Shown here: piece after piece, positions 1 through 64,000 of the stretch | How the letters are laid out: every line of letters begins with the position of its first letter | Position numbering within the stretch: the first letter of the stretch is position 1 | Source: Gemmatimonadota bacterium | Lineage (GTDB): Bacteria; Gemmatimonadota; Gemmatimonadetes; Palauibacterales; KS3-K002 | NCBI GenBank assembly: GCA_039589995.1 | Contig: JBDHGH010000005.1 | Location: forward strand, 2,813 to 66,812 | DNA length: 64,000 nucleotides | Reading direction: 5' to 3' | Made by a program: the position numbers and the translations under genes | The notes under the pieces: model-generated | Seen by the model: the letters and a program-made list of their open reading frames with translations, nothing else | The model's database searches: none | Told to the model about the DNA's origin: nothing

Positions 1-380
1 TGGTCTGCTCGGCGGTATCGTTCCCCCCTGAAGAGCAGCCGACAGCTAGGACTAGGGCGGATACGATGATTCGCAAACTCTTAGACATCTTAACTCCACG
101 TGTGGTTAACGTTGCACGGCTCGCTGCCTGCCTGGGCGCGAGCCGGGGCGCGACGGTGGTCGCGTGTGCGGTCGATCGTGGACCGGAGACTACACCCCGC
201 TGCTGGTGACCGCAACTGGCCTGTTGACCGCGCGCTTGGATTTTCGTCGATTGGCTAGCGACGCGAGGGCAGCGAACCGGAGTGCGGATCCGGTGTAGGA
301 AGGACCCTCACTCAGACTTCAGCGCAACGCGGCCATCTGGCTGGCTACTTACAGTCTCGTTCATCTGGAGAATCAAGGTC

Positions 381-2615
381 ATGAGCTTAGCACGACCGAT
401 TACGACCGTCCTTGCAGCGACGCTAGGGTTGTTGGGCGGTACCGCGCCACAGGACGAGGAGGGCTTGAGTTGGCCGCGTGAATTCACGCATGAGGGCTAC
501 CTCGTCGTGGTGTACCAGCCGCAGCTCGAGACGTTCGAGGGTGACAATCTCACGGGGCGAACCGCCGTATCGGTGGTTCCACCGGGCCAAAGTGAGCCGG
601 TGTTCGGAGCCGTGTGGTTCGATGCGATCGTCGAGACCGATCGGGAGGAACGGACGGTAGAGATCGGGGATGTCACCATCCCCAGAGTTCGCTTCCCCGA
701 CGCCAGCGAAGAACAAACGCAGGCGTTGGCGGACGTTCTATCGGAGCAGGCCACAGCCTGGGAGGCGGTCGCGTCGCTGGACCATATCCTGACAAGTCTG
801 GAGATGGTGGAACGAGAGCGTGCGGTCTCGGATGACATTAATACCGAGCCGCCGGATATCCGCGTTACCTACGTGCCGTCCATCCTGGTCACGCTGGATG
901 GCGAGCCGGTACTTCACGACATAGAGAACACAGACCTCCAGGCTGTCGTAAACACGCCCTTTACGATCATCTACTATCCGAGCACGGCGATCTACTATCT
1001 GTATGCGGGACAAGACGCTTGGTTCTACGCCACCGACATGATGGGTTCGTGGGCGGTCACGGACCGAGTCCCCGAGAAAGTGACTTCGCTTGTTCCACCC
1101 GACACGGCACAGGTAGCGGTCGATGAAGCAGACGAGACGGGGCTAGATCTAGATATCAATGACGTCACCGTGGTGGTGGTGACCGAGCCAACGGAGCTGA
1201 TCGTTACAGAGGGGCCACCCGAATACGCCTCGATCGACGGTACCGATCTTCTTTACGTGAGCAATTCGGAGAGCGACGTATTCGTAGAGATAAACTCACA
1301 GCAGTATTTCATCGTTTTGGCCGGGCGATGGTATACCAGCGGGAATTTGGACGGCCCGTGGAGCTTCATTGCGTCGGACTCGATCCCTGCCGATTTCGCC
1401 AAGATCCCTCCAGAGTCGGCGCGCGGTAGCGTGTTGAGTTACGTAGCGGGGACCGATCAGGCGAAGGACGCAGTGCTGGACAACTCGATCCCTCAAACAT
1501 CGGCGATAAGACGCGACGCGACGCTCGAAGTTACCTACGATGGCGATCCCCAGTTCGAGCCCATCGAGGGCACTGAGATGACGTACGCTGTAAACACAGC
1601 CTCGCAAGTCATAGAGGTCGACGGCCGGTATTACGCTTGCGACCAGGCGGTCTGGTACGAATCGGACGGCCCGACCGGGCCGTACACGGTGGCAACCGAA
1701 ATGCCGGACGACATTCAGGACATCCCGCCAGATAACCCGAACTACAACGTCAAGTACGTCTACGTCTACGATTACACACCGGAGGTCGCCTACGTCGGCT
1801 ACACGCCGGGTTACACGGGGAGCTATGTCTACGGTTCTACCGTCGTGTACGGAACGGGCTGGGTCTATCGTCCCTGGATCAGCCCGTTCTTCTTCTATCC
1901 GCGTCCAATGACGTGGGGCTTCCACGTCCGCTTCAACCCGTGGTGGGGCTGGAGTGTTGGGTTCGGATTCCGTTCCGGCCCCTTTCACTTCGGTTTCGCG
2001 ATGGGACCGATGATGTGGCGGCGTCCTATGGGCTGGTGGGGACCGCGCGGCTTCCACCGCGGCTTCAACCGTGGTTTCCACCGCGGCTACGGTGCCGGTT
2101 TTCACGCCGGCTACCGGGCGGGCCAGCGGTCGGCTGCGCGCCAGAACATTTATCGGAACCAGCGCAACGCTTCTCGTAACGTGGATCGGGCCACCGCCCG
2201 CAATCAGATGTCTCAGCGACAGGGCAACCGCGGGGGACAGGCCCGCGACATGTCGCGTACACAGGGTGGCCAGCGCAGCCAGGGTGCGGAGCGACTACAG
2301 CCGTCGCAGGGCCGGAACAACAATCTCTATGCCGACCGCAACGGCGATGTCTACCGTCGGAACTCGGACGGCAGCTGGCAGATGCGCGATAACCAGAACT
2401 GGGGCTCGGCGGACCGATCGGGTACGCAGAACCGCCAGCGGGACGCGAACCGACAGCAGCCGTCGCGGGACCGAGCACAGCCTTCGACTCAGAATCGCAG
2501 CCAGAATCTCAACCGCGAGTACAACTCACGGCAGCGGGGGACGCAGCGGACGCAGAGCTATAATCGGCAGCGCTCGGGTGGTGGCGGGTCCCGTGGTGGA
2601 GGCAGGAGACGTTAA
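381..2615 (+). CDS. Secreted hypothetical protein. Central region rich in aromatic and Gly residues (YVYVYDY, GFHRGFNRGFHRGYGAGFHAGY), followed by a disordered Gln/Asn/Arg/Ser-rich tail of about 240 aa.
   Basis: Long ORF. Start moved to ATG 381 with AAGG 6 nt upstream, which gives a signal-peptide-like N-terminus (MSLARPITTVLAATLGLLGG). The ORF-track start at 282 is a GTG further upstream. No recognisable catalytic motif. Confidence 0.55.
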   Translation: MSLARPITTVLAATLGLLGGTAPQDEEGLSWPREFTHEGYLVVVYQPQLETFEGDNLTGRTAVSVVPPGQSEPVFGAVWFDAIVETDREERTVEIGDVTIPRVRFPDASEEQTQALADVLSEQATAWEAVASLDHILTSLEMVERERAVSDDINTEPPDIRVTYVPSILVTLDGEPVLHDIENTDLQAVVNTPFTIIYYPSTAIYYLYAGQDAWFYATDMMGSWAVTDRVPEKVTSLVPPDTAQVAVDEADETGLDLDINDVTVVVVTEPTELIVTEGPPEYASIDGTDLLYVSNSESDVFVEINSQQYFIVLAGRWYTSGNLDGPWSFIASDSIPADFAKIPPESARGSVLSYVAGTDQAKDAVLDNSIPQTSAIRRDATLEVTYDGDPQFEPIEGTEMTYAVNTASQVIEVDGRYYACDQAVWYESDGPTGPYTVATEMPDDIQDIPPDNPNYNVKYVYVYDYTPEVAYVGYTPGYTGSYVYGSTVVYGTGWVYRPWISPFFFYPRPMTWGFHVRFNPWWGWSVGFGFRSGPFHFGFAMGPMMWRRPMGWWGPRGFHRGFNRGFHRGYGAGFHAGYRAGQRSAARQNIYRNQRNASRNVDRATARNQMSQRQGNRGGQARDMSRTQGGQRSQGAERLQPSQGRNNNLYADRNGDVYRRNSDGSWQMRDNQNWGSADRSGTQNRQRDANRQQPSRDRAQPSTQNRSQNLNREYNSRQRGTQRTQSYNRQRSGGGGSRGGGRRR

Positions 2616-2617
2616 GA

Positions 2618-2832
2618 GGGAGACGAACATCGAACATCGATCAAGGAACATCGAAAGTTGAAGATGGAGACGAACGGCGCGAACAGCTAATAAAGAACAC
2701 CGAATCCGAATATCCAAGGCACAACGTTTTCGCCGTCCGATAGATGTTCGTATTCGATGTTCGATGTTTCCCAGGTTCGTCTCCATCTTCGAACTTCACA
2801 TATCGATGTTGGATGTTCGATGTTCGTCTCCC
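2618..2832. repeat. 215-bp imperfect inverted-repeat element with GGGAGACG...CGTCTCCC termini and many GAACATCG octamers
   Basis: Arms 2618-2676 and 2766-2832 are reverse complements with few mismatches. AT-richer than the flanks. Confidence 0.7.
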
Positions 2833-3636
2833 TAATACCGTCCCCGCCGCCTCTCCTTGGAGGGTAGGATTTCATTGCATGTGGTCCACCAGCCCGTGAC
2901 AATCGTCTCGACAAACTGATCCGGCAGTCCTTCATCTCGCATTTCCTCCGCGAGTGCTTCGTGATCGTACGAGACCGGTACGAATTCGACCTCTAGAGCC
3001 TCGCCTTCCAGCGATAGCATCGTGTACCAGACGTGGGTGTTCCCATCGTTGGCCGGTCGACCGATGGCGCCCACGTTGACGACCAGCCGTTCACCTGGCA
3101 GCTCGCGGCTCCAGTGCAGGCCCGTGTGAGTGCAGAGGATGACATCCGCGTCGAAGTCGTCAAGCAGCTTTTCCAAGAAGTGTGTGGGTGAAGTGGACTC
3201 CCATAGGAACTCGTTCATGCGTCGTGGGCTGACATGGCACAGAAGTGCCCGCCGGTCACCCAGGCGGATGTGCAGATGTTCGGGCAGATCGCCAAGCCAA
3301 GCCCGCCAGGACGAGCTCGTGTTGGTGAGTGTGTAACGGTACGAGATGCGGGCGAAGTGGTTGTCGAGAGGATCGGTGTAGCCGCACTGGCAGTCGTCGA
3401 GGCCGCGGGCGATGGAGTCGTCGTAGTTTCCTCTGATCGTCCGCACATCGTTCTCAACGAGTATAGGGAATACGCGGTCCGGATGCGGGCCGAACGCGCC
3501 GATGTCGCCAAGACAGAACAGTGCTTCCGCACCTCGTCGTCGCGCATCTTCGATTACCGCCCGCAGCGCATGATGATTGGAGTAGACGCCACCAAAGGCG
3601 GCGAGGCGCCTGTACGTGATCGACTCCACGCTCACC
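2832..3636 (-). CDS. Calcineurin-like metallophosphoesterase (YfcE/MJ0936-like)
   Basis: GD...GNYD metallophosphoesterase motifs (LGDIGAFGPHPD, IRGNYDD). GTG start at 3636 overlaps the stop of the upstream radical-SAM gene (GTGA). The 317-aa track ORF from 3785 is probably over-extended. Confidence 0.65.
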
Positions 3637-4582
3637 GTTCCAGGCCGATACCGCTGAAGTTGGAGCAGATGGCGCCGTTCATCCAGCAGGTATAGCAGGC
3701 GTTGTGTTTGAGCTGATAGGGGTGCGCGGCCTCTTCTAGGGTGGCGCCGAGGCGCGCGTCGGCATGGTCGATTAGAATCGGGCAAACAAAGATCCCGCGA
3801 TCGGTGACGATGCGCGCGCTAGAGCAGAGTAGTTGGCTGGTATCGTAGCTCTCCATCATGGCGGACGTAACACGCTCTTCGTCGGAATAGTCGCGAGAGC
3901 GATCCGCCTCTCTTCCAATCTGCAGTGAAGGCAGAATCTTGATTCGAGGACGGTCGTAGCCGATTCGACGGAGGGTGTCGACAAACTGCTGGTAGATCCT
4001 CGCGTCCTCGTGCGGGCACCATACCTGTGCGGCTGTAACGATCGGAAGAAAGCCGTGCTCGACCAGGCGCTTAATTCCCTGCATGGCGCGCTCGAACGTG
4101 CCGGCTCCCCGGATCGGGTCGTTCGTCTCCGCCGAGGGGCCATCGAGGCTGACCCGGAGCTCGAGCGAGAACGTTGAGCCGGCGTCGATCTCGGCCAACC
4201 GACGGACAGTCTTCTCGGGCAGGAGGGTCGCGTTGGTGAGCACGCTGGCCGGGCCAATGGCTAGCGCCCGCTCCAGCATAGCGGGCAGGTCCCTGTTCAT
4301 GAAAGGCTCGCCGCCGGTGAAGTAATACTCCTTGACGCCCCACGCTTTCGACTCGTTCAGGTAAGTGTCGACGGTGTCGAGGTCGAGGAACCAGAAGCTG
4401 TGATTGTCGGGTGCACACGAGATGAAGCAGTGCGTGCAACGCAGATTGCATACGGTGCCGGCGACCTGGAACCAGAGGTAGTCAAGGGCGAGCAGCGGGA
4501 CCTGAGGGGCGGTCTCACTGGATAAGCCCGCCTCAGGGGTTGCTCCAGCGGGCACGGGGCTCAAGTTGTTAGCAGCCATCAT
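3632..4582 (-). CDS. Radical SAM enzyme with a C-terminal Cys-rich twitch/SPASM-like extension
   Basis: CNLRCTHC (CxxxCxxC) cluster, GGEP motif, LDG motif. C-terminal CP...C-x2-C-x6-C cysteine set (NACYTCWMNGAIC). Confidence 0.8.
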   Translation of the reverse strand: MMAANNLSPVPAGATPEAGLSSETAPQVPLLALDYLWFQVAGTVCNLRCTHCFISCAPDNHSFWFLDLDTVDTYLNESKAWGVKEYYFTGGEPFMNRDLPAMLERALAIGPASVLTNATLLPEKTVRRLAEIDAGSTFSLELRVSLDGPSAETNDPIRGAGTFERAMQGIKRLVEHGFLPIVTAAQVWCPHEDARIYQQFVDTLRRIGYDRPRIKILPSLQIGREADRSRDYSDEERVTSAMMESYDTSQLLCSSARIVTDRGIFVCPILIDHADARLGATLEEAAHPYQLKHNACYTCWMNGAICSNFSGIGLER

Positions 4583-4730
4583 CCTGCCGAACGTGCGACC
4601 GAGGTGGTCGGTTCCGCAACCGCGGGCATCGGAGTGTCCGCGCTGAGGAGTGATGGCTGGCCCCGCATTGAATCAGAGTACCGGTGTAGCTAGTTTGTGG
4701 GCCCGTTGAGCGCAACTGGCCGGAGGGTCA

Positions 4731-5471
4731 ATGAAGTGGAAATACGCGGGTAAAAGCGACGTCGGAAAGGTCCGGCAAGGCAACGAGGATTCGCTCTTCG
4801 CTGATGCGGAGTGGGGCGTGTTCATCGTGGCCGACGGCATGGGCGGGCACGTCGCGGGCGAGGTCGCCAGCCAGATCGTCGCGGAGACGGTGGGGCCGGG
4901 GGTCTGCGAGGCGGTCCAGTCGGGTCTCAGAGGGGACGACCTGGAAGACCGCGCTATCGAGTTAATCCTGGAGGCCAACCAGAGGATCATCGAGCGAGCC
5001 GACAGCGAGCCCGAGAAACGCGGCATGGGCACTACGCTCACTCTGATGACTCTAGATCCCGAGAACGGCTACATCTTCAACCAGGTGGGCGACAGTCGTG
5101 GCTACCTGCTGAGAGACGGGTCCCTTATCCAGGTCACGTGTGATCATACCGTTGTGCAGCAGCAGGTGGACCGAGGCGCGCTCACACCCGAGCAGGCTCG
5201 CGACCACCCTCTGTCTCACATCCTGACGCGGGCCCTGGGTACGGAGGCGAACGTCGAGCCCGACACTTACGACGGGTCGGTCCACCCAGGAGACCTTTTT
5301 CTTCTGTGTTCCGATGGGCTCAGCGGTATGCTGACCGACGAGATTTTGAAGGAGATTCTCTCGAGACCCACGGGCGAATTGCAGGAGATCCCCGACGCGC
5401 TGATCTCCGCTGCCAACGCTGCGGGTGGCCTGGACAACATCACGGCAGTCGTCGTGCAAGTAACGGAGTAG
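4731..5471 (+). CDS. PP2C-family Ser/Thr protein phosphatase
   Basis: ADGMGGH, metal-binding Asp motifs and C-terminal GGLDNITAVVV, typical of Stp1/PrpC. GGAGG RBS. Confidence 0.85.
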   Translation: MKWKYAGKSDVGKVRQGNEDSLFADAEWGVFIVADGMGGHVAGEVASQIVAETVGPGVCEAVQSGLRGDDLEDRAIELILEANQRIIERADSEPEKRGMGTTLTLMTLDPENGYIFNQVGDSRGYLLRDGSLIQVTCDHTVVQQQVDRGALTPEQARDHPLSHILTRALGTEANVEPDTYDGSVHPGDLFLLCSDGLSGMLTDEILKEILSRPTGELQEIPDALISAANAAGGLDNITAVVVQVTE

Positions 5472-5474
5472 ACG

Positions 5475-6791
5475 CTAAGCTACGAGCTTCGCGATTTCTT
5501 CTTCTGGCGCTGTAACCAGCTCCAGCACCCTTCCGGAGTCTTTCAACTCTATTCGCGGAAACGTGAAGACCCGAAGCACGCGCGCGGCGTGGTAGAGGTC
5601 ACGGCCGAGGCGTGGCAAGTCGATGAGGCCGGCGCGACCCGCCGCTGTAAGTCGTTCTATCGACTCATCGTGGGACAGCATAAGGATGTCGAGTTCGAGC
5701 ATTCCCGCCTTAGCGGGGTAGTCTATGAACAAACTGCCCGGCTCGAGACCCTCTTCGACGGCCAGTCGGTCCTCCAGCGCCACGCGCAAGTCAGGGCGCT
5801 CGTGAAACCAGGGCGCGACCTCGCGCTGTAGTTCCGTCAGAGCACTCGTCAGTGCATCTCCCCACCACTGAGCGGCACGCTTCGGCAGACGGCGATTCCG
5901 CAGATCGGGTATGTATCGGTCGCGGGCGCGTCGTGCGCTGTCAACATCGCTCTCTTCAGCCAGCGCTTCGATAACGCTCAGGGATTCTTCGTCGCCTTTC
6001 CCCACGATGTGTTCGCTTGATGCCCAGCCATCGGTGAGCGCGTCACGAACGAGTCTTTGAAACACTAACGAAGCAGCGCGTACCGCGTGGTGCCAGTAGA
6101 CGTTCCTGAACATCTGGTACTTGGCGAAGAGAAGAGACTCGAGGGCGGAAATGCCTTGCGCCGCAACTCCGACTTCCATGCGGCCGTTGTGCGGGTCGCG
6201 TAGTAGCCGCAGCGAGTCGAGCAGTCGATCCACATCGATATCACCGTACGGAACGCCGCAGAATTGGGCGTCGCGTGTCAGGTACTCGATCTTGTCTAGA
6301 TCCAGTGACCCGGAGACCAAGCCCTGCAGTGGACTCGCCGAGCGTCCGAGGATCAGCTCATGGATCTCATCGAGGGCGCCGGACCCCAACGCTTCGAGCG
6401 ATGCGGCGACCTCCGGGTCAGCCAGGAACTGTCCGGCGGCCTGCTCGTGATCGTCCGGAACGAGGTCGGTCTCCAGTTCCTCCAGGGTGTGGCTGAACGG
6501 GTAATGGCCGATGTCGTGAAGCAAGCCGGCTAGACGTAGAATCGTGGTGTCGCGGCCGGAAAGGCCAGCCAACTCGCCAGCGAACTCCAACCGGCCCAGC
6601 GCTCGGCCAGTCAGGTGGTATACACCCAGGGCGTGATCGAAGCGTGTGTGGACCGCTCCAGGGTAGACGAGATATGCAAGACCGAGTTGTCTGACCCGCC
6701 GCAGCCGCTGGAATGCAGGCGTATCGATCAGGCGGAGCGCCGCCTCATCGATCCAGATGTTATTCCAAACCGGGTCACGGATAACGGTCAT
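5475..6791 (-). CDS. HD-domain dNTP triphosphohydrolase-like protein (COG1078/SAMHD1-like)
   Basis: N-terminal QRLRRVRQLG, HTRFDHALGV and LLHDIGHYPFSH motifs of HD phosphohydrolases. Confidence 0.75.
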   Translation of the reverse strand: MTVIRDPVWNNIWIDEAALRLIDTPAFQRLRRVRQLGLAYLVYPGAVHTRFDHALGVYHLTGRALGRLEFAGELAGLSGRDTTILRLAGLLHDIGHYPFSHTLEELETDLVPDDHEQAAGQFLADPEVAASLEALGSGALDEIHELILGRSASPLQGLVSGSLDLDKIEYLTRDAQFCGVPYGDIDVDRLLDSLRLLRDPHNGRMEVGVAAQGISALESLLFAKYQMFRNVYWHHAVRAASLVFQRLVRDALTDGWASSEHIVGKGDEESLSVIEALAEESDVDSARRARDRYIPDLRNRRLPKRAAQWWGDALTSALTELQREVAPWFHERPDLRVALEDRLAVEEGLEPGSLFIDYPAKAGMLELDILMLSHDESIERLTAAGRAGLIDLPRLGRDLYHAARVLRVFTFPRIELKDSGRVLELVTAPEEEIAKLVA

Positions 6792-6887
6792 GCCAACTCC
6801 CTGTGTGGACTCATCATAAAGCGACCCGCCCCGGAGGGCGAGTCGCTGGCAGTCGCGCGCCGTCGGATCGAGGGGTCCAGGCCGCTG

Positions 6888-7151
6888 CTAGTGAAGGTTC
6901 TGGTACTTTTTCAGGAGCTCGTTTTCGGTCTCCTGAAAATCCGGATTCGGGGCGATGCAGTCCACAGGGCATACCTCTATGCATTGCGGTTCGTCATGCG
7001 CCCCGACACACTCCGTGCATCGCTGGGGGTCAATCCAGTAGACGGGCACGTCGGTGGCCGAGCCTTCGTTGATGGCGTCGTTAGGGCACACCGGTACGCA
7101 CGCGCCGCAATCGATGCACTCGTCTGTGATCATCATCGCCATGGCTGACAA
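6888..7151 (-). CDS. 4Fe-4S ferredoxin (YfhL-like, two CxxCxxCxxxCP clusters)
   Basis: CIDCGACVPVCP and CTECVGAHDEPQCIEVCP motifs. GGAGG RBS 7 nt upstream of the ATG. Confidence 0.85.
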   Translation of the reverse strand: MSAMAMMITDECIDCGACVPVCPNDAINEGSATDVPVYWIDPQRCTECVGAHDEPQCIEVCPVDCIAPNPDFQETENELLKKYQNLH

Positions 7152-7305
7152 ACCTCCGCTCGCAAACGGGAGTGAGAGCTACGTTGCATCAGTGCGAAAA
7201 CGGCCGCTCCTCGTTCAAACGTGGCATAACCCATTGAATAATAGCGCGATAGGCCACCAAGCGGCCAGCAGTTGAGCGATCGGCCCGCTTGCTGTTTAGG
7301 GCAGC

Positions 7306-9021
7306 TCACCAGGCCGGCGGCTCATAGCGGATCGGACGATACTTCGGGAACCACATCGCCTTCTCTAGACGCTCCTCGAGGTTCTCCAGAGCCTCTTCTT
7401 CCGCGTGACCCTCCTCGACGGCGCGCTTCACGACAGCGCAGGCCACGGCGTGCGAGCATTCACGAATGCGAGCCAACTGTGGGTAGACGGCCACCTCGGC
7501 CAAGTCAGCCTCGGTCACCTTATCGGCCAAAGCCTTGGCAGCGGCAAGGAACATCCCGTCGGTCACTCGCTGTGCCCTCGCGACCCAGACGCCCAAGCCT
7601 ACGCCCGGGAAAACGAACGCGTTATTGCCCTGTCCGATGCGGTACTGTCTGCCCTTGTATTCGACCGGATCGAATGGGCTGCCAGTTGCCACGATCGCGC
7701 GTCCATCCGACCAGTGAATGGCCTGTTCGGCGGTGCACTCGCTCTTGCTGGTCGGATTGGACAATGGGAAGACCATCGGCCTCTCGTTGTTTTCGGCCAT
7801 CGCCTTCACGACCGACTCGGTAAACATCCCGGGGGTTCCCGACGTGCCGATCAGGATCGTCGGCTTGGCGTTGACCACGGTCTCCTCGAGCGTGACCCGG
7901 GATCGGTCCTCGCACTCATAGGCATCGAGCTCGCGGACGTCCCGGGCGTAAGCCGCCTTGAAGTCCTCCAAGCCCACGCGGTCATCCGTGACCAGTCCTC
8001 GACTGTCCACCGTCCAGATCCGCTGCCGCGCCTCCTCCAGGGACAGGCCCTCTTCCAGCATGGCTGAGACTAGCAGGTCGGAGATTCCTTGAGCCGAGGC
8101 TCCGGCTCCCGCGAACAGGATCCGCTGGTCCTTCATCGCTTGGCCGGTGATGCGTAAGCCGCAGAACACACCCGCCACGACTACACCGGCGGTGCCCTGG
8201 ATGTCGTCGTTGAACGTGCAAAACTGGTCGCGGAATCGACTCAGCTGGAAGATCGCGTTGCCCTTGAGAAAGTCTTCCCATTGCAGCAGCGCCTCGGGGT
8301 ATACTTTGCGGACGGCCTCCACGAACTTGTCGATGAATTCTTGGTACTGCTCGCCGCGGACTCGCTTCTGGCGCAGGCCCATGTATAGGGGATCGTTCAG
8401 AAGATCTTCGTTATCCGTGCCGACATCGAGCATGATCGGCAATGTGAGTTCGGGCGGAATGCCTGCGCAGAGTGTGTACAGACATAGCTTGCCGATGGGA
8501 ATTCCCATTCCACCTGCGCCCAGGTCGCCAAGCCCCAAGATTCGTTCGCCGTCCGTTACCACGATGATTGCGGGTGGCCGCGGGTGGTTCGCCAGAATCG
8601 ATTCGATTTCGTCTCGTTGCTCGAAGCTGATGTACAGTCCGCGGGCACGCCGCCAGATGTGTGAGAAGTTCTGGCAGGCCTCCCCGACCACTGGCGTGTA
8701 CACGATGGGCATCATCTCGTCGATGTGCTCGTGGACCAATCGGAAGAAAAGGGTTTCGTTCCGATCCTGAAGGCTGGCCAGGTGAATGAATCGCTCGAGG
8801 TCTGTGCTCTTTGCCTTGTAGTTCTCGTAGACTCGGTGCAACTGCTCCTCGAGCGGGAAAATCGCAGGCGGAACGAGCCCTGCGATGCCCAACGATTCAC
8901 GCTCCTCTGCCGTGAATGCCGTTCCCTTGTTGGTGAAGGGGTTGAGCAGAACCGGTCGACCGGTATGGTGGACCGAGTAGTACTCTTCGCCCGTTCGCGG
9001 ATCTATCTTCACAGCCCACAT
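7306..9021 (-). CDS. NAD(P)-dependent malic enzyme
   Basis: Full-length match to the malic enzyme family (GLGDLG, FNDDIQGTAGV, GAGASAQGI Rossmann motif). Confidence 0.9.
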   Translation of the reverse strand: MWAVKIDPRTGEEYYSVHHTGRPVLLNPFTNKGTAFTAEERESLGIAGLVPPAIFPLEEQLHRVYENYKAKSTDLERFIHLASLQDRNETLFFRLVHEHIDEMMPIVYTPVVGEACQNFSHIWRRARGLYISFEQRDEIESILANHPRPPAIIVVTDGERILGLGDLGAGGMGIPIGKLCLYTLCAGIPPELTLPIMLDVGTDNEDLLNDPLYMGLRQKRVRGEQYQEFIDKFVEAVRKVYPEALLQWEDFLKGNAIFQLSRFRDQFCTFNDDIQGTAGVVVAGVFCGLRITGQAMKDQRILFAGAGASAQGISDLLVSAMLEEGLSLEEARQRIWTVDSRGLVTDDRVGLEDFKAAYARDVRELDAYECEDRSRVTLEETVVNAKPTILIGTSGTPGMFTESVVKAMAENNERPMVFPLSNPTSKSECTAEQAIHWSDGRAIVATGSPFDPVEYKGRQYRIGQGNNAFVFPGVGLGVWVARAQRVTDGMFLAAAKALADKVTEADLAEVAVYPQLARIRECSHAVACAVVKRAVEEGHAEEEALENLEERLEKAMWFPKYRPIRYEPPAW

Positions 9022-9294
9022 CGTGTCCTCCTAGTGATTCTGCTCCCGGCTGCTTGTGCCTGAGATTGGCCATCGGTCCCAGCCGACAGCCCACGCTGTC
9101 CTACAGTGTCCCAGCAGCGACTCCTGAAGGGCCCGTAGGCAGGGTCAACAAGCCGAAAGGCGCAAAAAGCGTTCCCGGTAAAACGAGGGGAATAGGCGTG
9201 TTTGAGGGGGTCAGGAGTACATGAGTTTCGGGGTCCGGAGTGGCCGACCGGGCAGTCGACCTACCGGACCCGGACTACTGCTGCCGGTATCTCC

Positions 9295-10416
9295 CTAGCC
9301 CAGAAGGCTGAGGAAGACTCCAGCTGCGACGGCGGAACCGATGACGCCGGCGACGTTGGGACCCATAGCCGGCATCAGAGGATTGACCCGTCCACCGGTT
9401 TCGTCTGACACGAACTGCTGAACGACGCGCGCCGACATGGGAACGGCGGAGACTCCCGCAGCTCCGATGCACGGGTTGATCTTGTTACGCATGAACAAAT
9501 TCATCAGCTTCGCAAACAGGATCCCACCCGCCGTACTGAACGAGAAAGCGACCGCGCCGAGGACCAGGATCAGGATCGTGCGATAGGTAAGAAAGTGTCC
9601 TGCGTCCATTGTGGCACCGACGGCGATGCCAAGTAGCAACGTGACTATGTCGATGAGCGCGCCTCCGGCCGTCTTGCGAAGCCGATCGGTGACTCCCGAT
9701 TCGCGCAACAGGTTACCGAGCATCAGCATACCGATGAGCGGGGCGCTGGACGGAACTGCCAGCGATGCGATGACGCCCGTCACGATCGGGAAAAGCACCG
9801 CGGCCTTCTTCGACACGGGTATCGCTTGCGGCATGTCTATCGCCCGCTCCTTCTTGGTCGTGAGCAGGCGCATGATGGGTGGCTGAATGATCGGTACCAG
9901 AGACATGTAGCTGTACGCAGCTACGGCGATCGGCCCGAGTAAGTGTGGCGCGAGTTGGCTGGCCAAGAAAATTGACGTCGGGCCATCGGCGCCACCGATG
10001 ATCCCGATCGATGCCGCTTCCTCTGGGGTGAAGCCCATGAAATAGCCAGCCGAAAGCGCAGCGACGAAGATTCCGATCTGTGCGGCCGCACCGAGCAAGA
10101 ATGTGAGCGGCCGGCCCAGCAGAGGCCGAAAATCCGTCAGAGCTCCGACACCAAGAAATATGAGCGGCGGAAGAAGCTCCGTGCGGATTCCGGCGTTGTA
10201 GATGAGAGCAATTATGCCGTCGCCATAGGAACCCATATTGGCCATTGGCAGATTGGCCAGGATAGCTCCGAACCCGATTGGGATCAGGAGCAAGGGCTCG
10301 TAGTTCCTGGCGACGGCCAGGTAGATGAGCGTTCCGGCGATGGCGAACATCGCGAGATTGCCGATGCTCAGATTGGCGAGGCCGGATTGTCGGATCAGCT
10401 CGAGCGCTGTCTCCAT
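9295..10416 (-). CDS. oadB: Na+-transporting oxaloacetate (or other carboxylic acid) decarboxylase beta subunit
   Basis: Polytopic membrane protein with the OadB/GcdB family signature. 1-nt ATGA overlap with oadA. Confidence 0.85.
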   Translation of the reverse strand: METALELIRQSGLANLSIGNLAMFAIAGTLIYLAVARNYEPLLLIPIGFGAILANLPMANMGSYGDGIIALIYNAGIRTELLPPLIFLGVGALTDFRPLLGRPLTFLLGAAAQIGIFVAALSAGYFMGFTPEEAASIGIIGGADGPTSIFLASQLAPHLLGPIAVAAYSYMSLVPIIQPPIMRLLTTKKERAIDMPQAIPVSKKAAVLFPIVTGVIASLAVPSSAPLIGMLMLGNLLRESGVTDRLRKTAGGALIDIVTLLLGIAVGATMDAGHFLTYRTILILVLGAVAFSFSTAGGILFAKLMNLFMRNKINPCIGAAGVSAVPMSARVVQQFVSDETGGRVNPLMPAMGPNVAGVIGSAVAAGVFLSLLG

Positions 10417-12248
10417 CAGCCGATCGTCATGATAGGCTTCGACGAGTCGATCTCATCGCCAATCGCCACGTGTATGGCTGTCACCCTCCCGGCCACAGTT
10501 GTCTTGATATCATGCTTCGCCTTCATCGCTTCAACGGCGGCGACCACGCTCCCTACGCTGACCTGATCGCCTTCCTTCACCAGGATGTCGACGACCTCCA
10601 CTGAACCCGCGAACGTAGAATGCACGGCTATTCCACCGGTGCGAGCGGCGGGAGAGCCTGATCGGCTCTGAGTCTCGGTCGCGGGCTCGAGCGTGACGAC
10701 GAACGTCCGCGATGAGCCGTTCTCTTCGACCGTGCAGCGCGTTGTGGTGGGACCTGTGATCGCCGGTGCCGCCCCGGCGGTAGGTGCCGCTGCCACAGGC
10801 GCAGCCGCAGCCTCCTTCTCTTTCTTGAGCGGTATGTCGATCTTCGATCTTCCGGTCAGGAGACGAATGCCTTCGTTCAACTCCATCTTCTTGCCGGGAA
10901 CCATGGCGGCCAGCACGAGGAAAGTGTTCTCGTCGGTCGTGGCGAGTCCCCGCTCCTCGAGCGCTTCCTTCGCCGCGCTGATATTGTTGGGTGCGGCTTC
11001 GAGGGGGTCACCCTCGAATACCGGCATGTCCAGTTGCTCGGACGCGACCTTCACGACGTCCGGGTCGGACGGCAGCGGAGTCTTACCGAAGTAGCCGAGC
11101 ACCGATCGACCGTAGCCCGCGTCGATCTTCTTCCAGCGCCCGTACATCACGTTATTGAAGGCCTGCAGCCAGTACTGTTGGCTGCCTGGGGTCACGCTGG
11201 TCCACGCGCCGCCGGCCTCCACTACGATTGGGAATTCCGCCAGCACTTCGCTGTACTTCTCCAGGATTCCCGCCTTCACCATCATGTGAACGTTGGGCCC
11301 GATGGCGCCGCCCGGCATCGGAAAACCGAGTACCCGGGCGTCCGCAGTCGTGGTGGTGGGATTGAAGTCGTACTCCTGCAGTCCCTCGTTTAGCAAGTTC
11401 TCGATCTCGGGGAGCTTGGCTACGTCCATATCGAGCGAGTAGCCGGTCCCCTTGAGGCCGTGGGCCAGCGAACGCGCATCCGGCTGAACGGTTCCGCTGG
11501 CCAGCGGTCGGATCGATACATCGACTCCGTCTGCGCCTCCATCGATCGCTGCCATGTAGCAGGCGACCGCCGTGCTCGCCGTGTCGTGCGTGTGCATCCA
11601 CAGCGGCATCTCCGGCGGCATGATCTTTTTTAGCCCGCGCGCTGCGTCGTAAATCGTCTTCGGGTCCGTCGTGCCGCTGGCATCCTTGAGGCAGATGCTG
11701 TCGATGTGCACGCCGCTGTCCAGGAGCTTCTTCCCGATATTGATGTAGAAGTTCGGTGTGTGAACCGTATCCGACTCGAATGGCAATCCCATCAACGCGA
11801 TGCACACCTGATGATGCATGCCCGAGTCGACGATGGGCTGGCCCGTTTTCTCGAGGTTGTCGGTATCGTTCATGAAGTCAAAGTTTCGATCCCATGTCGT
11901 GCCGGACTCATGCATCAGCTGGGCCCGCAGTTGCAGGGCCTCGATGGTCTGGGTCGTGAGCGTTACACCGGAGACCGACCGAGTCAGGATCTGCAGGTCG
12001 GCATCGGGCCCGACCGCGGCCCGGATCTTCCGCATGTCCTCGAAGGGATTTTCGCCCAAGTAGAAATAGGGAGCTTGGTAACGAGCGCCGCCTCCGAACT
12101 CGAAGTGTTTGACTCCGGCTGCCGCAGAAGCTTCCATGGCCGGGAGAAAGTCGTTAAGACGGACCTTGCCCCCGAACGAGCTCTGCAGCCCGTCACGAAA
12201 CGGTGTAAACATCACCCGAATCTTCTTGGGATTCGTTGCGAAAATCAT
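10416..12248 (-). CDS. oadA: Oxaloacetate decarboxylase alpha subunit (carboxyltransferase plus C-terminal biotinyl domain)
   Basis: Pyruvate-carboxyltransferase TIM-barrel N-terminus. Pro/Ala linker. Biotinyl-lysine motif EAMKA near the C-terminus. Confidence 0.85.
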   Translation of the reverse strand: MIFATNPKKIRVMFTPFRDGLQSSFGGKVRLNDFLPAMEASAAAGVKHFEFGGGARYQAPYFYLGENPFEDMRKIRAAVGPDADLQILTRSVSGVTLTTQTIEALQLRAQLMHESGTTWDRNFDFMNDTDNLEKTGQPIVDSGMHHQVCIALMGLPFESDTVHTPNFYINIGKKLLDSGVHIDSICLKDASGTTDPKTIYDAARGLKKIMPPEMPLWMHTHDTASTAVACYMAAIDGGADGVDVSIRPLASGTVQPDARSLAHGLKGTGYSLDMDVAKLPEIENLLNEGLQEYDFNPTTTTADARVLGFPMPGGAIGPNVHMMVKAGILEKYSEVLAEFPIVVEAGGAWTSVTPGSQQYWLQAFNNVMYGRWKKIDAGYGRSVLGYFGKTPLPSDPDVVKVASEQLDMPVFEGDPLEAAPNNISAAKEALEERGLATTDENTFLVLAAMVPGKKMELNEGIRLLTGRSKIDIPLKKEKEAAAAPVAAAPTAGAAPAITGPTTTRCTVEENGSSRTFVVTLEPATETQSRSGSPAARTGGIAVHSTFAGSVEVVDILVKEGDQVSVGSVVAAVEAMKAKHDIKTTVAGRVTAIHVAIGDEIDSSKPIMTIG

Positions 12249-12472
12249 TTCTCCTCCTCAACTCTGGTTACCTTCAACCCTGGGTACATGTTTGTGATAG
12301 TTGCTGAGATCGCAGCCAGCAGCGCGGCATCGCTCTCCGTCAGTTTCTCGAGCGCCTCAGGAAACGTGGCGACGAGAAGGCGCATCACGACGGCCAGAAT
12401 AGTGAGCAGTACAAATACCGCTAGCAGTGATGACAGGCAGATATAAAGAAGCTGATTCGAATCCATACTCAC
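12245..12472 (-). CDS. oadG: Oxaloacetate decarboxylase gamma subunit (small membrane anchor)
   Basis: 75-aa protein with one N-terminal TM helix. 4-nt overlaps with both the biotin ligase gene upstream and oadA downstream. Confidence 0.6.
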   Translation of the reverse strand: MSMDSNQLLYICLSSLLAVFVLLTILAVVMRLLVATFPEALEKLTESDAALLAAISATITNMYPGLKVTRVEEEK

Positions 12473-13443
12473 CCTTTCCTCGATGATTGCTCCGCGTCGG
12501 TCTCAAGAATCAACCGCCCCTTCGTGAAGGGCCGATCATGTCCCTCGATCATCAACTCCAGGCCATAGCCGATCCCGCTGACTCGACCCCGAGCGATTAT
12601 CTCACCCTCCGACCCCGGTTCCTCCTCGTAAAGCGTGACCGGGTGCCCGATGACCAGAGAGCGATTCCGGTACCGCTCCAGCAGCGCACCGTAACCTCCG
12701 GCGATCATTTGGCTGTAGTTGGTGTCCAGTGCGGCTGTGAGAGCAGAGAAGTAGTCCTTCTGGGTGCAATCCGCGGGGTTAGAAGCCCCACCCTTCAGTG
12801 CGGCGGCTCGAGGCACGAACGGTGTAGGCTCGATGTCAGGCTCGGTCTCGACGTTGACGCCGATCCCGAGGACTGCTCCGCCTATCATCCCACCCGCACT
12901 TTGTGTGTATGCCAGCACGCCGCCTACTTTGGCATCGTCGATCAGGATATCGTTCACCCACTTGATGCCGGCTGAGTTTTCGAGTCCGGGTATCGCGTCG
13001 ATTGCATCCACGACGGACACCGCGGCCAGCACTGTGAAACTACTAGCCGGAAGCTCGACCGGCTGAGTTGGCCTCAGATAGGCCGCGAGGTACGTGTTAC
13101 CCTTCGGCGCAGACCACGAGCGGCCCTTGAATCCGTGGAACCGCTCTCCCGCGCCAGCGAGGCATAGGACCCGGTCCGGTACGCGCACTCCGGCCCGACT
13201 GAGCTCGATCAGAAGGTCATAATGAGATCGTTCGGCCACCTCCACCAGAAACAAGTACTTCCAGTTCGACCCGCTGTGTACCTTGGACTCGCGGATCTCC
13301 CTTGCGCCGTAAGCGCTTTCTATCAGGCTTCGGAGGTTATCAGAAAGCTCCGATGCCGGCGCCGACCAACTGTCGGCGGTTCGCCCGAGTACAGTCCGGG
13401 CGTAATCGACACTGTCGGTGTAGACTAGCATTGCCTCTGGCAC
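12469..13443 (-). CDS. Biotin--protein ligase (BPL/LPL catalytic domain, group I, no HTH)
   Basis: GFKGRSWSAPKGNTYL and KWVNDIL motifs resemble the BirA GRGRxGRxW / KWPNDL motifs. Co-operonic with the biotin enzyme. Confidence 0.6.
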   Translation of the reverse strand: MPEAMLVYTDSVDYARTVLGRTADSWSAPASELSDNLRSLIESAYGAREIRESKVHSGSNWKYLFLVEVAERSHYDLLIELSRAGVRVPDRVLCLAGAGERFHGFKGRSWSAPKGNTYLAAYLRPTQPVELPASSFTVLAAVSVVDAIDAIPGLENSAGIKWVNDILIDDAKVGGVLAYTQSAGGMIGGAVLGIGVNVETEPDIEPTPFVPRAAALKGGASNPADCTQKDYFSALTAALDTNYSQMIAGGYGALLERYRNRSLVIGHPVTLYEEEPGSEGEIIARGRVSGIGYGLELMIEGHDRPFTKGRLILETDAEQSSRKG

Positions 13444-13570
13444 GAGCTAAATACGGGTGGGGCTTGGCAAGACCTCTAAGGGTGAGGTTGGGGCCGTCAT
13501 TTGTCAACATGGACGGACGTTATGTTGGGTATGACAGTGCGGTGGCTCACAGAAGAATGGTAGGTCACCA

Positions 13571-15013
13571 GTGATCGATGCGGTCATAGTCGTAGCCTAC
13601 CTGGGCGCGATGCTCCTGGTCGGCTGGCGTGCTCGTCGTCAGACCGCGGAGTCTTACTGGGTGGCCGACCGCCGGTACGGGGCTGGAACCGTGGCCGTAT
13701 CGTTGGCGGCCACGATTTTCGGCGCGTCGTCGACGATTGGCGTCATTGGCTTGGGATACTCCCGTGGCCTGACCGCTGCCTGGTGGACCTTCATCGGAGC
13801 GGCCGCGCTCGTGCCGTTCGGTCTGTTTCTCGCTGCCCGGGTCCGGCGGCTCGAGGTGTATACGCTCCCGGATATTCTCAAGTCGGCCTACGGAAACCGC
13901 GTGGCGGTGCCTGCCGCTGTGATGATCGCCATAGCCTGGTGTGGAATCGTCGCGGCTCAGATGACCGCTGGGGCGCTGCTGATGAGCGGGATACTCCAGC
14001 TGGATTACGCGTGGGCCCTGGCAATCGTTGCGGTCGCGTTCGTTCTCTATACGTACTGGGGCGGTCAGCTGTCGGTGGTGCGAACGGACTCCTGGCAGTT
14101 CGTTCTGTTCCTCGGCGGGCTGCTCGTGTGCCTCGCCGTGTTGGTCGTCGCATCGCAGGGTCAAGGGTCATCGGTGAGCGAGGGCATTCCCGCGGGACAT
14201 TTTCGCTTTCCGACTTCCGAGGGCTTCGGGTGGTATGATCTGCTGGTCTTCTATCCCCTGATCGTCGGTCTTCCGTATCTGGCCGGGCCGGACATCTACT
14301 CGCGCGTCCTGTGTGCGAAGTCCACGGCAGCGGCCCGAAAGGCGGCGCTTGTGGCTGCGGCCCTCGTCGTCCCGATCTCGTTCCTACTGGCGGTCCTCGG
14401 AATGCTCATCCGCGCCAGGTTCCCAGATGTCGCGGCGGAAGCGGCCCTGCCCACCGCTGTGACCCAGTTAGTGCCGGCGGGGCTCGCGGGCCTGATCGTA
14501 GCGGGCTTTCTCGGAGCTATCATGTCTTCGGCGGACACCACCCTAGTGTCGGCCTCGACGATCCTGTCGCTCAACGTGTTCGGCGCGGGCAGCAAGCTAT
14601 CGCAAGAACAGAAGCTTCGATTGACGCGGCGGGCGCTCGTTGCCGTAGGCGCGGCGGCGTGGGCGATAGCCGGCTTCGAGCGCGGCATCATCTCGGCACT
14701 CCTGTTAGGCTACACGGTCTTCGTGGGCGGCGTCGTGCTGCCCACGCTTGCCAGCTTCAGCCGCGGCCGAGCCAGGATCTCACCGTCGATCGCCATGACG
14801 GCCGTCATCGTCGGTGGAACGACTGCGGTGCTGGGGGCGATTCGCGGCGGCGCCGTGTTGACGGCGCTGCTGGGGAAGGGTGACGTGCTAATGATCCAGA
14901 TGCTTGGACCTCGCTATCCTGCGATCCTGCCGGTGCTGCTCAGCATGGCGATTTTGGTGCTTGGAGCCGCACTGGGCTCGGGCAATTCAAACCGGAACCG
15001 GAGGATCCAGTAG
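13571..15013 (+). CDS. Sodium:solute symporter family (SSF) transporter
   Basis: About 13 TM segments. N-terminal SSF signature (GWRARR...YWVADRRYGAG). Confidence 0.8.
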   Translation: MIDAVIVVAYLGAMLLVGWRARRQTAESYWVADRRYGAGTVAVSLAATIFGASSTIGVIGLGYSRGLTAAWWTFIGAAALVPFGLFLAARVRRLEVYTLPDILKSAYGNRVAVPAAVMIAIAWCGIVAAQMTAGALLMSGILQLDYAWALAIVAVAFVLYTYWGGQLSVVRTDSWQFVLFLGGLLVCLAVLVVASQGQGSSVSEGIPAGHFRFPTSEGFGWYDLLVFYPLIVGLPYLAGPDIYSRVLCAKSTAAARKAALVAAALVVPISFLLAVLGMLIRARFPDVAAEAALPTAVTQLVPAGLAGLIVAGFLGAIMSSADTTLVSASTILSLNVFGAGSKLSQEQKLRLTRRALVAVGAAAWAIAGFERGIISALLLGYTVFVGGVVLPTLASFSRGRARISPSIAMTAVIVGGTTAVLGAIRGGAVLTALLGKGDVLMIQMLGPRYPAILPVLLSMAILVLGAALGSGNSNRNRRIQ

Positions 15014-15063
15014 TGCGATCCCCCAAGTCCGGCTCGAATGTACTGCCGTTGCGGTGGCCGTGT

Positions 15064-15261
15064 TCAAGATGCCGTTTGATGTATCCCGGTCCAGCGAAGG
15101 ATGTCCTCCATCAGGCACCACTGGGTGATCGATGACTGGATCAAGTTCACGCCCACGAAGGCGGTGAAGAGGTACCAGTAGGGGCTGACCCACCAGCCTA
15201 AGGCGAGGCTAACCAGGATGAATGTGCCGGCTATCGTTCGAATCAAGCGCTCCAGAGTCAT
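15064..15261 (-). CDS. DUF2892 (YgaP C-terminal-like) small inner-membrane protein
   Basis: 65 aa, two TM helices. Motif resembles the DUF2892 'ltgfCPlyrllGi' signature (SITQWCLMEDILRWTG). Confidence 0.5.
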   Translation of the reverse strand: MTLERLIRTIAGTFILVSLALGWWVSPYWYLFTAFVGVNLIQSSITQWCLMEDILRWTGIHQTAS

Positions 15262-15590
15262 TTTTTCTCCTGATGATGGTTAGGGTTTCCAGGGTCGCAG
15301 CAGGTGAACTGCTCTACATCGAGTAGCGCGGCTCGTATCGGGTGCCTGGGGTCCTGGACGCCCGTGCAGGCCGACACGGCGTGAACCAGGGCTTGCGCTT
15401 CCTCAACTGGCAGTATGCTCATGATTACTTGTGACTGGTAAGGTTGGACTTCGCCGGTCCAACCCGCTGTGGCGCCGGGCCCATGCCCCTCGACGCTCAC
15501 ACGACTGAACGATTGAACGCTCTGCTCGCTCAGTAGTCGGTTGACGCACTTTTCGTCTTCCTTCAGGAACATCAACAGCACGAGTTTCAT
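15258..15590 (-). CDS. P-II-like small protein (DUF3240-like) associated with heavy-metal RND operons
   Basis: 110 aa. MKLVLLMF beta-strand start and VEGHG motif. Position immediately 3' of the RND pump. Confidence 0.4.
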   Translation of the reverse strand: MKLVLLMFLKEDEKCVNRLLSEQSVQSFSRVSVEGHGPGATAGWTGEVQPYQSQVIMSILPVEEAQALVHAVSACTGVQDPRHPIRAALLDVEQFTCCDPGNPNHHQEKK

Positions 15591-15591
15591 T

Positions 15592-18500
15592 CTAGGTTTT
15601 CTCCGGCTCGGGTCCCTTGGTCGATACTGCTACCACTGCATCCGCGTCTTTCGGCGTACGGTGCACGAGGAAGTAGATGCTTGGTACTACGATCAGCGTG
15701 AGGATCGTCGAAGCGATTGCTCCGGTGATCAGCGACACGGCGAGGCCTTCGAAAATCGGATCGAAGAGAATCACGATGGCTCCGATCACGACGGTACCGG
15801 CCGTGAGGGCGATGGGGCGCGTGCGAACAGCGCCGGCTTCGATGACCGCCTTCTCGAGAGGAACGCCAGCCGCCCGCCGGGCCTCGAGGTAATCAATGAG
15901 CAGGATTCCATTTCGCACCATGATCCCCGCCAGGGCGATCATGCCGATCATCGATGTCGCGGTGAAGAATGCTCCGAACGCCCAGTGTCCGGGCGCGATG
16001 CCGATCAGGGTCAGCGGAATTGCGGTCATCATCACCAGCGGTGCGATCAGCGAGCCGAACCAGGCGACGATGAGCGCGTAGATCAGAAGCAACGCCCCTG
16101 CGAAGGCGATCCCCAGGTCGCGGAACACCTCGTAGGTGACCTGCCACTCGCCGTCCCACTTCATCACGGGTTCTTCGACCAAGTCCGGTTGGCGCGTATA
16201 CAGCTGGCCCAGGTACGCGCCTGACGGGAGCCGGATCTCGGCGATCTGCTTCTTGAGGTCGAGTATGGCATAAACCGGGCTCTCAGCGTCTCCGGCGACT
16301 TCGGCGGTGACATACACGACACGCTGCCCGTTCTTTCGGTCGACGACCTGAGGAGCCGTCGTGTACTCGGGCCTGACCAACTCGCCCAGAGGCACCAATT
16401 CCCCGGTCACCGATGCCACGTGCAGACCGCCCAACCGGTCGATGCCCGACCGGTCACCCTCGCTGGCCCGCAGACGCACGGGAATAGGCATTCGCGCCGT
16501 GGGCTGAGAGAGATGGGTCACCACTGCACCCCCGAGAGCCATCTGCAGGACGTGGGCGACGGAAGATTTCGCCACACCGCTGAGCGCCGCCTTCTCTTCG
16601 TCGATGACGAAGTGGACCTCGGTCTGGGGGTCTGTCAGTGACCAGTCGATGTCCACCACGCTGGGATGCGCCTCGAACAAGGCTCGTATCTGAAGAGCGA
16701 TTTCCGTCTGCGACACCGGGTCCGGCCCGTACACCTCGGCCACCAGCGTCGAGAGCACCGGTGGTCCGGGTGGCACTTCGACGACCTTGACGCTCGCACC
16801 TGTATCCGACTCATCTGCTACGCGCTGCACAAGCGGGCGAATACGTCGTGCGATGTCATGGCTTTGGTCGCTGCGTTCCGACTTGTCGACCAGGTTGACT
16901 TGAATGTCGGCCACGTGCGATCCGCGACGCAGGTAGTAGTGACGGATCATCCCGTTGAAGTTGTGGGGCGCCGCAGTACCTGAGTAGATCTGGATATCGG
17001 AGATCTCCTCTACACCGGCCAGCGATCGACCCATATCTTCGGCCAGCGCCGTCGTGACCTCGAGAGGTGTGCTCTCGGGCATATCGATGATGACCTGCAT
17101 CTCGTTCTTGTCGTCGAAGGGGAGCATCTTCACCGATACGCTGCGCGTAAAGAACATGGTGGTCGAGGCCAACAGCAGCACGACTACGGTGCCCAGCATC
17201 GTCCACATCCACCTGGGGTGACGAAGGAGGGGATCCATGATCTTGCGGTACACCCTGTAGATGCGCGTGTCCTCGAGGACATAGGCCGGCTCGTCTGCTC
17301 CGGCATGTGCGCCGCGCAACAGCCGGAAGGCCAACCACGGTGTCCCGATAAGTGCCACGGCCAATGAAAAGAGCATGGCAACGGTGGCGCCGATGGGCAT
17401 CGGACTCATGTAGGGGCCCATCAATCCCGAGACGAAGAGCATCGGCAGAACGGCTGCGATCACGGTAAGCGTTGCCAGGATCGTCGGATTGCCGACCTCG
17501 TCGACGGCCGCACGCGCGGCGGCGCGTAGCGGTCGGTCCCGCATGGCAAAGTGTCGCTCCATATTTTCGGCGACGATGATCGAGTCGTCGATCACGATCC
17601 CCGTCACGAAGATTAACGCGAACAACGTGACGCGGTTGAGGGTGTAGCCGAAGAATTGGTAGACGAACAGAGTGAGAGCGAAGGTGATCGGAACCGAGAT
17701 CATGACGATCACCGCGCTGCGCCAACCCATGGCGAGGGCGACGACGATACCGACGGCCAGTATAGCCAGCAACAGGTGCGCTTTCAGCGTGCTGACTTTC
17801 TCGCGGGCGGTCTCGCCGTAGTTCCGCGTGATTTCCATAGCGACGTCCTGCGGGACCACGCGGCCGTGGAGCACCTCGATCTTGCTCTCGAGTGCTTGGC
17901 CGAGTTTCGTCGCGTCGGCGCCCGGCCGCTTCGAAACCGCGATCGTCACCATGGGATCCAGTGCCTCGCCCGGCACGCCGGTGAACGTGTAGGTCGAGAC
18001 CTCTTCCGAGCCATCGATAACGTCTGCTACGTCCGAGATCTGGACCAGCGCACCATCGCGTACGTCGAGGACCACTGATTCGACATCTCGGGCTGACTGC
18101 AGGAAGGGGCCGGCCGTGACACGAACGACTTGATCATCTTTGGTGAAGTCGCCGGCTGAGACATTGACGTTGGCTCCTTGCAGCCGCTGCGCGATCACCA
18201 GTGGGTCGACGGAGTAAGCCGCCATGCGATCGGGCGAGAGTTCGACACGGATCTCTCTCGGGTAGCCGCCGATCACTGCGACGTCACGAACTTCGGGGAT
18301 GCCCTCCAGTTCGACGCGAAGCTCATCCGCGATGCTGCGGAGAGTCGCATGATCGTAGTCGGCGCTGGACAGACTGGCGGCGAAGAATGGCACGTCATCG
18401 ATGGTGACGGTTTTCACCAGCGGCATGTTGAAACCGGGCGGCATACGATCGGCGTACTTCATCATCGTGGCATAGAGACGGACGAGACTCTCTTCCATGT

Positions 18501-18813
18501 CGCGCCCGACCTCGTAGCGGACTGTGACCAGTCCAAAACCCATCTGCGCGTGGCTGTAGACGTACTCGACGCCCTCGATCCCTGAAAGCACATTCTCCAT
18601 TGGGATCAGCAGCCGGTTTTCCACCGCCTCGGGTGTCGCTCCGGGCATCGGCAAGTAGATATCCGCAAGCGGAACGATGATCTGAGGCTCCTCCTCGCTG
18701 GGCATCGTCACGACCGTGTAAATGCCCAGGGCTAGTGCTCCAGCTAACAGCAACGGAGTCAGCTTCGAGGTGAGAAACGCGTCGGCTAACCGGCCAGCGA
18801 ACTCGCTCCTCAT
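15592..18813 (-). CDS. RND efflux pump inner-membrane transporter, CzcA/CusA-like (heavy-metal efflux subfamily inferred)
   Basis: 1073 aa, 12-TM AcrB/CzcA architecture. 4-nt overlap with the membrane fusion protein gene. ArsR/SmtB regulator at the operon head. Confidence 0.85.
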   Translation of the reverse strand: MRSEFAGRLADAFLTSKLTPLLLAGALALGIYTVVTMPSEEEPQIIVPLADIYLPMPGATPEAVENRLLIPMENVLSGIEGVEYVYSHAQMGFGLVTVRYEVGRDMEESLVRLYATMMKYADRMPPGFNMPLVKTVTIDDVPFFAASLSSADYDHATLRSIADELRVELEGIPEVRDVAVIGGYPREIRVELSPDRMAAYSVDPLVIAQRLQGANVNVSAGDFTKDDQVVRVTAGPFLQSARDVESVVLDVRDGALVQISDVADVIDGSEEVSTYTFTGVPGEALDPMVTIAVSKRPGADATKLGQALESKIEVLHGRVVPQDVAMEITRNYGETAREKVSTLKAHLLLAILAVGIVVALAMGWRSAVIVMISVPITFALTLFVYQFFGYTLNRVTLFALIFVTGIVIDDSIIVAENMERHFAMRDRPLRAAARAAVDEVGNPTILATLTVIAAVLPMLFVSGLMGPYMSPMPIGATVAMLFSLAVALIGTPWLAFRLLRGAHAGADEPAYVLEDTRIYRVYRKIMDPLLRHPRWMWTMLGTVVVLLLASTTMFFTRSVSVKMLPFDDKNEMQVIIDMPESTPLEVTTALAEDMGRSLAGVEEISDIQIYSGTAAPHNFNGMIRHYYLRRGSHVADIQVNLVDKSERSDQSHDIARRIRPLVQRVADESDTGASVKVVEVPPGPPVLSTLVAEVYGPDPVSQTEIALQIRALFEAHPSVVDIDWSLTDPQTEVHFVIDEEKAALSGVAKSSVAHVLQMALGGAVVTHLSQPTARMPIPVRLRASEGDRSGIDRLGGLHVASVTGELVPLGELVRPEYTTAPQVVDRKNGQRVVYVTAEVAGDAESPVYAILDLKKQIAEIRLPSGAYLGQLYTRQPDLVEEPVMKWDGEWQVTYEVFRDLGIAFAGALLLIYALIVAWFGSLIAPLVMMTAIPLTLIGIAPGHWAFGAFFTATSMIGMIALAGIMVRNGILLIDYLEARRAAGVPLEKAVIEAGAVRTRPIALTAGTVVIGAIVILFDPIFEGLAVSLITGAIASTILTLIVVPSIYFLVHRTPKDADAVVAVSTKGPEPEKT

Positions 18814-19895
18814 CGGAGATCCTCCTCTCCGGCCGCCGAAGTGTTGATGAACGACGGAAGCCAGTCATCCCGACGCACTTCGGCGACAGGCTGGCCGTCG
18901 ACCATGCTGGCGGCGGGATGGCGGACCAGTAAGGCAGAGGACGGTGGGCCAGCGAGTAGCTCCACCGTGTCATCGATTCGCTGACCCAACCGCACCCATC
19001 GCAATCGCAGTTGCTCGCCGTCGACGATATACACGCCGTTCAACTGACCGCGAGATATCACCGCGTCCGCCGGGATCCAGCGGGTAGTGCTGGTCGGCTC
19101 GTCCAGCTCAATTCGCACGAACGAGCCGGGCGCGATATCGGGTAGCTCGGAGGGGCCAGCCTCAAAGTGAGCCTCGATGCGGAAGCGGCGGCTCGTGCGC
19201 TCGACGGCGGGAACGACACGTGTGATTCGCGCCGCATAACGCTCCGCGGTCTCGGAGCGATGGACGGCGATGACGTCGCCGACGGAGAGGCGCCCGGCCA
19301 GCTCGGCCGGCAGGTCGGCTTCGATCTCCAGGCCGCCCTCGCCGATCATTTCGAGGATTGGTGCACCGGGCGCCGCGAGGTCTCCGGGATCAGCACGCCG
19401 CGCCGTGATTACACCCGAGAACGGTGCGCGAAGAACGACATAGTCGCGTTGTGCACGTGCATCGCGCAGACCCGCTTCGGCTACGTCGAGCCGCGCGACA
19501 GCGTCGTCCAGTTCCTGCGCAGTCGCCGCTCCATCGGCGGCCAACGACGCGATGCGATCGTGCCACTGACGTGCGAGTTGCGCTGTGGCCTCGGCGCTCT
19601 CGATTCGTGCATCGATCTCCTTCGTGTCGAGCGTGACCAGCGCGGCACCTGCCGAGACGCGTGCCCCGATGTCGACCAGGACTTGCCGGATCGTTCCGCT
19701 CATTCGGGTGGCCATGACCGCTCGCTCGGACGCCAGTACGGTCGCAGGAGCTGTGATCACTCCGTGGGACGCGACCGACGTGAACACACTGACGTCGACG
19801 GGTTCCCTGTTACCAGACCGGCCATCGTGATTGCTGCCGCAGGCCGCGGCCGAGATCGCGAGTGCTGGGACGAGTATTCCTCTGATCCACTTCAT
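18810..19895 (-). CDS. RND efflux periplasmic adaptor (membrane fusion protein, HlyD/CzcB family)
   Basis: Lipoprotein-like N-terminus, coiled-coil and beta-barrel domains. Confidence 0.8.
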   Translation of the reverse strand: MKWIRGILVPALAISAAACGSNHDGRSGNREPVDVSVFTSVASHGVITAPATVLASERAVMATRMSGTIRQVLVDIGARVSAGAALVTLDTKEIDARIESAEATAQLARQWHDRIASLAADGAATAQELDDAVARLDVAEAGLRDARAQRDYVVLRAPFSGVITARRADPGDLAAPGAPILEMIGEGGLEIEADLPAELAGRLSVGDVIAVHRSETAERYAARITRVVPAVERTSRRFRIEAHFEAGPSELPDIAPGSFVRIELDEPTSTTRWIPADAVISRGQLNGVYIVDGEQLRLRWVRLGQRIDDTVELLAGPPSSALLVRHPAASMVDGQPVAEVRRDDWLPSFINTSAAGEEDLR

Positions 19896-19904
19896 TGGTG
19901 ACCC

Positions 19905-21133
19905 TCAGTTAGACTGCGATCGAACAAAGTCGAGTCGCGCGACTGCCATGTGATAGTCTGCCAGCGCGTCGATGGCGCCCTGGCGCATGGCCGTAGCACG
20001 AGCTTCGGCCTGTAATAGATCGGTTGCCGTCGCTAATCCTTCGTCGAAGCGTCGGCGCATGAGTCTTCTGCCTGCGTCTGCAGCCACGGAGGCTGTCTGT
20101 GTCGCATCGACTTGTAGTCGAGTGCTACGGACCGCACGCTCGGCCTGGTCCAGTTCGCTTTTCGCGTCGCGGAGAGCTTGTTCGTACTCCAGCGCTGCGA
20201 TCCGTTTCTCCATCTCAGCACGCTGGCCATCCGCCGAACGGCCGAAGCCGCTGAACAGGTTCCAGCGCAATATCACGCCCACGGTCCAGTTGGTGCCGTC
20301 GAAGGCGAGGGGCTCGGAGCTGTAGGTCGCGTACTGAGCCATGAGATCGACCGCCGGTATGTACGCCAGATTGGTTTGCTTCTTCGCGCTGCCTGCTGCC
20401 TCCGCCGTGGCGGCCAGGGCCCGAAGGTCTGACCGCTCCTCAGGGTTGAACGAGGTCTGAGCGGGCGCGGCCGGAGCCACCAGGGTGTCGCTCGGCGTGG
20501 GAAGCGTGTCAGAGCTCCAACCCAAATGCAGCCCCAAATCCTGAAGGGCATCGACGCGCGCGCCGGCGACAGCAGCCTGCTGGGCTCGTGCCGCGGCAAG
20601 TTCGGCTTCCGCCTGCAATAAGTCGGCTTCGGTGAGCAGTCCACGCTCGGCTCTCTTCCTGAACGAGTCCAGGGTAGCTTCGGCTGCGTCCACGGAAGCG
20701 TTCGCTTGGCCGAGCTTCTTCCAGCCCAGACCGTGGGATCGAGGAGGCTCCAGCGAAGATTGAAAGCGGTTGACCAGTCGTTGATCGCGTTGGGATTGTT
20801 CAGCTCTTGGAAGTCGAGATCAGCTGACGTGAATCGTCCTTGCCGCAGTTTCGTCCCAAACACGAACACGGGGTCGTTCGAGCGGATGAAGCCCGCGTTG
20901 ACATCTAGTCGTGGCCAGAGTGGCCCCGACGCCGATTTGTTGTAACTGCCGGCGATATCACGCCGGGCCTCCGCGATGGCGAGGTCCGGGTTGTCGGCCA
21001 GCGCCAAATCGATGGCGTGCTCCAGTGATAGCTGGCGAACGGCGATTCCACCCGGGTCGTCTTGCGCCGAGGCCTGGCTCGCTACGGCAATGCCGAAGAG
21101 GATAGCGGTTCCTAGTCTCATTAGCGTATGCAT
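19905..21133 (-). pseudogene. TolC/CzcC-family outer membrane factor split over two reading frames (frameshift near 20720-20740)
   Basis: Track ORFs 20273-21133 (signal peptide plus N-terminal half) and 19905-20693 (C-terminal half) are both TolC-like. Frame 2 stays open up to the stop at 20820. The N-terminal frame degenerates after ...WAGRSSAKR. Confidence 0.55.
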
Positions 21134-21167
21134 ATTTTTATATGTGTTGGGCCAAAAAAACGGCGCT

Positions 21168-21473
21168 CTACGGCTGACAATGATCGTGTATGCATTCGAT
21201 GACCTGCGTGACTCTCGCGTCGACTATGCGATAGTAGACGTTCACCCCGTCGCGTCGGCCGGCCAGGACTCCCTTGTCGCGCATAAGGTTGAGGTGTTGC
21301 GAAGCGACGGCCTGTTCGATTCCCAGCGATTCGTGAATTGTCGTCACATTACACTCGCCCTCTTTGTCCAGCAGCTCGATGATCTGGAGGCGTATCGGGT
21401 GGCCGATGCACTTGAGCATGGTAGCGGCCTGCTGGACCGCTTCCACGCTCAGGCTGTCTGCAGGTGTCTTCAT
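21168..21473 (-). CDS. ArsR/SmtB-family metal-sensing transcriptional repressor
   Basis: HTH with the CIGHPIRLQIIELL motif. Metal-binding Cys/His residues. First gene of the efflux operon. Confidence 0.85.
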   Translation of the reverse strand: MKTPADSLSVEAVQQAATMLKCIGHPIRLQIIELLDKEGECNVTTIHESLGIEQAVASQHLNLMRDKGVLAGRRDGVNVYYRIVDARVTQVIECIHDHCQP

Positions 21474-21500
21474 CCGGGTTCTCCTCTACAGTTGCGGTCC

Positions 21501-21524
21501 AATATATAGAGATATTCATATATG
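21501..21524. promoter_or_regulatory. AT-rich imperfect palindrome (AATATATAGAGATATTCATATATG), candidate ArsR/SmtB operator
   Basis: Lies 30-55 bp upstream of the arsR start. Contains an ATATTCA half-site similar to SmtB/CzrA operators. Confidence 0.35.
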
Positions 21525-21643
21525 TCAAGTTTTCAGATTGGGCCGGGCGATTCCCGCCGGTTCTGACAGCCGGGCGCGACTTTCTAGACCAGCCACATTC
21601 GGCGTCGTAGATTAGGCTGGCCCAACCTTTGTGAATCGTTGAG

Positions 21644-22054
21644 ATGGAGGCTACCGTGGACATCAGGCCGAACCGGCTGGTGTATTTGGGGTACGGCAAG
21701 TACTGGCGCTCGGACCAGATCGTCGGTCTCGTGCCCATCGAGGACGAGCGTGGCCCAGGTCGGCGCACCAACGTTCACGTGGCGACGTTGCAGCAACCGA
21801 TCGTCGCCTCTCGATCGGAGGAGTCGATTCGGCGAGAGATGGCTGCCGCGGGCGATGAAGAATTCAGGGTGGGGGAGATGCGCGCCGCGATCGCTGACTT
21901 GCTCGACGATCTTTCCGGCCTTTCCCCGGTACTAAAGAGGATGTTGCTGCACGAAGGCGGCGTCGATTTACGCCGCTGGGAAGACCGTCTCCGCAGTCTG
22001 GTCGCCGACGAGGACGCTCTATCAGGCCAGGAGGATCTCTTCGGCTCGGACTAG
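21644..22054 (+). CDS. Hypothetical protein, possibly DUF370/RemA-like, with an acidic C-terminal extension
   Basis: GxGxxxxxxxIVGLVPxE...GPGRRT pattern loosely resembles RemA. Confidence 0.3.
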   Translation: MEATVDIRPNRLVYLGYGKYWRSDQIVGLVPIEDERGPGRRTNVHVATLQQPIVASRSEESIRREMAAAGDEEFRVGEMRAAIADLLDDLSGLSPVLKRMLLHEGGVDLRRWEDRLRSLVADEDALSGQEDLFGSD

Positions 22055-22087
22055 GCGTTCGTTAACCAAGTTGGCCTCAGCTGTAGA

Positions 22088-23866
22088 GTGACGCGTTACC
22101 TGCCAAACCCAGTTCGGATTGCACCCCCTATCGTGAAGCCGCTCGCGATAATCACGGCTTTGGTGCTACAACTCCTGGCCGTCGTGCCGACGTTGCGGGC
22201 GCAGGCATCGGATGAATGCGCCGACGGTCGGATAGCGACCGTCACCATCGTGACGGAGGGCATCTTCCCAGACAGCGCTGCAGACGAGGGCGGCGTCACA
22301 GGTAAGCTGTACGGCGCGGCAAACTGGTTGCACGTCGAGACACGGGAAGGCGTCATCCGACGCGAGCTTCTCTTCAACGAAGGCGAGTGCGTTGACGCTC
22401 TGCGCTTGAGCGAGAGCGAGCGTGTGCTGCGCGGCCTAGGGTTCCTCGAGTCGGCGAGCGTGGAGACCCAGCGTCGGCCGGACGGTGACGTCGATGTCCG
22501 GGTGGTCACCAAAGACGATTGGTCGTTGCGGCTCGAACCGCGTTTCAATCTCGGTGGCGGGTTCGCCATCTCGGGCATTCGGCTGGGCGAGACGAATCTC
22601 GGCGGTCAAGGCAAGGAACTGCAGCTATCCTATATCGTCCGCTCCGGGCCTAACGACATCGTCCTTACCTACATCGACCCGCAGTTTATGAAGACCCGCT
22701 GGGACCTAGGCGCCAGTGTGATATACGGAGGTCCGGGTTGGACGGTGGGTCAGGTGCTCGCCTACCCGTTTCTCGGCTTAGTGGGCAACTGGGCGGCCTT
22801 TCAAAATGCCCTGTACAGCGAACGCTACTTCAGATACGTGGTCGAGTCGACATCCGAAAGCTCGACCGAACTGCTGCTCCCTACGCTGCAGAAGGCAATC
22901 GGCATCGGTGGGGCATTGCGTAGTCACGCGCCACAGCGCGGCAGGTCTACGCGGTTGGCGTCCTATGGAACGTCGATCACGTACAGCGATACTCGGTACA
23001 GCAACGAACCTGGTGCAGATAGCATCCCCGAGGGCACGGTTGCCACCATTCAACCGAGAGAGGCTCTTCAGTTGAATCTCGTCGGCGGTCTGCGGTCACT
23101 GGACTACGTCAAGCGGAGCGGTGTGGCCACACTCGGCGCGGTGGAGGACATCGCGTTGGGGGCTTCCGCCGATGGACTGGTGGGTGCGGCGCCGCAGTGG
23201 TTCGGCATGACAGACTCGTACGTGATCCTCGGTCTCGATCTCTACGGCGCATCCCGCGTGCGCGGAAACTGGTTTTCCGTACTATGGGCCGGAGGCGAAG
23301 CCCGCTGGGACTATCAGGATGGCGATTGGCACGACATGTTTGCGGCCGCTCACTGGACCAACTTCTGGATTGTGAGCTCCAGGAGCACAAACGAGATCGC
23401 CGTCAGTTACAGCGCGGGGTGGCGGACTACGGTGCCATTCCAGCTGACCCTAGGTGGCCCATACAAATTGGGTGGCTATACGTTGGATCGGTTCCCTGGG
23501 GGAGAGCGAGTAAACCTGCGCGTAGAGAACCGATACACGCTCACGAGAATCGGCGAACTGATCGACATCGGTAGCGTGGTTTTCGCCGACATGGGTCAGA
23601 TGTGGTCCAACGGTGCTCTCTTCGGTCAGAACTCCGAGTTCCGAGCTTCCGCTGGCGTGGGTCTTCGCTTCGCGGCGCCCAGTGGGAGCCGGCAGACCTA
23701 TCGTCTGCAATTCGGCTTCCCCATCGATGGAGGTATCAAGTTCGACGAATTGGTGGTCTCGTTCAGCATCGATCGTCAGTTGAGGCTCGAGGGACGAGGT
23801 GCGGATCCGCAACTGGCGCGTAGCCGCGACATCGCCATCGGTGCGGCCCGGCGGTACCTGAAGTGA
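22088..23866 (+). CDS. Omp85-family outer-membrane protein (single POTRA plus surface-antigen beta-barrel)
   Basis: Signal peptide (probable true GTG start at 22133: MKPLAIITALVLQLLAVVPTLRAQA). GIRLGETNLGGQGKEL barrel-start motif. Aromatic-rich C-terminus. Confidence 0.65.
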   Translation: MTRYLPNPVRIAPPIVKPLAIITALVLQLLAVVPTLRAQASDECADGRIATVTIVTEGIFPDSAADEGGVTGKLYGAANWLHVETREGVIRRELLFNEGECVDALRLSESERVLRGLGFLESASVETQRRPDGDVDVRVVTKDDWSLRLEPRFNLGGGFAISGIRLGETNLGGQGKELQLSYIVRSGPNDIVLTYIDPQFMKTRWDLGASVIYGGPGWTVGQVLAYPFLGLVGNWAAFQNALYSERYFRYVVESTSESSTELLLPTLQKAIGIGGALRSHAPQRGRSTRLASYGTSITYSDTRYSNEPGADSIPEGTVATIQPREALQLNLVGGLRSLDYVKRSGVATLGAVEDIALGASADGLVGAAPQWFGMTDSYVILGLDLYGASRVRGNWFSVLWAGGEARWDYQDGDWHDMFAAAHWTNFWIVSSRSTNEIAVSYSAGWRTTVPFQLTLGGPYKLGGYTLDRFPGGERVNLRVENRYTLTRIGELIDIGSVVFADMGQMWSNGALFGQNSEFRASAGVGLRFAAPSGSRQTYRLQFGFPIDGGIKFDELVVSFSIDRQLRLEGRGADPQLARSRDIAIGAARRYLK

Positions 23867-25212
23867 GTGACAGAGCCACCGTCTATCGGGCCGCATGGGT
23901 TCTGCCGGTCTCCGCTCCTCCGCTGGCCGGAGGCGCTATTAGGGTCGACGCAACCGGCTGTATCGAAGCGGTCGGGCCAGCCGAGCAAGTGCCGGCCGAT
24001 GGAGCTAGCACCGTCGATCTCGGCGATGCCCTGATTCTCCCCGGCCTGGTCAACCTCCACGCGCATCCGGAACTCACCGTTCTCCGCGGCTGTCTCGAAG
24101 ACCTCGAGTTCACCCGTTGGATCGAAAAGCTCACCGAACTCAAGTACGAAGTGTTGACGCCGGAAGCGACTCGGGTTTCGACGTGGCTCGGTGTGGCGGA
24201 AGCTATCGCGGCGGGTGTTACGTGCATGGCGGCGCCGGACGATGCCGGATACTTGCTCGAAGCGATGGTGCACTCGGGCCTCCGAGGTCGCGTGTACAGG
24301 GAAATCTTCGGTCCCGCGCCCGAGCAGGCGGCCGCGTCGCTGGCCGAGATCGAAGCCAAGGTCGACGAGATGCGCCCGCTTGGCAACGATCGAGTAGACA
24401 TCGGTATTTCGCCGCACGCACCGTATACGGTGTCAGATCGGTTGTTCGAGGCGCTCGCAGACTATGCGGGTTCGACGGGTCTTCCCGTGAGCATACACGT
24501 GGCCGAGTCGGACGCCGAAGATCGTTTCGTACGAGAGGGTACCGGCCCGTTCGCCGAGCGGTTGCTGGCACGCGGCATCGATGTGACGCCCCAAGACATG
24601 TCGCCCATCGCCAAACTGGCGGAGACCGGCATACTCGCCGCCCGACCGTTGCTCGTTCACTGTGTGCGCGTCGATGCCTCGGACATAGCCGCCATGGCCG
24701 ATCACGGAGCGTCGATCGCTCACTGCCCCGTCTCGAATGCCAAACTGGGACACGGAGTGGCGCCGTTGCCGGACTTCATGACGGCGGGAATCGCCGTGGG
24801 CCTGGGCAGCGATTCGGTCGCCGCCAACAACCGAGTGGATTTGTTCGAGGAAGCTCGCTTCGCGGCGCTTCAACAGCGTGGCCTGAGACGCGAGGCGGCG
24901 CTGTTGAGCGCTGAGGATCTTATGGGCTTGGCTACTCTGGAGGGAGCGCGCGCGCTGGGCCTCGACGACAGGATCGGGACGCTGGAGCCAGGGAAGGATG
25001 CGGACTTCATCGCGGTGAAGCTCAGCGCCCCGCACCTTACCCCGGCGGGCGATCCGCTTGCGGCTCTGTTTCACTCCGCCGTCGTTGGCGATGTCTTCCT
25101 AACGGTTGTCGCGGGGCGGGTACTATACCGAGACGGGGCGTTCGCCACTCTTGACTGGCCGGGTTTGACGGATGCTGCCCAGAGAATCGTTCCCGCGGAT
25201 TTCCGAAAGTGA
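23863..25212 (+). CDS. Amidohydrolase-family protein (TRZ/ATZ-like, MTA/SAH-deaminase or chlorohydrolase type)
   Basis: LVNLHAHPELT metal-binding HxH motif. GTG start overlaps the upstream stop (GTGA). Confidence 0.75.
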   Translation: MSDRATVYRAAWVLPVSAPPLAGGAIRVDATGCIEAVGPAEQVPADGASTVDLGDALILPGLVNLHAHPELTVLRGCLEDLEFTRWIEKLTELKYEVLTPEATRVSTWLGVAEAIAAGVTCMAAPDDAGYLLEAMVHSGLRGRVYREIFGPAPEQAAASLAEIEAKVDEMRPLGNDRVDIGISPHAPYTVSDRLFEALADYAGSTGLPVSIHVAESDAEDRFVREGTGPFAERLLARGIDVTPQDMSPIAKLAETGILAARPLLVHCVRVDASDIAAMADHGASIAHCPVSNAKLGHGVAPLPDFMTAGIAVGLGSDSVAANNRVDLFEEARFAALQQRGLRREAALLSAEDLMGLATLEGARALGLDDRIGTLEPGKDADFIAVKLSAPHLTPAGDPLAALFHSAVVGDVFLTVVAGRVLYRDGAFATLDWPGLTDAAQRIVPADFRK

Positions 25213-25297
25213 TTGCGGGAACCTGCTTTTAGCGACAACGTTGGTAGGCGTAGGATCGGGTGGATTGTCGGCAATATCGAATCGAGATAGGACTTAG

Positions 25298-26161
25298 ATG
25301 ATGAGGCACAGAGCGGTTCTGATCGCCGTAGCGATGGCCATAACGGTCGGGGCGTCTGGGCGTGCCTCCGCGCAGGGCATCGACCACGCCGGCTTGGATA
25401 CCGTGTTCGCCCATTTTGTGCGGGATGGTCGGGTCGATTACGCTGCTCTCCAGCAAGGTCGTGCCTCACTCGATGAGTACATCGCTGAAGTTTCCGCGGT
25501 TACGACCGAACAGTTCGCCGTCTGGTCGGAGGCGGACCAGATCGCGTATCTCCTGAACGCGTACAACGCGTATGTTCTCGAGACGATCATCGACAATTAT
25601 CCCATCAAGGCGGCCGGATTTTTCAAGAAGCTTACGTCTCCCAAGATGTTCTCGTTCCCCGATAATTCGATTCGTCAGATCGATGGTGTGTTCGATGGTA
25701 TTCCACACAAAGTCGCTGGGACCGAGATGACGCTGGACGGCATAGAGCACGGTGCGCTCCGCGCTGACTACAACGAACCACGGATCCACTTCGCGCTGGT
25801 CTGCGCTGCCGTGAGCTGCCCGCCGTTAAGGGAGGAAGCGTTCCGTGGCGAGGTCCTGGATGATCAGCTTGATAGTCAGGGGCACATCTTTCTGAACGAT
25901 CCGCGACTCAATCGCTTCGAAGCCGATCGAGGAGAAATTTACTTATCGAAGATCTTCGATTGGTTCGGTGACGACTTTCGTCAGTTCGCCAGTGACACGG
26001 GGTACCAACGTGACGAGAAAGTGAACGGTGTGTTGACCTTCGTGTCCCGCTACCTCGTTGACCGAGTCGTTGGATTCTTGGGGACTGGGGAGTACAAGGT
26101 CGATTTCCTCAAGTACGATTGGACCCTCAACGACCAGGCAGTCGCAGCCGCCACTCAGTGA
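25298..26161 (+). CDS. DUF547 domain secreted protein
   Basis: Signal peptide. IHFALVCAAVSCPPL motif characteristic of DUF547. Confidence 0.7.
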   Translation: MMRHRAVLIAVAMAITVGASGRASAQGIDHAGLDTVFAHFVRDGRVDYAALQQGRASLDEYIAEVSAVTTEQFAVWSEADQIAYLLNAYNAYVLETIIDNYPIKAAGFFKKLTSPKMFSFPDNSIRQIDGVFDGIPHKVAGTEMTLDGIEHGALRADYNEPRIHFALVCAAVSCPPLREEAFRGEVLDDQLDSQGHIFLNDPRLNRFEADRGEIYLSKIFDWFGDDFRQFASDTGYQRDEKVNGVLTFVSRYLVDRVVGFLGTGEYKVDFLKYDWTLNDQAVAAATQ

Positions 26162-28302
26162 GACGCCGCCTCTCGGTCGGTACGCTCTGGTTCGCGGCCC
26201 ACGCCGCGCTCGCACCGGCCGCTCTGTTGACTTCCTTCGCCGCCCCCGGCGTCGCTGCGCAGGTGAACTCCAGCGGCTTCGGCATCGGGGCGCAGGCGCC
26301 CGTCGGAGATTGGAACGATACACAGGCTCGTGAGATTGTCAGCCGCGCCATCGAGCGACGAGCGAGTTGGACGGGCGATGACGAGCTGTCTGATTATCGT
26401 GCCAGGGCGCTCGGGCACATCTACTTCCTCTACGACATGGGGCGCACCACGGAGCGTCACCTGGTGAAAGCCGATCAACTGGCGCTGGATCTCTTCTGGC
26501 GGGTCCCCGACCAGACTCGGCAACTGCTGATCGGGCGCAGGGAAAGGAAGGTATTGCCCACCAACATCCGCTATCATCTGGATCACCTGACCGTAGTGAT
26601 GGACAACTTCGGGGACCGGATTTACTTGGGTGAAGGGTCCGAAGTGAAGGACGCGCTGCACCCGGCCGCGCCGGGCGCCCTTGCGTTTTATGAGTATCGG
26701 GTCACCGATTCGCTGACGCTGCATCTGGCACAACGCGAGACACAGGTCTACAAAATCGAGATGCGCCCGCGTGATCCGAGCCAGCCGGGATTAGTCGGTG
26801 CCATGTACCTGGACCGCACGTCCGCGGACATCGTTCGCATGGAGTTTACATTCACGGCCGCTTCCTATCTTGACGACACGTTGGACTACTTCAACGTGCG
26901 GCTCGAGAACGCTCTGTGGGATGGCCGCTACTGGCTTCCGTACCGTCAGGGGATCGAGCTAAGGCGGGAGGTCCGGTTCCTGGAGTTCCCGGCCGGCGGA
27001 ATCATCCGCGCCGAGTTCCGCATCAGCGACTACCGGTTCAACACGGGGACACCGGAAGCCTATTTCCGGGGGCCGAGCGTCGTGGCCCTGCCGCCCGACC
27101 GGCGCGACGATTTCGTCTTCGAGGATGGGCTGTACGATGCCCTCGACCCGGATATCGCGGTCGCGCCCCCGTCGCTCGATGAGATCCGCGAGGAAGCCAG
27201 CCAGATGGTGGCGGAGTCGTATTTGAAGCAGGCTGAGCGCCTCAAGCTCGCTGTCCCAGGCGCCTCCTCGGTTCTGCGTTTTCGTCGAGCCGAGGGTCTC
27301 TATGTGGGGCCGGGTATCAATCGCGGTTTCCCCCAGGGCAACATCTTGATCTTGGGTGGCTACGCCATCGGCCAGGATCGCTGGCAGTTGGAGGTCTCGG
27401 TCAGAGTCACGAACCCCTCCGGCTCCGAGCTCGAGCTGGTCGGCTATGTCGACCGTACGGCGGACGTCGGCCCATGGAAACCAAGTTCGGGAGCGGTAGC
27501 CAGCTTTGCCGCGCTATTCGATGGCGAAGACCACCGTGAGCCGTATTGGATGAGAGGCGGGCTGCTGAGAATCTCACAACGACTGGGCGCCGCGCGTGCG
27601 AATGCCGCCGTCGCCTGGCAGACATGGAAACCGGCGTCGTTGACCGCCGATGCGGTGATCGACCGGAGCTACCGGCCCGTTCGGCAACTCGACGAGGGAG
27701 AGGTGCTCCTACTGAAACTGGGCTTGGACAGGCCTGCGGTTGCTGCGGTCGAGGAAGTCGGTGGCGCGAAATGGGAGGCATGGGTCGAAGGCGCGAGTCG
27801 TTCCGTCGGGGGCGACTTCGGCTACGTATATGGGGCGGCGCGAGCGGAGCAGCTTTGGCCCACAACAGCGCTGGGCGTCGGCGTTCGGCTCTCAGGCGCC
27901 GTGGGCGGTGTGGGTGGCGACCGGATCCCGGCCGAGCGACTCTTCCCGCTCGGCGGGCGCGGAAGCGTTAGAGGATTCTCCTTTCATCGGTTCGTTGGAA
28001 ATCTCTACGCGATGGGTAGCATCGAGTTGAGCCGAGCAATCCGTCCGCCGTTCCTGTCGGCTTCCTTATTCTCGGATATCGGCTGGGTCGGAATCGAGGG
28101 CTCGAGTGCCGACCGGGCTGTGGGGGTGTGGAATCAGGTTGGCGCACCGGCGGGGGCGACGCGTGGGCCCCAGGTGGGCGTCGGCGCGAGCCTCGGGCTA
28201 GCCTTCAATATCCTGTGGCTGGATGTCGCACGAGGGCTTGGAGAGGAAGGAATCTGGGAAGTGGTATTCCGGGTGCGATCGGAATTCTGGGGCTGGCTCT
28301 AG
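26158..28302 (+). CDS. Large outer-membrane protein with a C-terminal Omp85/surface-antigen-like barrel
   Basis: GTG at 26158 overlaps the DUF547 stop (GTGA). The track ORF starts at a TTG at 26119. Signal-like N-terminus. FPLGGRGSVRGF barrel motif. C-terminal ...FWGWL. Confidence 0.5.
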   Translation: MRRRLSVGTLWFAAHAALAPAALLTSFAAPGVAAQVNSSGFGIGAQAPVGDWNDTQAREIVSRAIERRASWTGDDELSDYRARALGHIYFLYDMGRTTERHLVKADQLALDLFWRVPDQTRQLLIGRRERKVLPTNIRYHLDHLTVVMDNFGDRIYLGEGSEVKDALHPAAPGALAFYEYRVTDSLTLHLAQRETQVYKIEMRPRDPSQPGLVGAMYLDRTSADIVRMEFTFTAASYLDDTLDYFNVRLENALWDGRYWLPYRQGIELRREVRFLEFPAGGIIRAEFRISDYRFNTGTPEAYFRGPSVVALPPDRRDDFVFEDGLYDALDPDIAVAPPSLDEIREEASQMVAESYLKQAERLKLAVPGASSVLRFRRAEGLYVGPGINRGFPQGNILILGGYAIGQDRWQLEVSVRVTNPSGSELELVGYVDRTADVGPWKPSSGAVASFAALFDGEDHREPYWMRGGLLRISQRLGAARANAAVAWQTWKPASLTADAVIDRSYRPVRQLDEGEVLLLKLGLDRPAVAAVEEVGGAKWEAWVEGASRSVGGDFGYVYGAARAEQLWPTTALGVGVRLSGAVGGVGGDRIPAERLFPLGGRGSVRGFSFHRFVGNLYAMGSIELSRAIRPPFLSASLFSDIGWVGIEGSSADRAVGVWNQVGAPAGATRGPQVGVGASLGLAFNILWLDVARGLGEEGIWEVVFRVRSEFWGWL

Positions 28303-28314
28303 TTCAACGGTGAA

Positions 28315-29223
28315 TCAATTCCAGCCCGCCATGACGACATGCGTCGGATTGGCGATTAGGATGAACGCCTTTTCGAAGAAAGTCGTTCCGTTCTTCTTCA
28401 TCGACAGCGTCGCTCGATGGATCAACTCACCCAGCACCGCCCCGGTGGTGGGGGTAATGATCAGGTCCTGAATGCTCGGTTGCTCGGCCACGGCTTCGAA
28501 CGCGTATTCCCACTGCGCCGAAAGTATCGCGCTAAAGATGAATCCTTGAGCCGGGGTCGATCCCTGCGACCTCACCGTGTTGTAATAGACGGCCCCGCCG
28601 TAGGGATGGCCGACCCAGTTGTGGAACCACCAATCGTCGTCCATCGTTGGCGGGTTGCTCCAGGCGCGCTCGATGTTGCTGACACCATCCTGGATGAAAT
28701 CGTCGTGCCAACCGGTCCAATCTTTCGGCACCATCATCGTGATGGCCAAGAGCGACACTTCGATCCCGGTGATGAACGTCCATCCCCTCCAGAACTGGTT
28801 TCGGTAGGACGCACCCATCAGACCTTCCGTCGTCACGCTGTAGAGCACGACGGGAGAGTCCGCCGGTAGCGGCGCACCATCGATCCCTTCGGGTGGCGGG
28901 AACCATACAGGAAGGTGATCGATCTCCGACTCTACTGAGGCTGCGAGAAAAACCGACTCGAACGGCTCGTTCCAGATATCGGGTGGCAGCAGACGGCCGG
29001 AGTAGGGAACATCGACATTGGGTGCGGAGAGGCTCGTCCCGAGGTACAGATGCCAGTCGCTGCTAGGCGAACCCGGCAGCTCCCACTCCCAAATAGGCAG
29101 AAACCGCGGCACAGAGCCAGGCCCGGCGTCGGCCCCCCAGGGCCCTTGCGCATAGCCGGGCCTGGGGCAATAGAAAGCCATCAGGGCCAGGGTCAGCAAG
29201 GATGCTATTCGACTGGCACTCAT
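28315..29223 (-). CDS. Secreted hypothetical protein, DUF3943-like
   Basis: Signal peptide. WVGHPYGGAVYYN motif. Confidence 0.35.
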   Translation of the reverse strand: MSASRIASLLTLALMAFYCPRPGYAQGPWGADAGPGSVPRFLPIWEWELPGSPSSDWHLYLGTSLSAPNVDVPYSGRLLPPDIWNEPFESVFLAASVESEIDHLPVWFPPPEGIDGAPLPADSPVVLYSVTTEGLMGASYRNQFWRGWTFITGIEVSLLAITMMVPKDWTGWHDDFIQDGVSNIERAWSNPPTMDDDWWFHNWVGHPYGGAVYYNTVRSQGSTPAQGFIFSAILSAQWEYAFEAVAEQPSIQDLIITPTTGAVLGELIHRATLSMKKNGTTFFEKAFILIANPTHVVMAGWN

Positions 29224-29330
29224 TACAATTCCGGCATAGCAGGTTGGGGCTCGACCTCATAATGACGAGGAGTACAATCGCGCCAAATGGCCGAAAAGGC
29301 AATAGGTGGACGGGTTTATCGGCTTGGCTG

Positions 29331-32111
29331 TTAGCCCTTCGTCTCGTACCAGTTGCGCCCGATGCCGATGTCGACTGCGATGGGCACATCCAGCTGCAGC
29401 GCCCCCTCCATTCTCGACTTGACCAGGGACCGGGTCTCATCCATATCGGCCGGCCGGACCTCGAACAGCAGTTCGTCGTGCACCTGGAGGATCATGCGTG
29501 CCGAATCTCGCTTCTGCAGCTCGGCGTGGATGTTGATCATCGCCAGCTTGATGAGGTCCGCCGCCGTTCCTTGGATTGGCGAGTTGGTGGCGACCCGCTC
29601 ACCGAATCCCCGGATGTTGGGGTTCTTCGAGTTCAACTCTGGGATGTAGCGACGACGCCCGAACAAGGTCTCGATGTAGCCTTGCTCGCGGGCCAGGTCG
29701 ACCTGACGGTCGAGGTATTCCCGAATGGCAGGGAAGCGGACGAAATAATTGTCGATGAATTCGCGAGCCTCCGCGACGGCGATGCCGAGTTGCCGCGCCA
29801 GCGCCATCGGTCCTTGCCCGTAGATCGTTGCGAAGTTGACGGTCTTCGCTTGCGCCCGCATGGCGGGCGTCACGGCATCGGAAGCGACGCCAAAAATCAG
29901 AGCCGCGGTATCACGGTGCACATCCCTTCCCGCTTGGAACGCTTCGACGAACGCTGGGTCGCCCGACAGGTGAGCCAGAATTCGCAGCTCGACCTGTGAA
30001 TAATCGGCCCCAAGGAACATGAAGCCTTCGGCGGGCACAAATCCTTTGCGAATCTCGGCGCCGAGGGGTGTGCGGATCGGAATATTCTGAAGGTTTGGGT
30101 CCGAGCTGGACAGGCGCCCCGTCGAGGTCACGGTCTGGTTGAACGAGGTGTGGATTCGGTCGTTCTCATCGGCGAGCACGGGTAGCGCATCGACGTACGT
30201 CGACTTGAGCTTTGCCAACTCACGGAATTCGATGATGAGTCGCGGAAGTTGATGGCCCTCGGAGGCGAGTTCCTCCAGGACTTCAGCGTCGGTAGAGGGA
30301 CCTGTCTTCGTTCGCTTCTTCACCGGCAACCCCATCGTGTCGAATAAGACTTCGCGGAGTTGGAGCGGTGAATTGATGTTCAACTCGCGACCGGCCAGCT
30401 TGTAGATCTCTTCCTCGACCAGCTGCAGCTCGCCGTCCAGACGATCGCTCATTGCGTCGAAGAACTCGTGGTCGATGGCGATGCCACATGCCTCCATGTC
30501 CGCCAGCACCGGCATCAGCGGCATTTCGAGCTCATCGAAAAGCAGCCTAAGATCGTAATCTCCGAGCTGCCGGACGAGCCGCTGGTCAATTTGCATCGCT
30601 AGATCGGCCCGCTCGGCCGAGAACGCTTTTGCCTTGTCGAGCTCGACCTCCGCGAACGAGATCTGTGACTTGCCCTTGCCGCAAATATCTTCGTACGTGA
30701 GCAACTCGCGCCCAAGTTCCTCGAGTACCAGAGTTTCCAGGTCGTGCTGTCGTCGCCCTGGATCCAGGCAGTATGACTCGACCATCACGTCTCGTATCGG
30801 ACCCGACACCGTGAGGCCGGCGGCCTCGAGGGCGAGGAAGGCTCGTTTGAGGTCGTGACCGACTACCTCTACCTTGGCGTCGCTCAGAAGATCGACGAGC
30901 GGCTGCATCCCCCTCGAGCTTACGTCCGGGAGGTTTGCGATATCTGCCGCGTCGACATCGTCCAGCGCCAGTTCACCGGGGCGTGTAGGAGCCACGTGTG
31001 TTAGTGGCAGATAGGCGGCGCGGCCGGGGCCCAAAGCGATGGCGATCCCAGTCAGACGGCCGGCATGGGCGTTGGCGATGTCCGTCCGCACGTCCAGTCC
31101 TATGCAGCCGCTCTCTCTTGCCTCGTCGGTGATCTCGTTGAGTCGATTCGTATCGACGACGAGTTCGTACCCGGAGGTTGGTTGGGCCTTCGGTCTCGGA
31201 GGATCCTTAGGGGTGAACTCCCGCGCGATGGAATGGAATTCCAGCTCGACCAACAGGTCGCGGAGGCGGTCACGGTCTGGCTCTCCCACCCTCAACTCGT
31301 CGAGCTCCAAGTCGATGGCAAGGTCGGTACGGATCGTGACGAGGTTCTTCGAGAGCAATGCGTCGTCCTCAAACTTTTTCAAGGCCTCTCGCGGACGTTT
31401 CTGTTTGACGTCATCCGAGTGGGCGAGGATGCTCTCGAGTGAGCCGAATTGTTCGATGAGTTGAACGGCGGTCTTGGGTCCGATGCCGCGGACACCGGGG
31501 ATGTTGTCTGAGGAGTCACCGACCAGGGCCAGGTAGTCGGTAACACGCTCTGGTGCGACGCCGAGTCGATCCAAAGCGTTCGATTCGTCGACAAGCTCGG
31601 ACTCCACGGCAGCCGGTCCGCCACGACCCGGATTGAGCAAGGCGATCCCGTGGTCGATCAGTTGATAGAAGTCCTTATCGCCGGACACGATGATCGCCTG
31701 CAGCCCTTCCTTGGCGACTCGCCTGGCCAGGGTGCCGATGACGTCGTCGGCCTCGTAGCCTTCCAGTTCGATGATGGGAATGTCGAAGGCGACCAGAATC
31801 TCACGAATGCGATGCATCGATGTGTCGAAGTCTTCTTGCAGCGTCTCGTCCAGTTTTTCGCGCGTCGCTTTGTAGTCTTCGTAGATCTCATGTCTAAAAG
31901 TCTCGTGGCCGCCGGCATCGAAGATGAAGCCCAAGTAGTCAGGCTTCTGCTCGGCGAGAGTCTTGCGGATGAACTGAACGATGCCCCAAGGCGCCGACGT
32001 GTTTTCGCCGTGAGTCGTTCGAAGCGGCCTGCTGATCATCGCGTAGAACGCTCGGTAAACGAGGGCGTGCCCGTCCACGAGGAACACTCTTCGGATCTCT
32101 TGCTTCGCCAT
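29331..32111 (-). CDS. polA: DNA polymerase I
   Basis: 5'-3' exonuclease N-terminus, proofreading domain and polymerase palm motifs along 926 aa. Confidence 0.95.
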   Translation of the reverse strand: MAKQEIRRVFLVDGHALVYRAFYAMISRPLRTTHGENTSAPWGIVQFIRKTLAEQKPDYLGFIFDAGGHETFRHEIYEDYKATREKLDETLQEDFDTSMHRIREILVAFDIPIIELEGYEADDVIGTLARRVAKEGLQAIIVSGDKDFYQLIDHGIALLNPGRGGPAAVESELVDESNALDRLGVAPERVTDYLALVGDSSDNIPGVRGIGPKTAVQLIEQFGSLESILAHSDDVKQKRPREALKKFEDDALLSKNLVTIRTDLAIDLELDELRVGEPDRDRLRDLLVELEFHSIAREFTPKDPPRPKAQPTSGYELVVDTNRLNEITDEARESGCIGLDVRTDIANAHAGRLTGIAIALGPGRAAYLPLTHVAPTRPGELALDDVDAADIANLPDVSSRGMQPLVDLLSDAKVEVVGHDLKRAFLALEAAGLTVSGPIRDVMVESYCLDPGRRQHDLETLVLEELGRELLTYEDICGKGKSQISFAEVELDKAKAFSAERADLAMQIDQRLVRQLGDYDLRLLFDELEMPLMPVLADMEACGIAIDHEFFDAMSDRLDGELQLVEEEIYKLAGRELNINSPLQLREVLFDTMGLPVKKRTKTGPSTDAEVLEELASEGHQLPRLIIEFRELAKLKSTYVDALPVLADENDRIHTSFNQTVTSTGRLSSSDPNLQNIPIRTPLGAEIRKGFVPAEGFMFLGADYSQVELRILAHLSGDPAFVEAFQAGRDVHRDTAALIFGVASDAVTPAMRAQAKTVNFATIYGQGPMALARQLGIAVAEAREFIDNYFVRFPAIREYLDRQVDLAREQGYIETLFGRRRYIPELNSKNPNIRGFGERVATNSPIQGTAADLIKLAMINIHAELQKRDSARMILQVHDELLFEVRPADMDETRSLVKSRMEGALQLDVPIAVDIGIGRNWYETKG

Positions 32112-32162
32112 GCGATAAGAATACGGTGATGCGGTGGGCGGCGCCTAGTGTTCTTGGGAGAG

Positions 32163-32197
32163 ACAAAAAAACTCGCCCGGACAGGGCCCGGGCGAGT
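32163..32197 (-). terminator. Rho-independent terminator downstream of cspA
   Basis: On the minus strand: CTCGCCCGG-loop-CCGGGCGAG followed by TTTTTTT. Confidence 0.6.
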
Positions 32198-32226
32198 TGT
32201 TCATTCGAGGGTACTTACAACAAGAG

Positions 32227-32430
32227 CTACGCGCGCTGCACGTTTGCCGCCTGTAGGCCCTTGTCTGTTTGCCGGAGTTCGAAGTCTACCTCCTGGCCTT
32301 CAGAGAGCGTCTTGAACCCCTCCATGTTGATAGCCGAAAAGTGGACAAAAACGTCCTCTGCGCCGTCCGGTTGTTCAATGAAACCATAGCCCTTGGCGTC
32401 ATTGAACCATTTGATGCGCCCTCTGGTCAT
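32227..32430 (-). CDS. cspA: Cold-shock protein CspA family
   Basis: [12 protein letters not shown] and [11 protein letters not shown] motifs. Confidence 0.9.
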
Positions 32431-32535
32431 ACTCCCACTACCTCCTGCAATGGGTTAATCCGGTGATTGAGACGGGCCCATCTTAGTAATGCGCCCGTGG
32501 GCTGTCAACGTGTGTTTCGGGTGTATTTCGGCGGT

Positions 32536-34866
32536 TCAATCGGCCGATCGAGCTGACCCGGAGGCGCCGTAAATCTGGCGGTAAATGCGGTAGTGCGACT
32601 GAACGTTGCGAACGTAACTGCGCGTTTCCGAGAGAGGAATTCTCTCGGCGAAGAGTTCTGGATCTGCGTACTCGGGTCGCTGGCGCCAGCGACGAGCGCG
32701 CGTTGGGCCAGCGTTGTAAGCGACCAAAGAGATCTGAAGTTCACCGTAACGGCGTTGCAGATCGGCGAAGTAGGCCGTCCCAAGATGAACGTTGGTTTCC
32801 GGGTGAAAGAGTAGGTCGTTGCTGTAGTCTCGAATGCCCAGTCGGCCAGCCCACCAGCGACCCGTAGCGGGCATCAACTGTAACAAACCACGGGCGCCTG
32901 CCCTCGATACCACGTCTGGGTCGAAGGCCGACTCTTGCCGGGCTATGGCGGCGACGAGGAACGGGTCCAGCTCGCGGGAGGAAGCCTCGGCGTCGATGAT
33001 CTCGGTGAACGCCAGGGGGTAAACCGCGCGCAAGACGCTTTCTGTCCAGACGCCTCGTAGTCGTGCGTGTGCGCGCCAACCGAGCCGGACGGCGTCTTGA
33101 CCGAAGCCGTGCTCGGCCAGAGCCTTTGAAAGACCGAGCATTTCCTCGGGACGGCGGAGCTTGGCGTCTACGATCGTCTCGAGTACGGCGGTCGCCTCCT
33201 CTACCAGGCCAGCCTGTTGTAGCGTGGCGATGAGGGCGAACCTCTCGCGAACGTCCGGTTCGATGGGAGTCGGCCTGGGTCCGGGAGCCAATTGGGCCCA
33301 CGGATCGACACCTATGCGCTCGGCGGCGAGGAATCCATAGTAGCCGAACGGATCGTGTGCGTGAACGCTGCGAAGTAGCCCCTGAGCCTCCGCCGTCCGC
33401 TCCGGAGTGTCTTCCGCGAGACGCGCTCGCGCGGCCCAGTAAGTAGCCTTGATCCGCATCTCGTTCCAGCGACTGGAGCGACGCAGTCGATCAAAATGTC
33501 CACGAGCTTCTGCGTAGTCGCCGTCGAGGAAGGAGAGAATCCCCAGCCGGTATCGCACACCTGGAGTAACGCGTGACCCGGGGTAGTTCTTCGATATCTC
33601 GGCGTAGATCGCGCGGGCTTCCGCTACGTTCCCTGCACTTTCGTACAGGTCGCCCAGCAGATAGAGGGCATTGATTGCAGATCCAGTTCCTGGGTAACGA
33701 TCGGCGATCTGCCGCAAGCGCCTTCGGCCTTCGCGCCGCCAGCCACGCCGGTAGGTCGAACGGGCTGCCATATACTCGGCGCGAGCCTTCAGATGAGAAG
33801 CCGGATCGGAAGCGATGACTCGTTCGAGCTGTTCGACCGCGGCGAAATAAGAGCCACCTCGGTACAGCAGCTCGCCGATTTTCAGTTCGAGTTCTTGGCG
33901 GTCGCGGTCCGAAAGGTTCGCAAAATCGAGGTATGTCCTGTAGTGATCGGTTGCGAGGGTATAGGCTCGCGATCTCTCAAAGGCCAGGCCCAGAGCTTTG
34001 TGGTCGTCGATGCTCAGGTCTGGCAACTGTGCGAGGATCTGCGCCGCTTCGCGCGCTCCGCTGGGTTGCACCCGCACGGCGGTACGAAGCGTTCCACGTG
34101 CCGCGGCTGTGTCGGCGGCTGCCAGGTGGATCCGGGCTGCGCGGGTGCGCAAGTCTGCAGACACTCGGGAGGCGGCCGAAGAATTGGCAGCATCGAGGAG
34201 AGTTCGTATTGCCCGCTTGGCATCGCCTGCGGCTTCGTAAGCGGTGACCTCCGCCAGCGTTCGGCGATAGAACGATATACCTGCGGCCCGACTGAGGAGC
34301 TGGCGTACCGCTGTGGTATCGCCCAGCGCCGCCAAGTTTTCCGCCGCACGGATAGACGACCAGGGTTCGAGCTCGGGGAGCGACTCCGCAGCCCTGGCGA
34401 ACGCCGCCGCGGCCTCCCTGGGCCGTTCCAGCTCGGTGTACCCGCGAGCCAACCCGACTTCGGCGAGCGCTCGAGGGATTCGCGAAACCGAGTAGCCGAG
34501 GAACAGCCGGTAGTTCGCTACTGCCGATTCGAGCTCGCCCGTCTCGAGCTGTGCGCGGGCCAGCAAGTAACGCCCTTCGCCGCCGCCGATCGAATCCAGC
34601 CAGATAGTACCGTAGAGACGCCGGACAACCGCCTTCCAAGCATTGCGTCCTGCATCGGCGCGGGCGGCAAGCAGAGACGCGTCGAGTGCGTTGCCGCTTT
34701 CGACATCGAGGTCTCGAAGCAATCGCGCAGCGTACCAATGGCGCTCCTGATTCAGAGCCGCGACCACTTCCTCGAGAGGATCATCCTTCGGAGGATCCTC
34801 GCTACCCCATAGTGCTGGAGTGACCAGAGTCAGGAAGCAGACGACAAAGATTCCGGAACGGCGCAT
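32536..34866 (-). CDS. Soluble lytic murein transglycosylase (Slt70-like: superhelical TPR-like N-terminus plus C-terminal SLT domain)
   Basis: SLT catalytic motifs ARQESAFDP, GLLQLMP, AYNAGP. Confidence 0.8.
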   Translation of the reverse strand: MRRSGIFVVCFLTLVTPALWGSEDPPKDDPLEEVVAALNQERHWYAARLLRDLDVESGNALDASLLAARADAGRNAWKAVVRRLYGTIWLDSIGGGEGRYLLARAQLETGELESAVANYRLFLGYSVSRIPRALAEVGLARGYTELERPREAAAAFARAAESLPELEPWSSIRAAENLAALGDTTAVRQLLSRAAGISFYRRTLAEVTAYEAAGDAKRAIRTLLDAANSSAASRVSADLRTRAARIHLAAADTAAARGTLRTAVRVQPSGAREAAQILAQLPDLSIDDHKALGLAFERSRAYTLATDHYRTYLDFANLSDRDRQELELKIGELLYRGGSYFAAVEQLERVIASDPASHLKARAEYMAARSTYRRGWRREGRRRLRQIADRYPGTGSAINALYLLGDLYESAGNVAEARAIYAEISKNYPGSRVTPGVRYRLGILSFLDGDYAEARGHFDRLRRSSRWNEMRIKATYWAARARLAEDTPERTAEAQGLLRSVHAHDPFGYYGFLAAERIGVDPWAQLAPGPRPTPIEPDVRERFALIATLQQAGLVEEATAVLETIVDAKLRRPEEMLGLSKALAEHGFGQDAVRLGWRAHARLRGVWTESVLRAVYPLAFTEIIDAEASSRELDPFLVAAIARQESAFDPDVVSRAGARGLLQLMPATGRWWAGRLGIRDYSNDLLFHPETNVHLGTAYFADLQRRYGELQISLVAYNAGPTRARRWRQRPEYADPELFAERIPLSETRSYVRNVQSHYRIYRQIYGASGSARSAD

Positions 34867-34917
34867 ACAGTCCGATCTTCTACGGTTTAAGCTGTCCGAT
34901 GTCAGCCAGGCGCGTGC

Positions 34918-36300
34918 TCAGGAGTACAGGGTCTGGATCGCTGCGAAAAACGCTCGCCTTGATTCGATTGTCAGCGCGTAAGCGCCGGTCGCGGTGGGAT
35001 CGGAGAACACCAACCGCAACTCGGTCTCGAGCGACTCATTGTACAGCCAGACCTGACTCTGTTGAGGCCCTTGCCCGGCTTCTAAATGGCGAAGGACCTG
35101 ATCTGGGGGGCCGAATACTATATACACCGAACCCCGGTCTGTGAGCCACCCCGCGGTGGTCGCTTCGCTGAAGCGGTCGTTCGCGTCTCGGACCCTGCGA
35201 AAGTACCGCTCGAAGAACTCGTTCTCGGTTGTCTCCGGAACGTGGTCCCTCTTACCCCAAAACGAGTGCAACAGGTGTGCCCGTTCCCAGGGCCGTGCGG
35301 TGGCCAGGCTATCCAGCTGGGCCGAGGTACCGGCATAGCGCAAGTAACCGATTGCCGTTTGGTAGTCAGGGGCGACCCAATCCGGTGCCAGGGCAACGAT
35401 TAGCTGGGTCGAGTCGGTGGGAACGATGCCGGGAATGGTAGCCCTGAGAGTCAGGGCCCCGGCGGGAAACTGGGTGACATCCAGATTGCCAATGGCGACG
35501 CGCAGGATGCCTGAATCCGGTCGAAATGCCAGCGTGTCGGTCGAGATGACGTGGCCTTCTTCGGTCGCCTGAATCACGGCAGGTTGTGTGCTGTCCGACG
35601 AACACTCGATGTAGACCTGCGATCGCCCCTCTTGGAAATCGATGGTCGCCCTCGGGTTGATGATAAGTGAGGGGGGATCGGCCCGATGGGCTCTCGGTTC
35701 GGCCTGGTGCACAACGATGGGTGGAGTAACGAACGATTCTCCGAAACGAGGAACTTGGATAAATGTGTTGAAGATGAACCCAGCAGTCGATGCCAGATCT
35801 CGAACCTCGATTCGAGTGGGATACTGGCCGGGCAACAGCTTGATGTACGCTTGAAAGATCACGCTCTCGGCTCGGCGCGACGTCTCGCGAAAAGTGCTCA
35901 CCCGTACCTCTTCGATTTCGTCGAGCGTTGCCACGGGAAGCAACGTGTCGCCCACAGTCACGGCCACGCGGTAGCGGGCTAGGAAGTCGGGCGGATCGCG
36001 CCGGAATCGTAACGTGTTGTTGGAAAGGGAAAGCGCGAGGATCACAAACGAGCTGTCGGCGGGTCCCGGTAGATAGACCAGGCTGCCTACGGCGGGGAAG
36101 TCACGGTTGCCTACGATGTAGCCCAGGTCGGTGTAGACGCCCAGTGGGTTAGGAACGGGTTCGACCTCGGGGACAAGGTCGGTGGGGGCAGGCGGGTCGG
36201 CGCTCCCGGTGGGGCCACAGGCGACCAGCACAGCGAGCGCTGGTAAAAAAAGGCCACCCAGTGGGTGGCCCTTTTTGCAGAAGCGCGGAGATGAAGTCAC
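34918..36300 (-). CDS. GWxTD-domain lipoprotein
   Basis: Lipobox LAVLVAC. C-terminal TTAGWLTDRGSVYIVFGPPD matches the GWxTD domain signature. Confidence 0.55.
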   Translation of the reverse strand: MTSSPRFCKKGHPLGGLFLPALAVLVACGPTGSADPPAPTDLVPEVEPVPNPLGVYTDLGYIVGNRDFPAVGSLVYLPGPADSSFVILALSLSNNTLRFRRDPPDFLARYRVAVTVGDTLLPVATLDEIEEVRVSTFRETSRRAESVIFQAYIKLLPGQYPTRIEVRDLASTAGFIFNTFIQVPRFGESFVTPPIVVHQAEPRAHRADPPSLIINPRATIDFQEGRSQVYIECSSDSTQPAVIQATEEGHVISTDTLAFRPDSGILRVAIGNLDVTQFPAGALTLRATIPGIVPTDSTQLIVALAPDWVAPDYQTAIGYLRYAGTSAQLDSLATARPWERAHLLHSFWGKRDHVPETTENEFFERYFRRVRDANDRFSEATTAGWLTDRGSVYIVFGPPDQVLRHLEAGQGPQQSQVWLYNESLETELRLVFSDPTATGAYALTIESRRAFFAAIQTLYS

Positions 36301-36986
36301 ACGGTCTGTGTCTTCTTGTCGATCTCGTGGAGCGCGTCGATCATCTTCTGCGCGCTCTCTTCCATCTCGAGAACGAGCTTGTCGATCTCGGTGACGAAGT
36401 AGTTATGCGCAATGTTGATCGGTATCGCGATGGTCAAACCGCTGGCGGTCGTGATCAGAGCGACCTTAATACCGCCGGCCACCGTGGTGGCCTCGACTTC
36501 GCCAGCCAGCTCGATCGCCTGGAATGCCTGGATCATCCCGATAACCGTCCCCAAGAATCCGGTAAGCGGAGCGACGTTTGCCAGCGTCGCAAGCCAGACT
36601 AGCCCTTTCTCCAGCCCTGCCAACTCGATCAGGCCCGCGTTTTCGATGGCCTTCATCACGCGCTCGGAGCCCTCGTCCCTGCGACGCAGGCCGGCGGCGA
36701 GGATAGCTGCGGCCGGAGCCTTCGACTCCTGGCAGACCCTCATCGCCTCCTGAATGCGGTGCTCGGCAAGCAGCTGGTCGGTTTCGCTGAGCAGCTTGCG
36801 GTTACGTCCGCCCTTGATCTTCAGGTCGATGAACTTCCAGATGATGATGAGCGCGCCGGCGGTCGCAAAAAAGGCCAGCGGATACATCATGAAGCCGCCG
36901 TCCTTGAACGTCTGCACCAGGTCGAGTCTCTCTCCCTGGCCGAGTGCCTGAACCGCCGCGAGTGCGGACAGCGTTATACCGCTCAA
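36297..36986 (-). CDS. MotA/TolQ/ExbB proton-channel family protein
   Basis: Three TM helices. APLTGFLGTVIGMIQAF signature. 4-nt overlap with the GWxTD gene. Confidence 0.8.
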   Translation of the reverse strand: MSGITLSALAAVQALGQGERLDLVQTFKDGGFMMYPLAFFATAGALIIIWKFIDLKIKGGRNRKLLSETDQLLAEHRIQEAMRVCQESKAPAAAILAAGLRRRDEGSERVMKAIENAGLIELAGLEKGLVWLATLANVAPLTGFLGTVIGMIQAFQAIELAGEVEATTVAGGIKVALITTASGLTIAIPINIAHNYFVTEIDKLVLEMEESAQKMIDALHEIDKKTQTV

Positions 36987-37129
36987 CTTGAACCTCCTGC
37001 GCTTACAGCAGCCTAGCCTGCGCCGCCATACAGATTTAGTCCACTTGGGGCTGGGGAATAGCGGAGGGTAAGCTAGAGATCATCCCGAGGGATTGTCAAG
37101 ACTGTTCGAGGCACCTCGAGAACTGAGTC

Positions 37130-38110
37130 TCAGAGCTTGTGGCAGGCCGCGAGGCGTTCGCTCCTAAAGTCTTGTAAATTAGGCATTTGCGACCGGCAGA
37201 TGGCGTCTTTCTCTGGGTGGGGGCAACGAGGATTGAAAGGACAACCCGGCGGAGGTGACGCCGGGCTGGCCACGTCACCGGTCAGCACGATGCGCTCGCG
37301 CGCCCGTTTACCGGGAACGGGTACCGCCGAGAGCAACGCTTGGGTGTAAGGGTGGGCCGGGTCGGTGAACACGGACTCTGCGGTGCCTATCTCCACGACC
37401 CTTCCCAAGTACATCACTGCGACACGATCGGCGATGTGGCGGACCACTGACAGATCATGCGTTATGAACAGGTACGTCAACTCAAAGCGTTCCTGCAGGT
37501 CGGCCAAAAGATTGAGCGCTTGAGCCTGAACGGACACATCGAGAGCGGAAACGGGTTCGTCGGCGACGATGAACTCCGGTCTGACAGCCAGGGCTCGGGC
37601 GATACCCACTCGCTGGCGCTGTCCGCCCGAAAACTCATGCGGGTATTTCCGAGCATCGGTGGAATGGAGCCCGACCGCATCCAACAACTCCGAGATCTGT
37701 CGGTCGGCGTTTGCTCCCCGAGCGATTTGGTGGACGTAGAGCACCTCCCTCAGCATCGCACCGACTGTCATGCGAGGGTTAAGCGAACCGTAGGGATCTT
37801 GAAAAATGATCTGAGATCGCCGCCGGAATTTCTTTAGCCCGGGTTTGTCGAGCTCTTGAGTATTCACTCCGTCAAAAAGCACATACCCGGTCGTTGGATT
37901 CGACAATGAGAGAATCAATCGCCCCGTCGTCGTCTTACCACAGCCCGACTCGCCGACGAGTGCGAGCGTCTCGCCGCGTCGGATTTCGAACGAGATGCCG
38001 TCCACCGCTTTGATGCTGCCCGCCTTGCGACCGAGTACACCTCGGCGAACTGGGAAGGCCTTCGCGAGGTCTTGGACGACGACCAGAGGACCGTTCGCGG
38101 CGCGGTTCAC
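37130..38110 (-). CDS. Peptide/nickel ABC transporter ATP-binding protein (OppF/DppF-like)
   Basis: Walker [10 protein letters not shown], signature LSGGQRQR, C-terminal oligopeptide-ABC Cys motif. Start moved to the GTG overlapping the oppD stop. Confidence 0.85.
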   Translation of the reverse strand: MNRAANGPLVVVQDLAKAFPVRRGVLGRKAGSIKAVDGISFEIRRGETLALVGESGCGKTTTGRLILSLSNPTTGYVLFDGVNTQELDKPGLKKFRRRSQIIFQDPYGSLNPRMTVGAMLREVLYVHQIARGANADRQISELLDAVGLHSTDARKYPHEFSGGQRQRVGIARALAVRPEFIVADEPVSALDVSVQAQALNLLADLQERFELTYLFITHDLSVVRHIADRVAVMYLGRVVEIGTAESVFTDPAHPYTQALLSAVPVPGKRARERIVLTGDVASPASPPPGCPFNPRCPHPEKDAICRSQMPNLQDFRSERLAACHKL

Positions 38111-39132
38111 CCAGTCTCCTCCTGCGGTGCGTCCCAACCACCGACTCTTCGCTCGGGCTCGTCCTCTAGCCAGCAACGACTCGTGCGTATTCCGGGGAGT
38201 TCGAGCAGCGGTGGCGGGTCACCCTCACAGCGAGCCCAGCGGTAAGGGCAGCGAGTGTGGAACCGACAACCGGGTGGCCAAGCGATCGGGCTGGGAACCG
38301 ATCCGGGGATGACAGCGAGGCGTGGCGCCTTAACGGTAACTCGCGGAATCGAACGTAGGAGCCCTTCCGTGTACGGGTGGTGCGGTCGATCGAAGATGTC
38401 GCCAACCTGGCCGCTTTCCACCACCTGGCCTCCGTACATGACGATGACTCGGTCGGCGATCTCGGAGACGACTCCTAGGTCGTGGCTGACGAAGATCATC
38501 GCCATGCCCAGTCGTTCCTTGAGGTCGGCGAGCAAGTCGAGGATTTCCGCTTGGATCGTGACGTCCAATGCGGTGGTGGGTTCGTCAGCGATCAGAAGAT
38601 TCGGCTCGCAGGCGAGGGCCATGGCGATCATCACGCGTTGACGCATGCCGCCGGAGAGTTCGTGAGGGTAGTCATCGACGCGCCGGTCGGGATCGGGTAT
38701 GCCAACCAGGCCGAGCATCTCGATGGCGCGAGAACGAGCATCGGCGGCGCTGGCCCCTCTGTGCACGCGAACGGCCTCGGCGATCTGGTTTCCGACCGTC
38801 CAAACTGGATTCAGGCTGGTCATCGGTTCTTGAAAGATCATCGAGATCTCGTTGCCCCGGATCTCCCGCATCTCGTCTTCGGACACCCGACACAGTTCCT
38901 TGTCGCGTAGCTTGATCGATGAACCGGGCTCGATCCGGCCGGGTTCATCGACCAGTCGTAGGATCGAAAGGCACGCGACCGTCTTGCCGCAACCCGATTC
39001 ACCAACGATCCCCAGCGTTTCGCCGGAATTAAGATCGAAGCTGACGCCGTCTACGGCGCGTACCGGGCCATTCGGAGTTTGGAAGTGCGTCCGCAGATCA
39101 CCGATGCTCAGCAACGGCGTCACCGTCATTGT
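38107..39132 (-). CDS. Peptide/nickel ABC transporter ATP-binding protein (OppD/DppD-like)
   Basis: Walker [18 protein letters not shown]. Start taken at the internal [12 protein letters not shown]. Confidence 0.85.
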
Positions 39133-40244
39133 CGCACCCTCACGCGCGGATCGAGGGCATCCCGCAGACCGTCTCCGATCAAGTTGAATGCGATAACGGT
39201 CATCACGATGGCCAACCCTGGGAAAGTCGATACCCACCACGCCTGAACCAAGTAATCTCGACCGCCATCGATGATGTTACCCCACGACGGGGTCGGCGGC
39301 GGCACGCTCATTCCCAAGAACGACAGACCGGCCTCGATGAGGATGATGTTCCCGATGCCCAGCGTTGCAGCGACGATCACGGGCCCCATCACGTTGGGAA
39401 CGATGTGCCGAAAGATTATTCGCGGTGTGTTCAAACCCAGCGCCTTCGCCGCAAGAACGAACTCGCGCTCGCGCAGCGACAAGACCTCGCTGCGAACGAT
39501 ACGTGCTGTGGACGGCCAGAGTGTCAGACCGAGGACCACGATAACCAGGGTGATGGACGGCTCGAACAGCGCGATGATGGCGATCAGAAGCACCAGCCGC
39601 GGGAACGAGATCAGCATATCGACCAACCTCATCAGCACCGTATCGACGGCGCCACCGAAGAAGCCGCTCACGGCCCCGACGACGGTGCCGAGAGTGATTG
39701 CGATGGCCACGGAGATGAAGCCGATCGATAGGCTGACGCGAGCGCCGTAAAGCACGCGAGTAAACACGTCGCGACCGAACCGGTCCGTTCCCATGAGGTG
39801 ATCGAGCGATGGCGGCAGGTGCCGGGTGACGGCTATGTCAGCGAAGGCGTCCGGCTGGAATGGCGTCAGGTACGGGGCCAGCAGGGTCGCCAAAGTGAGG
39901 CCAGCCATCAAGTAGAGTCCCAGGACCGCCAGTCTGTTCTTCTTGAATTCGTCCCAGGCCGTCAGCCACTGCGACGCGCCGCTTTCGGCAGCGCCCACGG
40001 GTCGTGCCAGCGCCAAGCTGATTCCCCAAGCGGCGGCCAGGCTGGCCAGGAGAGTTAAGAGGGCGATCCAGAGATCGAGACGGCCCTCGGTGAAGGTCGA
40101 GAAAACTCGGTCGAACGCCAGGACGAACACGGCCAGCATGCCGACCGCCAGCGTGAGCAGCGATAGGCCGGCGCGACGGTGGCCTGTCAACATCAGGTCG
40201 AGCCCCGGGACCAGTCGGGCGAAGCGGTGGCCGCGATCACTCAT
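39126..40244 (-). CDS. Peptide ABC transporter permease (OppC/DppC-like) with an N-terminal extension
   Basis: EAA-loop permease fold. Start probably at M10 (MSDRGH). Confidence 0.8.
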   Translation of the reverse strand: MSDRGHRFARLVPGLDLMLTGHRRAGLSLLTLAVGMLAVFVLAFDRVFSTFTEGRLDLWIALLTLLASLAAAWGISLALARPVGAAESGASQWLTAWDEFKKNRLAVLGLYLMAGLTLATLLAPYLTPFQPDAFADIAVTRHLPPSLDHLMGTDRFGRDVFTRVLYGARVSLSIGFISVAIAITLGTVVGAVSGFFGGAVDTVLMRLVDMLISFPRLVLLIAIIALFEPSITLVIVVLGLTLWPSTARIVRSEVLSLREREFVLAAKALGLNTPRIIFRHIVPNVMGPVIVAATLGIGNIILIEAGLSFLGMSVPPPTPSWGNIIDGGRDYLVQAWWVSTFPGLAIVMTVIAFNLIGDGLRDALDPRVRVRQ

Positions 40245-41229
40245 AGCGGATCCGCGGGTCGACCACTGCATAGAGCAGGTCGGCTATCAGGTTGGCGACG
40301 ACGACCATCGCGGCGAAGACGAAAGTCGTCGCCATCACAACGGGGTAGTCACGTTGATAGATCGCCTCTACGATCGTGCGGCCCATCCCGGGCCAGGCGA
40401 AAACGGTCTCAACCAAAACCGCACCGCTGAACAGGAACGGAAGGTACAGACCCAATAAGGTTACGATCGGAAGCAGCGCGTTCTTGAGTGCGTGCTTCAA
40501 TATGACGGTTCGTTCCGGAAGCCCCTTGGCCCGTGCGGTTCGTATGTAATCCTGACGGATGACATCGAGCATCGAGCTTCGCATGTAGCGCGCGATGCTC
40601 GCTGCGGACGAAATCCCCAGCGCGATGGATGGCAGAACGAGATGGTGTAATCGATCGCCGAACTTCCCCCAAAACCCTAGCATCTCGTAGTTGACGCTCG
40701 TCATTCCCGACGCGGGAAATCGAAGAAGATCCGGCCACCAGTCGACTTGGTAGACCTTGTAGGCGAAGATCAGGATCAGCATCAAGCCCAACCAGAAACT
40801 CGGCATCGAATAGATGAACAGTGCACTGAAGGTGAGGGCATTGTCTAACGCTGAGTATTGACGCACAGCTTGAATGATGCCGATGGCAATTCCAATGATG
40901 AAGATGAGTAGAAGCGACACTCCACTCAGTATCAGGGTGTTTGGGATGCGGTCTGCAAGGATCGACGCGACCGGACGGTTCTGAGCGAGGCTGATTCCGA
41001 AGTCGCCGGTCAAGAAGCTCTTCATCCAGCGTACGTATTGTATGTGAAGCGGCTGATCCAATCCCCAGTTATGTCGCATCTGCTCGAGGACCTCGGGAGC
41101 GATGCTGGGGTTCATGTACAGTGCGGTAGGATCGCCCGGCGCGGCGTGCATGAAGACGAACACCAGCGTCAGTATCCCGAGTAACAGCGGGACCGCTTGC
41201 AGGAGGCGGCGAACGATGTAGGCTGTCAT
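40237..41229 (-). CDS. Peptide ABC transporter permease (OppB/DppB-like)
   Basis: Typical N-terminus MTAYIVRRLLQAVPLL. BPD permease domain. Confidence 0.85.
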   Translation of the reverse strand: MTAYIVRRLLQAVPLLLGILTLVFVFMHAAPGDPTALYMNPSIAPEVLEQMRHNWGLDQPLHIQYVRWMKSFLTGDFGISLAQNRPVASILADRIPNTLILSGVSLLLIFIIGIAIGIIQAVRQYSALDNALTFSALFIYSMPSFWLGLMLILIFAYKVYQVDWWPDLLRFPASGMTSVNYEMLGFWGKFGDRLHHLVLPSIALGISSAASIARYMRSSMLDVIRQDYIRTARAKGLPERTVILKHALKNALLPIVTLLGLYLPFLFSGAVLVETVFAWPGMGRTIVEAIYQRDYPVVMATTFVFAAMVVVANLIADLLYAVVDPRIRYE

Positions 41230-41275
41230 CGCTGTAAATAGCTACATATCAAGGCCTTAGGTGGCCGCGTCAACC

Positions 41276-42913
41276 TTAGCTGCCAGCCAACCGGCGATCG
41301 GTGGGCGCGATCCACCAGTCGTGTACACTTTGAAGCTCACCCCGAATGTCCATCTCGACTCCGTGCACCCGTGTGCTGACGCCGTTGGCGCGCACGTCGT
41401 AGTAGAGAAACGTGTAAGGCTGATCGCGCTGAATGATCTCCTGGTACTCGTACCATAGCGGCAACGACTGCGAGCGGTCGCTCATCTCGACGACTTGCCC
41501 CAGGATCTCGTCGACACGCGGGTTGCAGTAGCCCGCCCAATGAAAGGGACCCTCGGGTGTCGCGCACGAGAACAGGCGTCTGTCGTCGATGTTGAATTCT
41601 GTTTGTAAACCCAATACGAACGCATCGAAATTGCGTTGGGGACCCATTATATCTCTGCCCATGCTCTGATCTTCTTGCACTCGTGTTGTTACCTCGATGC
41701 CGACGTCCGCGAGGTTCGCCTGGACGAGTGTCATGATGTCCTCGCGCGTGGGGTTCTGATTGGTGCGTAACTCGAAGGAGGCTCGGATGCCGTGGCGCTC
41801 GCGCACGCCGTCTCCATCAGAATCGACCCAGCCGGCTTCATCCAACAGCAGTCTCGCAGCTGCCGGATCGTAGGGAAGCGGCTCGAGTTCGGCGTCGTAG
41901 GCCCAGTGGAAGGGAGGGATAGATCCGGTCGCGAGCGTTCCGAGTCCGCCTCGCACGACGTTGACGATATCCTGACGGTTGATTGCCAGGGTCAGCGCTC
42001 GTCGTTCGATCGGATCGCTGAACAACGGACGTCGCCCATTCCAGTTGATGAAGGCGTAACCGCGGTTCTCGTGAGTGACGATCTTCGCGTTATCGCTCGC
42101 CTCGATTTCAGCGATCTGGGCGGGCGGGACTATGATATAGACGTCCAACGCGCCCGTGAGCAGTTCGGTGAACTTGGTCGTCGGTTCAGGGATGAAGCGG
42201 TAGACCAGACGATCGAGATATGGCCGTCCGCCCAGCGATTCCGGGAAGTCTTCATTGGCCTCGAAGACCCAGCGGTCGCCGGACTGGTGTTCCACGAAGC
42301 GGAAGGGCCCATTCCCGACGGGATCCACGGCTCCAAACGAGTGCTGCCTCAGTTCCGCCGCGGGCACGTCGCCCAATATGTGCTCGGGCATAGGTGAGAT
42401 GGCGCGCCATGGGTCCATGAAGCCAGGGTGTCTGTTCAAAAAGAAAGTGATTGTGTGAGCGTCTGCGACGATTGCGCTGTCGTACGAGGCCAGCATGGAC
42501 GAACGAGTATAGGCGGTCGCCTCGTCCTTGATTCTGTCAAAGGTGAACTTCACGTCGTTCGCTGTGGTGGGCGTTCCGTCGTGCCAGTTCACGTCGTCGT
42601 TCAGGTGGAAGGTCAGCGCTAGACCATCCCCGGCGGCGACGGTATCCCAACTTTCGGCCAGGTAAGGCACCGGGCTAAGCGATTCATCGTAGCGTATCAG
42701 CGTCGTGAACAGAACGTAGTTCTGCAATTCCTGCGATGTCTCGTCGACGCTGGCCAGATGGTTCATCGAGTTGACTTCGTTTAGGGAGGACACCACGGCG
42801 GTTCCGCCGTAGCGCTGTGGCTCGGGGATGCCTCCCGCATCGTCACGTGGGCCGGTGTCGGTGCAACCGAAGAGGAACGCTATAACCAGACCCGTCGTCA
42901 GCATCCTGCGCAT
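41276..42913 (-). CDS. ABC transporter substrate-binding lipoprotein, family 5 (OppA/DppA-like)
   Basis: SBP_bac_5 fold. Probable lipoprotein start MRRMLTTGLVIAFLFGC. The track ORF begins at 42964. Confidence 0.8.
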   Translation of the reverse strand: MRRMLTTGLVIAFLFGCTDTGPRDDAGGIPEPQRYGGTAVVSSLNEVNSMNHLASVDETSQELQNYVLFTTLIRYDESLSPVPYLAESWDTVAAGDGLALTFHLNDDVNWHDGTPTTANDVKFTFDRIKDEATAYTRSSMLASYDSAIVADAHTITFFLNRHPGFMDPWRAISPMPEHILGDVPAAELRQHSFGAVDPVGNGPFRFVEHQSGDRWVFEANEDFPESLGGRPYLDRLVYRFIPEPTTKFTELLTGALDVYIIVPPAQIAEIEASDNAKIVTHENRGYAFINWNGRRPLFSDPIERRALTLAINRQDIVNVVRGGLGTLATGSIPPFHWAYDAELEPLPYDPAAARLLLDEAGWVDSDGDGVRERHGIRASFELRTNQNPTREDIMTLVQANLADVGIEVTTRVQEDQSMGRDIMGPQRNFDAFVLGLQTEFNIDDRRLFSCATPEGPFHWAGYCNPRVDEILGQVVEMSDRSQSLPLWYEYQEIIQRDQPYTFLYYDVRANGVSTRVHGVEMDIRGELQSVHDWWIAPTDRRLAGS

Positions 42914-42942
42914 ATCCCACTCGTCCTTTCCACCCGTCTCGC

Positions 42943-44535
42943 TCACTGCGCGGCGAGCTGCCAATCGGCGACGCTCACGAGTGTCCCGCGAGCGTCCATC
43001 CTTACCCCTTGTAGTCGATCGGAAACGCTGGCCAGTTCATCCAGCCACATTAGGAAAGTAAAAGGCTGAGCCTCCTGCAATGCCTGGGAGAACTCTGCCC
43101 AAAGTCGGCGGCCCTCCTCGGCGTCCAAAGCGCTCGTTGCCTCATCGATCAAGCGGTCGACCGTTCCATCCCTCAAGCTGCTGCGGTTGTAGCTGCCGGG
43201 ACGGCCCGCTTGCGAGGAATGAAAGAGCCCCGCAGGGTCGACGCGGAAGTTGTCGAGCACCCAACTCTGGACCACACCTTCGAAGTCGCGGCCCCGATGT
43301 CGGGAGAGCAGCGTCTGCCACTCCAGCAGCGTCACGTCAACGTGGACGCCCACTTCGGTCAGCTGAGACTGCACCACCTGCGCGACGTCGGATCGCACCG
43401 GATTCTCGTGGTTCGTCATTAGCACGAACCGAAGCGGCTGACCGTTTGCGTCCTCCCGTACGCCGTCACCATCGCGATCGCGCCAGCCCGCTTCCTCGAG
43501 GAGTCGGCCGGCGCGGTCGGGATCGTAGGGAAGAGGTTCAAGAACGGCGAACATCGGGTGCCACGGCGCGATGGTCCCTACGGCCAGCTGAGCATAACCG
43601 AACAGCAGCGCGTCGATGAGCTGTTCCCGGTCGATGGCCATAGTCAGCGCGCGCCGCACCCGCGGATCACTCAGTAGCGGGCTTTGGGTGTTCCAGCCGA
43701 TGTAGTAGTACTCGCGTGAAGGGAAATGCAGCAGCCGAACGCCGGGCGTTGCCTGGATATCCTCGGCCTGGTGAGGGTAAACCGAGCCATCTACATCGAT
43801 TCCACCGGTCAACGCCTCGGAAAGTAGGGTCGCCGACTCGCTGATGAAGCGAAAGACGACGCGCTCGAGTCTCGGCGGACCGCCGAGAGACTCGGAGAAA
43901 TCTGGATTTCGCTCCAGCCTGACGCTCTCACCCGATTCCCAGGCGACGAACTGGAACGGACCGCTGCCTATGGGCTGGCGGTTGAACTCGGCGTGTAGCA
44001 CCTCTTCTGGGGGAACGTCCGACAGGACATGCTCCGGTACCGGCGGCCACCAGAACCCGTCGAGCGGCCTGGCGTGAGGCCGGACGAAGTCGAAGCGAAT
44101 CGTGAACGAGTCGACAACCTCGGCCGACTGTACCAACGCCAGGTAGGCCGACGAGAGTATCGACGCGGTCTGCGGATCTTTGGCTCGCTGGAAGGTGAAA
44201 AGAACATCGTGCGCGGTCACGGGCTTACCGTCGTGCCAGCGAACGTCGCGGTTGAGGAAGAAGGTTACTCCCTCCGGCTCGAGGTCCCAGCTCGCTGCGA
44301 GGTACGGGCGCGGCTCGAACATCGAGTCGTATTGGATCAGCGGAGTGAACAACATGTAGTAGTTCACCTCGATGCTGTTCTGATCCGAGGCAACCAGCGG
44401 ATTGAACGACTGCATCGCCGCATTGAAGCCGACGACGGCGGTAGCGTCGAGCGCCGGCCGACTCGACGGGCCGCCGCAGGCTAAGGCGGCGGAGAGCGCG
44501 ATCATCGTTACGCCAGACCGGACCGGTGCGTTCAC
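42943..44535 (-). CDS. Second ABC substrate-binding lipoprotein, family 5
   Basis: Paralogous to the preceding SBP. Lipobox ALACGG. Confidence 0.8.
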   Translation of the reverse strand: MNAPVRSGVTMIALSAALACGGPSSRPALDATAVVGFNAAMQSFNPLVASDQNSIEVNYYMLFTPLIQYDSMFEPRPYLAASWDLEPEGVTFFLNRDVRWHDGKPVTAHDVLFTFQRAKDPQTASILSSAYLALVQSAEVVDSFTIRFDFVRPHARPLDGFWWPPVPEHVLSDVPPEEVLHAEFNRQPIGSGPFQFVAWESGESVRLERNPDFSESLGGPPRLERVVFRFISESATLLSEALTGGIDVDGSVYPHQAEDIQATPGVRLLHFPSREYYYIGWNTQSPLLSDPRVRRALTMAIDREQLIDALLFGYAQLAVGTIAPWHPMFAVLEPLPYDPDRAGRLLEEAGWRDRDGDGVREDANGQPLRFVLMTNHENPVRSDVAQVVQSQLTEVGVHVDVTLLEWQTLLSRHRGRDFEGVVQSWVLDNFRVDPAGLFHSSQAGRPGSYNRSSLRDGTVDRLIDEATSALDAEEGRRLWAEFSQALQEAQPFTFLMWLDELASVSDRLQGVRMDARGTLVSVADWQLAAQ

Positions 44536-45296
44536 AGTCGCCAGGTCCAGGCCGAATCGGAGAAGCGGCGGCTGTGCTGAAGCACCCGGGAGCTTTCCTC
44601 GTTAGTCAAGACCGAGTCGACGAGTTGGATACCTAACAGCCGCTCGAAGCCGTTGGCCAGGCCATCGACCAGCTCGGACCATGTCGGGAGATGATCGAGT
44701 AGCTCATCGAGCGCCGTGATGTGCTCTGGAATGTCCTCGCGCCTCCGCACCTTCAGTAGCTCTACCGTGGGCGCCTGGTCCCCAGTCAAGAGCAACGATC
44801 CGTGTTGTAACAGGATTCCGTTCTCGCGCAGTTGAGCACTACCCACCAGCTTGCGGTGGCCGGCGACAACGGCGCCTCCGTCCAGCTCGGTGAAGCAGGG
44901 GAGCGTGGACGGTCGGAATATGCGGCCGGGGTCGTGCGCCAGTTCGGTTCGTGCACCGAGTAGTCGCAGACCCGCATCCAGCGCTTTGTGGATCAGCTCG
45001 TATGTTCGCCTCGGGCCGCCCAGCTGCCGGTCGCCCACGGCCACCGAGTATGTGACCTCGCGGTGATGGTAGACTGCCCTGCCGCCGGTGGGTCGTCGAA
45101 CGAACTCTATTCCACGTCGCTCGGCCTCGGCCACGTCGTAATAGCCGTTCGCCGGCTGGTTGCGTCCTAGGGAGATGCAAGGTGGCCACCAGCGGTAGAA
45201 GCGAAGGACGGGAGGCCCACCGTCTCGCACCGACTCGGCCAGAGCCACGTCGATGGCCATGTTTCTGGCACCGGTCGTCGCGGGAGACTCCACCAT
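44532..45296 (-). CDS. Lipoate-protein ligase A / octanoyltransferase-like protein (BPL/LPL family)
   Basis: NMAIDVALAE and RRPTGGRAVYH motifs. Internal ATG at 45296 chosen because the track N-terminus is an unlikely extension. Adjacent to gcvPB. Confidence 0.7.
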   Translation of the reverse strand: MVESPATTGARNMAIDVALAESVRDGGPPVLRFYRWWPPCISLGRNQPANGYYDVAEAERRGIEFVRRPTGGRAVYHHREVTYSVAVGDRQLGGPRRTYELIHKALDAGLRLLGARTELAHDPGRIFRPSTLPCFTELDGGAVVAGHRKLVGSAQLRENGILLQHGSLLLTGDQAPTVELLKVRRREDIPEHITALDELLDHLPTWSELVDGLANGFERLLGIQLVDSVLTNEESSRVLQHSRRFSDSAWTWRL

Positions 45297-45647
45297 GCGC
45301 CAGGTGGTCGTGGTCGGACGGGGGCGACGCGAAAGGCGGTGTCGCTCTTCGCTTACATTCACGGGCGGCTTTGCTTCCGTCACTCTGAGTCGCTCTCCCC
45401 CTGGTGGGTGAAATGAAAGCTAAAGGAGAAAGAGCGGCATGACCAGTTGGGCAGAATTGATCGGGAAATATTCTAAGTCGCGGACGCGGGGCGCGGGCGA
45501 GGGCGCGGACGCGACGTCGACGCCGACGATGGGTGCTAGGCGCCCTCCGCAGTCCAGACTGTGGGTGGGATGATCCTTCGAGATGGGACTCGCGGCGTCA
45601 GCGATCCACTGGTTACTGATTACTGATCACAGTTGGCCCGTTAGCGA

Positions 45648-47129
45648 TTACGGCTTGTATCTCACGTCTGGATTCCGACTAGCCTTTGCCTCGTCGAGGC
45701 GCCGCACCGGCGTGGTGTACGGAGCGTTCTTGACGAATTCCGGATCGTTCGCAGCCTCCTCGGCGATCTGCAGCATGGCGTCGCAGAAGCGGTCCAGCTC
45801 TTCCTTGGTTTCGGTTTCGGTCGGTTCCGCCATGATCGCTTCCGGCACGATCAGCGGGAAGTACACGGTCGGCGAGTGCATCCCGAAGTCGAGGAGGCGC
45901 TTGGCGACATCCAGGGTGCGAACGCCGTACTCTTTCAGGAAAGAACCGGAGAAGACCGACTCGTGCATGCCGCGCCCGTAGGGAAGGTCGTAGGTGTCAG
46001 CGAGCCGCGCCGACATGTAGGCGTTGTTGAGCACGGCGGTCTTGGCCGTATCGACAAGACCGTCCGGCCCCAGCATGCGGATGTAAGTGTAGGCGCGGAC
46101 CAAGACCCCGAAATTGCCCCAGAAACCGTGGACTTTCCCGATGCTCGTAGGACGTTCCCAGTCGAGCGAGTACTTGCCGTCGTCGTCTCTCTTGAGGATT
46201 GGCAGCGGCAGATACGGTGCCAAGTGTTCCTTAACTGCCACCGGTCCCGCGCCTGGACCGCCACCACCGTGCGGCGTCGAGAACGTCTTGTGGAGATTGA
46301 AGTGGACGATGTCGTAGCCCAGATCGCCGGGTCGCGTTATGCCTACCAGTGCGTTGAGGTTGGCACCGTCCATATACATGAGGCCACCGACATCGTGAAC
46401 GAGACGCGTGATCTTCTCGATCTCTGACTCGAAGGTGCCCAGCGTGTTCGGGTTGGTGAGCATGACCCCGGCCACGTCCTCGTCGAGCGCTGCCTCGAGG
46501 GTTGCGGCGTCCATCATGCCTTCCGCGTTGGATTTCAGCGTAACGACATCGTAGCCGGCCATCGCCACCGTCGCTGGGTTCGTACCGTGCGCGCTATCCG
46601 GAATGATGATTTTCTTGCGCGGGTCGCCCATAGCCGTGTGGTGTGCCCGGAACAGCAGCGCCCCGACCAATTCGCCCTGAGCGCCCGCTGCGGGTTGCAG
46701 CGTGATGGCGTCCATGCCGGCGATCTCTTTGAGCATCTCTCCCAGTTCCCACATCAACCGGAAGGCGCCCTGGACCGCGGAGGTCGGCTGGAACGGATGC
46801 AGATCTCCCAGACCGGGCATGCGCGCCGTCACCTCGTTGACCTTCGGGTTGTACTTCATCGTGCACGACCCGAGCGGGTAGAACCCCTTATCAACGTGGT
46901 GGTTCTTCACCGAGATGGCCGTGAAATGGCGAGCGATCTCGTTCTCGGGCACCTCGGGTAGTCCAGGCGGCTCGGTTCTTAGGGCCGACTGGGGGAGAAT
47001 GTCCTCAAGCGGTTTTGTCGGGACATCCGGCTTCGGTACAGTTGTTCCTTTGCGACCGGGTCGGGAGCGCTCGAATATGAGTGTTGTGGGTCGTTGAAGT
47101 GGGTTGCTTTCGTTCATCATCAATAACAT
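45648..47129 (-). CDS. gcvPB: Glycine dehydrogenase (decarboxylating) subunit 2
   Basis: Full-length PLP-dependent GcvPB homology. Confidence 0.95.
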   Translation of the reverse strand: MLLMMNESNPLQRPTTLIFERSRPGRKGTTVPKPDVPTKPLEDILPQSALRTEPPGLPEVPENEIARHFTAISVKNHHVDKGFYPLGSCTMKYNPKVNEVTARMPGLGDLHPFQPTSAVQGAFRLMWELGEMLKEIAGMDAITLQPAAGAQGELVGALLFRAHHTAMGDPRKKIIIPDSAHGTNPATVAMAGYDVVTLKSNAEGMMDAATLEAALDEDVAGVMLTNPNTLGTFESEIEKITRLVHDVGGLMYMDGANLNALVGITRPGDLGYDIVHFNLHKTFSTPHGGGGPGAGPVAVKEHLAPYLPLPILKRDDDGKYSLDWERPTSIGKVHGFWGNFGVLVRAYTYIRMLGPDGLVDTAKTAVLNNAYMSARLADTYDLPYGRGMHESVFSGSFLKEYGVRTLDVAKRLLDFGMHSPTVYFPLIVPEAIMAEPTETETKEELDRFCDAMLQIAEEAANDPEFVKNAPYTTPVRRLDEAKASRNPDVRYKP

Positions 47130-47136
47130 TCCAATG

Positions 47137-47270
47137 TGTGATCAGTGATCAGTAACCAGTGACTCCGTGGCCCTTCACGCTGGGTTCACGCGAGCACCGG
47201 CGATAGCCATGATCCTTCGAGTTTGAGTTCGGCCTATCAGCGATCCACTGGTTACTGATCACTGATTACA
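47137..47270. repeat. Hairpin-forming repeat module in the gcvPB leader. Partial direct copy at 45572-45631.
   Basis: TGTGATCAGTGATCAGTAACCAGTG (47137-47161) is the reverse complement of CCACTGGTTACTGATCACTGATTACA (47243-47268). The 60-nt block GATCCTTCGAG...CAGCGATCCACTGGTTACTGAT recurs at 45572-45631. Confidence 0.65.
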
Positions 47271-47308
47271 GGTTGCCCATCATGCCAACTGTCAGAGCAC
47301 TAGCGCTG

Positions 47309-47998
47309 TCAAACCTCAAAGGACTGGCCCGGCTCCAAAATCACGACCTGCGCCTTACTCCCCACCTTGGCTACAAACGCAGCCGGGTCCTGTTCTATCA
47401 TCTCGAACGTGTTGTAGTGCATCGGGATCACCGTCCGGGGACCGATCATCTCGACGGCGCGGACAGCGTCATCCGGACCCATCGTGAAGTTGTCACCGAT
47501 GGGGAGAATGGCGACGTCGACCTGGCCGTCCAGAAGCTTCATGTCGGTCAAGAGCGCGGTGTCACCGGCGTGGTAAATGCCGCGGTTGTCGATGTTCATC
47601 AGGAAGCCGCCGGGTACCGTTGTGTACATACCAGATTCGTCTCCGTCCACCGCGCCACCGTGCAAGGCGGGTGTCATCTTGATGTAGCCGACGGGGAAAT
47701 TGTAGCCGCCACCTATGTGGAGCGGGTGAGCCTTCTCGATGCCTTTGACCTGCTGTGCGAACGAGACGATCTCGAACGTCGACACCACCATCGCACCAGT
47801 ACGTTGGGCGATGTCCCACGCATCGGCGATGTGGTCGCCATGGCCGTGCGTCAGGAGGATGTAGTCCACTCTCACCAGGTCGTCAGGCGCAATGTCCGCC
47901 AACGGGTTACCGGTAAGAAAAGGGTCGATCAATAGAACCGTGCCGTCGTTGGCGACAACGGTGAAGCACGAATGTCCGTGGAACGTGATCTTAGGCAT
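47309..47998 (-). CDS. UPF0173-type metal-dependent hydrolase (MBL fold)
   Basis: THGHGDH motif. N-terminus MPKITFHGHSCF. Confidence 0.8.
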   Translation of the reverse strand: MPKITFHGHSCFTVVANDGTVLLIDPFLTGNPLADIAPDDLVRVDYILLTHGHGDHIADAWDIAQRTGAMVVSTFEIVSFAQQVKGIEKAHPLHIGGGYNFPVGYIKMTPALHGGAVDGDESGMYTTVPGGFLMNIDNRGIYHAGDTALLTDMKLLDGQVDVAILPIGDNFTMGPDDAVRAVEMIGPRTVIPMHYNTFEMIEQDPAAFVAKVGSKAQVVILEPGQSFEV

Positions 47999-47999
47999 C

Positions 48000-49340
48000 T
48001 CAAGCCTCCTTCAGCACTTCGATAAGAAGCCCCACGTCTTTCTTCGAACGCTTTTCGGTGAATGCGATGAGCAGTCCGTCGTCCACATCGATGTGCGGGA
48101 ACCGGGCGAGCGAGACTCCTGGGAGTATTCCCCGCTCTTGGCCGCTCCAGATGATCTCCCGGGCGGGCCCCGGCGTCTTCAGCGGGAACTCGCGGAAAAA
48201 GTGCGAGCCCGGGAACAGCGGCTCCAGTTTCGTCTCTTCGATGATCCGATCGAAAGCGTAGTGAGCGACCTGTGTGCTGGTCTCGGCGACCTGTCTCAAG
48301 CCTTCCTTGCCGACTGTGGACAGGTAGACGGTCGCTGCCAGAGCGCAAAGGCCCTGGTTCGTGCAGATGTTGCTGGTGGCCTTCTCGCGCCGGATATGCT
48401 GCTCGCGGGTTTGCAGGGTCAGAACGAAACCGCGCCGCCCATCCACATCCTCGGAAGCACCGACGATCCGACCCGGCATGTGCCGAATGTGTTCCTGGCG
48501 GGCCGCGAACAGGCCAAGGACGGGCCCTCCGAAGCTCAGGCCGTTGCCGAACGGCTGGCCCTCCGCCACCGCGATATCGGCGCCGCACTCGCCCGGGCTC
48601 TTGAGAATCGCCAGCGACACGGGGTCGACCACGGCGACTAGCAGGGCCCCCTTATCGTGGGCCACACCCGCTGCGGCCTCGAGCTCCTCGATGAGGCCGT
48701 AGAAGTTGGGGCTCTGAACGATCACGGCGGCGGTCTGATCGTCGACCATGCTGCCCAATGCGTCCAGATCGGTAACGCCCGAGCCTGTGCGAGGGGCGAT
48801 CTCGATCGGCATGTCTAGACCGAGATTGTAGGTGTCCAGGACCTGTCGGTAATGCGGGTTCACGGTACTGGACAGAACGATCTTGTCTCGCTTCCGCTGT
48901 ATCGACTGGGCCATCAGTGCGGCCTCGGCCATGGCCGAGGCGCCGTCGTACATCGAGGCGTTGGCCACATCGAGGCCCATGAGTTCGCAGACCATGCTCT
49001 GGAACTCGTAGATCGCCTGCAACGTGCCCTGGCTGACCTCCGCCTGATACGGCGTGTAGGCGGTGTAGAACTCGCTTCGTCGGATCAGGTGGTCCACAAT
49101 GGCCGGGACGTAGTGGTCGTAATAGCCGGCGCCGGCAAAGCAGATGAGGTGCTGACTCTCGTTCGCTATTCCCTGCAGTGTTTCTACGGCCTCCCACTCC
49201 GACAAGGCCGGCGGCACGTCGAGGGGCCCTTTACGACGGAATTTCTCTGGTACGACGGCGAGTAACTCGTCTTCGGATGAGACCCCGATGGTGCGGAGCA
49301 TCTCCTGACGATCCGCTTCCGAATGAGGGATGAAACTCAT
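48000..49340 (-). CDS. gcvPA: Glycine dehydrogenase (decarboxylating) subunit 1
   Basis: Full-length GcvPA homology. Confidence 0.95.
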   Translation of the reverse strand: MSFIPHSEADRQEMLRTIGVSSEDELLAVVPEKFRRKGPLDVPPALSEWEAVETLQGIANESQHLICFAGAGYYDHYVPAIVDHLIRRSEFYTAYTPYQAEVSQGTLQAIYEFQSMVCELMGLDVANASMYDGASAMAEAALMAQSIQRKRDKIVLSSTVNPHYRQVLDTYNLGLDMPIEIAPRTGSGVTDLDALGSMVDDQTAAVIVQSPNFYGLIEELEAAAGVAHDKGALLVAVVDPVSLAILKSPGECGADIAVAEGQPFGNGLSFGGPVLGLFAARQEHIRHMPGRIVGASEDVDGRRGFVLTLQTREQHIRREKATSNICTNQGLCALAATVYLSTVGKEGLRQVAETSTQVAHYAFDRIIEETKLEPLFPGSHFFREFPLKTPGPAREIIWSGQERGILPGVSLARFPHIDVDDGLLIAFTEKRSKKDVGLLIEVLKEA

Positions 49341-49404
49341 TTTATGAGATCGCTTTCTTGAAGATTCTTCTACTTGTGGCCGAGCGGCTTCGAGGTCTTG
49401 AACT

Positions 49405-49794
49405 CTAAGTGATCAAGGCCTTGTAAGCTTCCGGGCTCAACATGTCGTCCAGCTCGGACGGGTCGTTCAGCCGGATCTTCACCATCCAGCCTTCGCCGTA
49501 CGGGTCGCGGTTCACGATGGCGGGATCATCCGCCAAGGCCTCATTGATGGCGACTACTTCGCCGCCCACCGGGATGTACAGCTCCGATACGGCCTTCACG
49601 GCCTCGATGGTTCCGAAGGCCTCCATCTTTGAGAAGCTACTGCCGACGTCGGGCAGCTCGACGAAGACGATGTCGCTCAGCTCGCCCTGTGCATAGTCGG
49701 TGATGCCGATGACGAGCTCGTCGTCGCTCGCGCGCAGGACATACTCGTGCTCCTCGGTGTAGAGCAGATTGTCCGGGACCTTTGCGTCAGCCAT
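49405..49794 (-). CDS. gcvH: Glycine cleavage system H protein (lipoyl carrier)
   Basis: Lipoyl-lysine motif EAVKAVSELY. 129 aa. Confidence 0.9.
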   Translation of the reverse strand: MADAKVPDNLLYTEEHEYVLRASDDELVIGITDYAQGELSDIVFVELPDVGSSFSKMEAFGTIEAVKAVSELYIPVGGEVVAINEALADDPAIVNRDPYGEGWMVKIRLNDPSELDDMLSPEAYKALIT

Positions 49795-49844
49795 GATTCC
49801 TCCAGCATGTAAAAAAAGGCTCGGTCGGGTTCTATAGTTGGGGG

Positions 49845-49880
49845 GTCACTATATCTGGGCGAGAATAGCGCCGTCAAGAC
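49845..49880 (-). promoter_or_regulatory. Sigma70-like promoter for the gcvH operon (TTGACG-17-TATAGT on the minus strand)
   Basis: -35 at plus 49872-49877 and -10 at plus 49848-49853, about 50 nt upstream of the gcvH ATG. Confidence 0.4.
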
Positions 49881-50072
49881 ACCCGTGGGCCCTCCCCGGA
49901 GAACCGTCCTGCGGGGTTCCACGGGCCCCGCGGGCGCTCGCCCCCGACGCAAGAAAGTCTTGATCTCGGGCGCGCTTGGCCCTAGCTTTGCGGGAAGTGG
50001 CACGCGGCCTAAACTGCTGCGCCGCAAGACTTTGGTGCCCTCGGCAATACTCTAGCGAAAGGAGGTGGTCCA

Positions 50073-50141
50073 GTGTCTGTTGAACCCTCTGGCCAACCGG
50101 CACGGGCAAGCGACTGCCTCAAGGTGGTGCAGGCTTGTTAA
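50073..50141 (+). CDS. Candidate 22-codon sORF (MSVEPSGQPARASDCLKVVQAC) with a perfect Shine-Dalgarno sequence
   Basis: AAAGGAGGTGG 6 nt upstream of the GTG. Followed about 65 nt later by an intrinsic terminator on the same strand. No homology evidence. Confidence 0.2.
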   Translation: MSVEPSGQPARASDCLKVVQAC

Positions 50142-50206
50142 TCGGCCTCTGACCGGGTTCAAACCCGGCGACGCCGCGAGGCGTTGCGCCGGTTGAGCCA
50201 GATCCA

Positions 50207-50246
50207 CCGGCCGCTTCTGCATTTGGGAGGCGGCCGGTCCTTTTTG
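50207..50246 (+). terminator. Orphan plus-strand rho-independent terminator
   Basis: CCGGCCGC-15 nt loop-GCGGCCGG then TCCTTTTT. No annotated plus-strand CDS upstream. Confidence 0.45.
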
Positions 50247-50250
50247 TGGT

Positions 50251-50382
50251 ATTGGGAGTTGGTAAGTAAACGAGTAATAGAGCAATCGAGACTGCGAGTT
50301 TTGAGTTGGGTCTGTAGCACGCACCCACTTCCAACTCGCAGTCTCGATTGCTCTATTACTCGTTTACTCACCAACTCCCAAT
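50251..50382. repeat. 132-bp palindromic element: 50-bp stems with one mismatch and a 32-nt loop
   Basis: ATTGGGAGTTGGTAAGTAAACGAGTAATAGAGCAATCGAGACTGCGAGTT ... AACTCGCAGTCTCGATTGCTCTATTACTCGTTTACTCACCAACTCCCAAT. Confidence 0.8.
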
Positions 50383-50395
50383 CAACCGCTTCCCC

Positions 50396-51343
50396 CTACT
50401 TGTAAATCCGATAGGTCGGGTAAGCGAAGTCGATGGCGTCTTCCTCCGCAAAGCGGTCTAGGATCGCCTCGGAGAGCCGGTCGGTCAACGAGCGGCGGCG
50501 CCGCGCGGGCGTGAGGTTTCTGATCGTAAGAAGGATGCCGGAGTCGGCGATCTCCGTGTAGACGATGGGTGCGGTGGAGCCGAGGCGGAAGGCGTACTCG
50601 CGCTCGAGGTTCTCGAAGCCGGCGCGAAGGTCAGGCACGATCTCCTCGTACAGCTCCATCGCGACGTCTCGCATTATTTGGCGAGCTTGTTTCCAATCGC
50701 TCTCGAAGGTGACGAGTATTTGGATCTCCTGCCAGACCAGCGGATTCACCGTGGCGGACGAGATGACGTTCTTGTTGAGGAATACGCTGTTGGGGACCGA
50801 GACTATGCGTCCTGTGGATTGCAGAGCGTGGACCAGCGGCTCGCCGACCTCGAGCAGGGTCGTCTTGAGCAGGCCGATGTCGATGACATCGCCGATGACG
50901 CCGTCCACCGCGACCCGGCTGCCGATCTCGACGCCCCGGCGCGAATTGACGTAGATCCATCCGGCCAGACTGCGCACGACATCGGCGAGGGCGATGGTCA
51001 CAGCGGCCGCGATGAGCCCCAGGACCGTCCCGATGTCTGCCAGCGCCAGGTTCTCCGCGAACAGTGTGACGCCCGAGACGACCAGCGCGATCCAGAGAGT
51101 GTAGGTGACGACCTTGCGTAACTGGTGCCGCTGGTTGACGTCCTCGATGTGCCCCTCGATGGCGCGACGGATGATGCGCGAGAGCCCGTAGAGCGCGAGC
51201 CCGAGGAGCAGGAAGATCACCAGCTTCTCGAGCGAGCCACCGGCCGTGACGGAATCCCACAGCCAGTCCGCGAAGGCACCGACTTGGGATGCGCTCTCTT
51301 GCGCCGCCCGTGCGGGTGGTGTTTGTATGCCGAGGACGTTCAT
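50396..51343 (-). CDS. Small-conductance mechanosensitive channel (MscS family)
   Basis: Three TM helices plus an MscS beta-domain. Confidence 0.8.
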   Translation of the reverse strand: MNVLGIQTPPARAAQESASQVGAFADWLWDSVTAGGSLEKLVIFLLLGLALYGLSRIIRRAIEGHIEDVNQRHQLRKVVTYTLWIALVVSGVTLFAENLALADIGTVLGLIAAAVTIALADVVRSLAGWIYVNSRRGVEIGSRVAVDGVIGDVIDIGLLKTTLLEVGEPLVHALQSTGRIVSVPNSVFLNKNVISSATVNPLVWQEIQILVTFESDWKQARQIMRDVAMELYEEIVPDLRAGFENLEREYAFRLGSTAPIVYTEIADSGILLTIRNLTPARRRRSLTDRLSEAILDRFAEEDAIDFAYPTYRIYK

Positions 51344-51426
51344 GGTATTGCCAATATGGGCTTGCTTGCGTGGAACGCGCTACAGGCGCGACGCGCGAGT
51401 TCCCGCAGAACCTAGCGCATCGAAGA

Positions 51427-52359
51427 ATGGGTGACGAGCGTACTTCACGACCCAGTCGCATCAGCATACTGGCGGCCTTCGCCGCCATCTATCTGATTTG
51501 GGGATCGACCTACCTGGCGATTCGTTTCGCCGTCGAGACGCTGCCGCCGTTTCTGATGACCGGTGTGCGCTTCGTCGCAGCCGGGTTGGCCATGTACCTG
51601 TGGGCTCGATTCGCCGGGACGGCGCGACCGACTCGATCTCAGTGGGCCGCGGCCACACTCGTGGGCACGTTGATGCTGCTGTTCGGCGTCGGCATGGTCT
51701 CGTGGGCCCAACAGCGGATTCCCTCCGGCGCTGCGGCGTTGATAGTTGGTGTGGGCCCCCTCTCCATGGTACTGGTCGACTGGTTGTTCTTTAGAGGTCC
51801 TCGACCCGACGGCAAGATGATCACGGGCATCATGCTGGGTTTCGTGGGCGTAGCCCTACTCATCGGGCCCGAGCAGCTGGCGGGTGCCGGTCGCATCAAC
51901 CTGGTGGGCACCGGGGTCATCCTCTTTGGAACGATCACCTGGTCGTTCGGTTCGCTCTACTCCCGCGGCCCGCACCTGCCCAAGTCTCCCGTTCAGGCGA
52001 TAGGAATGGAGATGCTGGCCGGCGGAGTCGTTCTCCTAGTGGCGGGCACCCTCCTCGGCGAATGGAACGTATTGGATTGGAACGCGGTCACGACGCGATC
52101 GATCCTGTCGGTTGGTTACCTGTCTCTGTTCGGCTCGGTCATAGCCCTCGGCGCCTATCTGTGGCTGATGCGGCACGTCTCTCCCGCCCGCGTCACCACT
52201 CATGCCTACGTGAACCCGATCGTCGCGGTCTTCCTCGGCTGGACGCTCGCCGACGAAGCGCTGAATGCTCGAATCATCGTGGCGTGCGCGGTCATCGTTC
52301 TTGGCGTAGTAGTCATCACAGCGGGGAAAGAAACGCCGGCGGAAGTGGAGCATGGGTAG
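51427..52359 (+). CDS. EamA/DMT-superfamily transporter (two EamA domains)
   Basis: 10 TM helices. Start chosen at MGDERTS to avoid overlap with the divergent mscS. Confidence 0.75.
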   Translation: MGDERTSRPSRISILAAFAAIYLIWGSTYLAIRFAVETLPPFLMTGVRFVAAGLAMYLWARFAGTARPTRSQWAAATLVGTLMLLFGVGMVSWAQQRIPSGAAALIVGVGPLSMVLVDWLFFRGPRPDGKMITGIMLGFVGVALLIGPEQLAGAGRINLVGTGVILFGTITWSFGSLYSRGPHLPKSPVQAIGMEMLAGGVVLLVAGTLLGEWNVLDWNAVTTRSILSVGYLSLFGSVIALGAYLWLMRHVSPARVTTHAYVNPIVAVFLGWTLADEALNARIIVACAVIVLGVVVITAGKETPAEVEHG

Positions 52360-52372
52360 GTTTTGGTTTTCC

Positions 52373-52498
52373 GGGAGTAGGTGAGTAAACGAGTAATAGA
52401 GCAATTGAGACTGCGAGTTTTGAGTTTGGGCCTTGCTGGGAGGCCATTCCCAACTCGCAGTCTCTGCTTCTCTGTCACTCGTTTACTCACCTACTCCC
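52373..52498. repeat. Second, diverged copy of the 50251 palindromic element
   Basis: GGGAGTAGGTGAGTAAACGAGTAATAGAGCAATTGAGACTGCGAGTTTTGAGTTTGGG... shares about 45 nt with copy 1. Its right arm is degenerate. Confidence 0.7.
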
Positions 52499-52517
52499 AA
52501 ACCGCCCCGACCCCAAG

Positions 52518-53915
52518 TTAACTACCGGGCAGCGTTTCATCTTCCCTGACCCGAGAGGCGATCCCAACGCCAGTAAACCCATAGGCTACGGCAAACAAGA
52601 GGCCCGTGTAGTTGAACACCGCCCAGGGCAGGTAGGACAGCGTGGCGACGCCCAGTGTGGCTGCCATGAACACGCCGGCGGCCGACCACGGGATAAGAGG
52701 GACGACGACGGTGCCGCTATCCTCGAGCGTGCGTGAGAGGTTTTTCGCAGCAAGCTCGCGTTGCCGGTAGGCCGGCGCGAACAGTTCGCCGGGTAGGAGA
52801 ATCGTCAGGTAGCTAGAGCCCGTGATGATCGCCGTGAACACCGTCGATCCGACGGTCGCCGCCACTAGTTGGCCGGTGGTACGCGTGGCTCGGAGCAGGT
52901 GGCTGAGGGCGAGGTCCAGCAGTCCGGCGCGGTTGGCGATTCCGGCGAACGAGAACGCCGCGAAGACGATGAGGGTGACCTCCATCATCGGGCCCATTCC
53001 GCCCCGAGATAGCAGGTTGTCCACCGCCGAGTCTCCGGTGTTCGCGGCGTAGCCCGTCACCATCGCGTCTAGCACATCCGAAAGAGCCTCGCCTTGAACG
53101 ATCACGGCGATCGCGGCCGCCACCGCCGCTGCCAGCAGGATGCCTGGTACCGTGGGCTTCTGTCGTACGGCGAAGTACAGCACCACGGGGAGAGGCAAGA
53201 GCACCCAGGGATTCATGACGAAGGCACCGTCCAGCGTCTCGAGGATCGCCGCGACCCTCTCGGGCGATGCGGCACTGCGGCTGTTCAATCCGACGATCAG
53301 GTAGACGAGAAGGCCTAGCGTCCATGCCGGCAGCGTCGTCCATAGCATGTGACGGATGTGATCGAACAGATTCGATTGAGCGGCCACCGGCGCCAGGTTC
53401 GTCGTGTCCGAGAAAGGCGACAGCTTGTCACCGAAGTAGGCGCCGGCAACAACCGCGCCTGCGGCAGCACCCAAAGGCACGCCGAGGCCTGCGGCCACGC
53501 CCATGAGCGCGATGCCCATCGTTCCCACCGTCCCCCACGACGTACCGGTGAAGAGCGAGATGAGCGAACAGAGTATGCAGGCGGTGACCAGAAAGAACTG
53601 CGGCGAGATGGTGTGCATGCCGAGGCGCACCAGGTACGGGATCGTTCCCGCCGCGATCCACGATGCGATGAGCGCGCCCACGCATACCAGGATCAGAACC
53701 GCCGGCAGAGCCTTGGCGATGCCTTCAATGATCCCGGCCTGCAGTTCCCCCCACGTGTACCCGAGTCGATAGGCGACCAGGCCCGCAATGGCGGCGGCCA
53801 CTATGAGCAGGATCTCGATGCGCAGGCGATAGATGCCGTAGCCCACCCCGAGCAGGATGGCCATCGAGATGAACGGGAGGAACGACTCGAACGTCGTGGG
53901 CTTTCTAGTAGACAT
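52518..53915 (-). CDS. nhaC: Na+/H+ antiporter NhaC family
   Basis: About 12 TM helices. NhaC family N-terminal region. Confidence 0.8.
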   Translation of the reverse strand: MSTRKPTTFESFLPFISMAILLGVGYGIYRLRIEILLIVAAAIAGLVAYRLGYTWGELQAGIIEGIAKALPAVLILVCVGALIASWIAAGTIPYLVRLGMHTISPQFFLVTACILCSLISLFTGTSWGTVGTMGIALMGVAAGLGVPLGAAAGAVVAGAYFGDKLSPFSDTTNLAPVAAQSNLFDHIRHMLWTTLPAWTLGLLVYLIVGLNSRSAASPERVAAILETLDGAFVMNPWVLLPLPVVLYFAVRQKPTVPGILLAAAVAAAIAVIVQGEALSDVLDAMVTGYAANTGDSAVDNLLSRGGMGPMMEVTLIVFAAFSFAGIANRAGLLDLALSHLLRATRTTGQLVAATVGSTVFTAIITGSSYLTILLPGELFAPAYRQRELAAKNLSRTLEDSGTVVVPLIPWSAAGVFMAATLGVATLSYLPWAVFNYTGLLFAVAYGFTGVGIASRVREDETLPGS

Positions 53916-53918
53916 CGA

Positions 53919-55172
53919 TCAGCCGTGTCGGATCCAGCGCACCAGCTCGGGCAGAGTTGGCCGCTTACCGGTCATCAACAGGCCGACCCGGTAAATGCGT
54001 CCGCCGATCCAGGCGACCAGCAGGATCGTGGCGAACTGCAGCGCGAAAATCAGCGGGATTTCCCACAGCTCCACCGAGCCGAGCACATACCGGGCGATGA
54101 AAAGCACCGGGGTGAAGAAGGGGATCCACGATAGCACGGCCGAAGCCGTGCTGGCCGGTGATTCCAATACGACGGGAATGACCAGAATCGGTACGATCAC
54201 CAGCATCGTCACGGGGAATTGGAGCTGCGATGCTTCCTGCTCGGTGCTAGCGATGGCTCCCACCGAAGCGTACATGCCGCCGTACAGGAAGTAGCCGGTG
54301 ATGAAGAGACCGAGGAACAGCACCAGTGTGTCGGGCCCCACCGGGATGTTCTGCAGGAACTCGACGCCCGCGAGCGCTTCAGCGCTGGCGATGTAGACCA
54401 GGGCGAGCGCGATGAAGGACAACCAGACGGCCATCTGGGTGAGTCCAACGGCGCCGACCCCGAGGATCTTCCCGAGCATCAACTGCCACGGGCGTAGGCT
54501 CGAGAGAATGATCTCTACCGTCTTGCTCGATTTCTCCGCGACGGCGGCGCGCAACATCATCGCTCCGTAAAGCAACACCACCATGTAGATAGTGAGTGCC
54601 AGAATGTGGGCAGCGATGACCGACTGCCCCTCTTCGCGAGCCGCGCCCTCTTCGGTGACCCGATACGTCTCGAGATCGACGGACCGCGTGAGCAGGTCGG
54701 CGGCCTCGGGCTCGAGCCCAAGCGCTCGCGCCTGGACCCGTTGCGCGGCCTGAGTGGCGGCGGGCTCCAGCGTCCCGTTCACCAGTGACGGCCCGATGTC
54801 ACGGCCCCAGAACTCGATCTTCCCGCCGTCCAACAGGTTCGAGGGGACGAACATGTAGCCGGAGATCTCCTCTGAGAGGGTCTGCGCCTGAAGTGCTTCC
54901 TTTGCAGCCTCGCTGCCGCCGCTGGGGGGCGGTCTGTAATGAACCCGCTCCTCCACGAACGCCTCGGTTCTCAGCAGCTCGGCGGTGAACTCTCCGGTTT
55001 CGTCGACTACGCTGATCTCGATGACCCGTTCGGCGCCGCGCACGGCCAGCAAGATAGGAAGCGCCATGGCGGCGACGAGCAGGACCGGTGCCAGGATGGT
55101 GGTGACGATGAACCACTTGCTCCGGACCCGGGCGAGGTACTCGCGACGGAGGACCGCGATAAGCTTATTCAC
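53919..55172 (-). CDS. ABC-2 type transporter permease (NatB-like, large extracytoplasmic loop after TM1)
   Basis: TM1, a roughly 150-aa loop, then 5 TM helices. 8-nt overlap with the ATPase gene. Confidence 0.6.
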   Translation of the reverse strand: MNKLIAVLRREYLARVRSKWFIVTTILAPVLLVAAMALPILLAVRGAERVIEISVVDETGEFTAELLRTEAFVEERVHYRPPPSGGSEAAKEALQAQTLSEEISGYMFVPSNLLDGGKIEFWGRDIGPSLVNGTLEPAATQAAQRVQARALGLEPEAADLLTRSVDLETYRVTEEGAAREEGQSVIAAHILALTIYMVVLLYGAMMLRAAVAEKSSKTVEIILSSLRPWQLMLGKILGVGAVGLTQMAVWLSFIALALVYIASAEALAGVEFLQNIPVGPDTLVLFLGLFITGYFLYGGMYASVGAIASTEQEASQLQFPVTMLVIVPILVIPVVLESPASTASAVLSWIPFFTPVLFIARYVLGSVELWEIPLIFALQFATILLVAWIGGRIYRVGLLMTGKRPTLPELVRWIRHG

Positions 55173-56082
55173 GGGCCCTCGACACGAAGATCTCGTGGAG
55201 TGACGGCTCGCTAACCTCGAAGCGGCTGACGGTCGCGCCGGCCCGGACGGCCGCCTCCAACAACTGTTGTGGTTCCACGCCGTCTCTCAGAGAGACGGCC
55301 ACGTGGGTGCCTCGATCCTCGACGCTCGCGACCAGCGATTTGTCTTTGAGCAGTCCGTCCTCGGCGTCCAGGGAGAGGAGGATTTGGCGGTGTCCCTCCA
55401 GCCAGGCTTCCCTCTTGATCTCGGACAGCGTTCCATCGAGCACCTTGTGAGCGTCCTTGATCATCACGACGCGCTCGCAGAGACGCTCGGCCTGGTCCAT
55501 GTTGTGGGTCGAGAGCAGTATGGTGGCGCCGCGGTTCCTTTGCTCGAGGACGATCTTCTTTAGGACGTCGACGTTCAGTGGGTCGAGCCCCGAGAACGGT
55601 TCATCGAGGATGAGGAGATCGGGTTCGTGCAGCACGGTGCCGATGAACTGGGCCTTCTGCTGCATTCCCCGGGACAGCTCTTGGACCTTCTTGTCGGCCC
55701 ATTCTCCCAGGTCCAGGCGTTCGAGCCATTCGGTGGCTCGCTCGCTCGCCACCTTTCGCCGCATCCCCTTCAGCTCGCCTAGAAACACGAGCAGTTCCAA
55801 CACCTTCATCTTGGGATAGAGTCCGCGTTCTTCGGGCAAATACCCCACGCGGTCGCGGGTCTCGGGGGTCAGCGTTCCTCCCAGTACCGCGACCGCTCCG
55901 CGATCGGCTCCAATGATGTCGAGGATAATTCTTATCGTGGTGGTCTTGCCGGCCCCGTTTGGCCCGAGTAGCCCGCAGATCGTCGCGCGCGATACCTGAA
56001 GGTCGAGATCCTCCACCGCGACTTTCTCGCCGTAGGCTTTGTAGATGCCGTCGAGCCTGATGGCTGGGTTGTTTCTGTCCAC
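55165..56082 (-). CDS. ABC transporter ATP-binding protein (NatA-like, with a C-terminal accessory domain)
   Basis: Walker A GPNGAGKTT, signature LSRGMQQK, Walker B LILDEP. Confidence 0.85.
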   Translation of the reverse strand: MDRNNPAIRLDGIYKAYGEKVAVEDLDLQVSRATICGLLGPNGAGKTTTIRIILDIIGADRGAVAVLGGTLTPETRDRVGYLPEERGLYPKMKVLELLVFLGELKGMRRKVASERATEWLERLDLGEWADKKVQELSRGMQQKAQFIGTVLHEPDLLILDEPFSGLDPLNVDVLKKIVLEQRNRGATILLSTHNMDQAERLCERVVMIKDAHKVLDGTLSEIKREAWLEGHRQILLSLDAEDGLLKDKSLVASVEDRGTHVAVSLRDGVEPQQLLEAAVRAGATVSRFEVSEPSLHEIFVSRARE

Positions 56083-56133
56083 TGCGGTGCGATGCTACCT
56101 CTCCTGTAACCTCCCTGCAACCCCCTCTTCTCT

Positions 56134-56269
56134 TACTCCTACTCCTAATCGTACTCGTACTCGTACTCGTACTCGACTCCAAAGGTCTGGAAGGATTGGG
56201 ATTGCGAGTAGGAGTACGATTAGGATTAGGATTACGATTACGATTACGATTACGATTAGGAGTAGGAAG
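56134..56269. repeat. About 135-bp array of degenerate hexamers (TACTCC/TACTCG/TAATCG ; GATTAG/GATTAC) with overall dyad symmetry
   Basis: (TACTCG)x4 and (GATTAC)x4 perfect tandem runs flanked by variant hexamers. Lies in the divergent promoter between the ABC ATPase gene and nhaP. Confidence 0.75.
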
Positions 56270-56311
56270 CACAGGATACCAATCCGGGGCTCACTGCACT
56301 AGCTTGCGCCC

Positions 56312-57913
56312 ATGCACGAGACGGCTCTGATAGTGGAGTTGCTTGTTGTCGCGATACTCGTTGCGATCGTAGTGAAGTACGTCCGCCTGCCCTACACGAT
56401 CGCCCTCGTCTTCGCCGGAGTTGGGGTCGGGTTCCTGCCGGTGGTCCCCGCCTTCCCCGTCGCTCCCTCGTTGTGGCTGCTGCTATTCCTGCCGCCGCTG
56501 CTTTTCGAGGGCACGATCAACATGGATCTCGAGCTGCTCAAGCGTTATGCGACGCCAGTCGGTCTGCTCGCCTTCTTGGGCACTTTGGTCTCGGTCGTAC
56601 TACTGGCGACAATCTTCCACTACCTGCTTGGGCTTCCCGTCGTCCTGGCCACTCGGTTGGGCGTCATGCTCAGCCCCACCGACCCAGTCTCGGTGCTGGC
56701 GCTGTTCAAGGAGTACGGAGTAGCGCGCGGCCTCCAGACCATCGTCGAAGGCGAGTCGGTCTTCAACGATGGCGTGGCCGTCGTGCTGTACATCATCGTG
56801 CTGCACGTGATCGGCGGCGAGTCAGTGACGGTGGTGGAGGGGATCGTCGAGTTCTTCAAGGTCGTGGCCGGCGGCGCGCTGGTCGGCGCGATCCTCGGCT
56901 ATCTGACCCATCGGCTCTACTCCCAGATCGACGATCACCTCATCGAAGTCGGGCTTTCGCTGGCCCTGGCCTACGGATCTTACCTGGTCGCCGAGCGTTT
57001 GGAAGTCTCGGGTGTGATCGCGGTGGTGGTGGCCGGGCTCATCATCGGGAACTACGGCCGCATCTTCTCCATGAGCCCCAGCACGCGATTGAGCCTGACT
57101 CACTTCTGGGAGGTCGGCGCGTTCCTCATCAATGGGCTGCTGTTCCTGTTGATCGGGCTCACGGTCGAGCGCGGCGAGCTGTTCGGCTACGCCGGCCAGA
57201 TCAGCCTCGTCTTCGTCGCGATGATCGTCGTGCGGTCGGTCGTCGTCTACGGAACGCTGGGCGCGCACCAGGGCGCATCGCGCAGGTCGCTGCCCGCCGG
57301 CTGGGTGCATGTCGTCAATTGGGCCGGTGTTCGCGGCAGCATCCCCGTCGCCCTGGCGTTGGGACTGCCGGCAACTGTCCCCGAGGTCGGCCGCCTTAGG
57401 GCGATCACTCTGGGTGCCGTGTTCCTGTCGCTGGTCGTCCAGGGGATGACCATCAAGCCGCTACTGGAGAAGCTGGGTTTGGTCCGGCGCTCCGAGGAGC
57501 AGAAAGCCTTCGAGCGGGCCCAAGGCGAAGCGATCGCGGCCAACGCGGCGCTGAACGAGTTGGAGGGTCTGCATCGAAGCGGCGAGATACCCGATGTCCT
57601 CTATAGAAAGCTGGTGGACTACTTCGGCGGCATTCGAACCCGGACGACCGGAGAGCTGGCCCGAATGACCGAGGATGATGGCGCCGTTCGGCGTCGGCAC
57701 CTGGCTCGAGTCAGCACGCAACTGTTCGCCGCGGAGCGGGTAGCACTAGACCAGGCCCTGCGGCGTGGGCTGTTGGGTGAAGAAGTGTGGCGCGAACTCA
57801 AGGAAGAAGTGGACGCGCTGCTGGTGGGCGGCGAAGAGGAAGGTTGGGAGCATCTTTGGCACGAGGAACACGTCGAGCTCGACGATGAAGAACTAGCGCA
57901 GGACGACTCCTAG
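56312..57913 (+). CDS. Na+/H+ exchanger, CPA1 (NhaP-type) with a C-terminal cytoplasmic regulatory domain
   Basis: 12-13 TM helices with CPA1 motifs. Roughly 130-aa hydrophilic tail. Confidence 0.85.
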   Translation: MHETALIVELLVVAILVAIVVKYVRLPYTIALVFAGVGVGFLPVVPAFPVAPSLWLLLFLPPLLFEGTINMDLELLKRYATPVGLLAFLGTLVSVVLLATIFHYLLGLPVVLATRLGVMLSPTDPVSVLALFKEYGVARGLQTIVEGESVFNDGVAVVLYIIVLHVIGGESVTVVEGIVEFFKVVAGGALVGAILGYLTHRLYSQIDDHLIEVGLSLALAYGSYLVAERLEVSGVIAVVVAGLIIGNYGRIFSMSPSTRLSLTHFWEVGAFLINGLLFLLIGLTVERGELFGYAGQISLVFVAMIVVRSVVVYGTLGAHQGASRRSLPAGWVHVVNWAGVRGSIPVALALGLPATVPEVGRLRAITLGAVFLSLVVQGMTIKPLLEKLGLVRRSEEQKAFERAQGEAIAANAALNELEGLHRSGEIPDVLYRKLVDYFGGIRTRTTGELARMTEDDGAVRRRHLARVSTQLFAAERVALDQALRRGLLGEEVWRELKEEVDALLVGGEEEGWEHLWHEEHVELDDEELAQDDS

Positions 57914-57941
57914 ACTTGAGCGACGTTTGGAGGGGGTGCAC

Positions 57942-58223
57942 ATGGCGGAGAAACGTAAGCGACTCATTTGGTGGCTACTGCCGCGGCTGCTGATATTCGC
58001 CGCCGGCGTGGCGGTGGGATACTACGCTCGCACCAACGAGTTGGACCGGCTGGAGGAGGTTTACGAACAGACGGTCGCCGAGTTTCAGCAGTTCAAAGAG
58101 AACACCGAAGAGATGATCGAGCGGGGCCGCGCTGCGGGTGAGAGCCTGAAGTCGGGCGCCGAGGCGGCGGTAGACAGCACGAAAGCTGCCGTAGAGTCGA
58201 TCAAAGGCGAAGGCAACGACTAG
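57942..58223 (+). CDS. Small N-terminally membrane-anchored coiled-coil protein (YtxH-like?)
   Basis: ATG at 57942 with a GGAGGGGG RBS. One TM helix, then a helical Glu/Ala-rich region. Confidence 0.4.
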   Translation: MAEKRKRLIWWLLPRLLIFAAGVAVGYYARTNELDRLEEVYEQTVAEFQQFKENTEEMIERGRAAGESLKSGAEAAVDSTKAAVESIKGEGND

Positions 58224-58233
58224 ACGCTGTGCG

Positions 58234-59235
58234 CTAACCGAATACTATGACGCTCAGCATGATGACGAGTAGCGTCAGCAACACGTAGTTGAACCCGCGA
58301 CTGCCTCGAGCCGCGACCTTGGGCCGACCGGGCATCACGGTCGGTGCGTCGGGAACCGTACCACGAACCGGCATCACGTCGCCGGGTTCGATGATCTCCT
58401 CAGCCGTCTCAGGCCTCCGCAAGAACGCCAACTCGACTTTCCCGATCTGTATGACGTCGCCCACACCCAGCGTGTGGTTTCCGTGCACCTTCTTGCCGTT
58501 CACCTTGGTATCCGCGCGGCCGACCTCGCGGAGCACGTACTTGCCGGCGGTGTAGGTAATTTCGGCGTGCAGGCGCGAGACGGACTGATCGGGGATGATC
58601 AGGTCGCAGTGCTTCTCGCGGCCGATCCGAAAACCCGCCCCGTCGATGGCGTAGGCCTGACCGTCGTCCATTCTGCGCAGCACGGCAACGATCTTCCTTT
58701 GCACGACCGGTGGCGTCATCCGCGTCAACATCTCAGGCGACACCGCGCCGGTCCCCGCGGCCGACTCCACGTGGCCGCCGGCGACCGCGGCAGGAGCTTG
58801 GCGTCTACCCGCCCGAGCCAGCACTCGTTCTGTGGGCTCGCTGGCGTCGTCGATGAACGTCAGTGGAAACACCAACGTCGAATCCTGAATCGAGATTTGG
58901 TCGCTGCTGAACAACGGAACCGGCTCCTTGCTCAGCCGTTGACCGTTGATGACGATTTCGCAGTTATCACCCGCCGACCAGGCGAATGCGCCGAGGGTCT
59001 CGATGCTGATCCCCAAAACGCAGCCTGGGGGCAAATCGGGTAGACGAACGGTCGACTGCTCGCTGGGGCCGATCAGGTTCTCGCCGCTGCGGAGTGGATA
59101 TAGCTGCTGTCTGAATTCGATGGACGGCACGGCTCCGTATCTCCTTGCCAGTCTGCCAGCGGGGGATTCGCCTGGCCGGGGCCATTGGAGGCCAGTGTAC
59201 GCCCAAGCTGGGGCGTACCTATGAAAGAAATGCAA
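58234..59235 (-). CDS. FHA-domain protein with a C-terminal TM tail anchor (probably two FHA-like modules)
   Basis: FRIGREKHCDLIIPDQSVSRLHAEI...NGKKV FHA core. C-terminal hydrophobic YVLLTLLVIMLSVIVFG. Confidence 0.65.
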   Translation of the reverse strand: MHFFHRYAPAWAYTGLQWPRPGESPAGRLARRYGAVPSIEFRQQLYPLRSGENLIGPSEQSTVRLPDLPPGCVLGISIETLGAFAWSAGDNCEIVINGQRLSKEPVPLFSSDQISIQDSTLVFPLTFIDDASEPTERVLARAGRRQAPAAVAGGHVESAAGTGAVSPEMLTRMTPPVVQRKIVAVLRRMDDGQAYAIDGAGFRIGREKHCDLIIPDQSVSRLHAEITYTAGKYVLREVGRADTKVNGKKVHGNHTLGVGDVIQIGKVELAFLRRPETAEEIIEPGDVMPVRGTVPDAPTVMPGRPKVAARGSRGFNYVLLTLLVIMLSVIVFG

Positions 59236-59622
59236 GTGCGGGACCGGATCCCGAAAAGTCGGTAAAAGCGCAAAGTGTAGCGCGATACAGGCTTGTAAAA
59301 TCGCCTACATGCGGGATCGGATCTTGCACAACGCAATTATGGTTGCAATGGCCAAGATGACAGCGGTTCCAGCATTGACCTGGGTGTCAGAGATTGGCAT
59401 CTTTAAGCACGAATTTTCCCCCGCAGTAACTACCCGGCACTATTCGCATCGCTATTGGCCTCAAGGGGCCGCTAGTCCATTTATCCCCCGCTGATCGGTC
59501 AGTTTGACCGCGCGGACGGTGATCGCAACACGTCGTCTGGCCGTGACATTCTCTATCGGCGATGAGTCTAGTTTTGCCGCCAGACTGTGTCGCCATATCC
59601 GTGTCGACCGGAGCAGGAGGCG

Positions 59623-60219
59623 ATGCTAAGAACCACGCGGGGATTCACTCTCGTTGAAATCGTGGTCGTCATGCTGATGCTGGGCGTAGTGGCCACCATC
59701 GCTTTGCCGCGCGCCATCAAGTCGAGCCCCGAGTTGCAGGTCGACCTCGCGGCACGAGCGCTGACGCGCGACCTGGAGCAGATGCGCATGCGAGCCATCG
59801 CAGCCAAGCGCAGCGTGCGAATCGTGTTCGATGAGTCCAAGAACTTCTACACGGCCTACATGGACGTGACGCCACTGCGAACGGCGGTGTTTTCCCTGAG
59901 TACGGACGAGGTCGAGAGAAGCGGCTTGCTGACCAAGGGGTCCAGCGGAGGCGTGCCGGGTGTGCCATTGCCCAAGCGCGTCGAGTTCGGTACCGGATCG
60001 GTGTCTCTAGGTCCGCAGAGCTATGGGGCATCCGATGCCGTCGGCGTCAACAACGACTGGGTCGAGTTCGACGCTCGTGGACTGGTCAATCCCGCGGGTT
60101 CGGAGGGAGTGATCTTCCTCGTTCATTCCGACGAGCCCTCCGCCATCGCGGCGGTCACGATTTCGGGTGCCAGCGCGTTTCAAGCCTGGCGCTACCGTGG
60201 GGGTAAGTGGATCAAATGA
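59623..60219 (+). CDS. Type IV pilus minor pilin / T2SS pseudopilin (FimT/GspH-like)
   Basis: Prepilin N-terminus RGFTLVEIVVVMLMLGVV (G-F-T-L-x-E motif). Start taken at the internal MLRTTRG. Confidence 0.6.
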   Translation: MLRTTRGFTLVEIVVVMLMLGVVATIALPRAIKSSPELQVDLAARALTRDLEQMRMRAIAAKRSVRIVFDESKNFYTAYMDVTPLRTAVFSLSTDEVERSGLLTKGSSGGVPGVPLPKRVEFGTGSVSLGPQSYGASDAVGVNNDWVEFDARGLVNPAGSEGVIFLVHSDEPSAIAAVTISGASAFQAWRYRGGKWIK

Positions 60220-60632
60220 CACACACGCGAAACCAACTCGTTTCGAGAGACGGCTTTGGCCTAGTCTCCGTATTGGTGGCGATGGTTCTCCTGGCGGTAG
60301 GCGTGGTAGCGCTATCCAGCTCGAGCGCCTTGCTGATGTCCATGCAGACCGACACATCGGTTCGCTCGACGGCGACGTCGCTTGCGATCGCCTATATGGA
60401 GGAGGTCAAGCGTCGACCCGCCCGAACGCTGGCATCCGAGGGCCCGGCCACGATCGACGAGATCGGCCTCGACAATCCCGACGGCCATTTCGTGCGCTCG
60501 TTGACGGTGACCGAGGATCCCAGCGCCCCGGATGTTGTGAAAGCAATGGTCGATGTGGAGTTCCCCGCGGGTTTCGGCCGAACCGGTAGAGTCGAGATGG
60601 TGACGATCATCTATCGAGGTAACGAACAGTGA
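60216..60632 (+). CDS. Type IV pilus minor pilin PilV-like
   Basis: Prepilin-like hydrophobic N-terminus (RDGFGLVSVLVAMVLLAVG), atypical (no Phe+1). Confidence 0.45.
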   Translation: MTHTRNQLVSRDGFGLVSVLVAMVLLAVGVVALSSSSALLMSMQTDTSVRSTATSLAIAYMEEVKRRPARTLASEGPATIDEIGLDNPDGHFVRSLTVTEDPSAPDVVKAMVDVEFPAGFGRTGRVEMVTIIYRGNEQ

Positions 60633-61594
60633 GTGTGCGTACCGTGGCGAAAACTGGAATCGAGCGACGGCCCCGCGGATTCACCTTCGTGGAGTTGCTC
60701 GTCGCACTGTCGCTGGGCGCTGTCGTTCTCGCGGGCGCGATCGGCTACATGATTCGCGAGATGAGGACGCTGACAGGCAACGAGCTTCGACATAGCCTGG
60801 CTCGCAATGGCCGCTACGTCGGCGTTTCGCTGCGCCACGATCTCCAGAAGGCCGGCATCGAGATCGAGAGCACCACCGACTTCGGCACGGTGAACGTCTG
60901 GGCAGGCGTGATCGGCGATACCCTCGTCATCCTGCACGTTCCCTACATCCCCGAGATGGCGCCGCCGCATCCCATTCAGCCGCCATTGGGTGGCGGAAAC
61001 CCGTTGCCGGCCGGTGGCACGTGCGGAGCCCGCTGCATCGAGGTTGTGAAGGACACGACCCCGTTGGAGCTCGCCCCGGGCGACTTGGCACGCATGCAAA
61101 TCCTCGAGACGCGACGCCTGATCCTGATCGATGATCTGACCGAGACCAGCGACACTTCGTTCGAGGTAAGTTTCACCGATGCATCCGAGATACTCCGACA
61201 GCCTGCGGGACTCTCGGGTGGTGTGCTGCTGGATCGCTTTGCGACGTATATACAGGAACTGTCGCCGATCCTCTACTACCTCGACGACCAGGAACAGCTG
61301 CACCGCGCCTTTCGACTCAACCTCGACGGGTCACCAGACGGCGACATCCTCGCCTACGGCGTCGAGGAGTTCGACATCAAGGTGGTGTTCGCCGACGATG
61401 ACGAGTTGGATCGAGCTGACCCGACCGATACGGATGATTCCAACGATTTCGACGATATCGTCGCGCTGAAGCTTCGCGTAACACTGAAAGCGAATCGCGT
61501 GGATCCGCGAGTGAACGAGGGCCAACTGCTCAAGAAGACTTACGAGTGGTTGATATCGCCGCGGAACCTGCGATACGAGAAACAGCGCCTGTAA
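60629..61594 (+). CDS. Type IV pilus minor pilin PilW-like
   Basis: RGFTFVELLVALSLGAVVL prepilin cleavage/methylation motif. Confidence 0.5.
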   Translation: MSVRTVAKTGIERRPRGFTFVELLVALSLGAVVLAGAIGYMIREMRTLTGNELRHSLARNGRYVGVSLRHDLQKAGIEIESTTDFGTVNVWAGVIGDTLVILHVPYIPEMAPPHPIQPPLGGGNPLPAGGTCGARCIEVVKDTTPLELAPGDLARMQILETRRLILIDDLTETSDTSFEVSFTDASEILRQPAGLSGGVLLDRFATYIQELSPILYYLDDQEQLHRAFRLNLDGSPDGDILAYGVEEFDIKVVFADDDELDRADPTDTDDSNDFDDIVALKLRVTLKANRVDPRVNEGQLLKKTYEWLISPRNLRYEKQRL

Positions 61595-61659
61595 AGGACA
61601 CCCCCGCGGTAAACTTGAAGAAGCCCACGCAATTCACGTGGGCGAGAGGCGATGGATTG

Positions 61660-63882
61660 ATGAAACGAGAACGAGTTACGGAGGCCGATAGCCGGATGTG
61701 CGACCGGCGGCACCCGGATGATTCGGGCTTGGCACTGGTGGCCACGCTTCTGGTGCTGGCGGTCATGGGCGTCATCGTCGCCGCCGGAGTCCGAGCCGTG
61801 CTAACGACCACTCGTACGGCGGGCCTCGAGTACCACGAGGCCCGGGTCTTCTACGCCGCGGAAGCGGGCGGCGAAGCTGCGCTGGCCCAGTTGAAGCTGT
61901 CCTTGCAGGACGGGTATCTGTCGGACCAGGAACTGGCCGACATCAGCGCGCCGACTCTCGCGGGTTTCAACTACGACAGCTTCTCGGTGTCCCGCCAGGG
62001 CGACGCGGTAATCGAGCACATCACCGACGGCCCCTACACAGGGCTGTACGCGCTGACGCAGAACGTGGACGTGTATTCGCTAGCCGAAAACACCAACGGA
62101 ACGGTGTCGGGCGTGGTGTTGCGAGCGAAGGCGCAGGCCATCCCGATCTTCCAGTTCGGCGTGTTCTTCGAAGAGGATCTCGAGGCGACCAACGGGCCGC
62201 CGCTGGAATTCATCGGCCGCGTACATTCGAACGGGAACATCTACCTCAGTTCGAACAACGCGTGGTACCGCGAGATGCTCACCACGCCGAACAAAGTCTT
62301 CTACGATCGAAAGGACTTTCACAGCTCGCTACCGGGCGTGTTCATCAACGATGCATCCGGAATCGAAGTCCAGTTGGATTTCGACAGCCGCTCGCATCCC
62401 GGGCCCGACGCGTTCAAAGCTCAAAGTTGCAGCTACTTCGATTGTCGGTTGCAGACCGACGCGTTCGATGTCGACTCTCTGCGCCTGCCTCTTCCGACCG
62501 GCGTACCGCCGTACGAGTTGGTGAGGCCGCGCGAGGACACCGATACCGACGGCGAGCGTGAGGTGAAGTTCGCTTGGAACGCCGACGCGTATGTCACCGT
62601 CGACCTCAGCAATATCCGCACGAAAGGCGACGTGTGCGGTACGACGCTGGCCAAGACCGACCCGGACGACGTGGTCGGCGCGATTCAAGTCACAGGCATC
62701 GATCCTGTCGTGCCCGGCGACATCGTGCAGTTCCAGGTTTTGGGGGTGGACTGCGGAACCTTCGATGGCAGTATCGCCGTGACAGTCGACGGGGTGACGA
62801 TAATGACGACACACCTCGACGATACGTGCTACTTCACGTACACATTGCCGAGCACGACCGACGAGCTGGCGATCACGGTCGTGGACGATGCAACGGGTGC
62901 CACAGGCACGTCAACGTGGTACGGCCTGCAGAGCCTTTCCGACGACAGCGATATACCCTGGCCCAGCATCAGCGTCGAGCGAACGGGCGGCAAACTAGTC
63001 CCCGGCCCCGACGACCTGTGCCGGATCTTCGCCTGGGAGTGGTCGTCGTTTTACGACGGACGCGAAATCGAGCTCAAAGACATTCTGAACATCGACGTCG
63101 CCCAGCTGGACACCTGGGTCAGCGGTGATGACGGGCGGCGCGTCGAGCTGATCTTCGTGGACTTCGAGACTCCGGTCGGCCTCGGCAGCTACGTCAGCGA
63201 GGTTCGCGATCTGATGCCGGATGCCAGCCTCGACCCGGCCATCCGCATGATCAACGCCAGCGTTCTGCCGAACCGCATGACCGTGGCCTCCGAGTATCCT
63301 GTTTACGTCCGCGGCCACTACAATCGGATCAACAAGCAGCCGGCGGCGCTCGCCGGCGACGGGATTACTATCCAATCGTCGGTCTGGTCCGATGCACAGA
63401 ACCGTCCACCGGCCAGCGTGTACTCCGATTGTCAGGGCCAGGTCAATCCAGGGGTCCCGTGCGCGGACTACCTGGCGTGGAGCGCTACCTGGTCTCGCAG
63501 GAACTCCGCCGAGACGTGGGTGAATGCGGCGGTCCTGGCAGGCCACTGGCCCACGCCGTGCGACCACCACGATACGGCGTGTGCGGCGGACGGCAGCAAT
63601 TCGTTCTACGCCGACTGGTACGGCGGCGGCATCGAGAATTTCCCACGATTTCTGGAACGATGGAGGGACGGCTTCGGCAACCCGGTCGTCTTCCACTACC
63701 TGGGCGCTCTGATCAGTCCGTTCACAAGCCAGAAGACGACGGGTACATGGAACGGATCGTACTACGTGCCGCCGCGACGTGATTGGGCGTTCGATACCGA
63801 CTTCCGCGACCCACGGCTGTTACCGCCAGGCACGCCCAACGTCGGCAACGTGATCCGGACGGCGATGAGAGAGGCCTTCTAG
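61660..63882 (+). CDS. Large pilus-associated protein, PilX N-terminal-like anchor plus a roughly 650-aa C-terminal domain of unknown function (PilY1-like role?)
   Basis: Hydrophobic N-terminus GLALVATLLVLAVMGVIVAAG typical of PilX. The start could also be 61696. Last gene of the pilin operon. Confidence 0.4.
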   Translation: MKRERVTEADSRMCDRRHPDDSGLALVATLLVLAVMGVIVAAGVRAVLTTTRTAGLEYHEARVFYAAEAGGEAALAQLKLSLQDGYLSDQELADISAPTLAGFNYDSFSVSRQGDAVIEHITDGPYTGLYALTQNVDVYSLAENTNGTVSGVVLRAKAQAIPIFQFGVFFEEDLEATNGPPLEFIGRVHSNGNIYLSSNNAWYREMLTTPNKVFYDRKDFHSSLPGVFINDASGIEVQLDFDSRSHPGPDAFKAQSCSYFDCRLQTDAFDVDSLRLPLPTGVPPYELVRPREDTDTDGEREVKFAWNADAYVTVDLSNIRTKGDVCGTTLAKTDPDDVVGAIQVTGIDPVVPGDIVQFQVLGVDCGTFDGSIAVTVDGVTIMTTHLDDTCYFTYTLPSTTDELAITVVDDATGATGTSTWYGLQSLSDDSDIPWPSISVERTGGKLVPGPDDLCRIFAWEWSSFYDGREIELKDILNIDVAQLDTWVSGDDGRRVELIFVDFETPVGLGSYVSEVRDLMPDASLDPAIRMINASVLPNRMTVASEYPVYVRGHYNRINKQPAALAGDGITIQSSVWSDAQNRPPASVYSDCQGQVNPGVPCADYLAWSATWSRRNSAETWVNAAVLAGHWPTPCDHHDTACAADGSNSFYADWYGGGIENFPRFLERWRDGFGNPVVFHYLGALISPFTSQKTTGTWNGSYYVPPRRDWAFDTDFRDPRLLPPGTPNVGNVIRTAMREAF

Positions 63883-63929
63883 CGGGTTGGTGTGACTGGC
63901 TAGGATTGGGCTAGGGCTCCCCCGGCCCA

Positions 63930-63956
63930 GAGGGGCCACGCGGTTGGTGGCCCCTC
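63930..63956 (+). terminator. GC-rich hairpin after the pilin operon (weak terminator, no U-tract)
   Basis: GAGGGGCCAC-7 nt-GTGGCCCCTC. Confidence 0.3.
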
Positions 63957-64000
63957 GCTTATGGTGTGAACGGCATTCGAACCTCTCGCTCCCGGTCGCG

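Follow-up and report, generated by a model that had tools for sequence, protein, structure and literature searches.

An ORF-less hairpin element of a dispersed family between two convergent Gemmatimonadota genes

The element in the convergent gap

The window (the whole 64-kb stretch of DNA analysed here) contains, toward its left end, two genes that face each other across a short gap (Table 1). The upstream gene encodes a protein with a basic, Arg/Gln/Gly-rich C-terminal tail; the relatives of the downstream gene product, a metallophosphoesterase, are annotated as Gemmatimonadota. The gap is filled to the base by an imperfect palindrome. The TAA codon of the upstream gene occupies positions 2613-2615, the minus-strand stop of the downstream gene (CTA/TAG) positions 2832-2834, and the last C of the element is the first base of the metallophosphoesterase stop codon. 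The GC content of the element is 47%, against approximately 61% for the genome. No ORF is found inside this copy. The window is devoid of rRNA, tRNA and tmRNA genes, and an Rfam scan of it returned nothing at gathering thresholds, with only chance-level matches (E = 0.5-5) around the element.

Table 1. Coordinates of the element, its parts and the flanking genes (positions in the 64-kb window).
Feature	Position	Strand	Remarks
ORF-less hairpin element, whole	2618..2832	.	215 bp; imperfect palindrome; arm profile matches both ends
Left terminal 21-mer GGGAGACGAACATCGAACATC	2618..2638	+	pairs perfectly with 2812-2832, giving a 21-bp basal helix
Right terminal 21-mer	2812..2832	-	exact reverse complement of left end; 2832 common to metallophosphoesterase stop
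Outer left 47-nt module, arm type A (…ATCAAGGAACATCGAAAGTTGAAGAT)	2619..2665	+	holds heptamer array 2624-2655; module spacing 47
Inner GGAGACGAAC	2666..2675	+	start of second (inner) module
Central segment, inner imperfect hairpin and loop	2676..2774	.	holds heptamer array 2743-2768
Inner GTTCGTCTCC	2775..2784	-	partner of 2666-2675
Outer right 47-nt module, arm type B (…ACATCGATATGTGAAGTTCGAAGAT on minus strand)	2785..2831	-	holds heptamer array 2803-2826
Upstream convergent gene	282..2615	+	777-aa protein without Pfam match; stop 2 nt before element
Downstream convergent gene, metallophosphoesterase	2832..3629	-	265 aa, identical to P0001; stop overlaps last base of element

Both ends of the element consist of the identical 21-mer GGGAGACGAACATCGAACATC in inverted orientation, a match for which the chance expectation is 0.01, and the longest inverted repeat has arms of 96 nt that are 72% complementary. 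As RNA, each strand folds into one long hairpin, with a minimum free energy of -107 kcal/mol for the plus strand and -114 kcal/mol for the minus strand. These values correspond to a z-score of about -12, and none of 200 shuffled sequences was as stable. The findings bear out the initial description, made by a sequence-only reading of the window, of a 215-bp inverted repeat that exactly fills a convergent gap.

The same reading had taken the repeat unit for an octamer present at least eight times in the two orientations. This had to be revised. Exact GAACATCG occurs only 5 times (3 on the plus and 2 on the minus strand; 10 times if one mismatch is allowed), and the true unit is the heptamer GAACATC, as seen in the three period-7 arrays identified by TRF (Table 1). 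With at most one mismatch, GAACATC is found 13 times in the element, whereas shuffled versions contain it 1.5 +/- 1.2 times. As the motif count exceeds the shuffled expectation and other copies exist at unrelated metagenome loci (see below), the feature is a genuine one. The heptamers are overlaid by a longer repeat of 47 nt. This module opens with GGAGACGAAC, found at 2619 and 2666 on the plus strand and at 2775 and 2822 on the minus strand, so that the element reads as outer module, inner module and loop, inner module, outer module. The outer arms are two distinct variants, type A (ATCAAGGAACATCGAA...) and type B (ACATCGATATNTGA...), rather than plain mirror images of each other.

An nhmmer profile built on the arms matches the window at 2618-2675 (plus strand, E = 1e-13) and at 2832-2775 (minus strand, E = 9e-17), that is, at a single element only. 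The GGGAG/CTCCC ends, which had been noticed as common to the element and the 50251 family, are indeed present in the family at 50251 and 52373; a probe for the 50251 family found no copies in the other loci fetched. Another strong structure in the window, at about 32312, was set aside; it lies inside a cold-shock protein gene.

A binding-site array for a dimeric protein was also among the initial suggestions. The density of the heptamer, 13 near-copies of one sequence in both orientations within 215 bp, raises the question of whether the element acts at the DNA level, as an array of binding sites for a sequence-specific dimeric regulator or a nucleoid protein. Conservation of the termini beyond the neutral rate (see below) would also fit this explanation. 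However, a 7-bp period places successive sites on different faces of B-DNA, no promoters lie nearby, the elements are found where genes end and not where they start, and the heptamers are wholly different between equivalent elements, even between two elements at one site (loci L064 and L067, described below). An array of this type is thus very unlikely.

A dispersed family with a long history at this site

Metagenome contigs were scanned with the terminal 20-mer GGAGACGAACAYCGAACAYC. The scan yielded 25 loci, several of which are chance matches in AT-rich DNA. About 12 of the 25, on contigs of 58-62% GC, represent full hairpins of like design with different flanking genes; copies classed as full are L033, L035, L041/L055, L044, L049, L050 and L056, and copies classed as partial are L034, L048 and L051. 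The full-length identity to the window copy reaches 0.71-0.72 in L041, L049 and L056, the same as in the orthologous element L031 (0.71), and the arm profile finds family copies at E = 1e-10 to 1e-17. The arms of the family are made of tandem heptamers (GAAYAYC) and the 47-nt module starting with GGAGACGAAC. L056 carries the asymmetric A/B arm pair of the window as B/A, the type-A arm being the right arm of L056. Recurrence of the pair in this form indicates that the element, asymmetry included, was copied in its entirety. The distance of family copies from the stop codon before them ranges from -1 to 27 nt, and the gaps that hold them are convergent or co-directional. The window element is a member of a family dispersed over unrelated loci in Gemmatimonadota-like metagenome contigs.

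Two further collections were searched. A scan of reference genomes (a collection without the source genome) with an 18-mer gave 28 matches, none of them with two inverted matches; these correspond to chance or conserved-gene matches and to heptamer runs in three MAGs, two from Akkermansiaceae and one from Armatimonadota. The terminal 20-mer had 0 matches in viral contigs. Arm-arm pairing was compared within and between copies. The energies, -63.0 kcal/mol within a copy and -59.4 kcal/mol between copies, do not differ significantly (permutation p = 0.16), and we therefore make no claim of copy-specific compensatory evolution or covariation.

The site itself was examined in relatives, identified by the flanking protein. 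The closest of these, L031 (86% amino acid identity), has a full-length, diverged element of 216 bp. A 142-bp version with one arm largely decayed is present in L029, L030 and L040 (Gemmatimonas sp. SG8_38_2; 81%). In L057 (77%), the gap is only 34 nt long, starting with GGATGCGAACGCCCAACACCG and ending with GTTCAATCCCC; it looks like two terminus-like ends left after internal collapse. Finally, in L060 (73%), the site is taken by a different hairpin, made of CTACCAC-type heptamers. The outer arms are syntenic in L031, with the central 99 nt inverted relative to the window and L029, as is expected of recombination between the inner inverted repeats.

As a whole, the element diverges at about the synonymous rate. 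Its identity to L031 is 0.71, compared to 0.60-0.66 at synonymous sites, and its identity to L029 is approximately 0.50, compared to 0.53-0.57. The terminus adjacent to the 777-aa gene departs from this pattern: all of its 21 positions are identical in L029 and L040, where synonymous identity is 0.53-0.57. It follows that the ends, and not the interior, are constrained or homogenised. Decay, inversion of the centre and collapse to 34 nt in relatives show the element to be a long-standing resident of the locus.

These data bear on the possibility that the hairpin is a host-evolved device, a bidirectional terminator or an mRNA 3'-stabiliser for the convergent pair, in which the repeats would be incidental. 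Termination had been proposed from the sequence, and several features agree with a role of this kind: the gap is exactly filled, each strand forms a highly stable hairpin, stop codons lie immediately 5' of almost all family copies, and structure is present at this site in several lineages, including the different hairpin of L060. Closer inspection weakened the proposal. The element (47% GC) lacks a T-run, 0 terminator-like sites are found in 2300-3200 on either strand, and the other three convergent gaps of the window are unstructured spacers, with no hairpin, whereas canonical hairpins followed by a T-run occur at 50206-50247 in the window and directly beside the L049 copy. Furthermore, family copies also lie between co-directional genes and around an ORF, and the orthologous locus L057 copes with a 34-nt gap. 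A sequence family that is common to unrelated loci, and that encloses a gene in some of them, points to copying and not to local evolution. We regard a host-evolved device as improbable.

The nearest alternative to the interpretation developed below is a classical MITE, that is, a deletion derivative of an IS with a DDE transposase, moved in trans by a cut-and-paste mechanism that acts on its 21-bp terminal inverted repeats. Part of this proposal, also made from the sequence at the outset, holds: the element is short and ORF-less and has perfect 21-nt terminal inverted repeats. Its inverted-repeat family is found at many unrelated intergenic loci of metagenome contigs, with a single copy in the 64-kb window. 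The part that concerns transposition fared less well. At about 10 copies there is no consistent target-site duplication, the flanks being merely AT-rich stop codons, although old insertions could have lost such duplications. No transposase is seen between or beside the family termini (GGGAGACGAACATCGAAC) in the loci examined, and the sole cargo between family arms is a PF05635 four-helix-bundle gene (see below), of a type not known to encode a transposase. Modular construction, with tandem triplication in L053, sets the arms apart from transposase-specific terminal inverted repeats, as does arm sequence, which varies greatly between related elements while the period of 7 is kept. A MITE in the classical sense is therefore unlikely.

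Mobilisation as a REP/BIME-type element by a RAYT, an IS200/IS605-like tyrosine transposase, was considered as well. REPs, like the present element, are intergenic palindromes mostly found 3' of genes, and have no target-site duplications (PMC3733652). The element is an intergenic palindrome of a kind that lies mostly between convergent or co-directional genes. The CGTC tetranucleotide, found near each end of the element, would be a further parallel. REPs are, however, 20-40 bp long, with a stem of 8-9 bp, a loop of 4-5 nt and an unpaired GTAG or CGTC tag (PMC3733652). The element matches neither this size nor the stem and loop geometry: it spans 215 bp, its arms measure approximately 95 nt, and its CGTC forms part of the paired stem. 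In the sequences examined, no RAYT came to light. This origin is the least probable of those considered and can be given hardly any weight.

IVS-protein genes and heptamer arrays

One of the family loci, L053, has three left modules in tandem and, 430 bp further on, an inverted right arm. The interval between the arms is occupied by an ORF of 144 aa with a match to Pfam 23S_rRNA_IVP (PF05635, E = 2e-13). Together with its two orthologues, L062 and L066, this locus shows family arms enclosing an ORF of 127-144 aa. Close homologues of the protein, P0122 and P0136, match TIGR02436 "four helix bundle protein" (E = 5e-21), and P0122 also matches PDB 2RLD. In L062 and L066 the gene sits in the loop of a complete family element, bounded by the outer arm, the inner segment and TTTCCCAC-GTTCGTCTCC-ATCTTCG. 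The arms shared by the three loci include the inner GGAGACGAAC / TTTCCCAC-GTTCGTCTCC segment, and the right 90 nt of the window element align with the region 3' of the IVS-protein gene. In plus orientation, the right part of the central segment (…TTTCCCAG) matches the stretch just 3' of this gene in L062. From these alignments, ORF-less and ORF-bearing copies share their arm sequence. The direction of change may have been either one: loss of the gene could have given rise to the ORF-less copies, or hairpin loops that already existed could have received the gene. No PF05635 homologue is found in the window.

The exact arm family is joined to an IVS-protein gene at this one independent locus only (L053/L062/L066); what the remaining IVS-protein loci have in common with it is the heptamer design, in some cases the GAACAYC motif, and not the full arm sequence. 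Four such loci on Gemmatimonadota-like contigs (L064, L067, L069 and L070) have their IVS-protein genes within inverted repeats that display heptamer periodicity. An example of a GAACAYC-type arm at a locus of this kind is GAACATCGAACATTGCACACCGAACGTCGAAC, which is 90% complementary to its partner. Two of the four, L064 and L067, represent one chromosomal site, with flanking proteins 75-77% identical. Their IVS proteins are only 58% identical and their arms are unrelated, a pattern indicative of insertions that occurred independently, or of turnover, at this site.

Plasmids searched with tblastn yielded IVS-protein homologues that were mostly from Nostocales, with others from Chloroflexota and Bacteroidota; nine were taken for flank analysis. 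In all, 14 IVS-protein loci were examined, spanning Gemmatimonadota, Cyanobacteriota, Chloroflexota and Bacteroidota. A flanking inverted repeat was found in every one of them, with z-scores of 3.1-38 relative to shuffles, and at 12 loci none of 200 shuffles reached the observed score. For comparison, the flanking inverted-repeat score of 46 control genes from the window was 8.1 +/- 2.4, with one outlier. Period 7 gave the top autocorrelation in 24 of the 28 flanks. The heptamers themselves differ from one locus to the next: GTCGGAG is repeated four times in Nostoc punctiforme and AATTCAA four times in N. flagelliforme, AATCCCC and AATCGTA three times each in Planktothrix, and an AAGGATG-type unit is found in Chlorohelix. 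IVS-protein genes are associated with inverted heptamer arrays across phyla. In many bacterial genomes, long simple repeats belong most often to the heptanucleotide class, for which we know of no explanation; likewise, 23S rRNA IVSs and their S23p/four-helix-bundle ORFs have been known for more than 30 years with neither a function nor a mechanism of mobility, and we know of no transposition mechanism for IVS proteins.

On the strength of these results we think it probable, if well short of certain, that the window element belongs, as an ORF-less copy, to a Gemmatimonadota family of long modular hairpins and is, as such, an extragenic, IVS-like selfish element. Since relatives within the family carry the PF05635/TIGR02436 gene, the window copy would stand to them as a gene-less 23S IVS stands to an ORF-bearing IVS, or a MITE to its parent. 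Taken by itself, the element is of an ordinary kind, an intergenic hairpin repeat of a dispersed family. What lifts its interest above that of a generic MITE is that it is related to IVS-protein elements and that it led to the heptamer rule seen across phyla: the locus and its relatives tie together dispersed ORF-less hairpins, ORF-bearing versions with the same arms, and that rule.

Comparison with known elements and possible effects on the convergent transcripts

The closest parallel is offered by the IVSs of 23S rRNA. In the Coxiella burnetii IVS (helix-45), an S23p ORF occupies the loop, RNase III cuts the terminal stem of 28 bp, and the heptamer GACAGAT is repeated in tandem a variable number of times, two or three; 23S IVSs are regarded as selfish elements whose mobility is not understood (PMC4990558). 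In the literature searched, this anatomy is described for the Coxiella 23S IVS alone. The likeness extends to several features. In both cases long terminal inverted repeats form a stem, here with a 21-bp basal helix and 96-nt arms, and tandem heptamers are present, here as three period-7 arrays. Long IVSs combine a PF05635 ORF in the loop with adjacent tandem heptamers, the ORF being present here only in the related L053, L062 and L066; and among 23S IVSs too, ORF-less short forms (Salmonella) exist beside ORF-bearing ones (Leptospira). The differences are equally clear. IVSs are inserted in a helix of 23S rRNA (25 or 45), whereas the element lies between protein-coding genes; its arms are much longer (approximately 95 nt, in two nested modules); its heptamer is GAACATC and not the GACAGAT of Coxiella; and RNase III excision is, in its case, a prediction.

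Intergenic hairpins with arms of tandem 7-bp repeats are also found in cyanobacteria. The STRR (short tandemly repeated repetitive) hairpins, such as that of the hupS-hupL spacer, are usually composed of 7-bp units. No function is known for them, although stabilisation of transcripts has been suggested (PMC2670836). They resemble the element in location and in the composition of their arms, and the IVS-protein genes examined on cyanobacterial plasmids are flanked by arrays of this sort (for instance, AATCCCC x3 and GTCGGAG x4). STRRs are defined for heterocystous cyanobacteria, and the phylum and the heptamers differ, which makes the element an analogue and not a member; moreover, STRRs are usually simple tandem arrays, in contrast to a 215-bp modular element with conserved 21-nt termini. 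In the literature searched, STRRs were nowhere connected with IVS-protein genes. Nor did that literature hold an account of the Gemmatimonadota repeats or of a link between IVS proteins and heptamers outside rRNA; most subscription journals lay beyond the search, hence this is no proof of novelty.

Dispersed ORF-less repeats of 100-250 bp with complementary ends include the pneumococcal BOX, the enterobacterial ERIC, the Correia elements of Neisseria and other prokaryotic MITEs. Their modules can be tandemly repeated, they are co-transcribed with their neighbours, and some are cut by RNase III. The element is like them in size, in its ORF-less state and in being modular; there is no sequence relation, and the TA duplications and IHF sites of Correia elements are not seen at the element. 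We know of none of these families that is built of heptamers or tied to a PF05635 gene.

PF05635 proteins are homologues of Avd, the accessory protein of DGRs (PMC10053308). A bolder interpretation, which we offer tentatively and consider doubtful as it stands, is that PF05635 (Avd-like) genes and inverted tandem-heptamer arrays form one widespread, so far unrecognised class of selfish hairpins present in at least five phyla. If so, 23S rRNA IVSs would be a special case, having landed in rRNA, and ORF-less copies, possibly with the cyanobacterial STRR hairpins, would be MITE-like derivatives. The pentameric protein would recognise the heptamer arrays, as RNA or single-stranded DNA, and promote spread or maintenance, and the elements would prefer gene 3' ends and spacers within defence operons. 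Should the heptamer rule hold in a systematic survey, it would define a testable class of elements and would account for a frequent source both of breaks in assemblies and of long hairpins between genes, among Gemmatimonadota, cyanobacteria and other phyla.

Turning to the effects on the flanking genes, transcription from either of the convergent genes would produce an RNA hairpin of approximately 95 bp with the perfect 21-bp basal helix, and as both genes run into the element, both transcripts should contain it. The length of this helix is that needed by RNase III, as in the rRNA IVSs; endonucleolytic processing or definition of the 3' end would accordingly be the likeliest effect, and from the predicted fold the transcript of the element is probably an RNase III substrate. 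The element would then act mainly as a site of processing or 3'-end formation and as a barrier insulating the convergent mRNAs from each other. The conserved termini and the heptamers are candidate recognition sites for the machinery that spreads or maintains the element, possibly the IVS protein. For the gene pair considered here the consequence would be modest, likely a processing site or a barrier at the 3' ends of the two convergent mRNAs.

The site of the heptamer hairpin in related genomes

In the orthologous element of L031 (positions 2256-2471) some 95 nt at the centre are inverted relative to the window, the outer arms retaining their syntenic arrangement. The middle has flipped between the inner inverted repeats. 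A more distant relative (L060) has a different hairpin at the orthologous site, built from CTACCAC/GGTAGGT heptamers (positions 4790-4860). The site is repeatedly taken by heptamer hairpins of unrelated sequence. The gene adjoining the element in the window (282-2615) encodes a protein of 777 aa in which no Pfam domain is found. One region of it is rich in Tyr, Gly and Trp, and it carries a long, basic tail rich in Arg, Gln and Asn. Its synteny is conserved in relatives, where the product measures 741-771 aa; the gene is missing from one comparison locus (L059).

Incomplete copies and heptamer runs at other loci

Two incomplete copies of the family flank a thioesterase-like gene at one locus (L044), the first lacking its outer right arm (positions 820-971) and the second, a half copy, carrying one (1463-1570). 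Over approximately 50 nt the outer arms of the two are near-perfect reverse complements. The pair could be one element that has been split, or could stem from a recent duplication in a single genome. Sequences starting with GGGAGACGAACATCGAAC and continuing into GAACATC-type heptamer runs occur outside Gemmatimonadota as well (see table). Often only a single arm is present; the one in L038 immediately precedes an ATG. These occurrences may reflect either horizontal spread or convergence.

Repeats and hairpins in the window and heptamer runs at comparison loci
Feature	Location	Strand	Details
Terminator-like hairpin, canonical	50206-50247	+	13 pairs, then CCTTTTTGTG
Second palindromic repeat family, 2 copies	50251-50382; 52373-52498		2.1 kb apart
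Hexamer-array hairpin	56130-56267		CTCGTA x8.5 and AGGATT/ACGATT x12.7
GTGATCA-heptamer inverted repeat	47132-47275		arms 30 nt long with 90% complementarity; fold z = -7
GGGAGACGAACATCGAAC followed by GAACATC-type runs	L018, L022/L052 (Akkermansiaceae MAGs), L012 (Armatimonadota MAG), L038, L039, L042

Other hairpins in the window

The hexamer-array hairpin occupies a divergent, promoter-side gap, so the simple-repeat hairpins of the window are not all found at 3′ ends. A TACTCG/TACGAT hairpin of the same kind flanks the GAACAYC arms of two partial family copies (L034 and L048). The GTGATCA repeat is flanked by two co-directional minus-strand genes, and GTGATCAGT-type runs resembling it are carried by L051, also a partial-copy locus. 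Both members of the second palindromic family lie directly 3′ of a minus-strand gene; their arms (47-59 nt, 87-92% complementary) show no heptamer periodicity and end in GGGAG...CTCCC. A search of the comparison loci yielded no further copies. The terminator-like hairpin falls within a 600-nt gap separating minus-strand genes, and may mark the end of a putative, unannotated plus-strand small RNA; searches for Rfam families and for tRNA and tmRNA genes gave no match.

Settings of IVS-protein genes

At two loci on Gemmatimonadota-like contigs (L064 and L067), an IVS-protein gene occupies one and the same chromosomal site, between an ORF of 156/176 aa and a PAP2 gene. The flanking products share 75-77% aa identity and the IVS proteins just 58%; no relationship exists between the heptamer arms on either side of the two genes. 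Sequence comparison thus suggests independent insertions, or turnover, at a shared site. Genes for such four-helix-bundle proteins also lie within defence loci of cyanobacterial and Chloroflexota plasmids (L074, L076, L079, L080 and L082): one sits between cas2 and cas1, another adjoins cas1, two separate a DUF1156 protein from a Swt1-family HEPN protein, and one has a helicase-related protein on one side and an N-6 DNA methylase on the other.

Follow-up and report, generated by a model that had tools for sequence, protein, structure and literature searches.

Locus and gene pair

The window analysed here is a stretch of 64,000 nucleotides from a Gemmatimonadota contig. The features considered below, listed by window position, are as follows:

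2616..2832, no strand: near-perfect long hairpin of ~215 nt, occupying the convergent gap past the stop of the metallophosphoesterase (MPE) gene
2832..3635, minus strand: MPE-fold gene, 267 aa, second gene of a two-gene operon
2877..2879, minus strand: C253 of the MPE, in the clade-specific C-terminal extension GWWTTC, a candidate third thiol
3384..3392, minus strand: C82-Q-C84 of the MPE, aligning to Cys74-x-Cys76 of Car1-type arsenate reductases
3632..3635, minus strand: GTGA, the MPE start GTG over the radical SAM stop TGA, read from the sequence
3632..4582, minus strand: gene for a Twitch-type radical SAM enzyme of 316 aa, first in the operon
3665..3826, minus strand: C-terminal Cys cluster C253-x13-C267-x28-C296-x2-C299-x6-C306 of the radical SAM enzyme, predicted Twitch-like auxiliary Fe-S site
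4427..4450, minus strand: CX3CX2C motif CNLRCTHC, residues 45-52, ligands of the SAM-cleaving [4Fe-4S] cluster
4583..4730, no strand: divergent spacer of 148 bp between the radical SAM and PP2C genes, presumed promoter region
4731..5471, plus strand: Stp1-type PP2C phosphatase (NF033484, 237 bits, cut-off 230), outside the module
5475..6791, minus strand: HD/HD_assoc_2 protein of the SAMHD1/EF1143 type (Pfam HD and HD_assoc_2), putative dNTP triphosphohydrolase
6888..7151, minus strand: YfhL-type 2x[4Fe-4S] ferredoxin (NF033683, 111 bits, cut-off 86)

The TGA stop codon of the radical SAM gene (3634..3632) is overlapped by the GTG start codon of the MPE gene (3635..3633). This start is backed by the N-termini of the homologues (alignment consensus MxxxxxxYxRIAAFGG); the NCBI annotation begins from the following GTG at 3629, giving a protein of 265 aa, and under either start the two genes are spaced by 0-2 nt. 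The same 4-nt overlap is annotated in the close relatives L093, L094, and L095, in agreement with the translational coupling proposed in a preliminary description of this DNA. The gene structure given there for 2832-6791, as well as the identities of the radical SAM, MPE, PP2C, HD, and ferredoxin genes, proved correct when the sequence was re-read and scanned with Pfam and NCBIfam.

On the other hand, the view that the pair is embedded with the PP2C, HD, and ferredoxin genes did not hold. The HD gene, whose product has 2hek and 2o6i as its best PDB sequence matches, adjoins the pair in one Gemmatimonadota clade alone, represented by the window, L001-L003, and L093-L095. The PP2C gene lies on the opposite strand, converging with the HD gene across the 3-nt gap already described, and is missing between the HD and radical SAM genes in L001-L003. 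Synteny of the ferredoxin gene, located just beyond 2832-6791, is confined to close relatives (L093-L095). The three neighbours thus represent clade-specific synteny within Gemmatimonadota only, and the unit is a translationally coupled operon of two genes, radical SAM followed by MPE, rather than a neighbourhood of five. The ferredoxin could in principle donate electrons.

The spacer at 4583..4730 contained no match to the sigma-70 consensus or to Rfam families and no inverted repeats. The small ORFs at 4566-4715 were of chance size (26-48 aa), consistent with the earlier observation that no precursor peptide ORF is evident. Downstream of the pair, the hairpin has a folding energy of -113.7 kcal/mol (z = -11.9), and each of its arms (2618-2638 and 2812-2832) is the exact reverse complement of the other and occurs once in the window. 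It probably either acts as a terminator in both directions or represents a palindromic element.

The two proteins and their relatives

The radical SAM enzyme matched Pfam PF04055 with 74 bits (cut-off 29.5) and carries a GGEP motif at residues 90-93. An alignment of 24 family members (A1) shows C45, C49, C52, C253, C267, C296, and C299 to be invariant, with C306 found in at least 90% of the sequences. The spacing C-x13-C...C-x2-C fits a single, fully ligated auxiliary cluster of the Twitch/SPASM kind, and all of the C-terminal cysteines are probably used by an Fe-S cluster. The Pfam SPASM model gave no match. Foldseek with the AlphaFold2 model (pLDDT 81) returned BlsE and the Twitch/SPASM enzymes SkfB, anSME, and MoaA as best matches, and SuiB was also matched. 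The Twitch/SPASM-like assignment made in the preliminary description is retained. BlsE is the nearest of the solved proteins in both sequence and fold. These four closest solved proteins are 14-22% identical to the enzyme (TM ~0.5-0.58), and their substrates, a nucleoside sugar acid, peptides, and GTP, are unrelated.

The family is small: a search of 1.84 billion proteins yielded 102 representatives at E<=1e-30. The enzyme did not reach the cut-off of any NCBIfam model. The top model was the Rv1681 (MoeX) family NF049973 (102 bits, cut-off 380), with lower scores for StsB (72 bits) and ScmF (64 bits), both with cut-offs in the range of 400-650 bits, ArsS (TIGR04167, 56 bits, cut-off 300), MoaA (49 bits, cut-off 284-325), and viperin (38 bits, cut-off 180), while NirJ and heme b synthase were far under cut-off. 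Therefore, MoaA, NirJ, heme b synthase, ArsS, viperin, and the Rv1681 family are excluded as identities of the enzyme. No housekeeping family returned by the scan reached its cut-off, and QueE and anaerobic RNR activase, named earlier as examples of housekeeping families, were absent from the best 25 NCBIfam families listed. The function-unknown Rv1681 family is nevertheless related (hhalign probability 99.9%, 26% identity), and its clusters resemble those of the pair in containing CMD/AhpD-like, DUF2064, and GT2 genes. It differs in lacking C253 and C267 and in its partners, which are PhnD-like and acyl-CoA-dehydrogenase-like proteins and disulfide oxidoreductases instead of an MPE.

Two radical SAM enzymes that act on arsenic are relevant for comparison. 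ArsS, which functions in arsenosugar biosynthesis, adds a 5'-deoxyadenosyl group to dimethylarsenite. Like the window enzyme, it has an N-terminal CX3CX2C core and a Cys-containing C-terminal domain, and their homology extends as far as the second of the C-terminal cysteines (hhalign probability 98.8%, 235 columns, 23% identity). However, the window enzyme has no Pfam match to DUF3641, and its family pairs with an MPE and frequently with an FAD oxidoreductase, associations that to our knowledge have not been described for ArsS. ArsL, the radical SAM enzyme of arsinothricin synthesis, transfers a 3-amino-3-carboxypropyl group to As(III). Its CX3CX2C motif spans residues 209-216 and its arsenic site, a C-terminal CCxxC, spans 439-443, whereas in the 316-aa window enzyme the motif lies at 45-52 and the CCxxC site is absent.

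The MPE matched Pfam Metallophos_2 (PF12850) with 39 bits (cut-off 27) and no NCBIfam model. The solved folds nearest to its AlphaFold2 model (pLDDT 89) are the Ap4A hydrolase SapH (Spr1479; TM 0.79, the best match) and the archaeal MPEs PF1291 and PH1004 (TM 0.72-0.79 for the three). As in the window protein, the motif I DxH is missing from PF1291 and PH1004, while SapH retains a complete binuclear site; unlike the window protein, none of the three has a CxC insert. All three ligands of the metal-A site are gone from the window MPE, namely D and H in motif I together with the final H in motif V, so that a binuclear hydrolase is unlikely. With one of two metal sites lost and the CxC of arsenate-reductase-type MPEs present, a conventional hydrolase is not supported.

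The closest annotated relatives, 31-32% identical, are encoded in ars operons of Paraclostridium (arsR-MPE-arsM), Adhaeribacter (arsR-arsN2-arsM-MPE-ACR3), Rubrobacter (arsM-arsR-MPE-arsC-arsC), and Pedobacter (ACR3-MPE). They share with the window MPE the fold, the aligned CxC insert, and GNY in place of GNH in motif III, and neither CxC nor GNY was found in non-ars MPEs. The two cysteines of the Adhaeribacter protein, at residues 74 and 76, match those reported to be essential in Car1. Car1 is the MPE-type enzyme that reduces arsenate in Rufibacter tibetensis (Shen et al. 2024, as cited in PMC12124457), and it requires Cys74 and Cys76 (PMC12124457). Compared with the Car1 type, the window MPE has GG(V/P)Y for SD(I/V)H in motif I and THTG for GHTH in motif V, replacements that indicate loss of the metal-A site. 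Since Car1-type proteins keep these ligands, reductase activity of the window MPE is not assured. Its family also has an additional C-terminal tail, GWWTTC...KERxRG, absent from the aligned ars-operon MPEs and containing an invariant Cys; C82, C84, and C253 are kept in 70 out of 70 orthologues. Furthermore, the family occurs in no ars resistance operon and always beside a radical SAM gene. The MPE belongs to a Car1-like subclade of the arsenate-reductase type in which the metal site is degenerate.

The pair in other genomes

The MPE gene lies immediately downstream of the radical SAM gene on the same strand in about 70 of 80 loci, drawn from at least 14 phyla, which is beyond chance. The gap is at most 50 nt in 45 of the 72 loci measured. 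The phyla include Gemmatimonadota, Planctomycetota, Acidobacteriota, Latescibacterota, Calditrichota, Ignavibacteria, Bacteroidota, Verrucomicrobiota, Eisenbacteria, Myxococcota, Fibrobacterota, Elusimicrobiota, and Ktedonobacteria, among others. In P0383 both parts are fused into a single protein, in the order MPE-radical SAM. The pairing, whose conservation had been left as a question, is therefore that of an uncharacterised module maintained jointly in more than a dozen phyla.

The preliminary description regarded the function of the pair as not inferable. Neighbours in other genomes, however, indicate arsenic or metalloid chemistry. Within 6 kb of the pair, an ArsM-like methyltransferase, TIGR04282, or TIGR04169 was present in 26 of 82 loci, and these three accessory genes are also shared with ArsS in other genomes. 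TIGR04282 and TIGR04169 are called "arsenosugar-associated", names based on association alone. The gene orders are TIGR04282-FAD-radical SAM-MPE-ArsM in L018, radical SAM-MPE-TIGR04282-PiT-ArsM-TIGR04169 in L005, and TIGR04282-FAD-radical SAM-PiT-MPE-ArsM in L010, with radical SAM orthologues 54-58% identical to the window enzyme. In the ArsM-like proteins, the four cysteines that bind As(III) in ArsM are all retained; the best model for these proteins is the arsinothricin-type ArsM (352 bits), the closest type in 12 loci. The radical SAM domain is fused to ArsM in P0253, P0334, and P0388, to TIGR04282 in P0362, to an FAD protein in P0243 and P0245, and to thioredoxin in P0320. Nearly all clusters hold no second radical SAM gene; in L072 a canonical ArsS adjoins the pair, which shows that the enzyme is no simple substitute for ArsS. 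No ArsM, FAD, TIGR04282, TIGR04169, PiT, ACR3, or ArsC gene was found in the 64-kb window, and the classical resistance genes ArsR, ACR3, and ArsC were beside the pair in none of the loci examined.

Possible function

Two independent lines of evidence point to arsenic: the combination of CxC and GNY, shared solely with ars-operon MPEs, and the repeated occurrence of the radical SAM domain next to, or fused with, ArsM. The same module could still act on a different substrate, with the CxC MPE as a thiol/disulfide or sulfur/selenium partner, the radical SAM enzyme and FAD reductase working in a cofactor, lipid, or sugar pathway that these phyla share, and the arsenic genes as occasional neighbours. 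In 56 of the 82 loci, as in the window, no arsenic-linked neighbour lies within 6 kb, a generic FAD/NAD(P)H oxidoreductase, found at 46 of the 82, is the partner seen most often, the 55-65% identity of the MPE between phyla suggests a core function, and the related Rv1681-family clusters adjoin selenium, CMD, glutaredoxin, and disulfide-oxidoreductase genes. Set against the derived MPE characters, the repeated association with methyltransferases equipped to bind As(III), and the phosphate-type transporters in the clusters, we regard such a substrate as rather unlikely. A degradative role, in which a radical SAM C-As lyase or demethylase (cf. PhnJ for C-P bonds) would act after reduction of a pentavalent substrate to the trivalent state by the MPE, would have the identical arsenic context. 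The known C-As lyase ArsI uses trivalent organoarsenicals once reduced, and the pair frequently stands alone, free of biosynthetic partners. Where partners exist they are nevertheless of the biosynthesis type (arsinothricin-type ArsM, TIGR04282, TIGR04169), and ArsS, the nearest characterised arsenic-acting relative, makes bonds, so degradation or detoxification appears improbable.

The nucleotide-modification or antiviral chemistry suggested earlier, with a viperin- or MoaA-like enzyme, an MPE trimming the product, and a cooperating HD dNTPase, finds some resonance in the same-strand HD gene of one Gemmatimonadota clade, the nucleoside substrate of BlsE, the SapH-like fold of the MPE, and weak pVip matches of PADLOC to the radical SAM core. 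PADLOC gave no system-level match, however, the viperin and MoaA scores are far too low (38 against 180 and ~49 against ~300 bits), HD adjacency occurs in no other phylum, the metal-A ligands are missing, and the locus has no defence-island features; this role is very unlikely. Least probable is a SPASM/Twitch-type RiPP or protein maturase with an unannotated precursor. The enzyme's weak likeness to sactipeptide/SCIFF-type maturases (StsB, ScmF) and the SkfB and SuiB fold matches are outweighed by the sub-cut-off scores, by the failure to find a conserved small ORF, RRE domain, protease, or exporter, and by a conserved partner that is an MPE rather than a peptide. Thus, the RiPP, nucleotide, and antiviral readings are not supported.

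From the genomic context, our best though tentative reading, with a probability of roughly 0.4, is that the pair forms the core of a previously undescribed module for arsenic (metalloid) transformation. The MPE would descend from Car1-type arsenate reductases, having lost one metal site, kept the redox CxC, and gained a third invariant Cys. It may act as a reductase for As(V) or for a pentavalent organoarsenical, and/or carry As(III) on C82, C84, and C253, and would pass As(III) on to its Twitch-type partner. In this radical SAM enzyme, a SAM-derived carbon radical would make (less likely break) a C-As bond, as in ArsS and ArsL, while the auxiliary cluster would take care of the extra electron. 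As proposed by analogy with ArsL, the first C-As bond would be formed by the radical SAM enzyme, with methylation by ArsM next. In other genomes, the FAD/NAD(P)H oxidoreductase may give electrons or recycle thiols, and the arsinothricin-type ArsM, TIGR04282, TIGR04169, and phosphate-type transporters would finish the pathway.

Gene layout and conservation of the pair

The radical SAM gene and the gene encoding a protein of the metallophosphoesterase fold (MPE) lie on the minus strand, among the following features.

282-2615, plus: 777-aa ORF, convergent with the MPE gene; downstream boundary of the operon
2832..3635, minus: MPE-fold ORF, 267 aa, following the radical SAM ORF
3635..3632, minus: GTGA overlap, in which the TGA stop of the radical SAM ORF shares bases with the MPE GTG
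3632..4582, minus: radical SAM ORF, 316 aa
4731..5471, plus: PP2C gene, Stp1-type, divergent from the radical SAM gene
5475..6791, minus: HD/HD_assoc_2 gene, its end 3 nt from the PP2C stop
6888..7151, minus: YfhL ferredoxin
7306-12248, minus: malic enzyme and oxaloacetate decarboxylase beta and alpha subunits, upstream of the ferredoxin

The preliminary description had reported an overlap of the radical SAM stop with the MPE start, and this was borne out both by the sequence and by the N-termini of 45 homologues, which align at the position of the overlapping GTG. The MPE start annotated by NCBI is located two codons downstream of this GTG; the two genes are coupled whichever start codon is used. 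The 148-bp divergent spacer, common to the radical SAM and PP2C genes, forms the upstream boundary of the operon. No sigma-70 consensus promoter was found for the pair, no inverted repeat within 4570-4740, and no Rfam match (riboswitch or ncRNA) at E<=1 in 2400-7400.

A near-perfect hairpin of about 215 nt (2616-2832) fills the space between the 777-aa ORF and the stop codon of the convergent MPE gene; it is composed of GAACATCGAACATCG-type short repeats and has a folding energy of -113.7 kcal/mol (z = -11.9). Its two arms, 2618-2638 and 2812-2832, are perfect reverse complements of each other. The element occurs nowhere else in the window, is richer in AT than its surroundings, and may act as a bidirectional terminator or represent a palindromic mobile element. 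The 777-aa ORF begins with a signal-like N-terminus, ends in a long low-complexity tail rich in Arg, Gly, Asn and Gln, gave no match in Pfam or NCBIfam, and is kept next to the pair in two other loci, L094 (771 aa) and L089 (727 aa).

Scanning one genome per species yielded more than 560 relatives, the best 80 loci of which were inspected. The pairing is conserved and exceeds chance: about 70 of these 80 loci have a downstream MPE gene on the same strand; they come from Gemmatimonadota, Planctomycetota, Acidobacteriota, Latescibacterota, Calditrichota, Ignavibacteria, Bacteroidota, Verrucomicrobiota, Eisenbacteria, Myxococcota, Fibrobacterota, Elusimicrobiota, Ktedonobacteria and others, and one protein (P0383) is a natural MPE-radical SAM fusion. 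The projected gap between the two genes is at most 50 nt in 45 of the 72 measured loci, and a gene is inserted between them in only four.

The pair had also been described as embedded with the PP2C, HD and ferredoxin genes, which turned out to be lineage synteny only. The closest relatives keep the order malic enzyme-ferredoxin-HD-PP2C-radical SAM-MPE, from which PP2C is missing in three loci (L001-L003), and the HD gene adjoins the pair only in one Gemmatimonadota clade. Because conservation is confined to this clade, the HD, PP2C and ferredoxin genes were rejected as functional partners. The malic enzyme/oxaloacetate decarboxylase order is likewise the same in close Gemmatimonadota relatives, so the neighbourhood represents ordinary core-metabolism synteny. 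The HD protein matched PF01966 and PF19276 in Pfam and the PDB entries 2hek (E 1e-44) and 2o6i (8e-36), and scored below the cut-offs of the NCBIfam dGTPase models. With both the HD domain and the HD-associated region present, its predicted sequence fits a SAMHD1/EF1143-type dNTP triphosphohydrolase.

The radical SAM protein and its Car1-type partner

The CX3CX2C motif of the radical SAM protein (CNLRCTHC, residues 45-52) and its match to the core model PF04055 (74.4 bits, cut-off 29.5) assign the predicted protein to the radical SAM superfamily. The GGEP motif and the C-terminal cysteine cluster noted in the preliminary description are both present in the translation. The latter, C253-x13-C267-x28-C296-x2-C299-x6-C306, consists of four invariant cysteines and one near-invariant cysteine with Twitch-like spacing; auxiliary clusters have seven cysteines in SPASM and about four in Twitch domains. 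There was no match to the Pfam SPASM model PF13186, and among solved structures BlsE, SkfB, anSME and MoaA, all of them Twitch/SPASM enzymes, are the nearest in sequence and fold. Structure models of both proteins of the pair returned generic fold neighbours only.

None of the NCBIfam cut-offs was passed by the radical SAM protein; the scan was read for its 25 best families, which included neither QueE nor the anaerobic RNR activase. The protein thus lies outside the well-characterised housekeeping families MoaA (48-50 bits vs cut-offs of 284-325), NirJ (49 vs 515) and heme b synthase AhbD (51 vs 500), and identities as viperin (38 vs 180) or as a RiPP maturase (54-72 vs 400-650) were rejected as well. 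An exhaustive search of 1.84 billion cluster representatives gave only 102 at E<=1e-30, so the family is compact. Profile comparison revealed true but distant homology both with the Rv1681 family (26% identity) and with the arsenic enzyme ArsS (23% identity), in the latter case extending to the first two C-terminal cysteines. Membership in either is not indicated: the window protein reached 101.9 bits with the Rv1681 model (NF049973; cut-off 380), whereas a true member in the plasmid locus L087 scored 536 bits, and 56.4 bits with the ArsS model (TIGR04167; cut-off 300), against 343 bits for a true ArsS in L072. ArsL, the other arsenic radical SAM enzyme, has a long N-terminal domain, a mid-protein CX3CX2C and a C-terminal CCxxC arsenic-binding motif (bioRxiv paper); these features are absent from the window protein, which has its CX3CX2C at 45-52 and no CCxxC.

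Rv1681-family radical SAM genes occur on plasmids of Mycolicibacterium (L087) and Miltoncostaea (L088) in clusters with CMD/AhpD-like, deiodinase-like, glutaredoxin, PhnD-like, acyl-CoA-dehydrogenase-like, GT2 and DUF2064 genes, the Miltoncostaea cluster adjoining selABD. These clusters look like a related uncharacterised system.

The partner is a calcineurin-like metallophosphoesterase by HMM (PF12850, 39 bits, cut-off 27; PF00149, 23.1 bits, cut-off 21.5) and by fold, the closest solved folds being SapH (Foldseek, TM 0.79) and archaeal PF1291/PH1004; it matched no NCBIfam model. A complete binuclear metal-ligand set comprises DxH, GD, GNH(D/E), H and GHxH. In the window MPE, motif I is GxY (G16, Y18), motif III is GNY and motif V is THTG, while GD, N70, H134 and H170 are retained, and these states, lost and kept, are invariant in 70 orthologues. 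Since DxH has become GxY and GHxH has become THTG, all three metal-A-specific ligands are lost; the metal-B ligands are preserved in the window clade. A C-terminal GWWTTC tail, new in this clade, brings a third invariant cysteine (70/70 orthologues).

The best annotated MPE relatives in the plasmid collection were all located within ars operons: arsR-MPE-arsM in Paraclostridium, arsR-arsN2-arsM-MPE-ACR3 in Adhaeribacter, arsM-arsR-MPE-arsC-arsC in Rubrobacter and ACR3-MPE in Pedobacter. Car1, the MPE-type arsenate reductase of Rufibacter tibetensis, reportedly carries out thioredoxin-coupled As(V) reduction and is said to be metal-dependent. PMC12124457 puts just such a Paraclostridium gene at about 40% identity to Car1 and gives Cys74 and Cys76 of Car1 as essential. 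Adhaeribacter and Rufibacter are members of one bacterial family; in the Adhaeribacter MPE the CGC cysteines occupy positions 74 and 76, and C82-Q-C84 of the window MPE aligns to this C74-G-C76, equivalent to Cys74/Cys76 of Car1. The CxC insert and the GNY motif III are common to the ars-operon MPEs and the window clade, whereas MPEs from outside ars operons have neither. Judged by these alignments, the MPE is a Car1-type derivative. It nevertheless departs from Car1-type MPEs in its metal site and in its operon: those stand with arsR, arsM, ACR3 or arsC, and neither in the window nor in the 82 loci surveyed below was ArsR, ACR3 or ArsC found near the pair.

Arsenic-linked neighbours in other genomes

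Neighbours were surveyed in 82 loci: ORFs lying within 6 kb were clustered all against all, and the clusters were then checked with HMMs.

Gene products encoded near the pair, with the number of loci
FAD/NAD(P)H pyridine-nucleotide-disulfide-type oxidoreductase, no CxxC: 46/82
TIGR04282 (DUF2064; 189 bits vs cut-off 134): 16/82
ArsM-like methyltransferase: 12/82
TIGR04169 AhpD-like protein (195 bits vs cut-off 120): 10/82
SSS-type transporter: 5/82
PiT-type transporter: 2/82

ArsM, TIGR04282 or TIGR04169 lie near the orthologues in 26 of the 82 loci and are missing from the window. Tight operons, such as TIGR04282-FAD-radical SAM-MPE-ArsM in L018, were seen where the orthologue is 56-58% identical to the window enzyme. 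The four As(III)-binding cysteines are retained in the neighbouring ArsM-like proteins, which are nearest to the arsinothricin-type ArsM. Fusions of the radical SAM domain were seen with ArsM (three), with the FAD domain (two), and with TIGR04282, thioredoxin and the MPE (one each). A second radical SAM gene was present in only three orthologous clusters (L071, L072 and L075). L072, from a Myxococcota-type MAG, carries the pair with an SSS transporter upstream, and a canonical ArsS with TIGR04169 about 3 kb downstream; two radical SAM families thus coexist in one locus (L072:10027-11435). A distant version on a plasmid of a cultured Roseomonas has a phosphonate-type ABC transporter between the radical SAM and MPE genes, plus TIGR04282.

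The FAD partner could be an electron donor, or a monooxygenase-type or reductase-type enzyme; a classical thioredoxin reductase was rejected, as it has no CxxC and only remote YpdA-like similarity. In the Calditrichota cluster, a four-helix-bundle gene (TIGR02436; L010:2978-3355), of the type encoded in 23S rRNA intervening sequences, lies between the FAD and radical SAM genes. On the Paraclostridium bifermentans plasmid pHD0315_2-1, an annotated arsM (L083:5785-6543) has an in-frame TGA exactly at a conserved As(III)-binding cysteine (…LYCG*VTGA…), so this ArsM probably contains selenocysteine.

Searches of the 64-kb window for ArsM, FAD, TIGR04282, TIGR04169, PiT, SSS, ArsR, ACR3, ArsC, ArsS and GT2 gave nothing relevant; the only matches were a distant one to the ArsR family at 21.2 kb and a DUF547 gene, not linked to the pair, at 25.3 kb. 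The latter (25298-26161, plus) is 20 kb off and has unrelated neighbours (amidohydrolase, Omp85). The Roseomonas radical SAM/TIGR04282 cluster contains two DUF547 genes, and others lie near L008 and L072.

Possible function of the module

From the observed anatomy and gene context we infer an arsenic module, to which we give a probability of about 40%. The Car1-derived MPE would reduce As(V), or a pentavalent organoarsenical, via C82 and C84, and would then retain As(III) on C82, C84 and C253. The coupled radical SAM enzyme would attach a carbon radical derived from SAM to the lone pair of the arsenic, as described for ArsS and ArsL (bioRxiv paper), its auxiliary cluster accepting or donating the odd electron. 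Where present, the FAD enzyme would give reducing equivalents, ArsM would methylate the alkyl-As(III) product, and TIGR04282 and TIGR04169 would elaborate it. By analogy the module may thus work like the ArsS and ArsL systems, but it belongs to neither.

The chief rival is that the same module acts on a non-arsenic substrate. Many pairs stand alone and the window has no arsenic gene, both in its favour, and we regard it as somewhat less probable than the arsenic module. The genomic context also fits a module that degrades organoarsenicals, which we consider rather improbable. The preliminary description was right in what it observed, and its interpretation held in part. The proposed nucleotide-modification or antiviral chemistry received little support from the searches: PADLOC gave only weak core-domain matches (pVip, 44 bits; dGTPase, 28 bits) and none for the MPE, so a known defence system was rejected, and the viperin score is far under its cut-off. 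Such a role appears very improbable. A RiPP maturase is the most improbable of these alternatives, because the ORFs of at least 20 aa in 4560-4750 are of chance size only and unconserved, in agreement with the earlier remark that no precursor peptide is evident.

No paper was found that connects arsenic or an MPE with this radical SAM family, with Rv1681 or with DUF2064, nor did the literature and NCBIfam yield a paper or curated model for the radical SAM family, the MPE subclade or the two as a pair. Should the arsenic link fail, the pair would still rank among the better conserved radical SAM gene pairs that have no assigned function. If it is true, a phosphoesterase fold would have become a thiol protein poor in metal, which would carry the recent Car1 finding further, and two large families now called 'radical SAM protein' and 'metallophosphoesterase family protein' would receive names. 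The Rosetta-stone fusions to ArsM, TIGR04282 and its own MPE partner make this a concrete gene pair to express and assay.

To our knowledge, only ArsS and ArsL form C-As bonds by radical SAM chemistry, and it is not settled how many environmental organoarsenicals, among them arsenolipids, arsenobetaine precursors and bacterial arsenosugars, arise biosynthetically. A wider and more tentative proposal is that the pair constitutes a third, phylogenetically widespread radical SAM route to C-As bonds, for which an MPE fold that no longer has its binuclear centre would have been co-opted as a dedicated arsenate reductase and As(III) chaperone, either docking on a Twitch-type radical SAM enzyme or fused to it. 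If this is true, organoarsenical synthesis would be common in Planctomycetota, Gemmatimonadota, Acidobacteriota and many uncultured phyla.

Follow-up and report, generated by a model that had tools for sequence, protein, structure and literature searches.

A long hairpin between a small RNA gene and mscS

The hairpin described here has the terminator of a small RNA gene on one side and the stop codon of an mscS-family gene on the other, in a spacer that is short and variable. The window, by which we mean the whole 64-kb stretch of DNA that was analysed, is all that represents the source genome, and the genes named as context are composition-filtered ORFs, not curated annotation. The locus is made up of the following features.

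50049..50248, + strand: conserved CC2171-like small RNA gene with its own intrinsic terminator (stem 50206-50238 and a T run)
50251..50382, no strand assigned: copy 1 of the foldback repeat, the subject of this report, 132 bp; the best-preserved copy of its family, with one arm mismatch
50251..50300, no strand assigned: left arm of copy 1, ATTGGGAG followed by the variable hexamer TTGGTA and the core AGTAAACGAGTAATAGAGCAATCGAGACTGCGAGTT
50301..50332, no strand assigned: loop of copy 1, 32 nt, GC-richer, with a small inner hairpin; unalignable with most copies
50333..50382, no strand assigned: right arm of copy 1, which matches the reverse complement of the left arm at all positions but one
50396..51343, - strand: mscS-family gene (PF00924, 27.5 bits against a cutoff of 20.2)

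The two arms pair at 49 of 50 positions (50251-50300 with 50333-50382). The sole mismatch, A at 50264 against C at 50369 on the + strand, becomes a G.U pair on the - strand, and looser matching lengthens the stem to 59 nt at 92%. The ends of the element are ATTGGGAGTTGG and CCAACTCCCAAT, and its GC content is about 46%, against 61.4% for the window as a whole. The minimum free energy calculated for the RNA is -98.1 kcal/mol on the + strand (z -17.95) and -101.4 kcal/mol on the - strand (z -19.84), and none of 200 dinucleotide shuffles folded as well. The original prediction had described two 50-nt arms with a single mismatch around a 32-nt loop, had given these same ends, and had held that such a stem is not expected by chance. 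All of this is borne out, and the folding energies supply the measure of stability that it had proposed, whereas its figure of about 64% GC for the surrounding DNA is too high.

What lies on either side of the hairpin? The + strand terminator (stem 50206-50238, then CCTTTTTG) finishes 2-3 nt ahead of copy 1, and a terminator scan around copy 1 calls only this neighbouring site. The original prediction had noticed the terminator and regarded it as an orphan; the terminator is real, but it ends the conserved CC2171-like small RNA gene. Copy 1 itself has a 50-bp, AT-richer stem and no T run after either end, and since no U tract follows the stem, the element is not a canonical terminator, as had been argued at the outset. 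On the other side, 13 nt separate the mscS stop codon (50396-50398) from copy 1, in keeping with the predicted position immediately 3′ of that gene. Two ORFs cross the palindrome, 50184-50405 (+) and 50159-50374 (-); neither has support as a gene, and both are, as originally supposed, artefacts of the palindrome. The mscS gene of the window ends 5-20 codons before the end of its orthologues, with TAG in place of an orthologous Leu codon and with homologous sequence (GGGGAAG...) recognisable past the stop. Copy 1 carries no stop codon in the mscS frame. Plausibly, the element inserted into the 3′ coding tail of mscS and a nonsense mutation arose afterwards.

Rfam searches with both strands of copy 1 returned only matches below the gathering thresholds: MIR533 (59.9 bits, threshold 80), MIR2118 (22.6 bits, threshold 85) and Plastid-psbA-4 (26.2 bits, threshold 56.8). 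An identity as a plant miRNA precursor or plastid 3′ UTR was dropped, the matches being sub-threshold, generic to long hairpins and present on both strands. An attC site, a retron, a CRISPR and a type I toxin locus were likewise dropped, as the flanks hold no integron array, reverse transcriptase, repeat-spacer array or small toxin ORF. The window contains no rRNA, so that copy 1 is located not in a 23S rRNA helix but between mscS and the small RNA gene. The 601-bp mscS-gcvH spacer that carries copy 1 is found at 100% identity in contigs of samples 3300041084 and 3300041086.

A dispersed family of foldback repeats

Copy 1 has a relative 2 kb away, which fills the spacer between two convergent transporter genes.

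51433..52359, + strand: EamA transporter gene, stop codon 52357-52359, 13 nt ahead of copy 2
52373..52498, no strand assigned, same orientation as copy 1: copy 2 of the repeat, with a right arm of the GAGAAGCA subtype that gives a conserved 5-nt internal loop
52518..53915, - strand: NhaC-type Na+/H+ antiporter gene, stop codon 52518-52520, 19 nt past copy 2

The RNA of copy 2 has a calculated minimum free energy of -86.2 kcal/mol (z -14.5), and the EamA-NhaC spacer that holds it is found at 100% identity in samples 3300041079 and 3300041084. Further copies come from one scan of JGI metagenome contigs with a conserved-arm pattern, in which at least 20 loci were listed. L003, a chance match to the gapped pattern, was dropped as a family member, and L016 and L019 are one locus, leaving 19 further copies. 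The family thus comprises at least 21 copies at distinct loci: the window contributes 2 and other metagenome contigs 19, and each copy is non-coding and 110-150 bp long. Many of the metagenome copies are at contig ends, as is to be expected of repeats that break assemblies.

Searches elsewhere gave no members. The arm pattern had no match in 185,579 GTDB representative genomes and none in IMG/VR, blastn against plasmids and phages returned no match to the element, and nhmmer with the family profile found no member in the related Gemmatimonadota MAG loci. Solo arms of the family were not found. A second hairpin family, represented at positions 2895-3022 of L008, has the same TGGGA...TCCCA tips.

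The original prediction had called the hairpin MITE/REP-like and had proposed counting its copies. The count, which adds the neighbouring copy 2 and 19 copies at unrelated metagenome loci, establishes a repeated hairpin that is small (a MITE being shorter than about 600 bp) and non-coding, is bounded by terminal inverted repeats and occurs in dispersed copies, as a MITE does. Membership among the REP sequences falls away, given that the arms are not palindromic and lack a GTAG-type head.

The arms are phased, and both keep one sequence

An alignment of 20 copies (40 arms) shows a common plan, in which a (T)TGGGAG tip is followed by a variable hexamer of about 6 nt and by the 36-nt core AGTAAACGAGTAATAGAGCAATCGAGACTGCGAGTT, after which comes the loop; the consensus ends of the family are TTGGGAG...CTCCCAA. 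Pairwise identity is 85-86% in the arm cores, 37-50% in the hexamer and 43% in the loop. Changes in the hexamer are mostly uncompensated in the opposite arm. The loops are 14-50 nt long, GC-richer, hypervariable and effectively unalignable.

Within the arm, GAG recurs every 8 nt, at positions 6, 14, 22, 30, 38 and 46 and again at 53. None of 200000 shuffles contained six or more in-phase GAG triplets, and the phased triplets are the best-conserved positions of all (95-100% over the 40 arms). From this strict 8-nt phase it follows that the arm consists of six or seven degenerate 8-mers in a row, GAGNNNNN. The units resemble one another only at GAG and differ at the other positions, so the arm is not a simple tandem array. 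Two of the three arm frames contain the stop triplets TGA, TAA and TAG.

Seven copies at different loci, copy 2 among them, form an asymmetric subtype in which a GAGCAATC arm faces a GAGAAGCA arm across a conserved 5-nt internal loop. Because this asymmetry is common to unrelated loci, we conclude that the copies descend from master copies that were copied to new sites, and that they did not originate locally. Covariation between the arms was tested over 50 stem pairs. Paired cells amounted to 81.9%, compared with 81.5% when partners were shuffled, and 154 of 500 shuffles reached the observed value. In the absence of covariation, pairing appears to be a by-product of both arms keeping one sequence, and a constraint at the level of the sequence (a protein site or copying fidelity) is favoured over selection on the RNA fold.

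Most copies adjoin stop codons

Where do the copies lie relative to genes? For 17 of the 21 copies, a stop codon is found between -27 and +22 nt from an end of the element. The spacer between two convergent genes is taken up entirely by the element in five cases, and in two copies the stop codon is inside an arm. A stop codon directly abuts the TGGGAG tip in seven copies, as TAG in L005, L012, L014, L015 and L020 and as TGA in L017 and L021. The copies show no consistent orientation towards the gene that they abut (7 copies against 5). A search for empty alleles in near-identical strains, by exact look-ups of the MscS, NhaC and GcvH proteins, returned filled loci only, from three samples.

Empty and differently filled sites in related genomes

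The GcvPA protein of the window is 76-84% identical to those of uncultured Gemmatimonadota MAGs, and the gene order NhaC, EamA, mscS, gcvH, gcvPA, hydrolase is kept in 16 related MAGs. Orthologous sites can therefore be compared directly. The EamA/NhaC spacer is 22-25 bp long in L023, L025 and L038 and 158 bp long in the window, a difference consistent with an insertion of about 128 bp. Similarly, the mscS-gcvH spacer measures about 460-520 bp in most relatives compared with 601 bp in the window; a block of about 200 nt within it is kept almost base for base in all relatives. The DNA that separates this block, and a conserved terminator, from the mscS stop is variable, and it is here that the extra DNA and copy 1 are found.

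In other relatives the same sites are occupied by something else. The EamA/NhaC site holds ORF-less hairpins of 130-215 bp in L026, L032, L034, L035 and L036, with arms that repeat 7-8-mers in tandem (CGACAGC and GGTGGGC, for example), and a weaker insert of 182 bp in L031. Likewise, further hairpins of about 200 bp are present at the 3′ site of mscS in L026/L034 and in L033/L035, and CGGTAAC repeats in L028. In L024 and L029 the EamA/NhaC site contains inserts of 554 and 659 bp, each enclosing an ORF of 131-137 aa, with arms of (GGTCGGT)n in L024 and of the 8-mers (GGTAGGTC AGTGGGTC)n in L029. The encoded protein belongs to PF05635, the 23S rRNA-intervening sequence protein or bAvd-like four-helix bundle (E 1e-27 and 8e-31). 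Homologues of the L029 protein at E <= 1e-20 number 2339; they are 60-70% identical across phyla and come mostly from short contigs.

Including these two, 10 independent PF05635 loci were examined (L024, L029, L048, L103, L104, L107, L113, L114, L115 and L116). In all 10 the PF05635 gene is flanked by inverted 7-8-mer arrays, the left array starts 0-5 nt past the stop of the upstream gene, and the PF05635 gene is co-oriented with that gene. Five of the loci (L024, L029, L103, L114 and L115) place the gene between its inverted 7-8-mer arrays at the orthologous EamA/NhaC site, the cassettes of L103, L114 and L115 being again at the 3′ end of EamA. In L048, a member of the Calditrichia, the cassette directly follows gcvPA. 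The right arm in L113 includes TAACTGA, and L104 has TGACTGA/TCACTGA.

The arms of copy 1's family, for their part, are a unique 45-nt sequence in which only the GAG core is phased, unlike the simple tandem repeats of the cassettes, an observation that speaks against placing the two in one class. A strand asymmetry of arm pairing (G.U against A.C) relative to PF05635 or adjacent genes was inconsistent across loci.

The window, which has no PF05635 gene, contains two more hairpins with arms of short repeats.

2605..2845, no strand assigned: hairpin that begins at the stop codon of an ORF of 795 aa, its ends being GGGAG...CTCCC and its arms GAACATC 7-mers
47132..47275, no strand assigned: ORF-less hairpin of the same architectural class, TGTGATCAGTGATCAGTAACCAGTG..., with GATCAGT-type 7-mer arms

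The second of these begins 33 nt past the stop of a UPF0173 hydrolase gene, and its GATCAGT 7-mers also flank the PF05635 genes in L104 and L107. Since this hairpin has the 7-mers of a cassette and no ORF, ORF-less derivatives of the cassette class are present in this genome. A PF05635 gene between arms of copy 1's own family was sought with nhmmer and was found neither in the window, nor in the family loci, nor in the 10 cassettes.

What kind of element is the hairpin?

It is firmly established that copy 1 belongs to a family of dispersed, non-coding foldback repeats, that it is inserted relative to related genomes and that it is strongly tied to the 3′ ends of genes. The repetition and dispersal of the family, the anatomy of its arms, where its copies lie relative to genes, the orthologous sites that are empty and the lack of covariation together suggest to us a lineage-specific, non-coding, non-autonomous foldback (MITE-like) repeat of an uncultured marine member of the Gemmatimonadota, and on balance we think this description probably right. 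Such an element would consist of an arm of about 50 bp in two inverted copies around a short, fast-evolving loop, and would have spread to many loci, its copies settling almost only a few bases behind stop codons and often taking the whole spacer between convergent genes. Its means of mobility, a partner acting in trans, its transcription and its processing we infer. Read-through from mscS would put a double-stranded RNA stem of about 50 bp into the mscS 3′ UTR, where, by analogy with Correia/ERIC elements and with IVS stems, whose cleavage by RNase III has been demonstrated in experiments, it is likely to be a substrate for RNase III and/or a structure that protects the 3′ end.

To which larger class might the repeat belong? 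Of the further readings the likeliest is that it is an ORF-less derivative or analogue of the PF05635 (23S rRNA IVS or bAvd-like) foldback cassettes, an assignment that we advance tentatively and to which we give slightly less credence than to the description above. The cassettes would insert either directly after the stop of a host gene that has the same orientation or into helices of rRNA, in which case they go by the name of IVSs. The proposed link draws on shared insertion sites, on arms of phased short repeats, on position at stop codons and on the ORF-less relatives in the window. As no copy with these arms encloses a PF05635 gene, it is a link of architecture and insertion sites, not of sequence homology.

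Several other explanations have to be weighed. A classical DNA-transposon MITE would be an internally deleted insertion sequence (for example IS630/Tc1-like, with a TA target) that is mobilised in trans and is unrelated to the PF05635 cassettes; we regard this as unlikely. The element does resemble one in being small, non-coding and multi-copy and in consisting entirely of terminal inverted repeat, and its bipartite arm, in which a conserved tip and a conserved inner block are separated by a variable spacer, recalls the cleavage and binding domains of IS ends. The recurrence of the TGGGA...TCCCA tips in the second family of L008 would also suit such an origin. The target site is less clear. 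TA precedes (T/G)TGGGAG at 13 of 41 ends, which is above expectation for DNA of 61% GC, but it stands on both sides in only one of the 21 copies (L011), and many of these TAs simply abut a TAG stop. Nor did a search of the window and of some 1.7 Mb of sequence from fetched loci turn up an insertion sequence or transposase with the family ends TGGGAG...AGTAAACGAG. A Pfam scan of eight ORFs from the stretches of the window without composition-filter genes yielded housekeeping domains only and no transposase-type domain. The lack of matches in plasmids, phages and GTDB representatives tells against a MITE as well, and phased 8-mer arms and hypervariable loops are atypical of MITEs derived from insertion sequences.

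We consider it quite improbable that the hairpin is an RNA structure selected by the host (a bidirectional terminator, an mRNA stabiliser or a small RNA) and not a selfish repeat. Such a structure might be expected to lie directly after stop codons, with convergent genes on either side, and to have a stem that is extremely stable on both strands, as is seen here. Selection on the fold, however, finds no echo in covariation, and a terminator none in a U tract after either end. Relatives manage with spacers of 22-25 bp at the same site, a canonical terminator already adjoins copy 1, and identical 36-nt cores at unrelated loci are unlike terminators of independent origin. In Rfam, the element matches only plant miRNA hairpins, and these below threshold.

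A REPIN, in which two inverted REP sequences are mobilised by a RAYT (an IS200/IS605-like Y1 transposase), is a very improbable reading, even if the copies are extragenic, hairpin-forming and numerous, often lie between convergent genes and have no clear target duplication. The arms of about 50 nt are not themselves palindromic and begin with TGGGAG, with no GTAG-type head; the spacer between them is hypervariable where that of a REPIN is fixed; no solo arms were found; and no RAYT was seen in the data, which are a 64-kb window and not a whole genome. Finally, library fold-back chimeras can create perfect palindromes, and the original prediction had named a chimeric fold-back read as an example of what would refute it, but the chance of such an assembly artefact is negligible, mis-assembly being excluded by loci identical in the assemblies of three samples and 20 further copies sharing the family-specific substructure.

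A wider and more doubtful possibility is that the window hairpins, all without an ORF, belong to a single class of prokaryotic foldback mobile elements that is widespread and has gone unrecognised. In its full-length form such an element would have inverted arrays of phased 7-8-nt repeats on either side of a gene for the PF05635 four-helix-bundle protein. It would home behind stop codons or to the loops of rRNA hairpins and would be expressed by read-through, and the pentameric PF05635 protein would recognise the phased repeats. If this were true, rRNA IVSs, many ERIC-like hairpin repeats and the TAACTGA-type heptamer arrays would have a common origin.

Taken alone, the hairpin adds a new family to a familiar kind of bacterial repeat, and to our knowledge no such repeat has been described in Gemmatimonadota. 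The pattern in the clade matters more, in that the bases just after stop codons repeatedly hold foldback inserts with phased 7-8-mer arms, the full-length ones carrying PF05635. How IVSs arose and how they move, and what PF05635 does, have been questions since the early 1990s, and they become testable through orthologous sites that are filled, empty or differently filled. Repeats of this kind also have practical consequences, for they break metagenome assemblies, yield false small ORFs, and put double-stranded RNA stems of the RNase III type into ordinary 3′ UTRs.

Comparison with known systems

How does the family compare with repeats already known? The ERIC (IRU) sequences of enterobacteria, at 127 bp, and the Correia (NEMIS) elements of Neisseria, at 100-155 bp, are palindromic, MITE-like intergenic repeats. 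Both sit in transcribed intergenic DNA, and their transcripts undergo RNase III processing or alter mRNA stability. The element of the window resembles them as a non-coding, multi-copy, near-complete palindrome of about 130 bp near gene ends, with an RNA that folds to a long stem. It differs in having no sequence similarity to them and no demonstrable TA duplication, in belonging to the phylum Gemmatimonadota, and in its phased 8-mer arms, its hypervariable loop beside cores of 85% identity and its very tight tie to stop codons.

With REP sequences and REPINs the family shares extragenic, hairpin-forming doublets that are frequent between convergent genes and show no clear target duplication. 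A REP, however, is an imperfect palindrome of 20-40 nt with a GTAG-type head, unlike the non-palindromic arms of about 50 nt seen here, which have no such head, and we know of no RAYT in this lineage. The Foldback (FB) transposons of eukaryotes are kilobase-sized and make a 9-bp target duplication; the likeness to them, of long inverted arms built of short sub-repeats, a variable or absent centre and the ability to snap back, is one of analogy only.

Intergenic direct repeats of TAACTGA-type heptamers occur in Beggiatoaceae, cyanobacteria and Bacteroidetes, mostly upstream of start codons, and are unexplained; the source paper did not tie them to PF05635 or to hairpins (PMC4679880). Like them, the 7-mer arrays that flank PF05635 genes adjoin gene ends and supply stop codons, whereas the element of the window is made of 8-mers in which only GAG is conserved.

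The intervening sequences of 23S rRNA occur with or without an S23p/PF05635 ORF in Coxiella, Leptospira and Salmonella and are regarded as selfish insertions (PMC4990558). In Coxiella the IVS combines an S23p ORF with a terminal stem of 28 bp and a variable number of tandem heptamers, and RNase III excises it; the source paper describes its origin as unclear and mentions a theory of 1993 that makes it a mobile element (PMC4990558). The element of the window differs from these in lying outside rRNA, in having no ORF and in arms that share no sequence with any PF05635 cassette examined. It resembles them in that its terminal inverted repeats form an extended stem, here of 50 bp, and in size, ORF-less IVSs being about 100-150 nt long; in its relatives, furthermore, the orthologous EamA/NhaC site is taken by cassettes that carry the gene for the IVS protein.

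Inserts at the EamA/NhaC junction

What occupies the convergent junction of EamA and NhaC in other genomes? Comparison of loci L023-L038, L103, L114, and L115 revealed that three MAGs have no insert at the orthologous junction (spacer 22-25 bp), that six MAGs carry there five different ORF-less hairpins with tandem-repeat arms and a weaker insert (L031), and that at least five genomes or contigs have a PF05635 cassette at this site, a gene for a "23S rRNA IVS" four-helix-bundle protein between inverted short-repeat arrays. The junction is a recurrent landing site for inserts.

Inverted arrays of 7-8-nt tandem repeats flank all ten PF05635 genes examined (L024, L029, L048, L103, L104, L107, and L113-L116), and at these loci the gene upstream is co-oriented and the arrays begin 0-5 nt past its stop codon. 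Some cassettes are located inside operons (VWA/Bat genes). A further case, P0049, known from the gene table alone and not from DNA, has molybdopterin oxidoreductase subunit genes on both sides. The four-helix-bundle protein is 60-70% identical across phyla.

Other hairpins in the window and in relatives

Window 2605-2845: 240-bp hairpin, GAACATC 7-mer arms, GGGAG...CTCCC tips
Window 47132-47275: ORF-less hairpin, GATCAGT-type 7-mer arms, 33 nt past the UPF0173 hydrolase stop
Window 56131-56267: hairpin of about 137 bp, 43% GC, 6-mer arms (GTACTC x4 versus GATTAC x5)
L008 2895-3022: second hairpin family, tips TGGGAAT...ATTCCCAAT, arms of AATAGAAC-like 8-mers
L028 1253-1449 and 2453-2686: two copies of a further family, 200-230 bp, arms GGACAGCGGTCAGCCGTCGCTCGATTGTCGAG...

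The hairpin at 47132-47275 sits within the gcvH-gcvPA-hydrolase-gcvPB cluster, and its arms are nearly identical to the arrays around the PF05635 genes in L104 and L107. A 795-aa ORF in which no Pfam match was found has its stop codon where the 240-bp hairpin starts, and the tips of this hairpin are like those of the studied family, the foldback repeat whose copy 1 lies at 50251-50382. The third hairpin lies 35 nt upstream of the open frame of a plus-strand gene. The L008 contig bears both the second family and the studied one, which have the same tips but different arms. In the related MAG L028, one hairpin directly follows NhaC and the other directly precedes mscS; because these copies belong to yet another family, each lineage seems to have hairpin families of its own.

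Genes flanking copy 1

The window mscS stops at a TAG (50383-50398 region). In 15 orthologues this codon encodes Leu and the gene extends 5-20 codons further; homology to them persists past the window stop, as far as copy 1. Upstream of gcvH, a promoter-like TTGACG-18-TATAGT (49877-49848, minus strand) is conserved in the window and relatives alike, and no glycine riboswitch was found upstream of gcvH-gcvPA at E <= 1 (49795-50050, minus strand).

A conserved small-RNA gene

49960-50248, plus strand: small-RNA gene, Rfam match 50049-50236
50073-50141, plus strand: possible 22-aa ORF (MSVEPSGQPARASDCLKVVQAC) within the small RNA

The terminator beside copy 1, which the original prediction called an orphan, forms the end of this small-RNA gene. 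The gene has a promoter-like TTGATC-17-TAGCTT at 49960-49988 and a block of about 200 nt, almost unvarying across 15 related MAGs, that contains a long-range helix, CTGGCCAACCGGC...GCCGGTTGAGCCAG; the terminator stem shows compensatory changes among related MAGs. The 22-aa ORF lies directly 3' of the RNA's extended Shine-Dalgarno-like motif and its segment is missing from L030. Its genuine translation is hinted at because a 1-nt deletion in L025 converts the GTG start to ATG yet preserves the frame.

The small RNA matches Caulobacter sRNA CC2171 (RF01867) over its full length but below threshold (31.2 bits in the window and 37.4 in L024; gathering score 75). Common to the CC2171 family consensus and the window small RNA is the extended Shine-Dalgarno-like motif, GAAAGGAGGUG(A/G)UCCAGUGUC, which we take to be complementary to the 16S 3' terminus.

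Follow-up and report, generated by a model that had tools for sequence, protein, structure and literature searches.

What do two facing arrays of hexanucleotides do in the space between two divergently oriented sodium-transport gene sets? They might switch expression by slippage, fold into a hairpin, bind a protein, or have no specific function. The window (the whole 64,000-nucleotide stretch of DNA analysed) comes from a member of the Gemmatimonadota, as its named homologues also indicate; the phylum is abundant in soils and marine sediments. To our knowledge, it is almost untouched genetically, and we know of nothing on its regulation of ion homeostasis. A gap of 229 bp, inside which the arrays lie, separates an operon on the minus strand from nhaP on the plus strand (Table 1). 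The gene names used in the original prediction hold in part. The NhaC and the CPA1/NhaP-type antiporters score above the NCBIfam equivalog cut-offs, whereas 'natA' matches only a generic DrrA-type ABC ATPase beside an ABC-2 permease, and we infer its name solely from this pairing. An exact-protein look-up gave no record for the NhaP of the window. The reading preferred here, tentative at a probability of about 0.38, is that the arrays are an iterated DNA-level binding platform (an operator or upstream element) of putative function that evolves by slippage.

Table 1. Positions of the features discussed. Positions are those of the window unless a locus is named.
Feature	Position	Strand	Description
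Operon of three genes	52518..56082	-	ABC ATPase 'natA', ABC-2 permease, NhaC
DrrA-type ABC ATPase ('natA')	55165-56082	-	operon gene nearest the arrays
ABC-2 permease	53919-55172	-	operon gene after 'natA'
NhaC Na+/H+ antiporter	52518-53915	-	
natA promoter, predicted	56092..56120	-	-35 TTGCAG 56115-56120, 17-nt spacer, -10 TAGCAT 56092-56097
natA-proximal left arm	56134..56175	+	7 TAVTCS hexamers: TACTCC from 56134 and 56140, TAATCG from 56146, (TACTCG)x4 56152-56175
Centre between the arms	56176..56192	.	17 bp, ACTCCAAAGGTCTGGAA; non-repetitive, differs between lineages
nhaP-proximal right arm	56193..56269	-	12 inverted units (56193-56264), TAVTCS on - strand (SGABTA on +): GGATTG x2 (56193-56204), CGAGTA, GGAGTA, CGATTA, GGATTA x2, (CGATTA)x4 (56235-56258), GGAGTA (56259-56264); then partial unit GGAAG (56265-56269)
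nhaP promoter, predicted	56276..56305	+	-10-like TAGCTT 56300-56305, 6 nt ahead of the ATG at 56312
CPA1-family Na+/H+ antiporter, NhaP type	56312..57913	+	533 aa
Small conserved ORF	57942-58223		~93 aa, downstream of nhaP
Inverted heptamer array	2605-2845		CGAACAT x4.6 (2624-2655) facing GATGTTC / TCGATGT runs (2743-2826); arms 96 nt, 72% complementary
Inverted heptamer array	47132-47275		GTGATCA x3.6, inverted partner 84 nt off; arms 30 nt, 90% complementary
Palindromic repeat of ~125 bp, two copies	50251-50382; 52373-52498		arms of 59 nt (92%) and 47 nt (87%)
Arrays downstream of nhaC, other Gemmatimonadota	L007 166-195, 320-350; L009 283-350; L011 328-356; L018 318-350; L023 186-216; L052 1741-1777; L035 1450-1650		
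Arrays of distant NhaP homologues	L079 3840-3951; L068 3920-3952; L074 2168-2197		TTGAGGA / TCTCAAT, AACYAGA, TTTTGGA

Re-reading of the sequence agrees exactly with the hexamer composition originally given for 56134-56269. TRF also returned two period-6 arrays, one of 8.5 copies at 56130-56179 and one of 12.7 copies at 56192-56267. The second half had been described as roughly the reverse complement of the first, and the inverted-repeat arms are indeed 89% complementary when 56137-56174 is paired with 56230-56267 and 82% complementary when 56131-56174 is paired with 56224-56267, with a range of 76-89% by register. The GC content of the array is 44%, compared with 61% for the window. A search for TAMTCSx3 with up to two mismatches gave 16 matches in the window, all within the arrays, against 0.04 expected from shuffles; a search for further TAMTCS hexamer arrays had been proposed originally, and over the window it finds none elsewhere. 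Neither CcrM (GANTC) nor Dam sites occur within the units. The open reading frames that run over the arrays are artefacts, as had been claimed. A coding or leader-peptide role was rejected on the stops present in all six frames of five orthologous spacers (L136, L002, L003, L035 and L022) and on the unit of L022, which has a period of 7 nt.

Comparisons of orthologous loci show conserved promoter-like motifs on both sides of the arrays. On the natA side, TTGCnn, 17-19 nt, TAG[C/G]AT, 8-9 nt and a start codon follow one another in 31 of 32 loci, with TAGCAT 9 nt ahead of the GTG start at 56082 in the window; the longer form of this -10 motif is TAG[C/G]ATCGC, followed by 5-6 nt to the start codon. 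On the nhaP side, TAnnnT is found 6-12 nt ahead of the start in 29 of 31 loci, and the alignment shows a conserved ATACCA block (56276-56281) 18 nt upstream of the -10-like TAGCTT. A scan for E. coli-type sigma-70 promoters found none at 9/12 matches, the natA motif lying below that consensus threshold, and the promoter assignment thus rests on cross-species conservation. Apart from these two motif sets, the alignment contains no promoter-like conserved block outside the arrays. A candidate internal promoter (TTGCGA at 56201-56206, 19 nt, TAGGAT) was rejected because inspection of the sequences showed that it is not conserved in L136 or L002. No Shine-Dalgarno sequence lies at a usable distance from natA or nhaP; the small ORF after nhaP has one. 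The -10-like motifs adjoin both start codons, suggesting that both mRNAs are probably leaderless, and the locus probably comprises two back-to-back promoters with leaderless or near-leaderless mRNAs.

The distance from the natA -35 box to the nhaP start is 41-67 bp in compact loci, in which the two -35 boxes are merely ~4 bp apart, versus 153-225 bp in array-bearing loci. The arrays start 9-19 bp past the natA -35 box and stop ~35-41 bp short of the nhaP -10 motif. This conserved geometry places the arrays upstream of both predicted core promoters and is consistent with the divergent-promoter location proposed for them, between two conserved motif sets. As the arrays fill the space between the -35 boxes, they are probably not transcribed.

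The small conserved ORF downstream of nhaP is preceded by its own GGAGG and encodes a protein in which an N-terminal membrane helix is joined to a helical tail rich in charge. It has no Pfam match and is found in L001-L003 as well as in array-free loci, for example L165. It was considered as a regulator and rejected, being a membrane-anchored helical protein and not a DNA binder. A regulator gene was sought among the neighbours and none was found; these encode transporters, an FHA protein, a small membrane protein, pilin-like proteins, an MscS-like channel, EamA and glycine-cleavage proteins.

The distribution of the arrays was analysed in orthologous loci gathered in three ways: by protein search, from one genome per species and from metagenome contigs. 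Most of these orthologues have a compact natA-nhaP gap without repeats. Mirror-image hexamer arrays occur in the clade nearest the window (L001, L136, L168, L169, L002, L003/L084, L014/L164 and L086), where sequences and counts vary widely, with 5-15 units per arm and often unequal arms (15 vs. 7 units in L002, 7 vs. 12 in the window). Both arms are present in opposed orientation in all array-bearing loci. Outside this main clade, the arms of L035 are flipped (GAnTA first, TAnTC second), and L022/L103 have 7-bp units, GGTAYTC, in which the core is kept. In an NJ tree of NhaP the array clade is monophyletic (window, L001, L136, L002, L003, L014, L086), and L035 and L022 stand apart from it with array-free compact-spacer relatives in between. 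Comparison of L085 (1-184) with its sister L003 (1304-1484) shows that the right arm has changed at ~15 of 40 positions, mostly from A/T to G/C, which erases its TA cores and leaves the spacer length retained. Dispersed intergenic repeats (STRR / TAACTGA type, REP, MITE) have one unit or element at many unrelated loci of a genome; here no second TAVTCS array was detected in the 64-kb window or in ~1.2 Mb of loci, and (TAnTC-N1-2)x3 does not occur outside natA-nhaP spacers in the window and 163 loci (~1.2 Mb; 1.26 Mb with all 167). The arrays are genuine; their kind has been conserved and their make-up remodelled in the course of evolution.

Within the units, conservation is concentrated in a core. 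Among 124 units pooled from 7 lineages, which are not independent samples, position 1 is T in 86% and position 2 is A in 85%, position 4 is T in 98% and position 5 is C in 96%. At position 3 the same 124 units are divided among C (53%), A (26%) and G (19%), and position 6 is C or G in 94%. Because positions 1, 2, 4 and 5 are 85-98% conserved, variation spread by slippage is restricted to positions 3 and 6. The TAnTC core survives both the lengthening of the unit from 6 to 7 bp in L022/L103 and the flip of the arms in L035. Its conservation could partly be owed to common descent. On the sequences compared, the distinctive trait of the arrays is this locus-specific and position-specific conservation of the core. 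As in iterated short-unit operators, the units are contiguous and share a core, and the site lies directly upstream of predicted promoters.

Other short-unit arrays and repeats are present in the window and in related genomes. The array at 2605-2845 lies in low-GC sequence between the convergent ORFs 282-2615 (plus strand) and 2832-3785 (minus strand). The array at 47132-47275 lies between a gene for a metallo-beta-lactamase-fold protein and gcvPB, inside a minus-strand glycine-cleavage operon. Downstream of nhaC in other Gemmatimonadota there are 7- and 8-mer arrays, several of them inverted pairs, with lineage-specific units and a CGAC-like core. Both copies of the palindromic ~125 bp repeat are located at convergent gene ends, the second right after nhaC, and their arms contain GAGTA-like units every 7-8 nt; the other fetched loci contain no copy of this repeat. 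A likeness between the arrays and the copy at 52373 had been pointed out. The 8-mer GGAGTAGG and a GAGTA-like periodic unit are indeed in common, but the meaning of the likeness is unproven. An origin of the arrays from this repeat as a MITE/REP element was rejected, because the repeat reads 5'-GAGTA...TACTC-3' on both strands and the arrays read 5'-TACTC...GAGTA-3', and inversion cannot turn one arm polarity into the other.

Folding of the arrays was considered at the DNA and the RNA level. As a single strand, the 229-nt intergenic sequence gives a better fold than its shuffles do (z = -4.6 for the plus strand and -4.0 for the minus strand), and a long RNA hairpin of -84 kcal/mol is predicted on either strand. 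However, DNA hairpin energies computed with ViennaRNA do not surpass those obtained when the unit order of the arms is shuffled or the arms are built from pooled units (z from -2.3 to +3.2), L035 being the sole exception. In the window TACTC predominates in the left arm and TAATC in the right one, giving a C.T (or G.A) mismatch, not G.U, every 6 bp, and unit-by-unit co-evolution of the arms is absent. Since the energies match those of shuffled arms, the dyad symmetry is a property of two opposed motif arrays and not of a selected hairpin. A structural element that extrudes as a cruciform or slipped structure under negative supercoiling between the divergent promoters, acting as a sink, an insulator or a salt- or supercoiling-sensitive switch, would account for the dyad symmetry in every array-bearing locus, the position exactly between the promoters, the AT-richness and the single-strand fold scores. 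It is nonetheless improbable. Cruciforms form from highly complementary arms around a very short centre, whereas the arms here are imperfect (76-89%), often unequal in unit number and separated by a non-complementary centre of 17-55 nt; a hairpin energy better than that of shuffled or pooled-unit arms is seen in L035 only, and the arms thus show no maintenance of complementarity in evolution. The cruciform or long hairpin originally suggested is thus possible on paper but disfavoured. Cruciform-forming inverted repeats in promoters (reviewed in PMC9180970) have the same dyad symmetry; the arrays differ from them by imperfect arms, a long centre and pairing that bears no mark of selection. A transcribed hairpin in a 5' UTR, processed by RNase III or responding as RNA to ionic strength, is a similarly poor prospect. 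One arm is rich in GGA and AGGAG-like motifs, the predicted fold is stable on either strand, and there is a precedent in H. influenzae hmw1A, in which a simple-sequence repeat in the 5' UTR is one of two pairing arms and the level of expression is set through processing by RNase III (PMC12721329). Yet the predicted transcription starts lie at or beside the start codons, downstream of the arrays, with no conserved promoter-like block outside the arrays to supply another start. In addition, the mismatches would be C.U or G.A and not wobble pairs, and the flipped arms of L035 would yield another RNA. An Rfam scan of 54000-58500 at E <= 10 gave no true match, Na+/Li+ riboswitch classes included, and only two chance-level ones (sR32 and NEAT1_2), both below the gathering score. 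The (ATCTTTC)n repeats in the promoters and 5' UTRs of hmw1A and hmw2A are likewise short-unit arrays upstream of a gene that form one arm of a long hairpin, and their copy number grades expression (PMC12721329, PMC8262952). They differ in being transcribed, one-sided and highly mutable in populations, whereas the arrays here are two mirror arrays that are apparently untranscribed and stable at 99.5% identity.

Pairs of related loci show the tempo of change. Slipped-strand length variation of the units does occur, as had been suggested: the left arm has 11, 9 and 7 units in L164, L014 and L086. The first two are 98.6% identical and differ there by two separate 6-nt (one-unit) indels with an identical right arm, and L086 is 94% identical to L014. 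L168 and L169 (95.9%) differ in both arms, and in L136, at 86% identity to the window, the arrays are essentially rebuilt. In contrast, two independent pairs at 99.5% identity have no indel, namely L022 with L103 and the window with L001 (over 3188 nt, where one of 16 substitutions falls inside a unit, CGATTA to GGATTA). The proposed comparison of repeat number across strains therefore finds length differences at 98.6% and below but none in the two closest pairs. Stability of the arrays across 0.5% divergence makes them a poor fit to a contingency locus, in which high-frequency slippage of the hexamers would switch or grade Na+ transporter expression within populations. The unit-wise indels between close relatives are of the kind that such a locus would produce. 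However, about two unit indels per 0.019 substitutions per site were found over three close pairs, a rate that, under assumed mutation rates and general figures for contingency loci, would lie orders of magnitude below that of known ones. Contingency loci have a long perfect tract, placed in an ORF, in the -35/-10 gap or in a 5' UTR, whereas no perfect run exceeds 4 units in the window or 5 in L086, where the run is longest, and the arrays lie in none of these positions relative to the predicted promoters. The bacteria live freely in the sea or in sediments, and what would be switched is a housekeeping locus for ion homeostasis. Phase variation of Na+ transporter expression, the function first suggested, is thus not supported in view of the absence of indels at 99.5% and the position upstream of the predicted -35 boxes, and is very improbable. 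A somewhat unlikely account is that the arrays are a neutral or near-neutral by-product, one of many slippage-prone inverted arrays in Gemmatimonadota intergenic DNA without specific function. Such an array would be tolerated because the space between the -35 boxes is unconstrained. The other inverted arrays of the window, and the 7- and 8-mer arrays that other lineages have at the orthologous site after nhaC, are made of unrelated units, so that a general process may generate this architecture. The array-free state of most orthologues, the decay in L085 and the free drift of unit counts also agree with neutrality. Against it stand the concentration of variation at positions 3 and 6 with T4 and C5 96-98% invariant, the recurrence of one core in three phylogenetically separated groups, with 7-bp and flipped versions included, the retention of a 110-180 bp insert through ~15-18% nucleotide divergence despite the bacterial deletion bias, and the invariable retention of both arms.

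An iterated operator for a regulator had also been among the suggested functions, and it is the reading best supported by the conserved core and by the position upstream of both predicted promoters. In such an operator, the two facing T-A-n-T-C-S arrays would constitute a non-coding element that occupies all the space between the two -35 boxes. Each unit would offer its 5-bp core to a protein, which would face both promoters symmetrically, one driving the ABC-transporter/NhaC operon and the other the CPA1 Na+/H+ antiporter, and the sodium-export genes of the two sides would be coupled. Over evolutionary time, and not per generation, replication slippage would alter the number of units and their variants. 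The operator reading is favoured by the apparent confinement of the arrays to natA-nhaP spacers, the keeping of the TAnTC core where nearly all else changes, the NJ tree, which suggests a main clade and two separate lineages with arrays, the mirror arrangement of two ever-present arms at the distances given above from the predicted promoters, the promoter geometry, and the omega/ParB precedent described below. No more than the shared motif is needed to account for the stability of the hairpin. On the other hand, there is no cognate DNA-binding protein among the neighbours, most orthologues manage without arrays, and the right arm of L085 has decayed. The counts are loose (5-15 per arm) and the arms unequal, a shift from a 6-bp to a 7-bp period would be awkward for a cooperative protein lattice, and the same genomes have other inverted short-unit arrays at unrelated intergenic sites. 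We infer both the protein binding and any salt link. A more specific and distinctly unlikely version is a bidirectional operator of an undescribed type, in which a protein would polymerise on the mirror TAnTC arrays and jointly control two leaderless Na+-export promoters, perhaps with salt-sensitive affinity, slippage serving as an evolutionary set-point dial and the idiom being general in Gemmatimonadota intergenic DNA.

Iterated short-unit operators are known as a class, which includes the omega heptads, the Fur hexamers and the MetJ metboxes; their contiguous units measure 6-8 bp, and a cognate protein takes one unit per protomer or dimer. The arrays fit no named family. Escolar, Perez-Martin and de Lorenzo reportedly read the Fur box as arrays of GATAAT hexamers. 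The likeness lies in an operator of at least three adjacent 6-bp units, direct and inverted, along which the repressor extends; here, however, the core is GAnTA + S and not GATAAT, the units are many more (7 + 12), and neither a Fur-family protein nor a link to metals is in evidence. The omega/ParB protein of pSM19035, a ribbon-helix-helix (RHH) protein, binds contiguous 7-bp units in mixed orientation (PMC9499535). The omega heptads of this and other inc18 plasmids resemble the arrays in being contiguous short non-palindromic units, direct and inverted, in promoter regions, and they occur in runs of about 7-10, function requiring a contiguous run and not a single site (PMC9499535). In comparison with them, the unit here is 6 bp (7 bp in one lineage), it forms two opposed blocks around a centre with far more variable unit counts, and the site is a chromosomal Gemmatimonadota locus between transporter promoters, among whose neighbours no RHH or other cognate protein was found.

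Either outcome would give the locus a use, as it is a compact cis-element whose symmetric arrays keep a 5-bp core and sit between two predicted promoters, and natural 'mutants' of it exist in compact, flipped, 7-bp and decayed forms. If a protein reads the units, they would define an operator architecture that is new and would open a way to a regulator in a clade of uncultured marine Gemmatimonadota. If the arrays are neutral, they would show cleanly how slippage builds and remodels inverted microsatellites in the promoters of bacteria, and would warn against calling such arrays phase-variation switches.

Short-unit arrays of other kinds were seen near more remote members of the family. The TAACTGA repeats of Beggiatoaceae, Cyanobacteria and Bacteroidetes occur at ~100 or more loci, mostly as direct repeats a few nt before start codons (PMC4679880). 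These and the cyanobacterial STRR share with the TAVTCS arrays an intergenic-only location of short units and a role that is unknown or proposed to be regulatory (PMC4679880). The TAVTCS arrays differ in being found at one orthologous locus only among the fetched loci, as inverted pairs at least ~45 bp upstream of the starts. Heptamer arrays also stand a few nt ahead of the start codons of distant NhaP homologues from other phyla (~40% identity; Table 1), and the genomes of L079, L068 and L074 contain several heptamer arrays per 9 kb, which resemble the TAACTGA-type repeats of Beggiatoaceae (PMC4679880). In the orthologue L019 (2560-2890), natA is not beside nhaP, and the sequence upstream of nhaP instead holds a long inverted repeat in which CGACG / TCGAA units abound.
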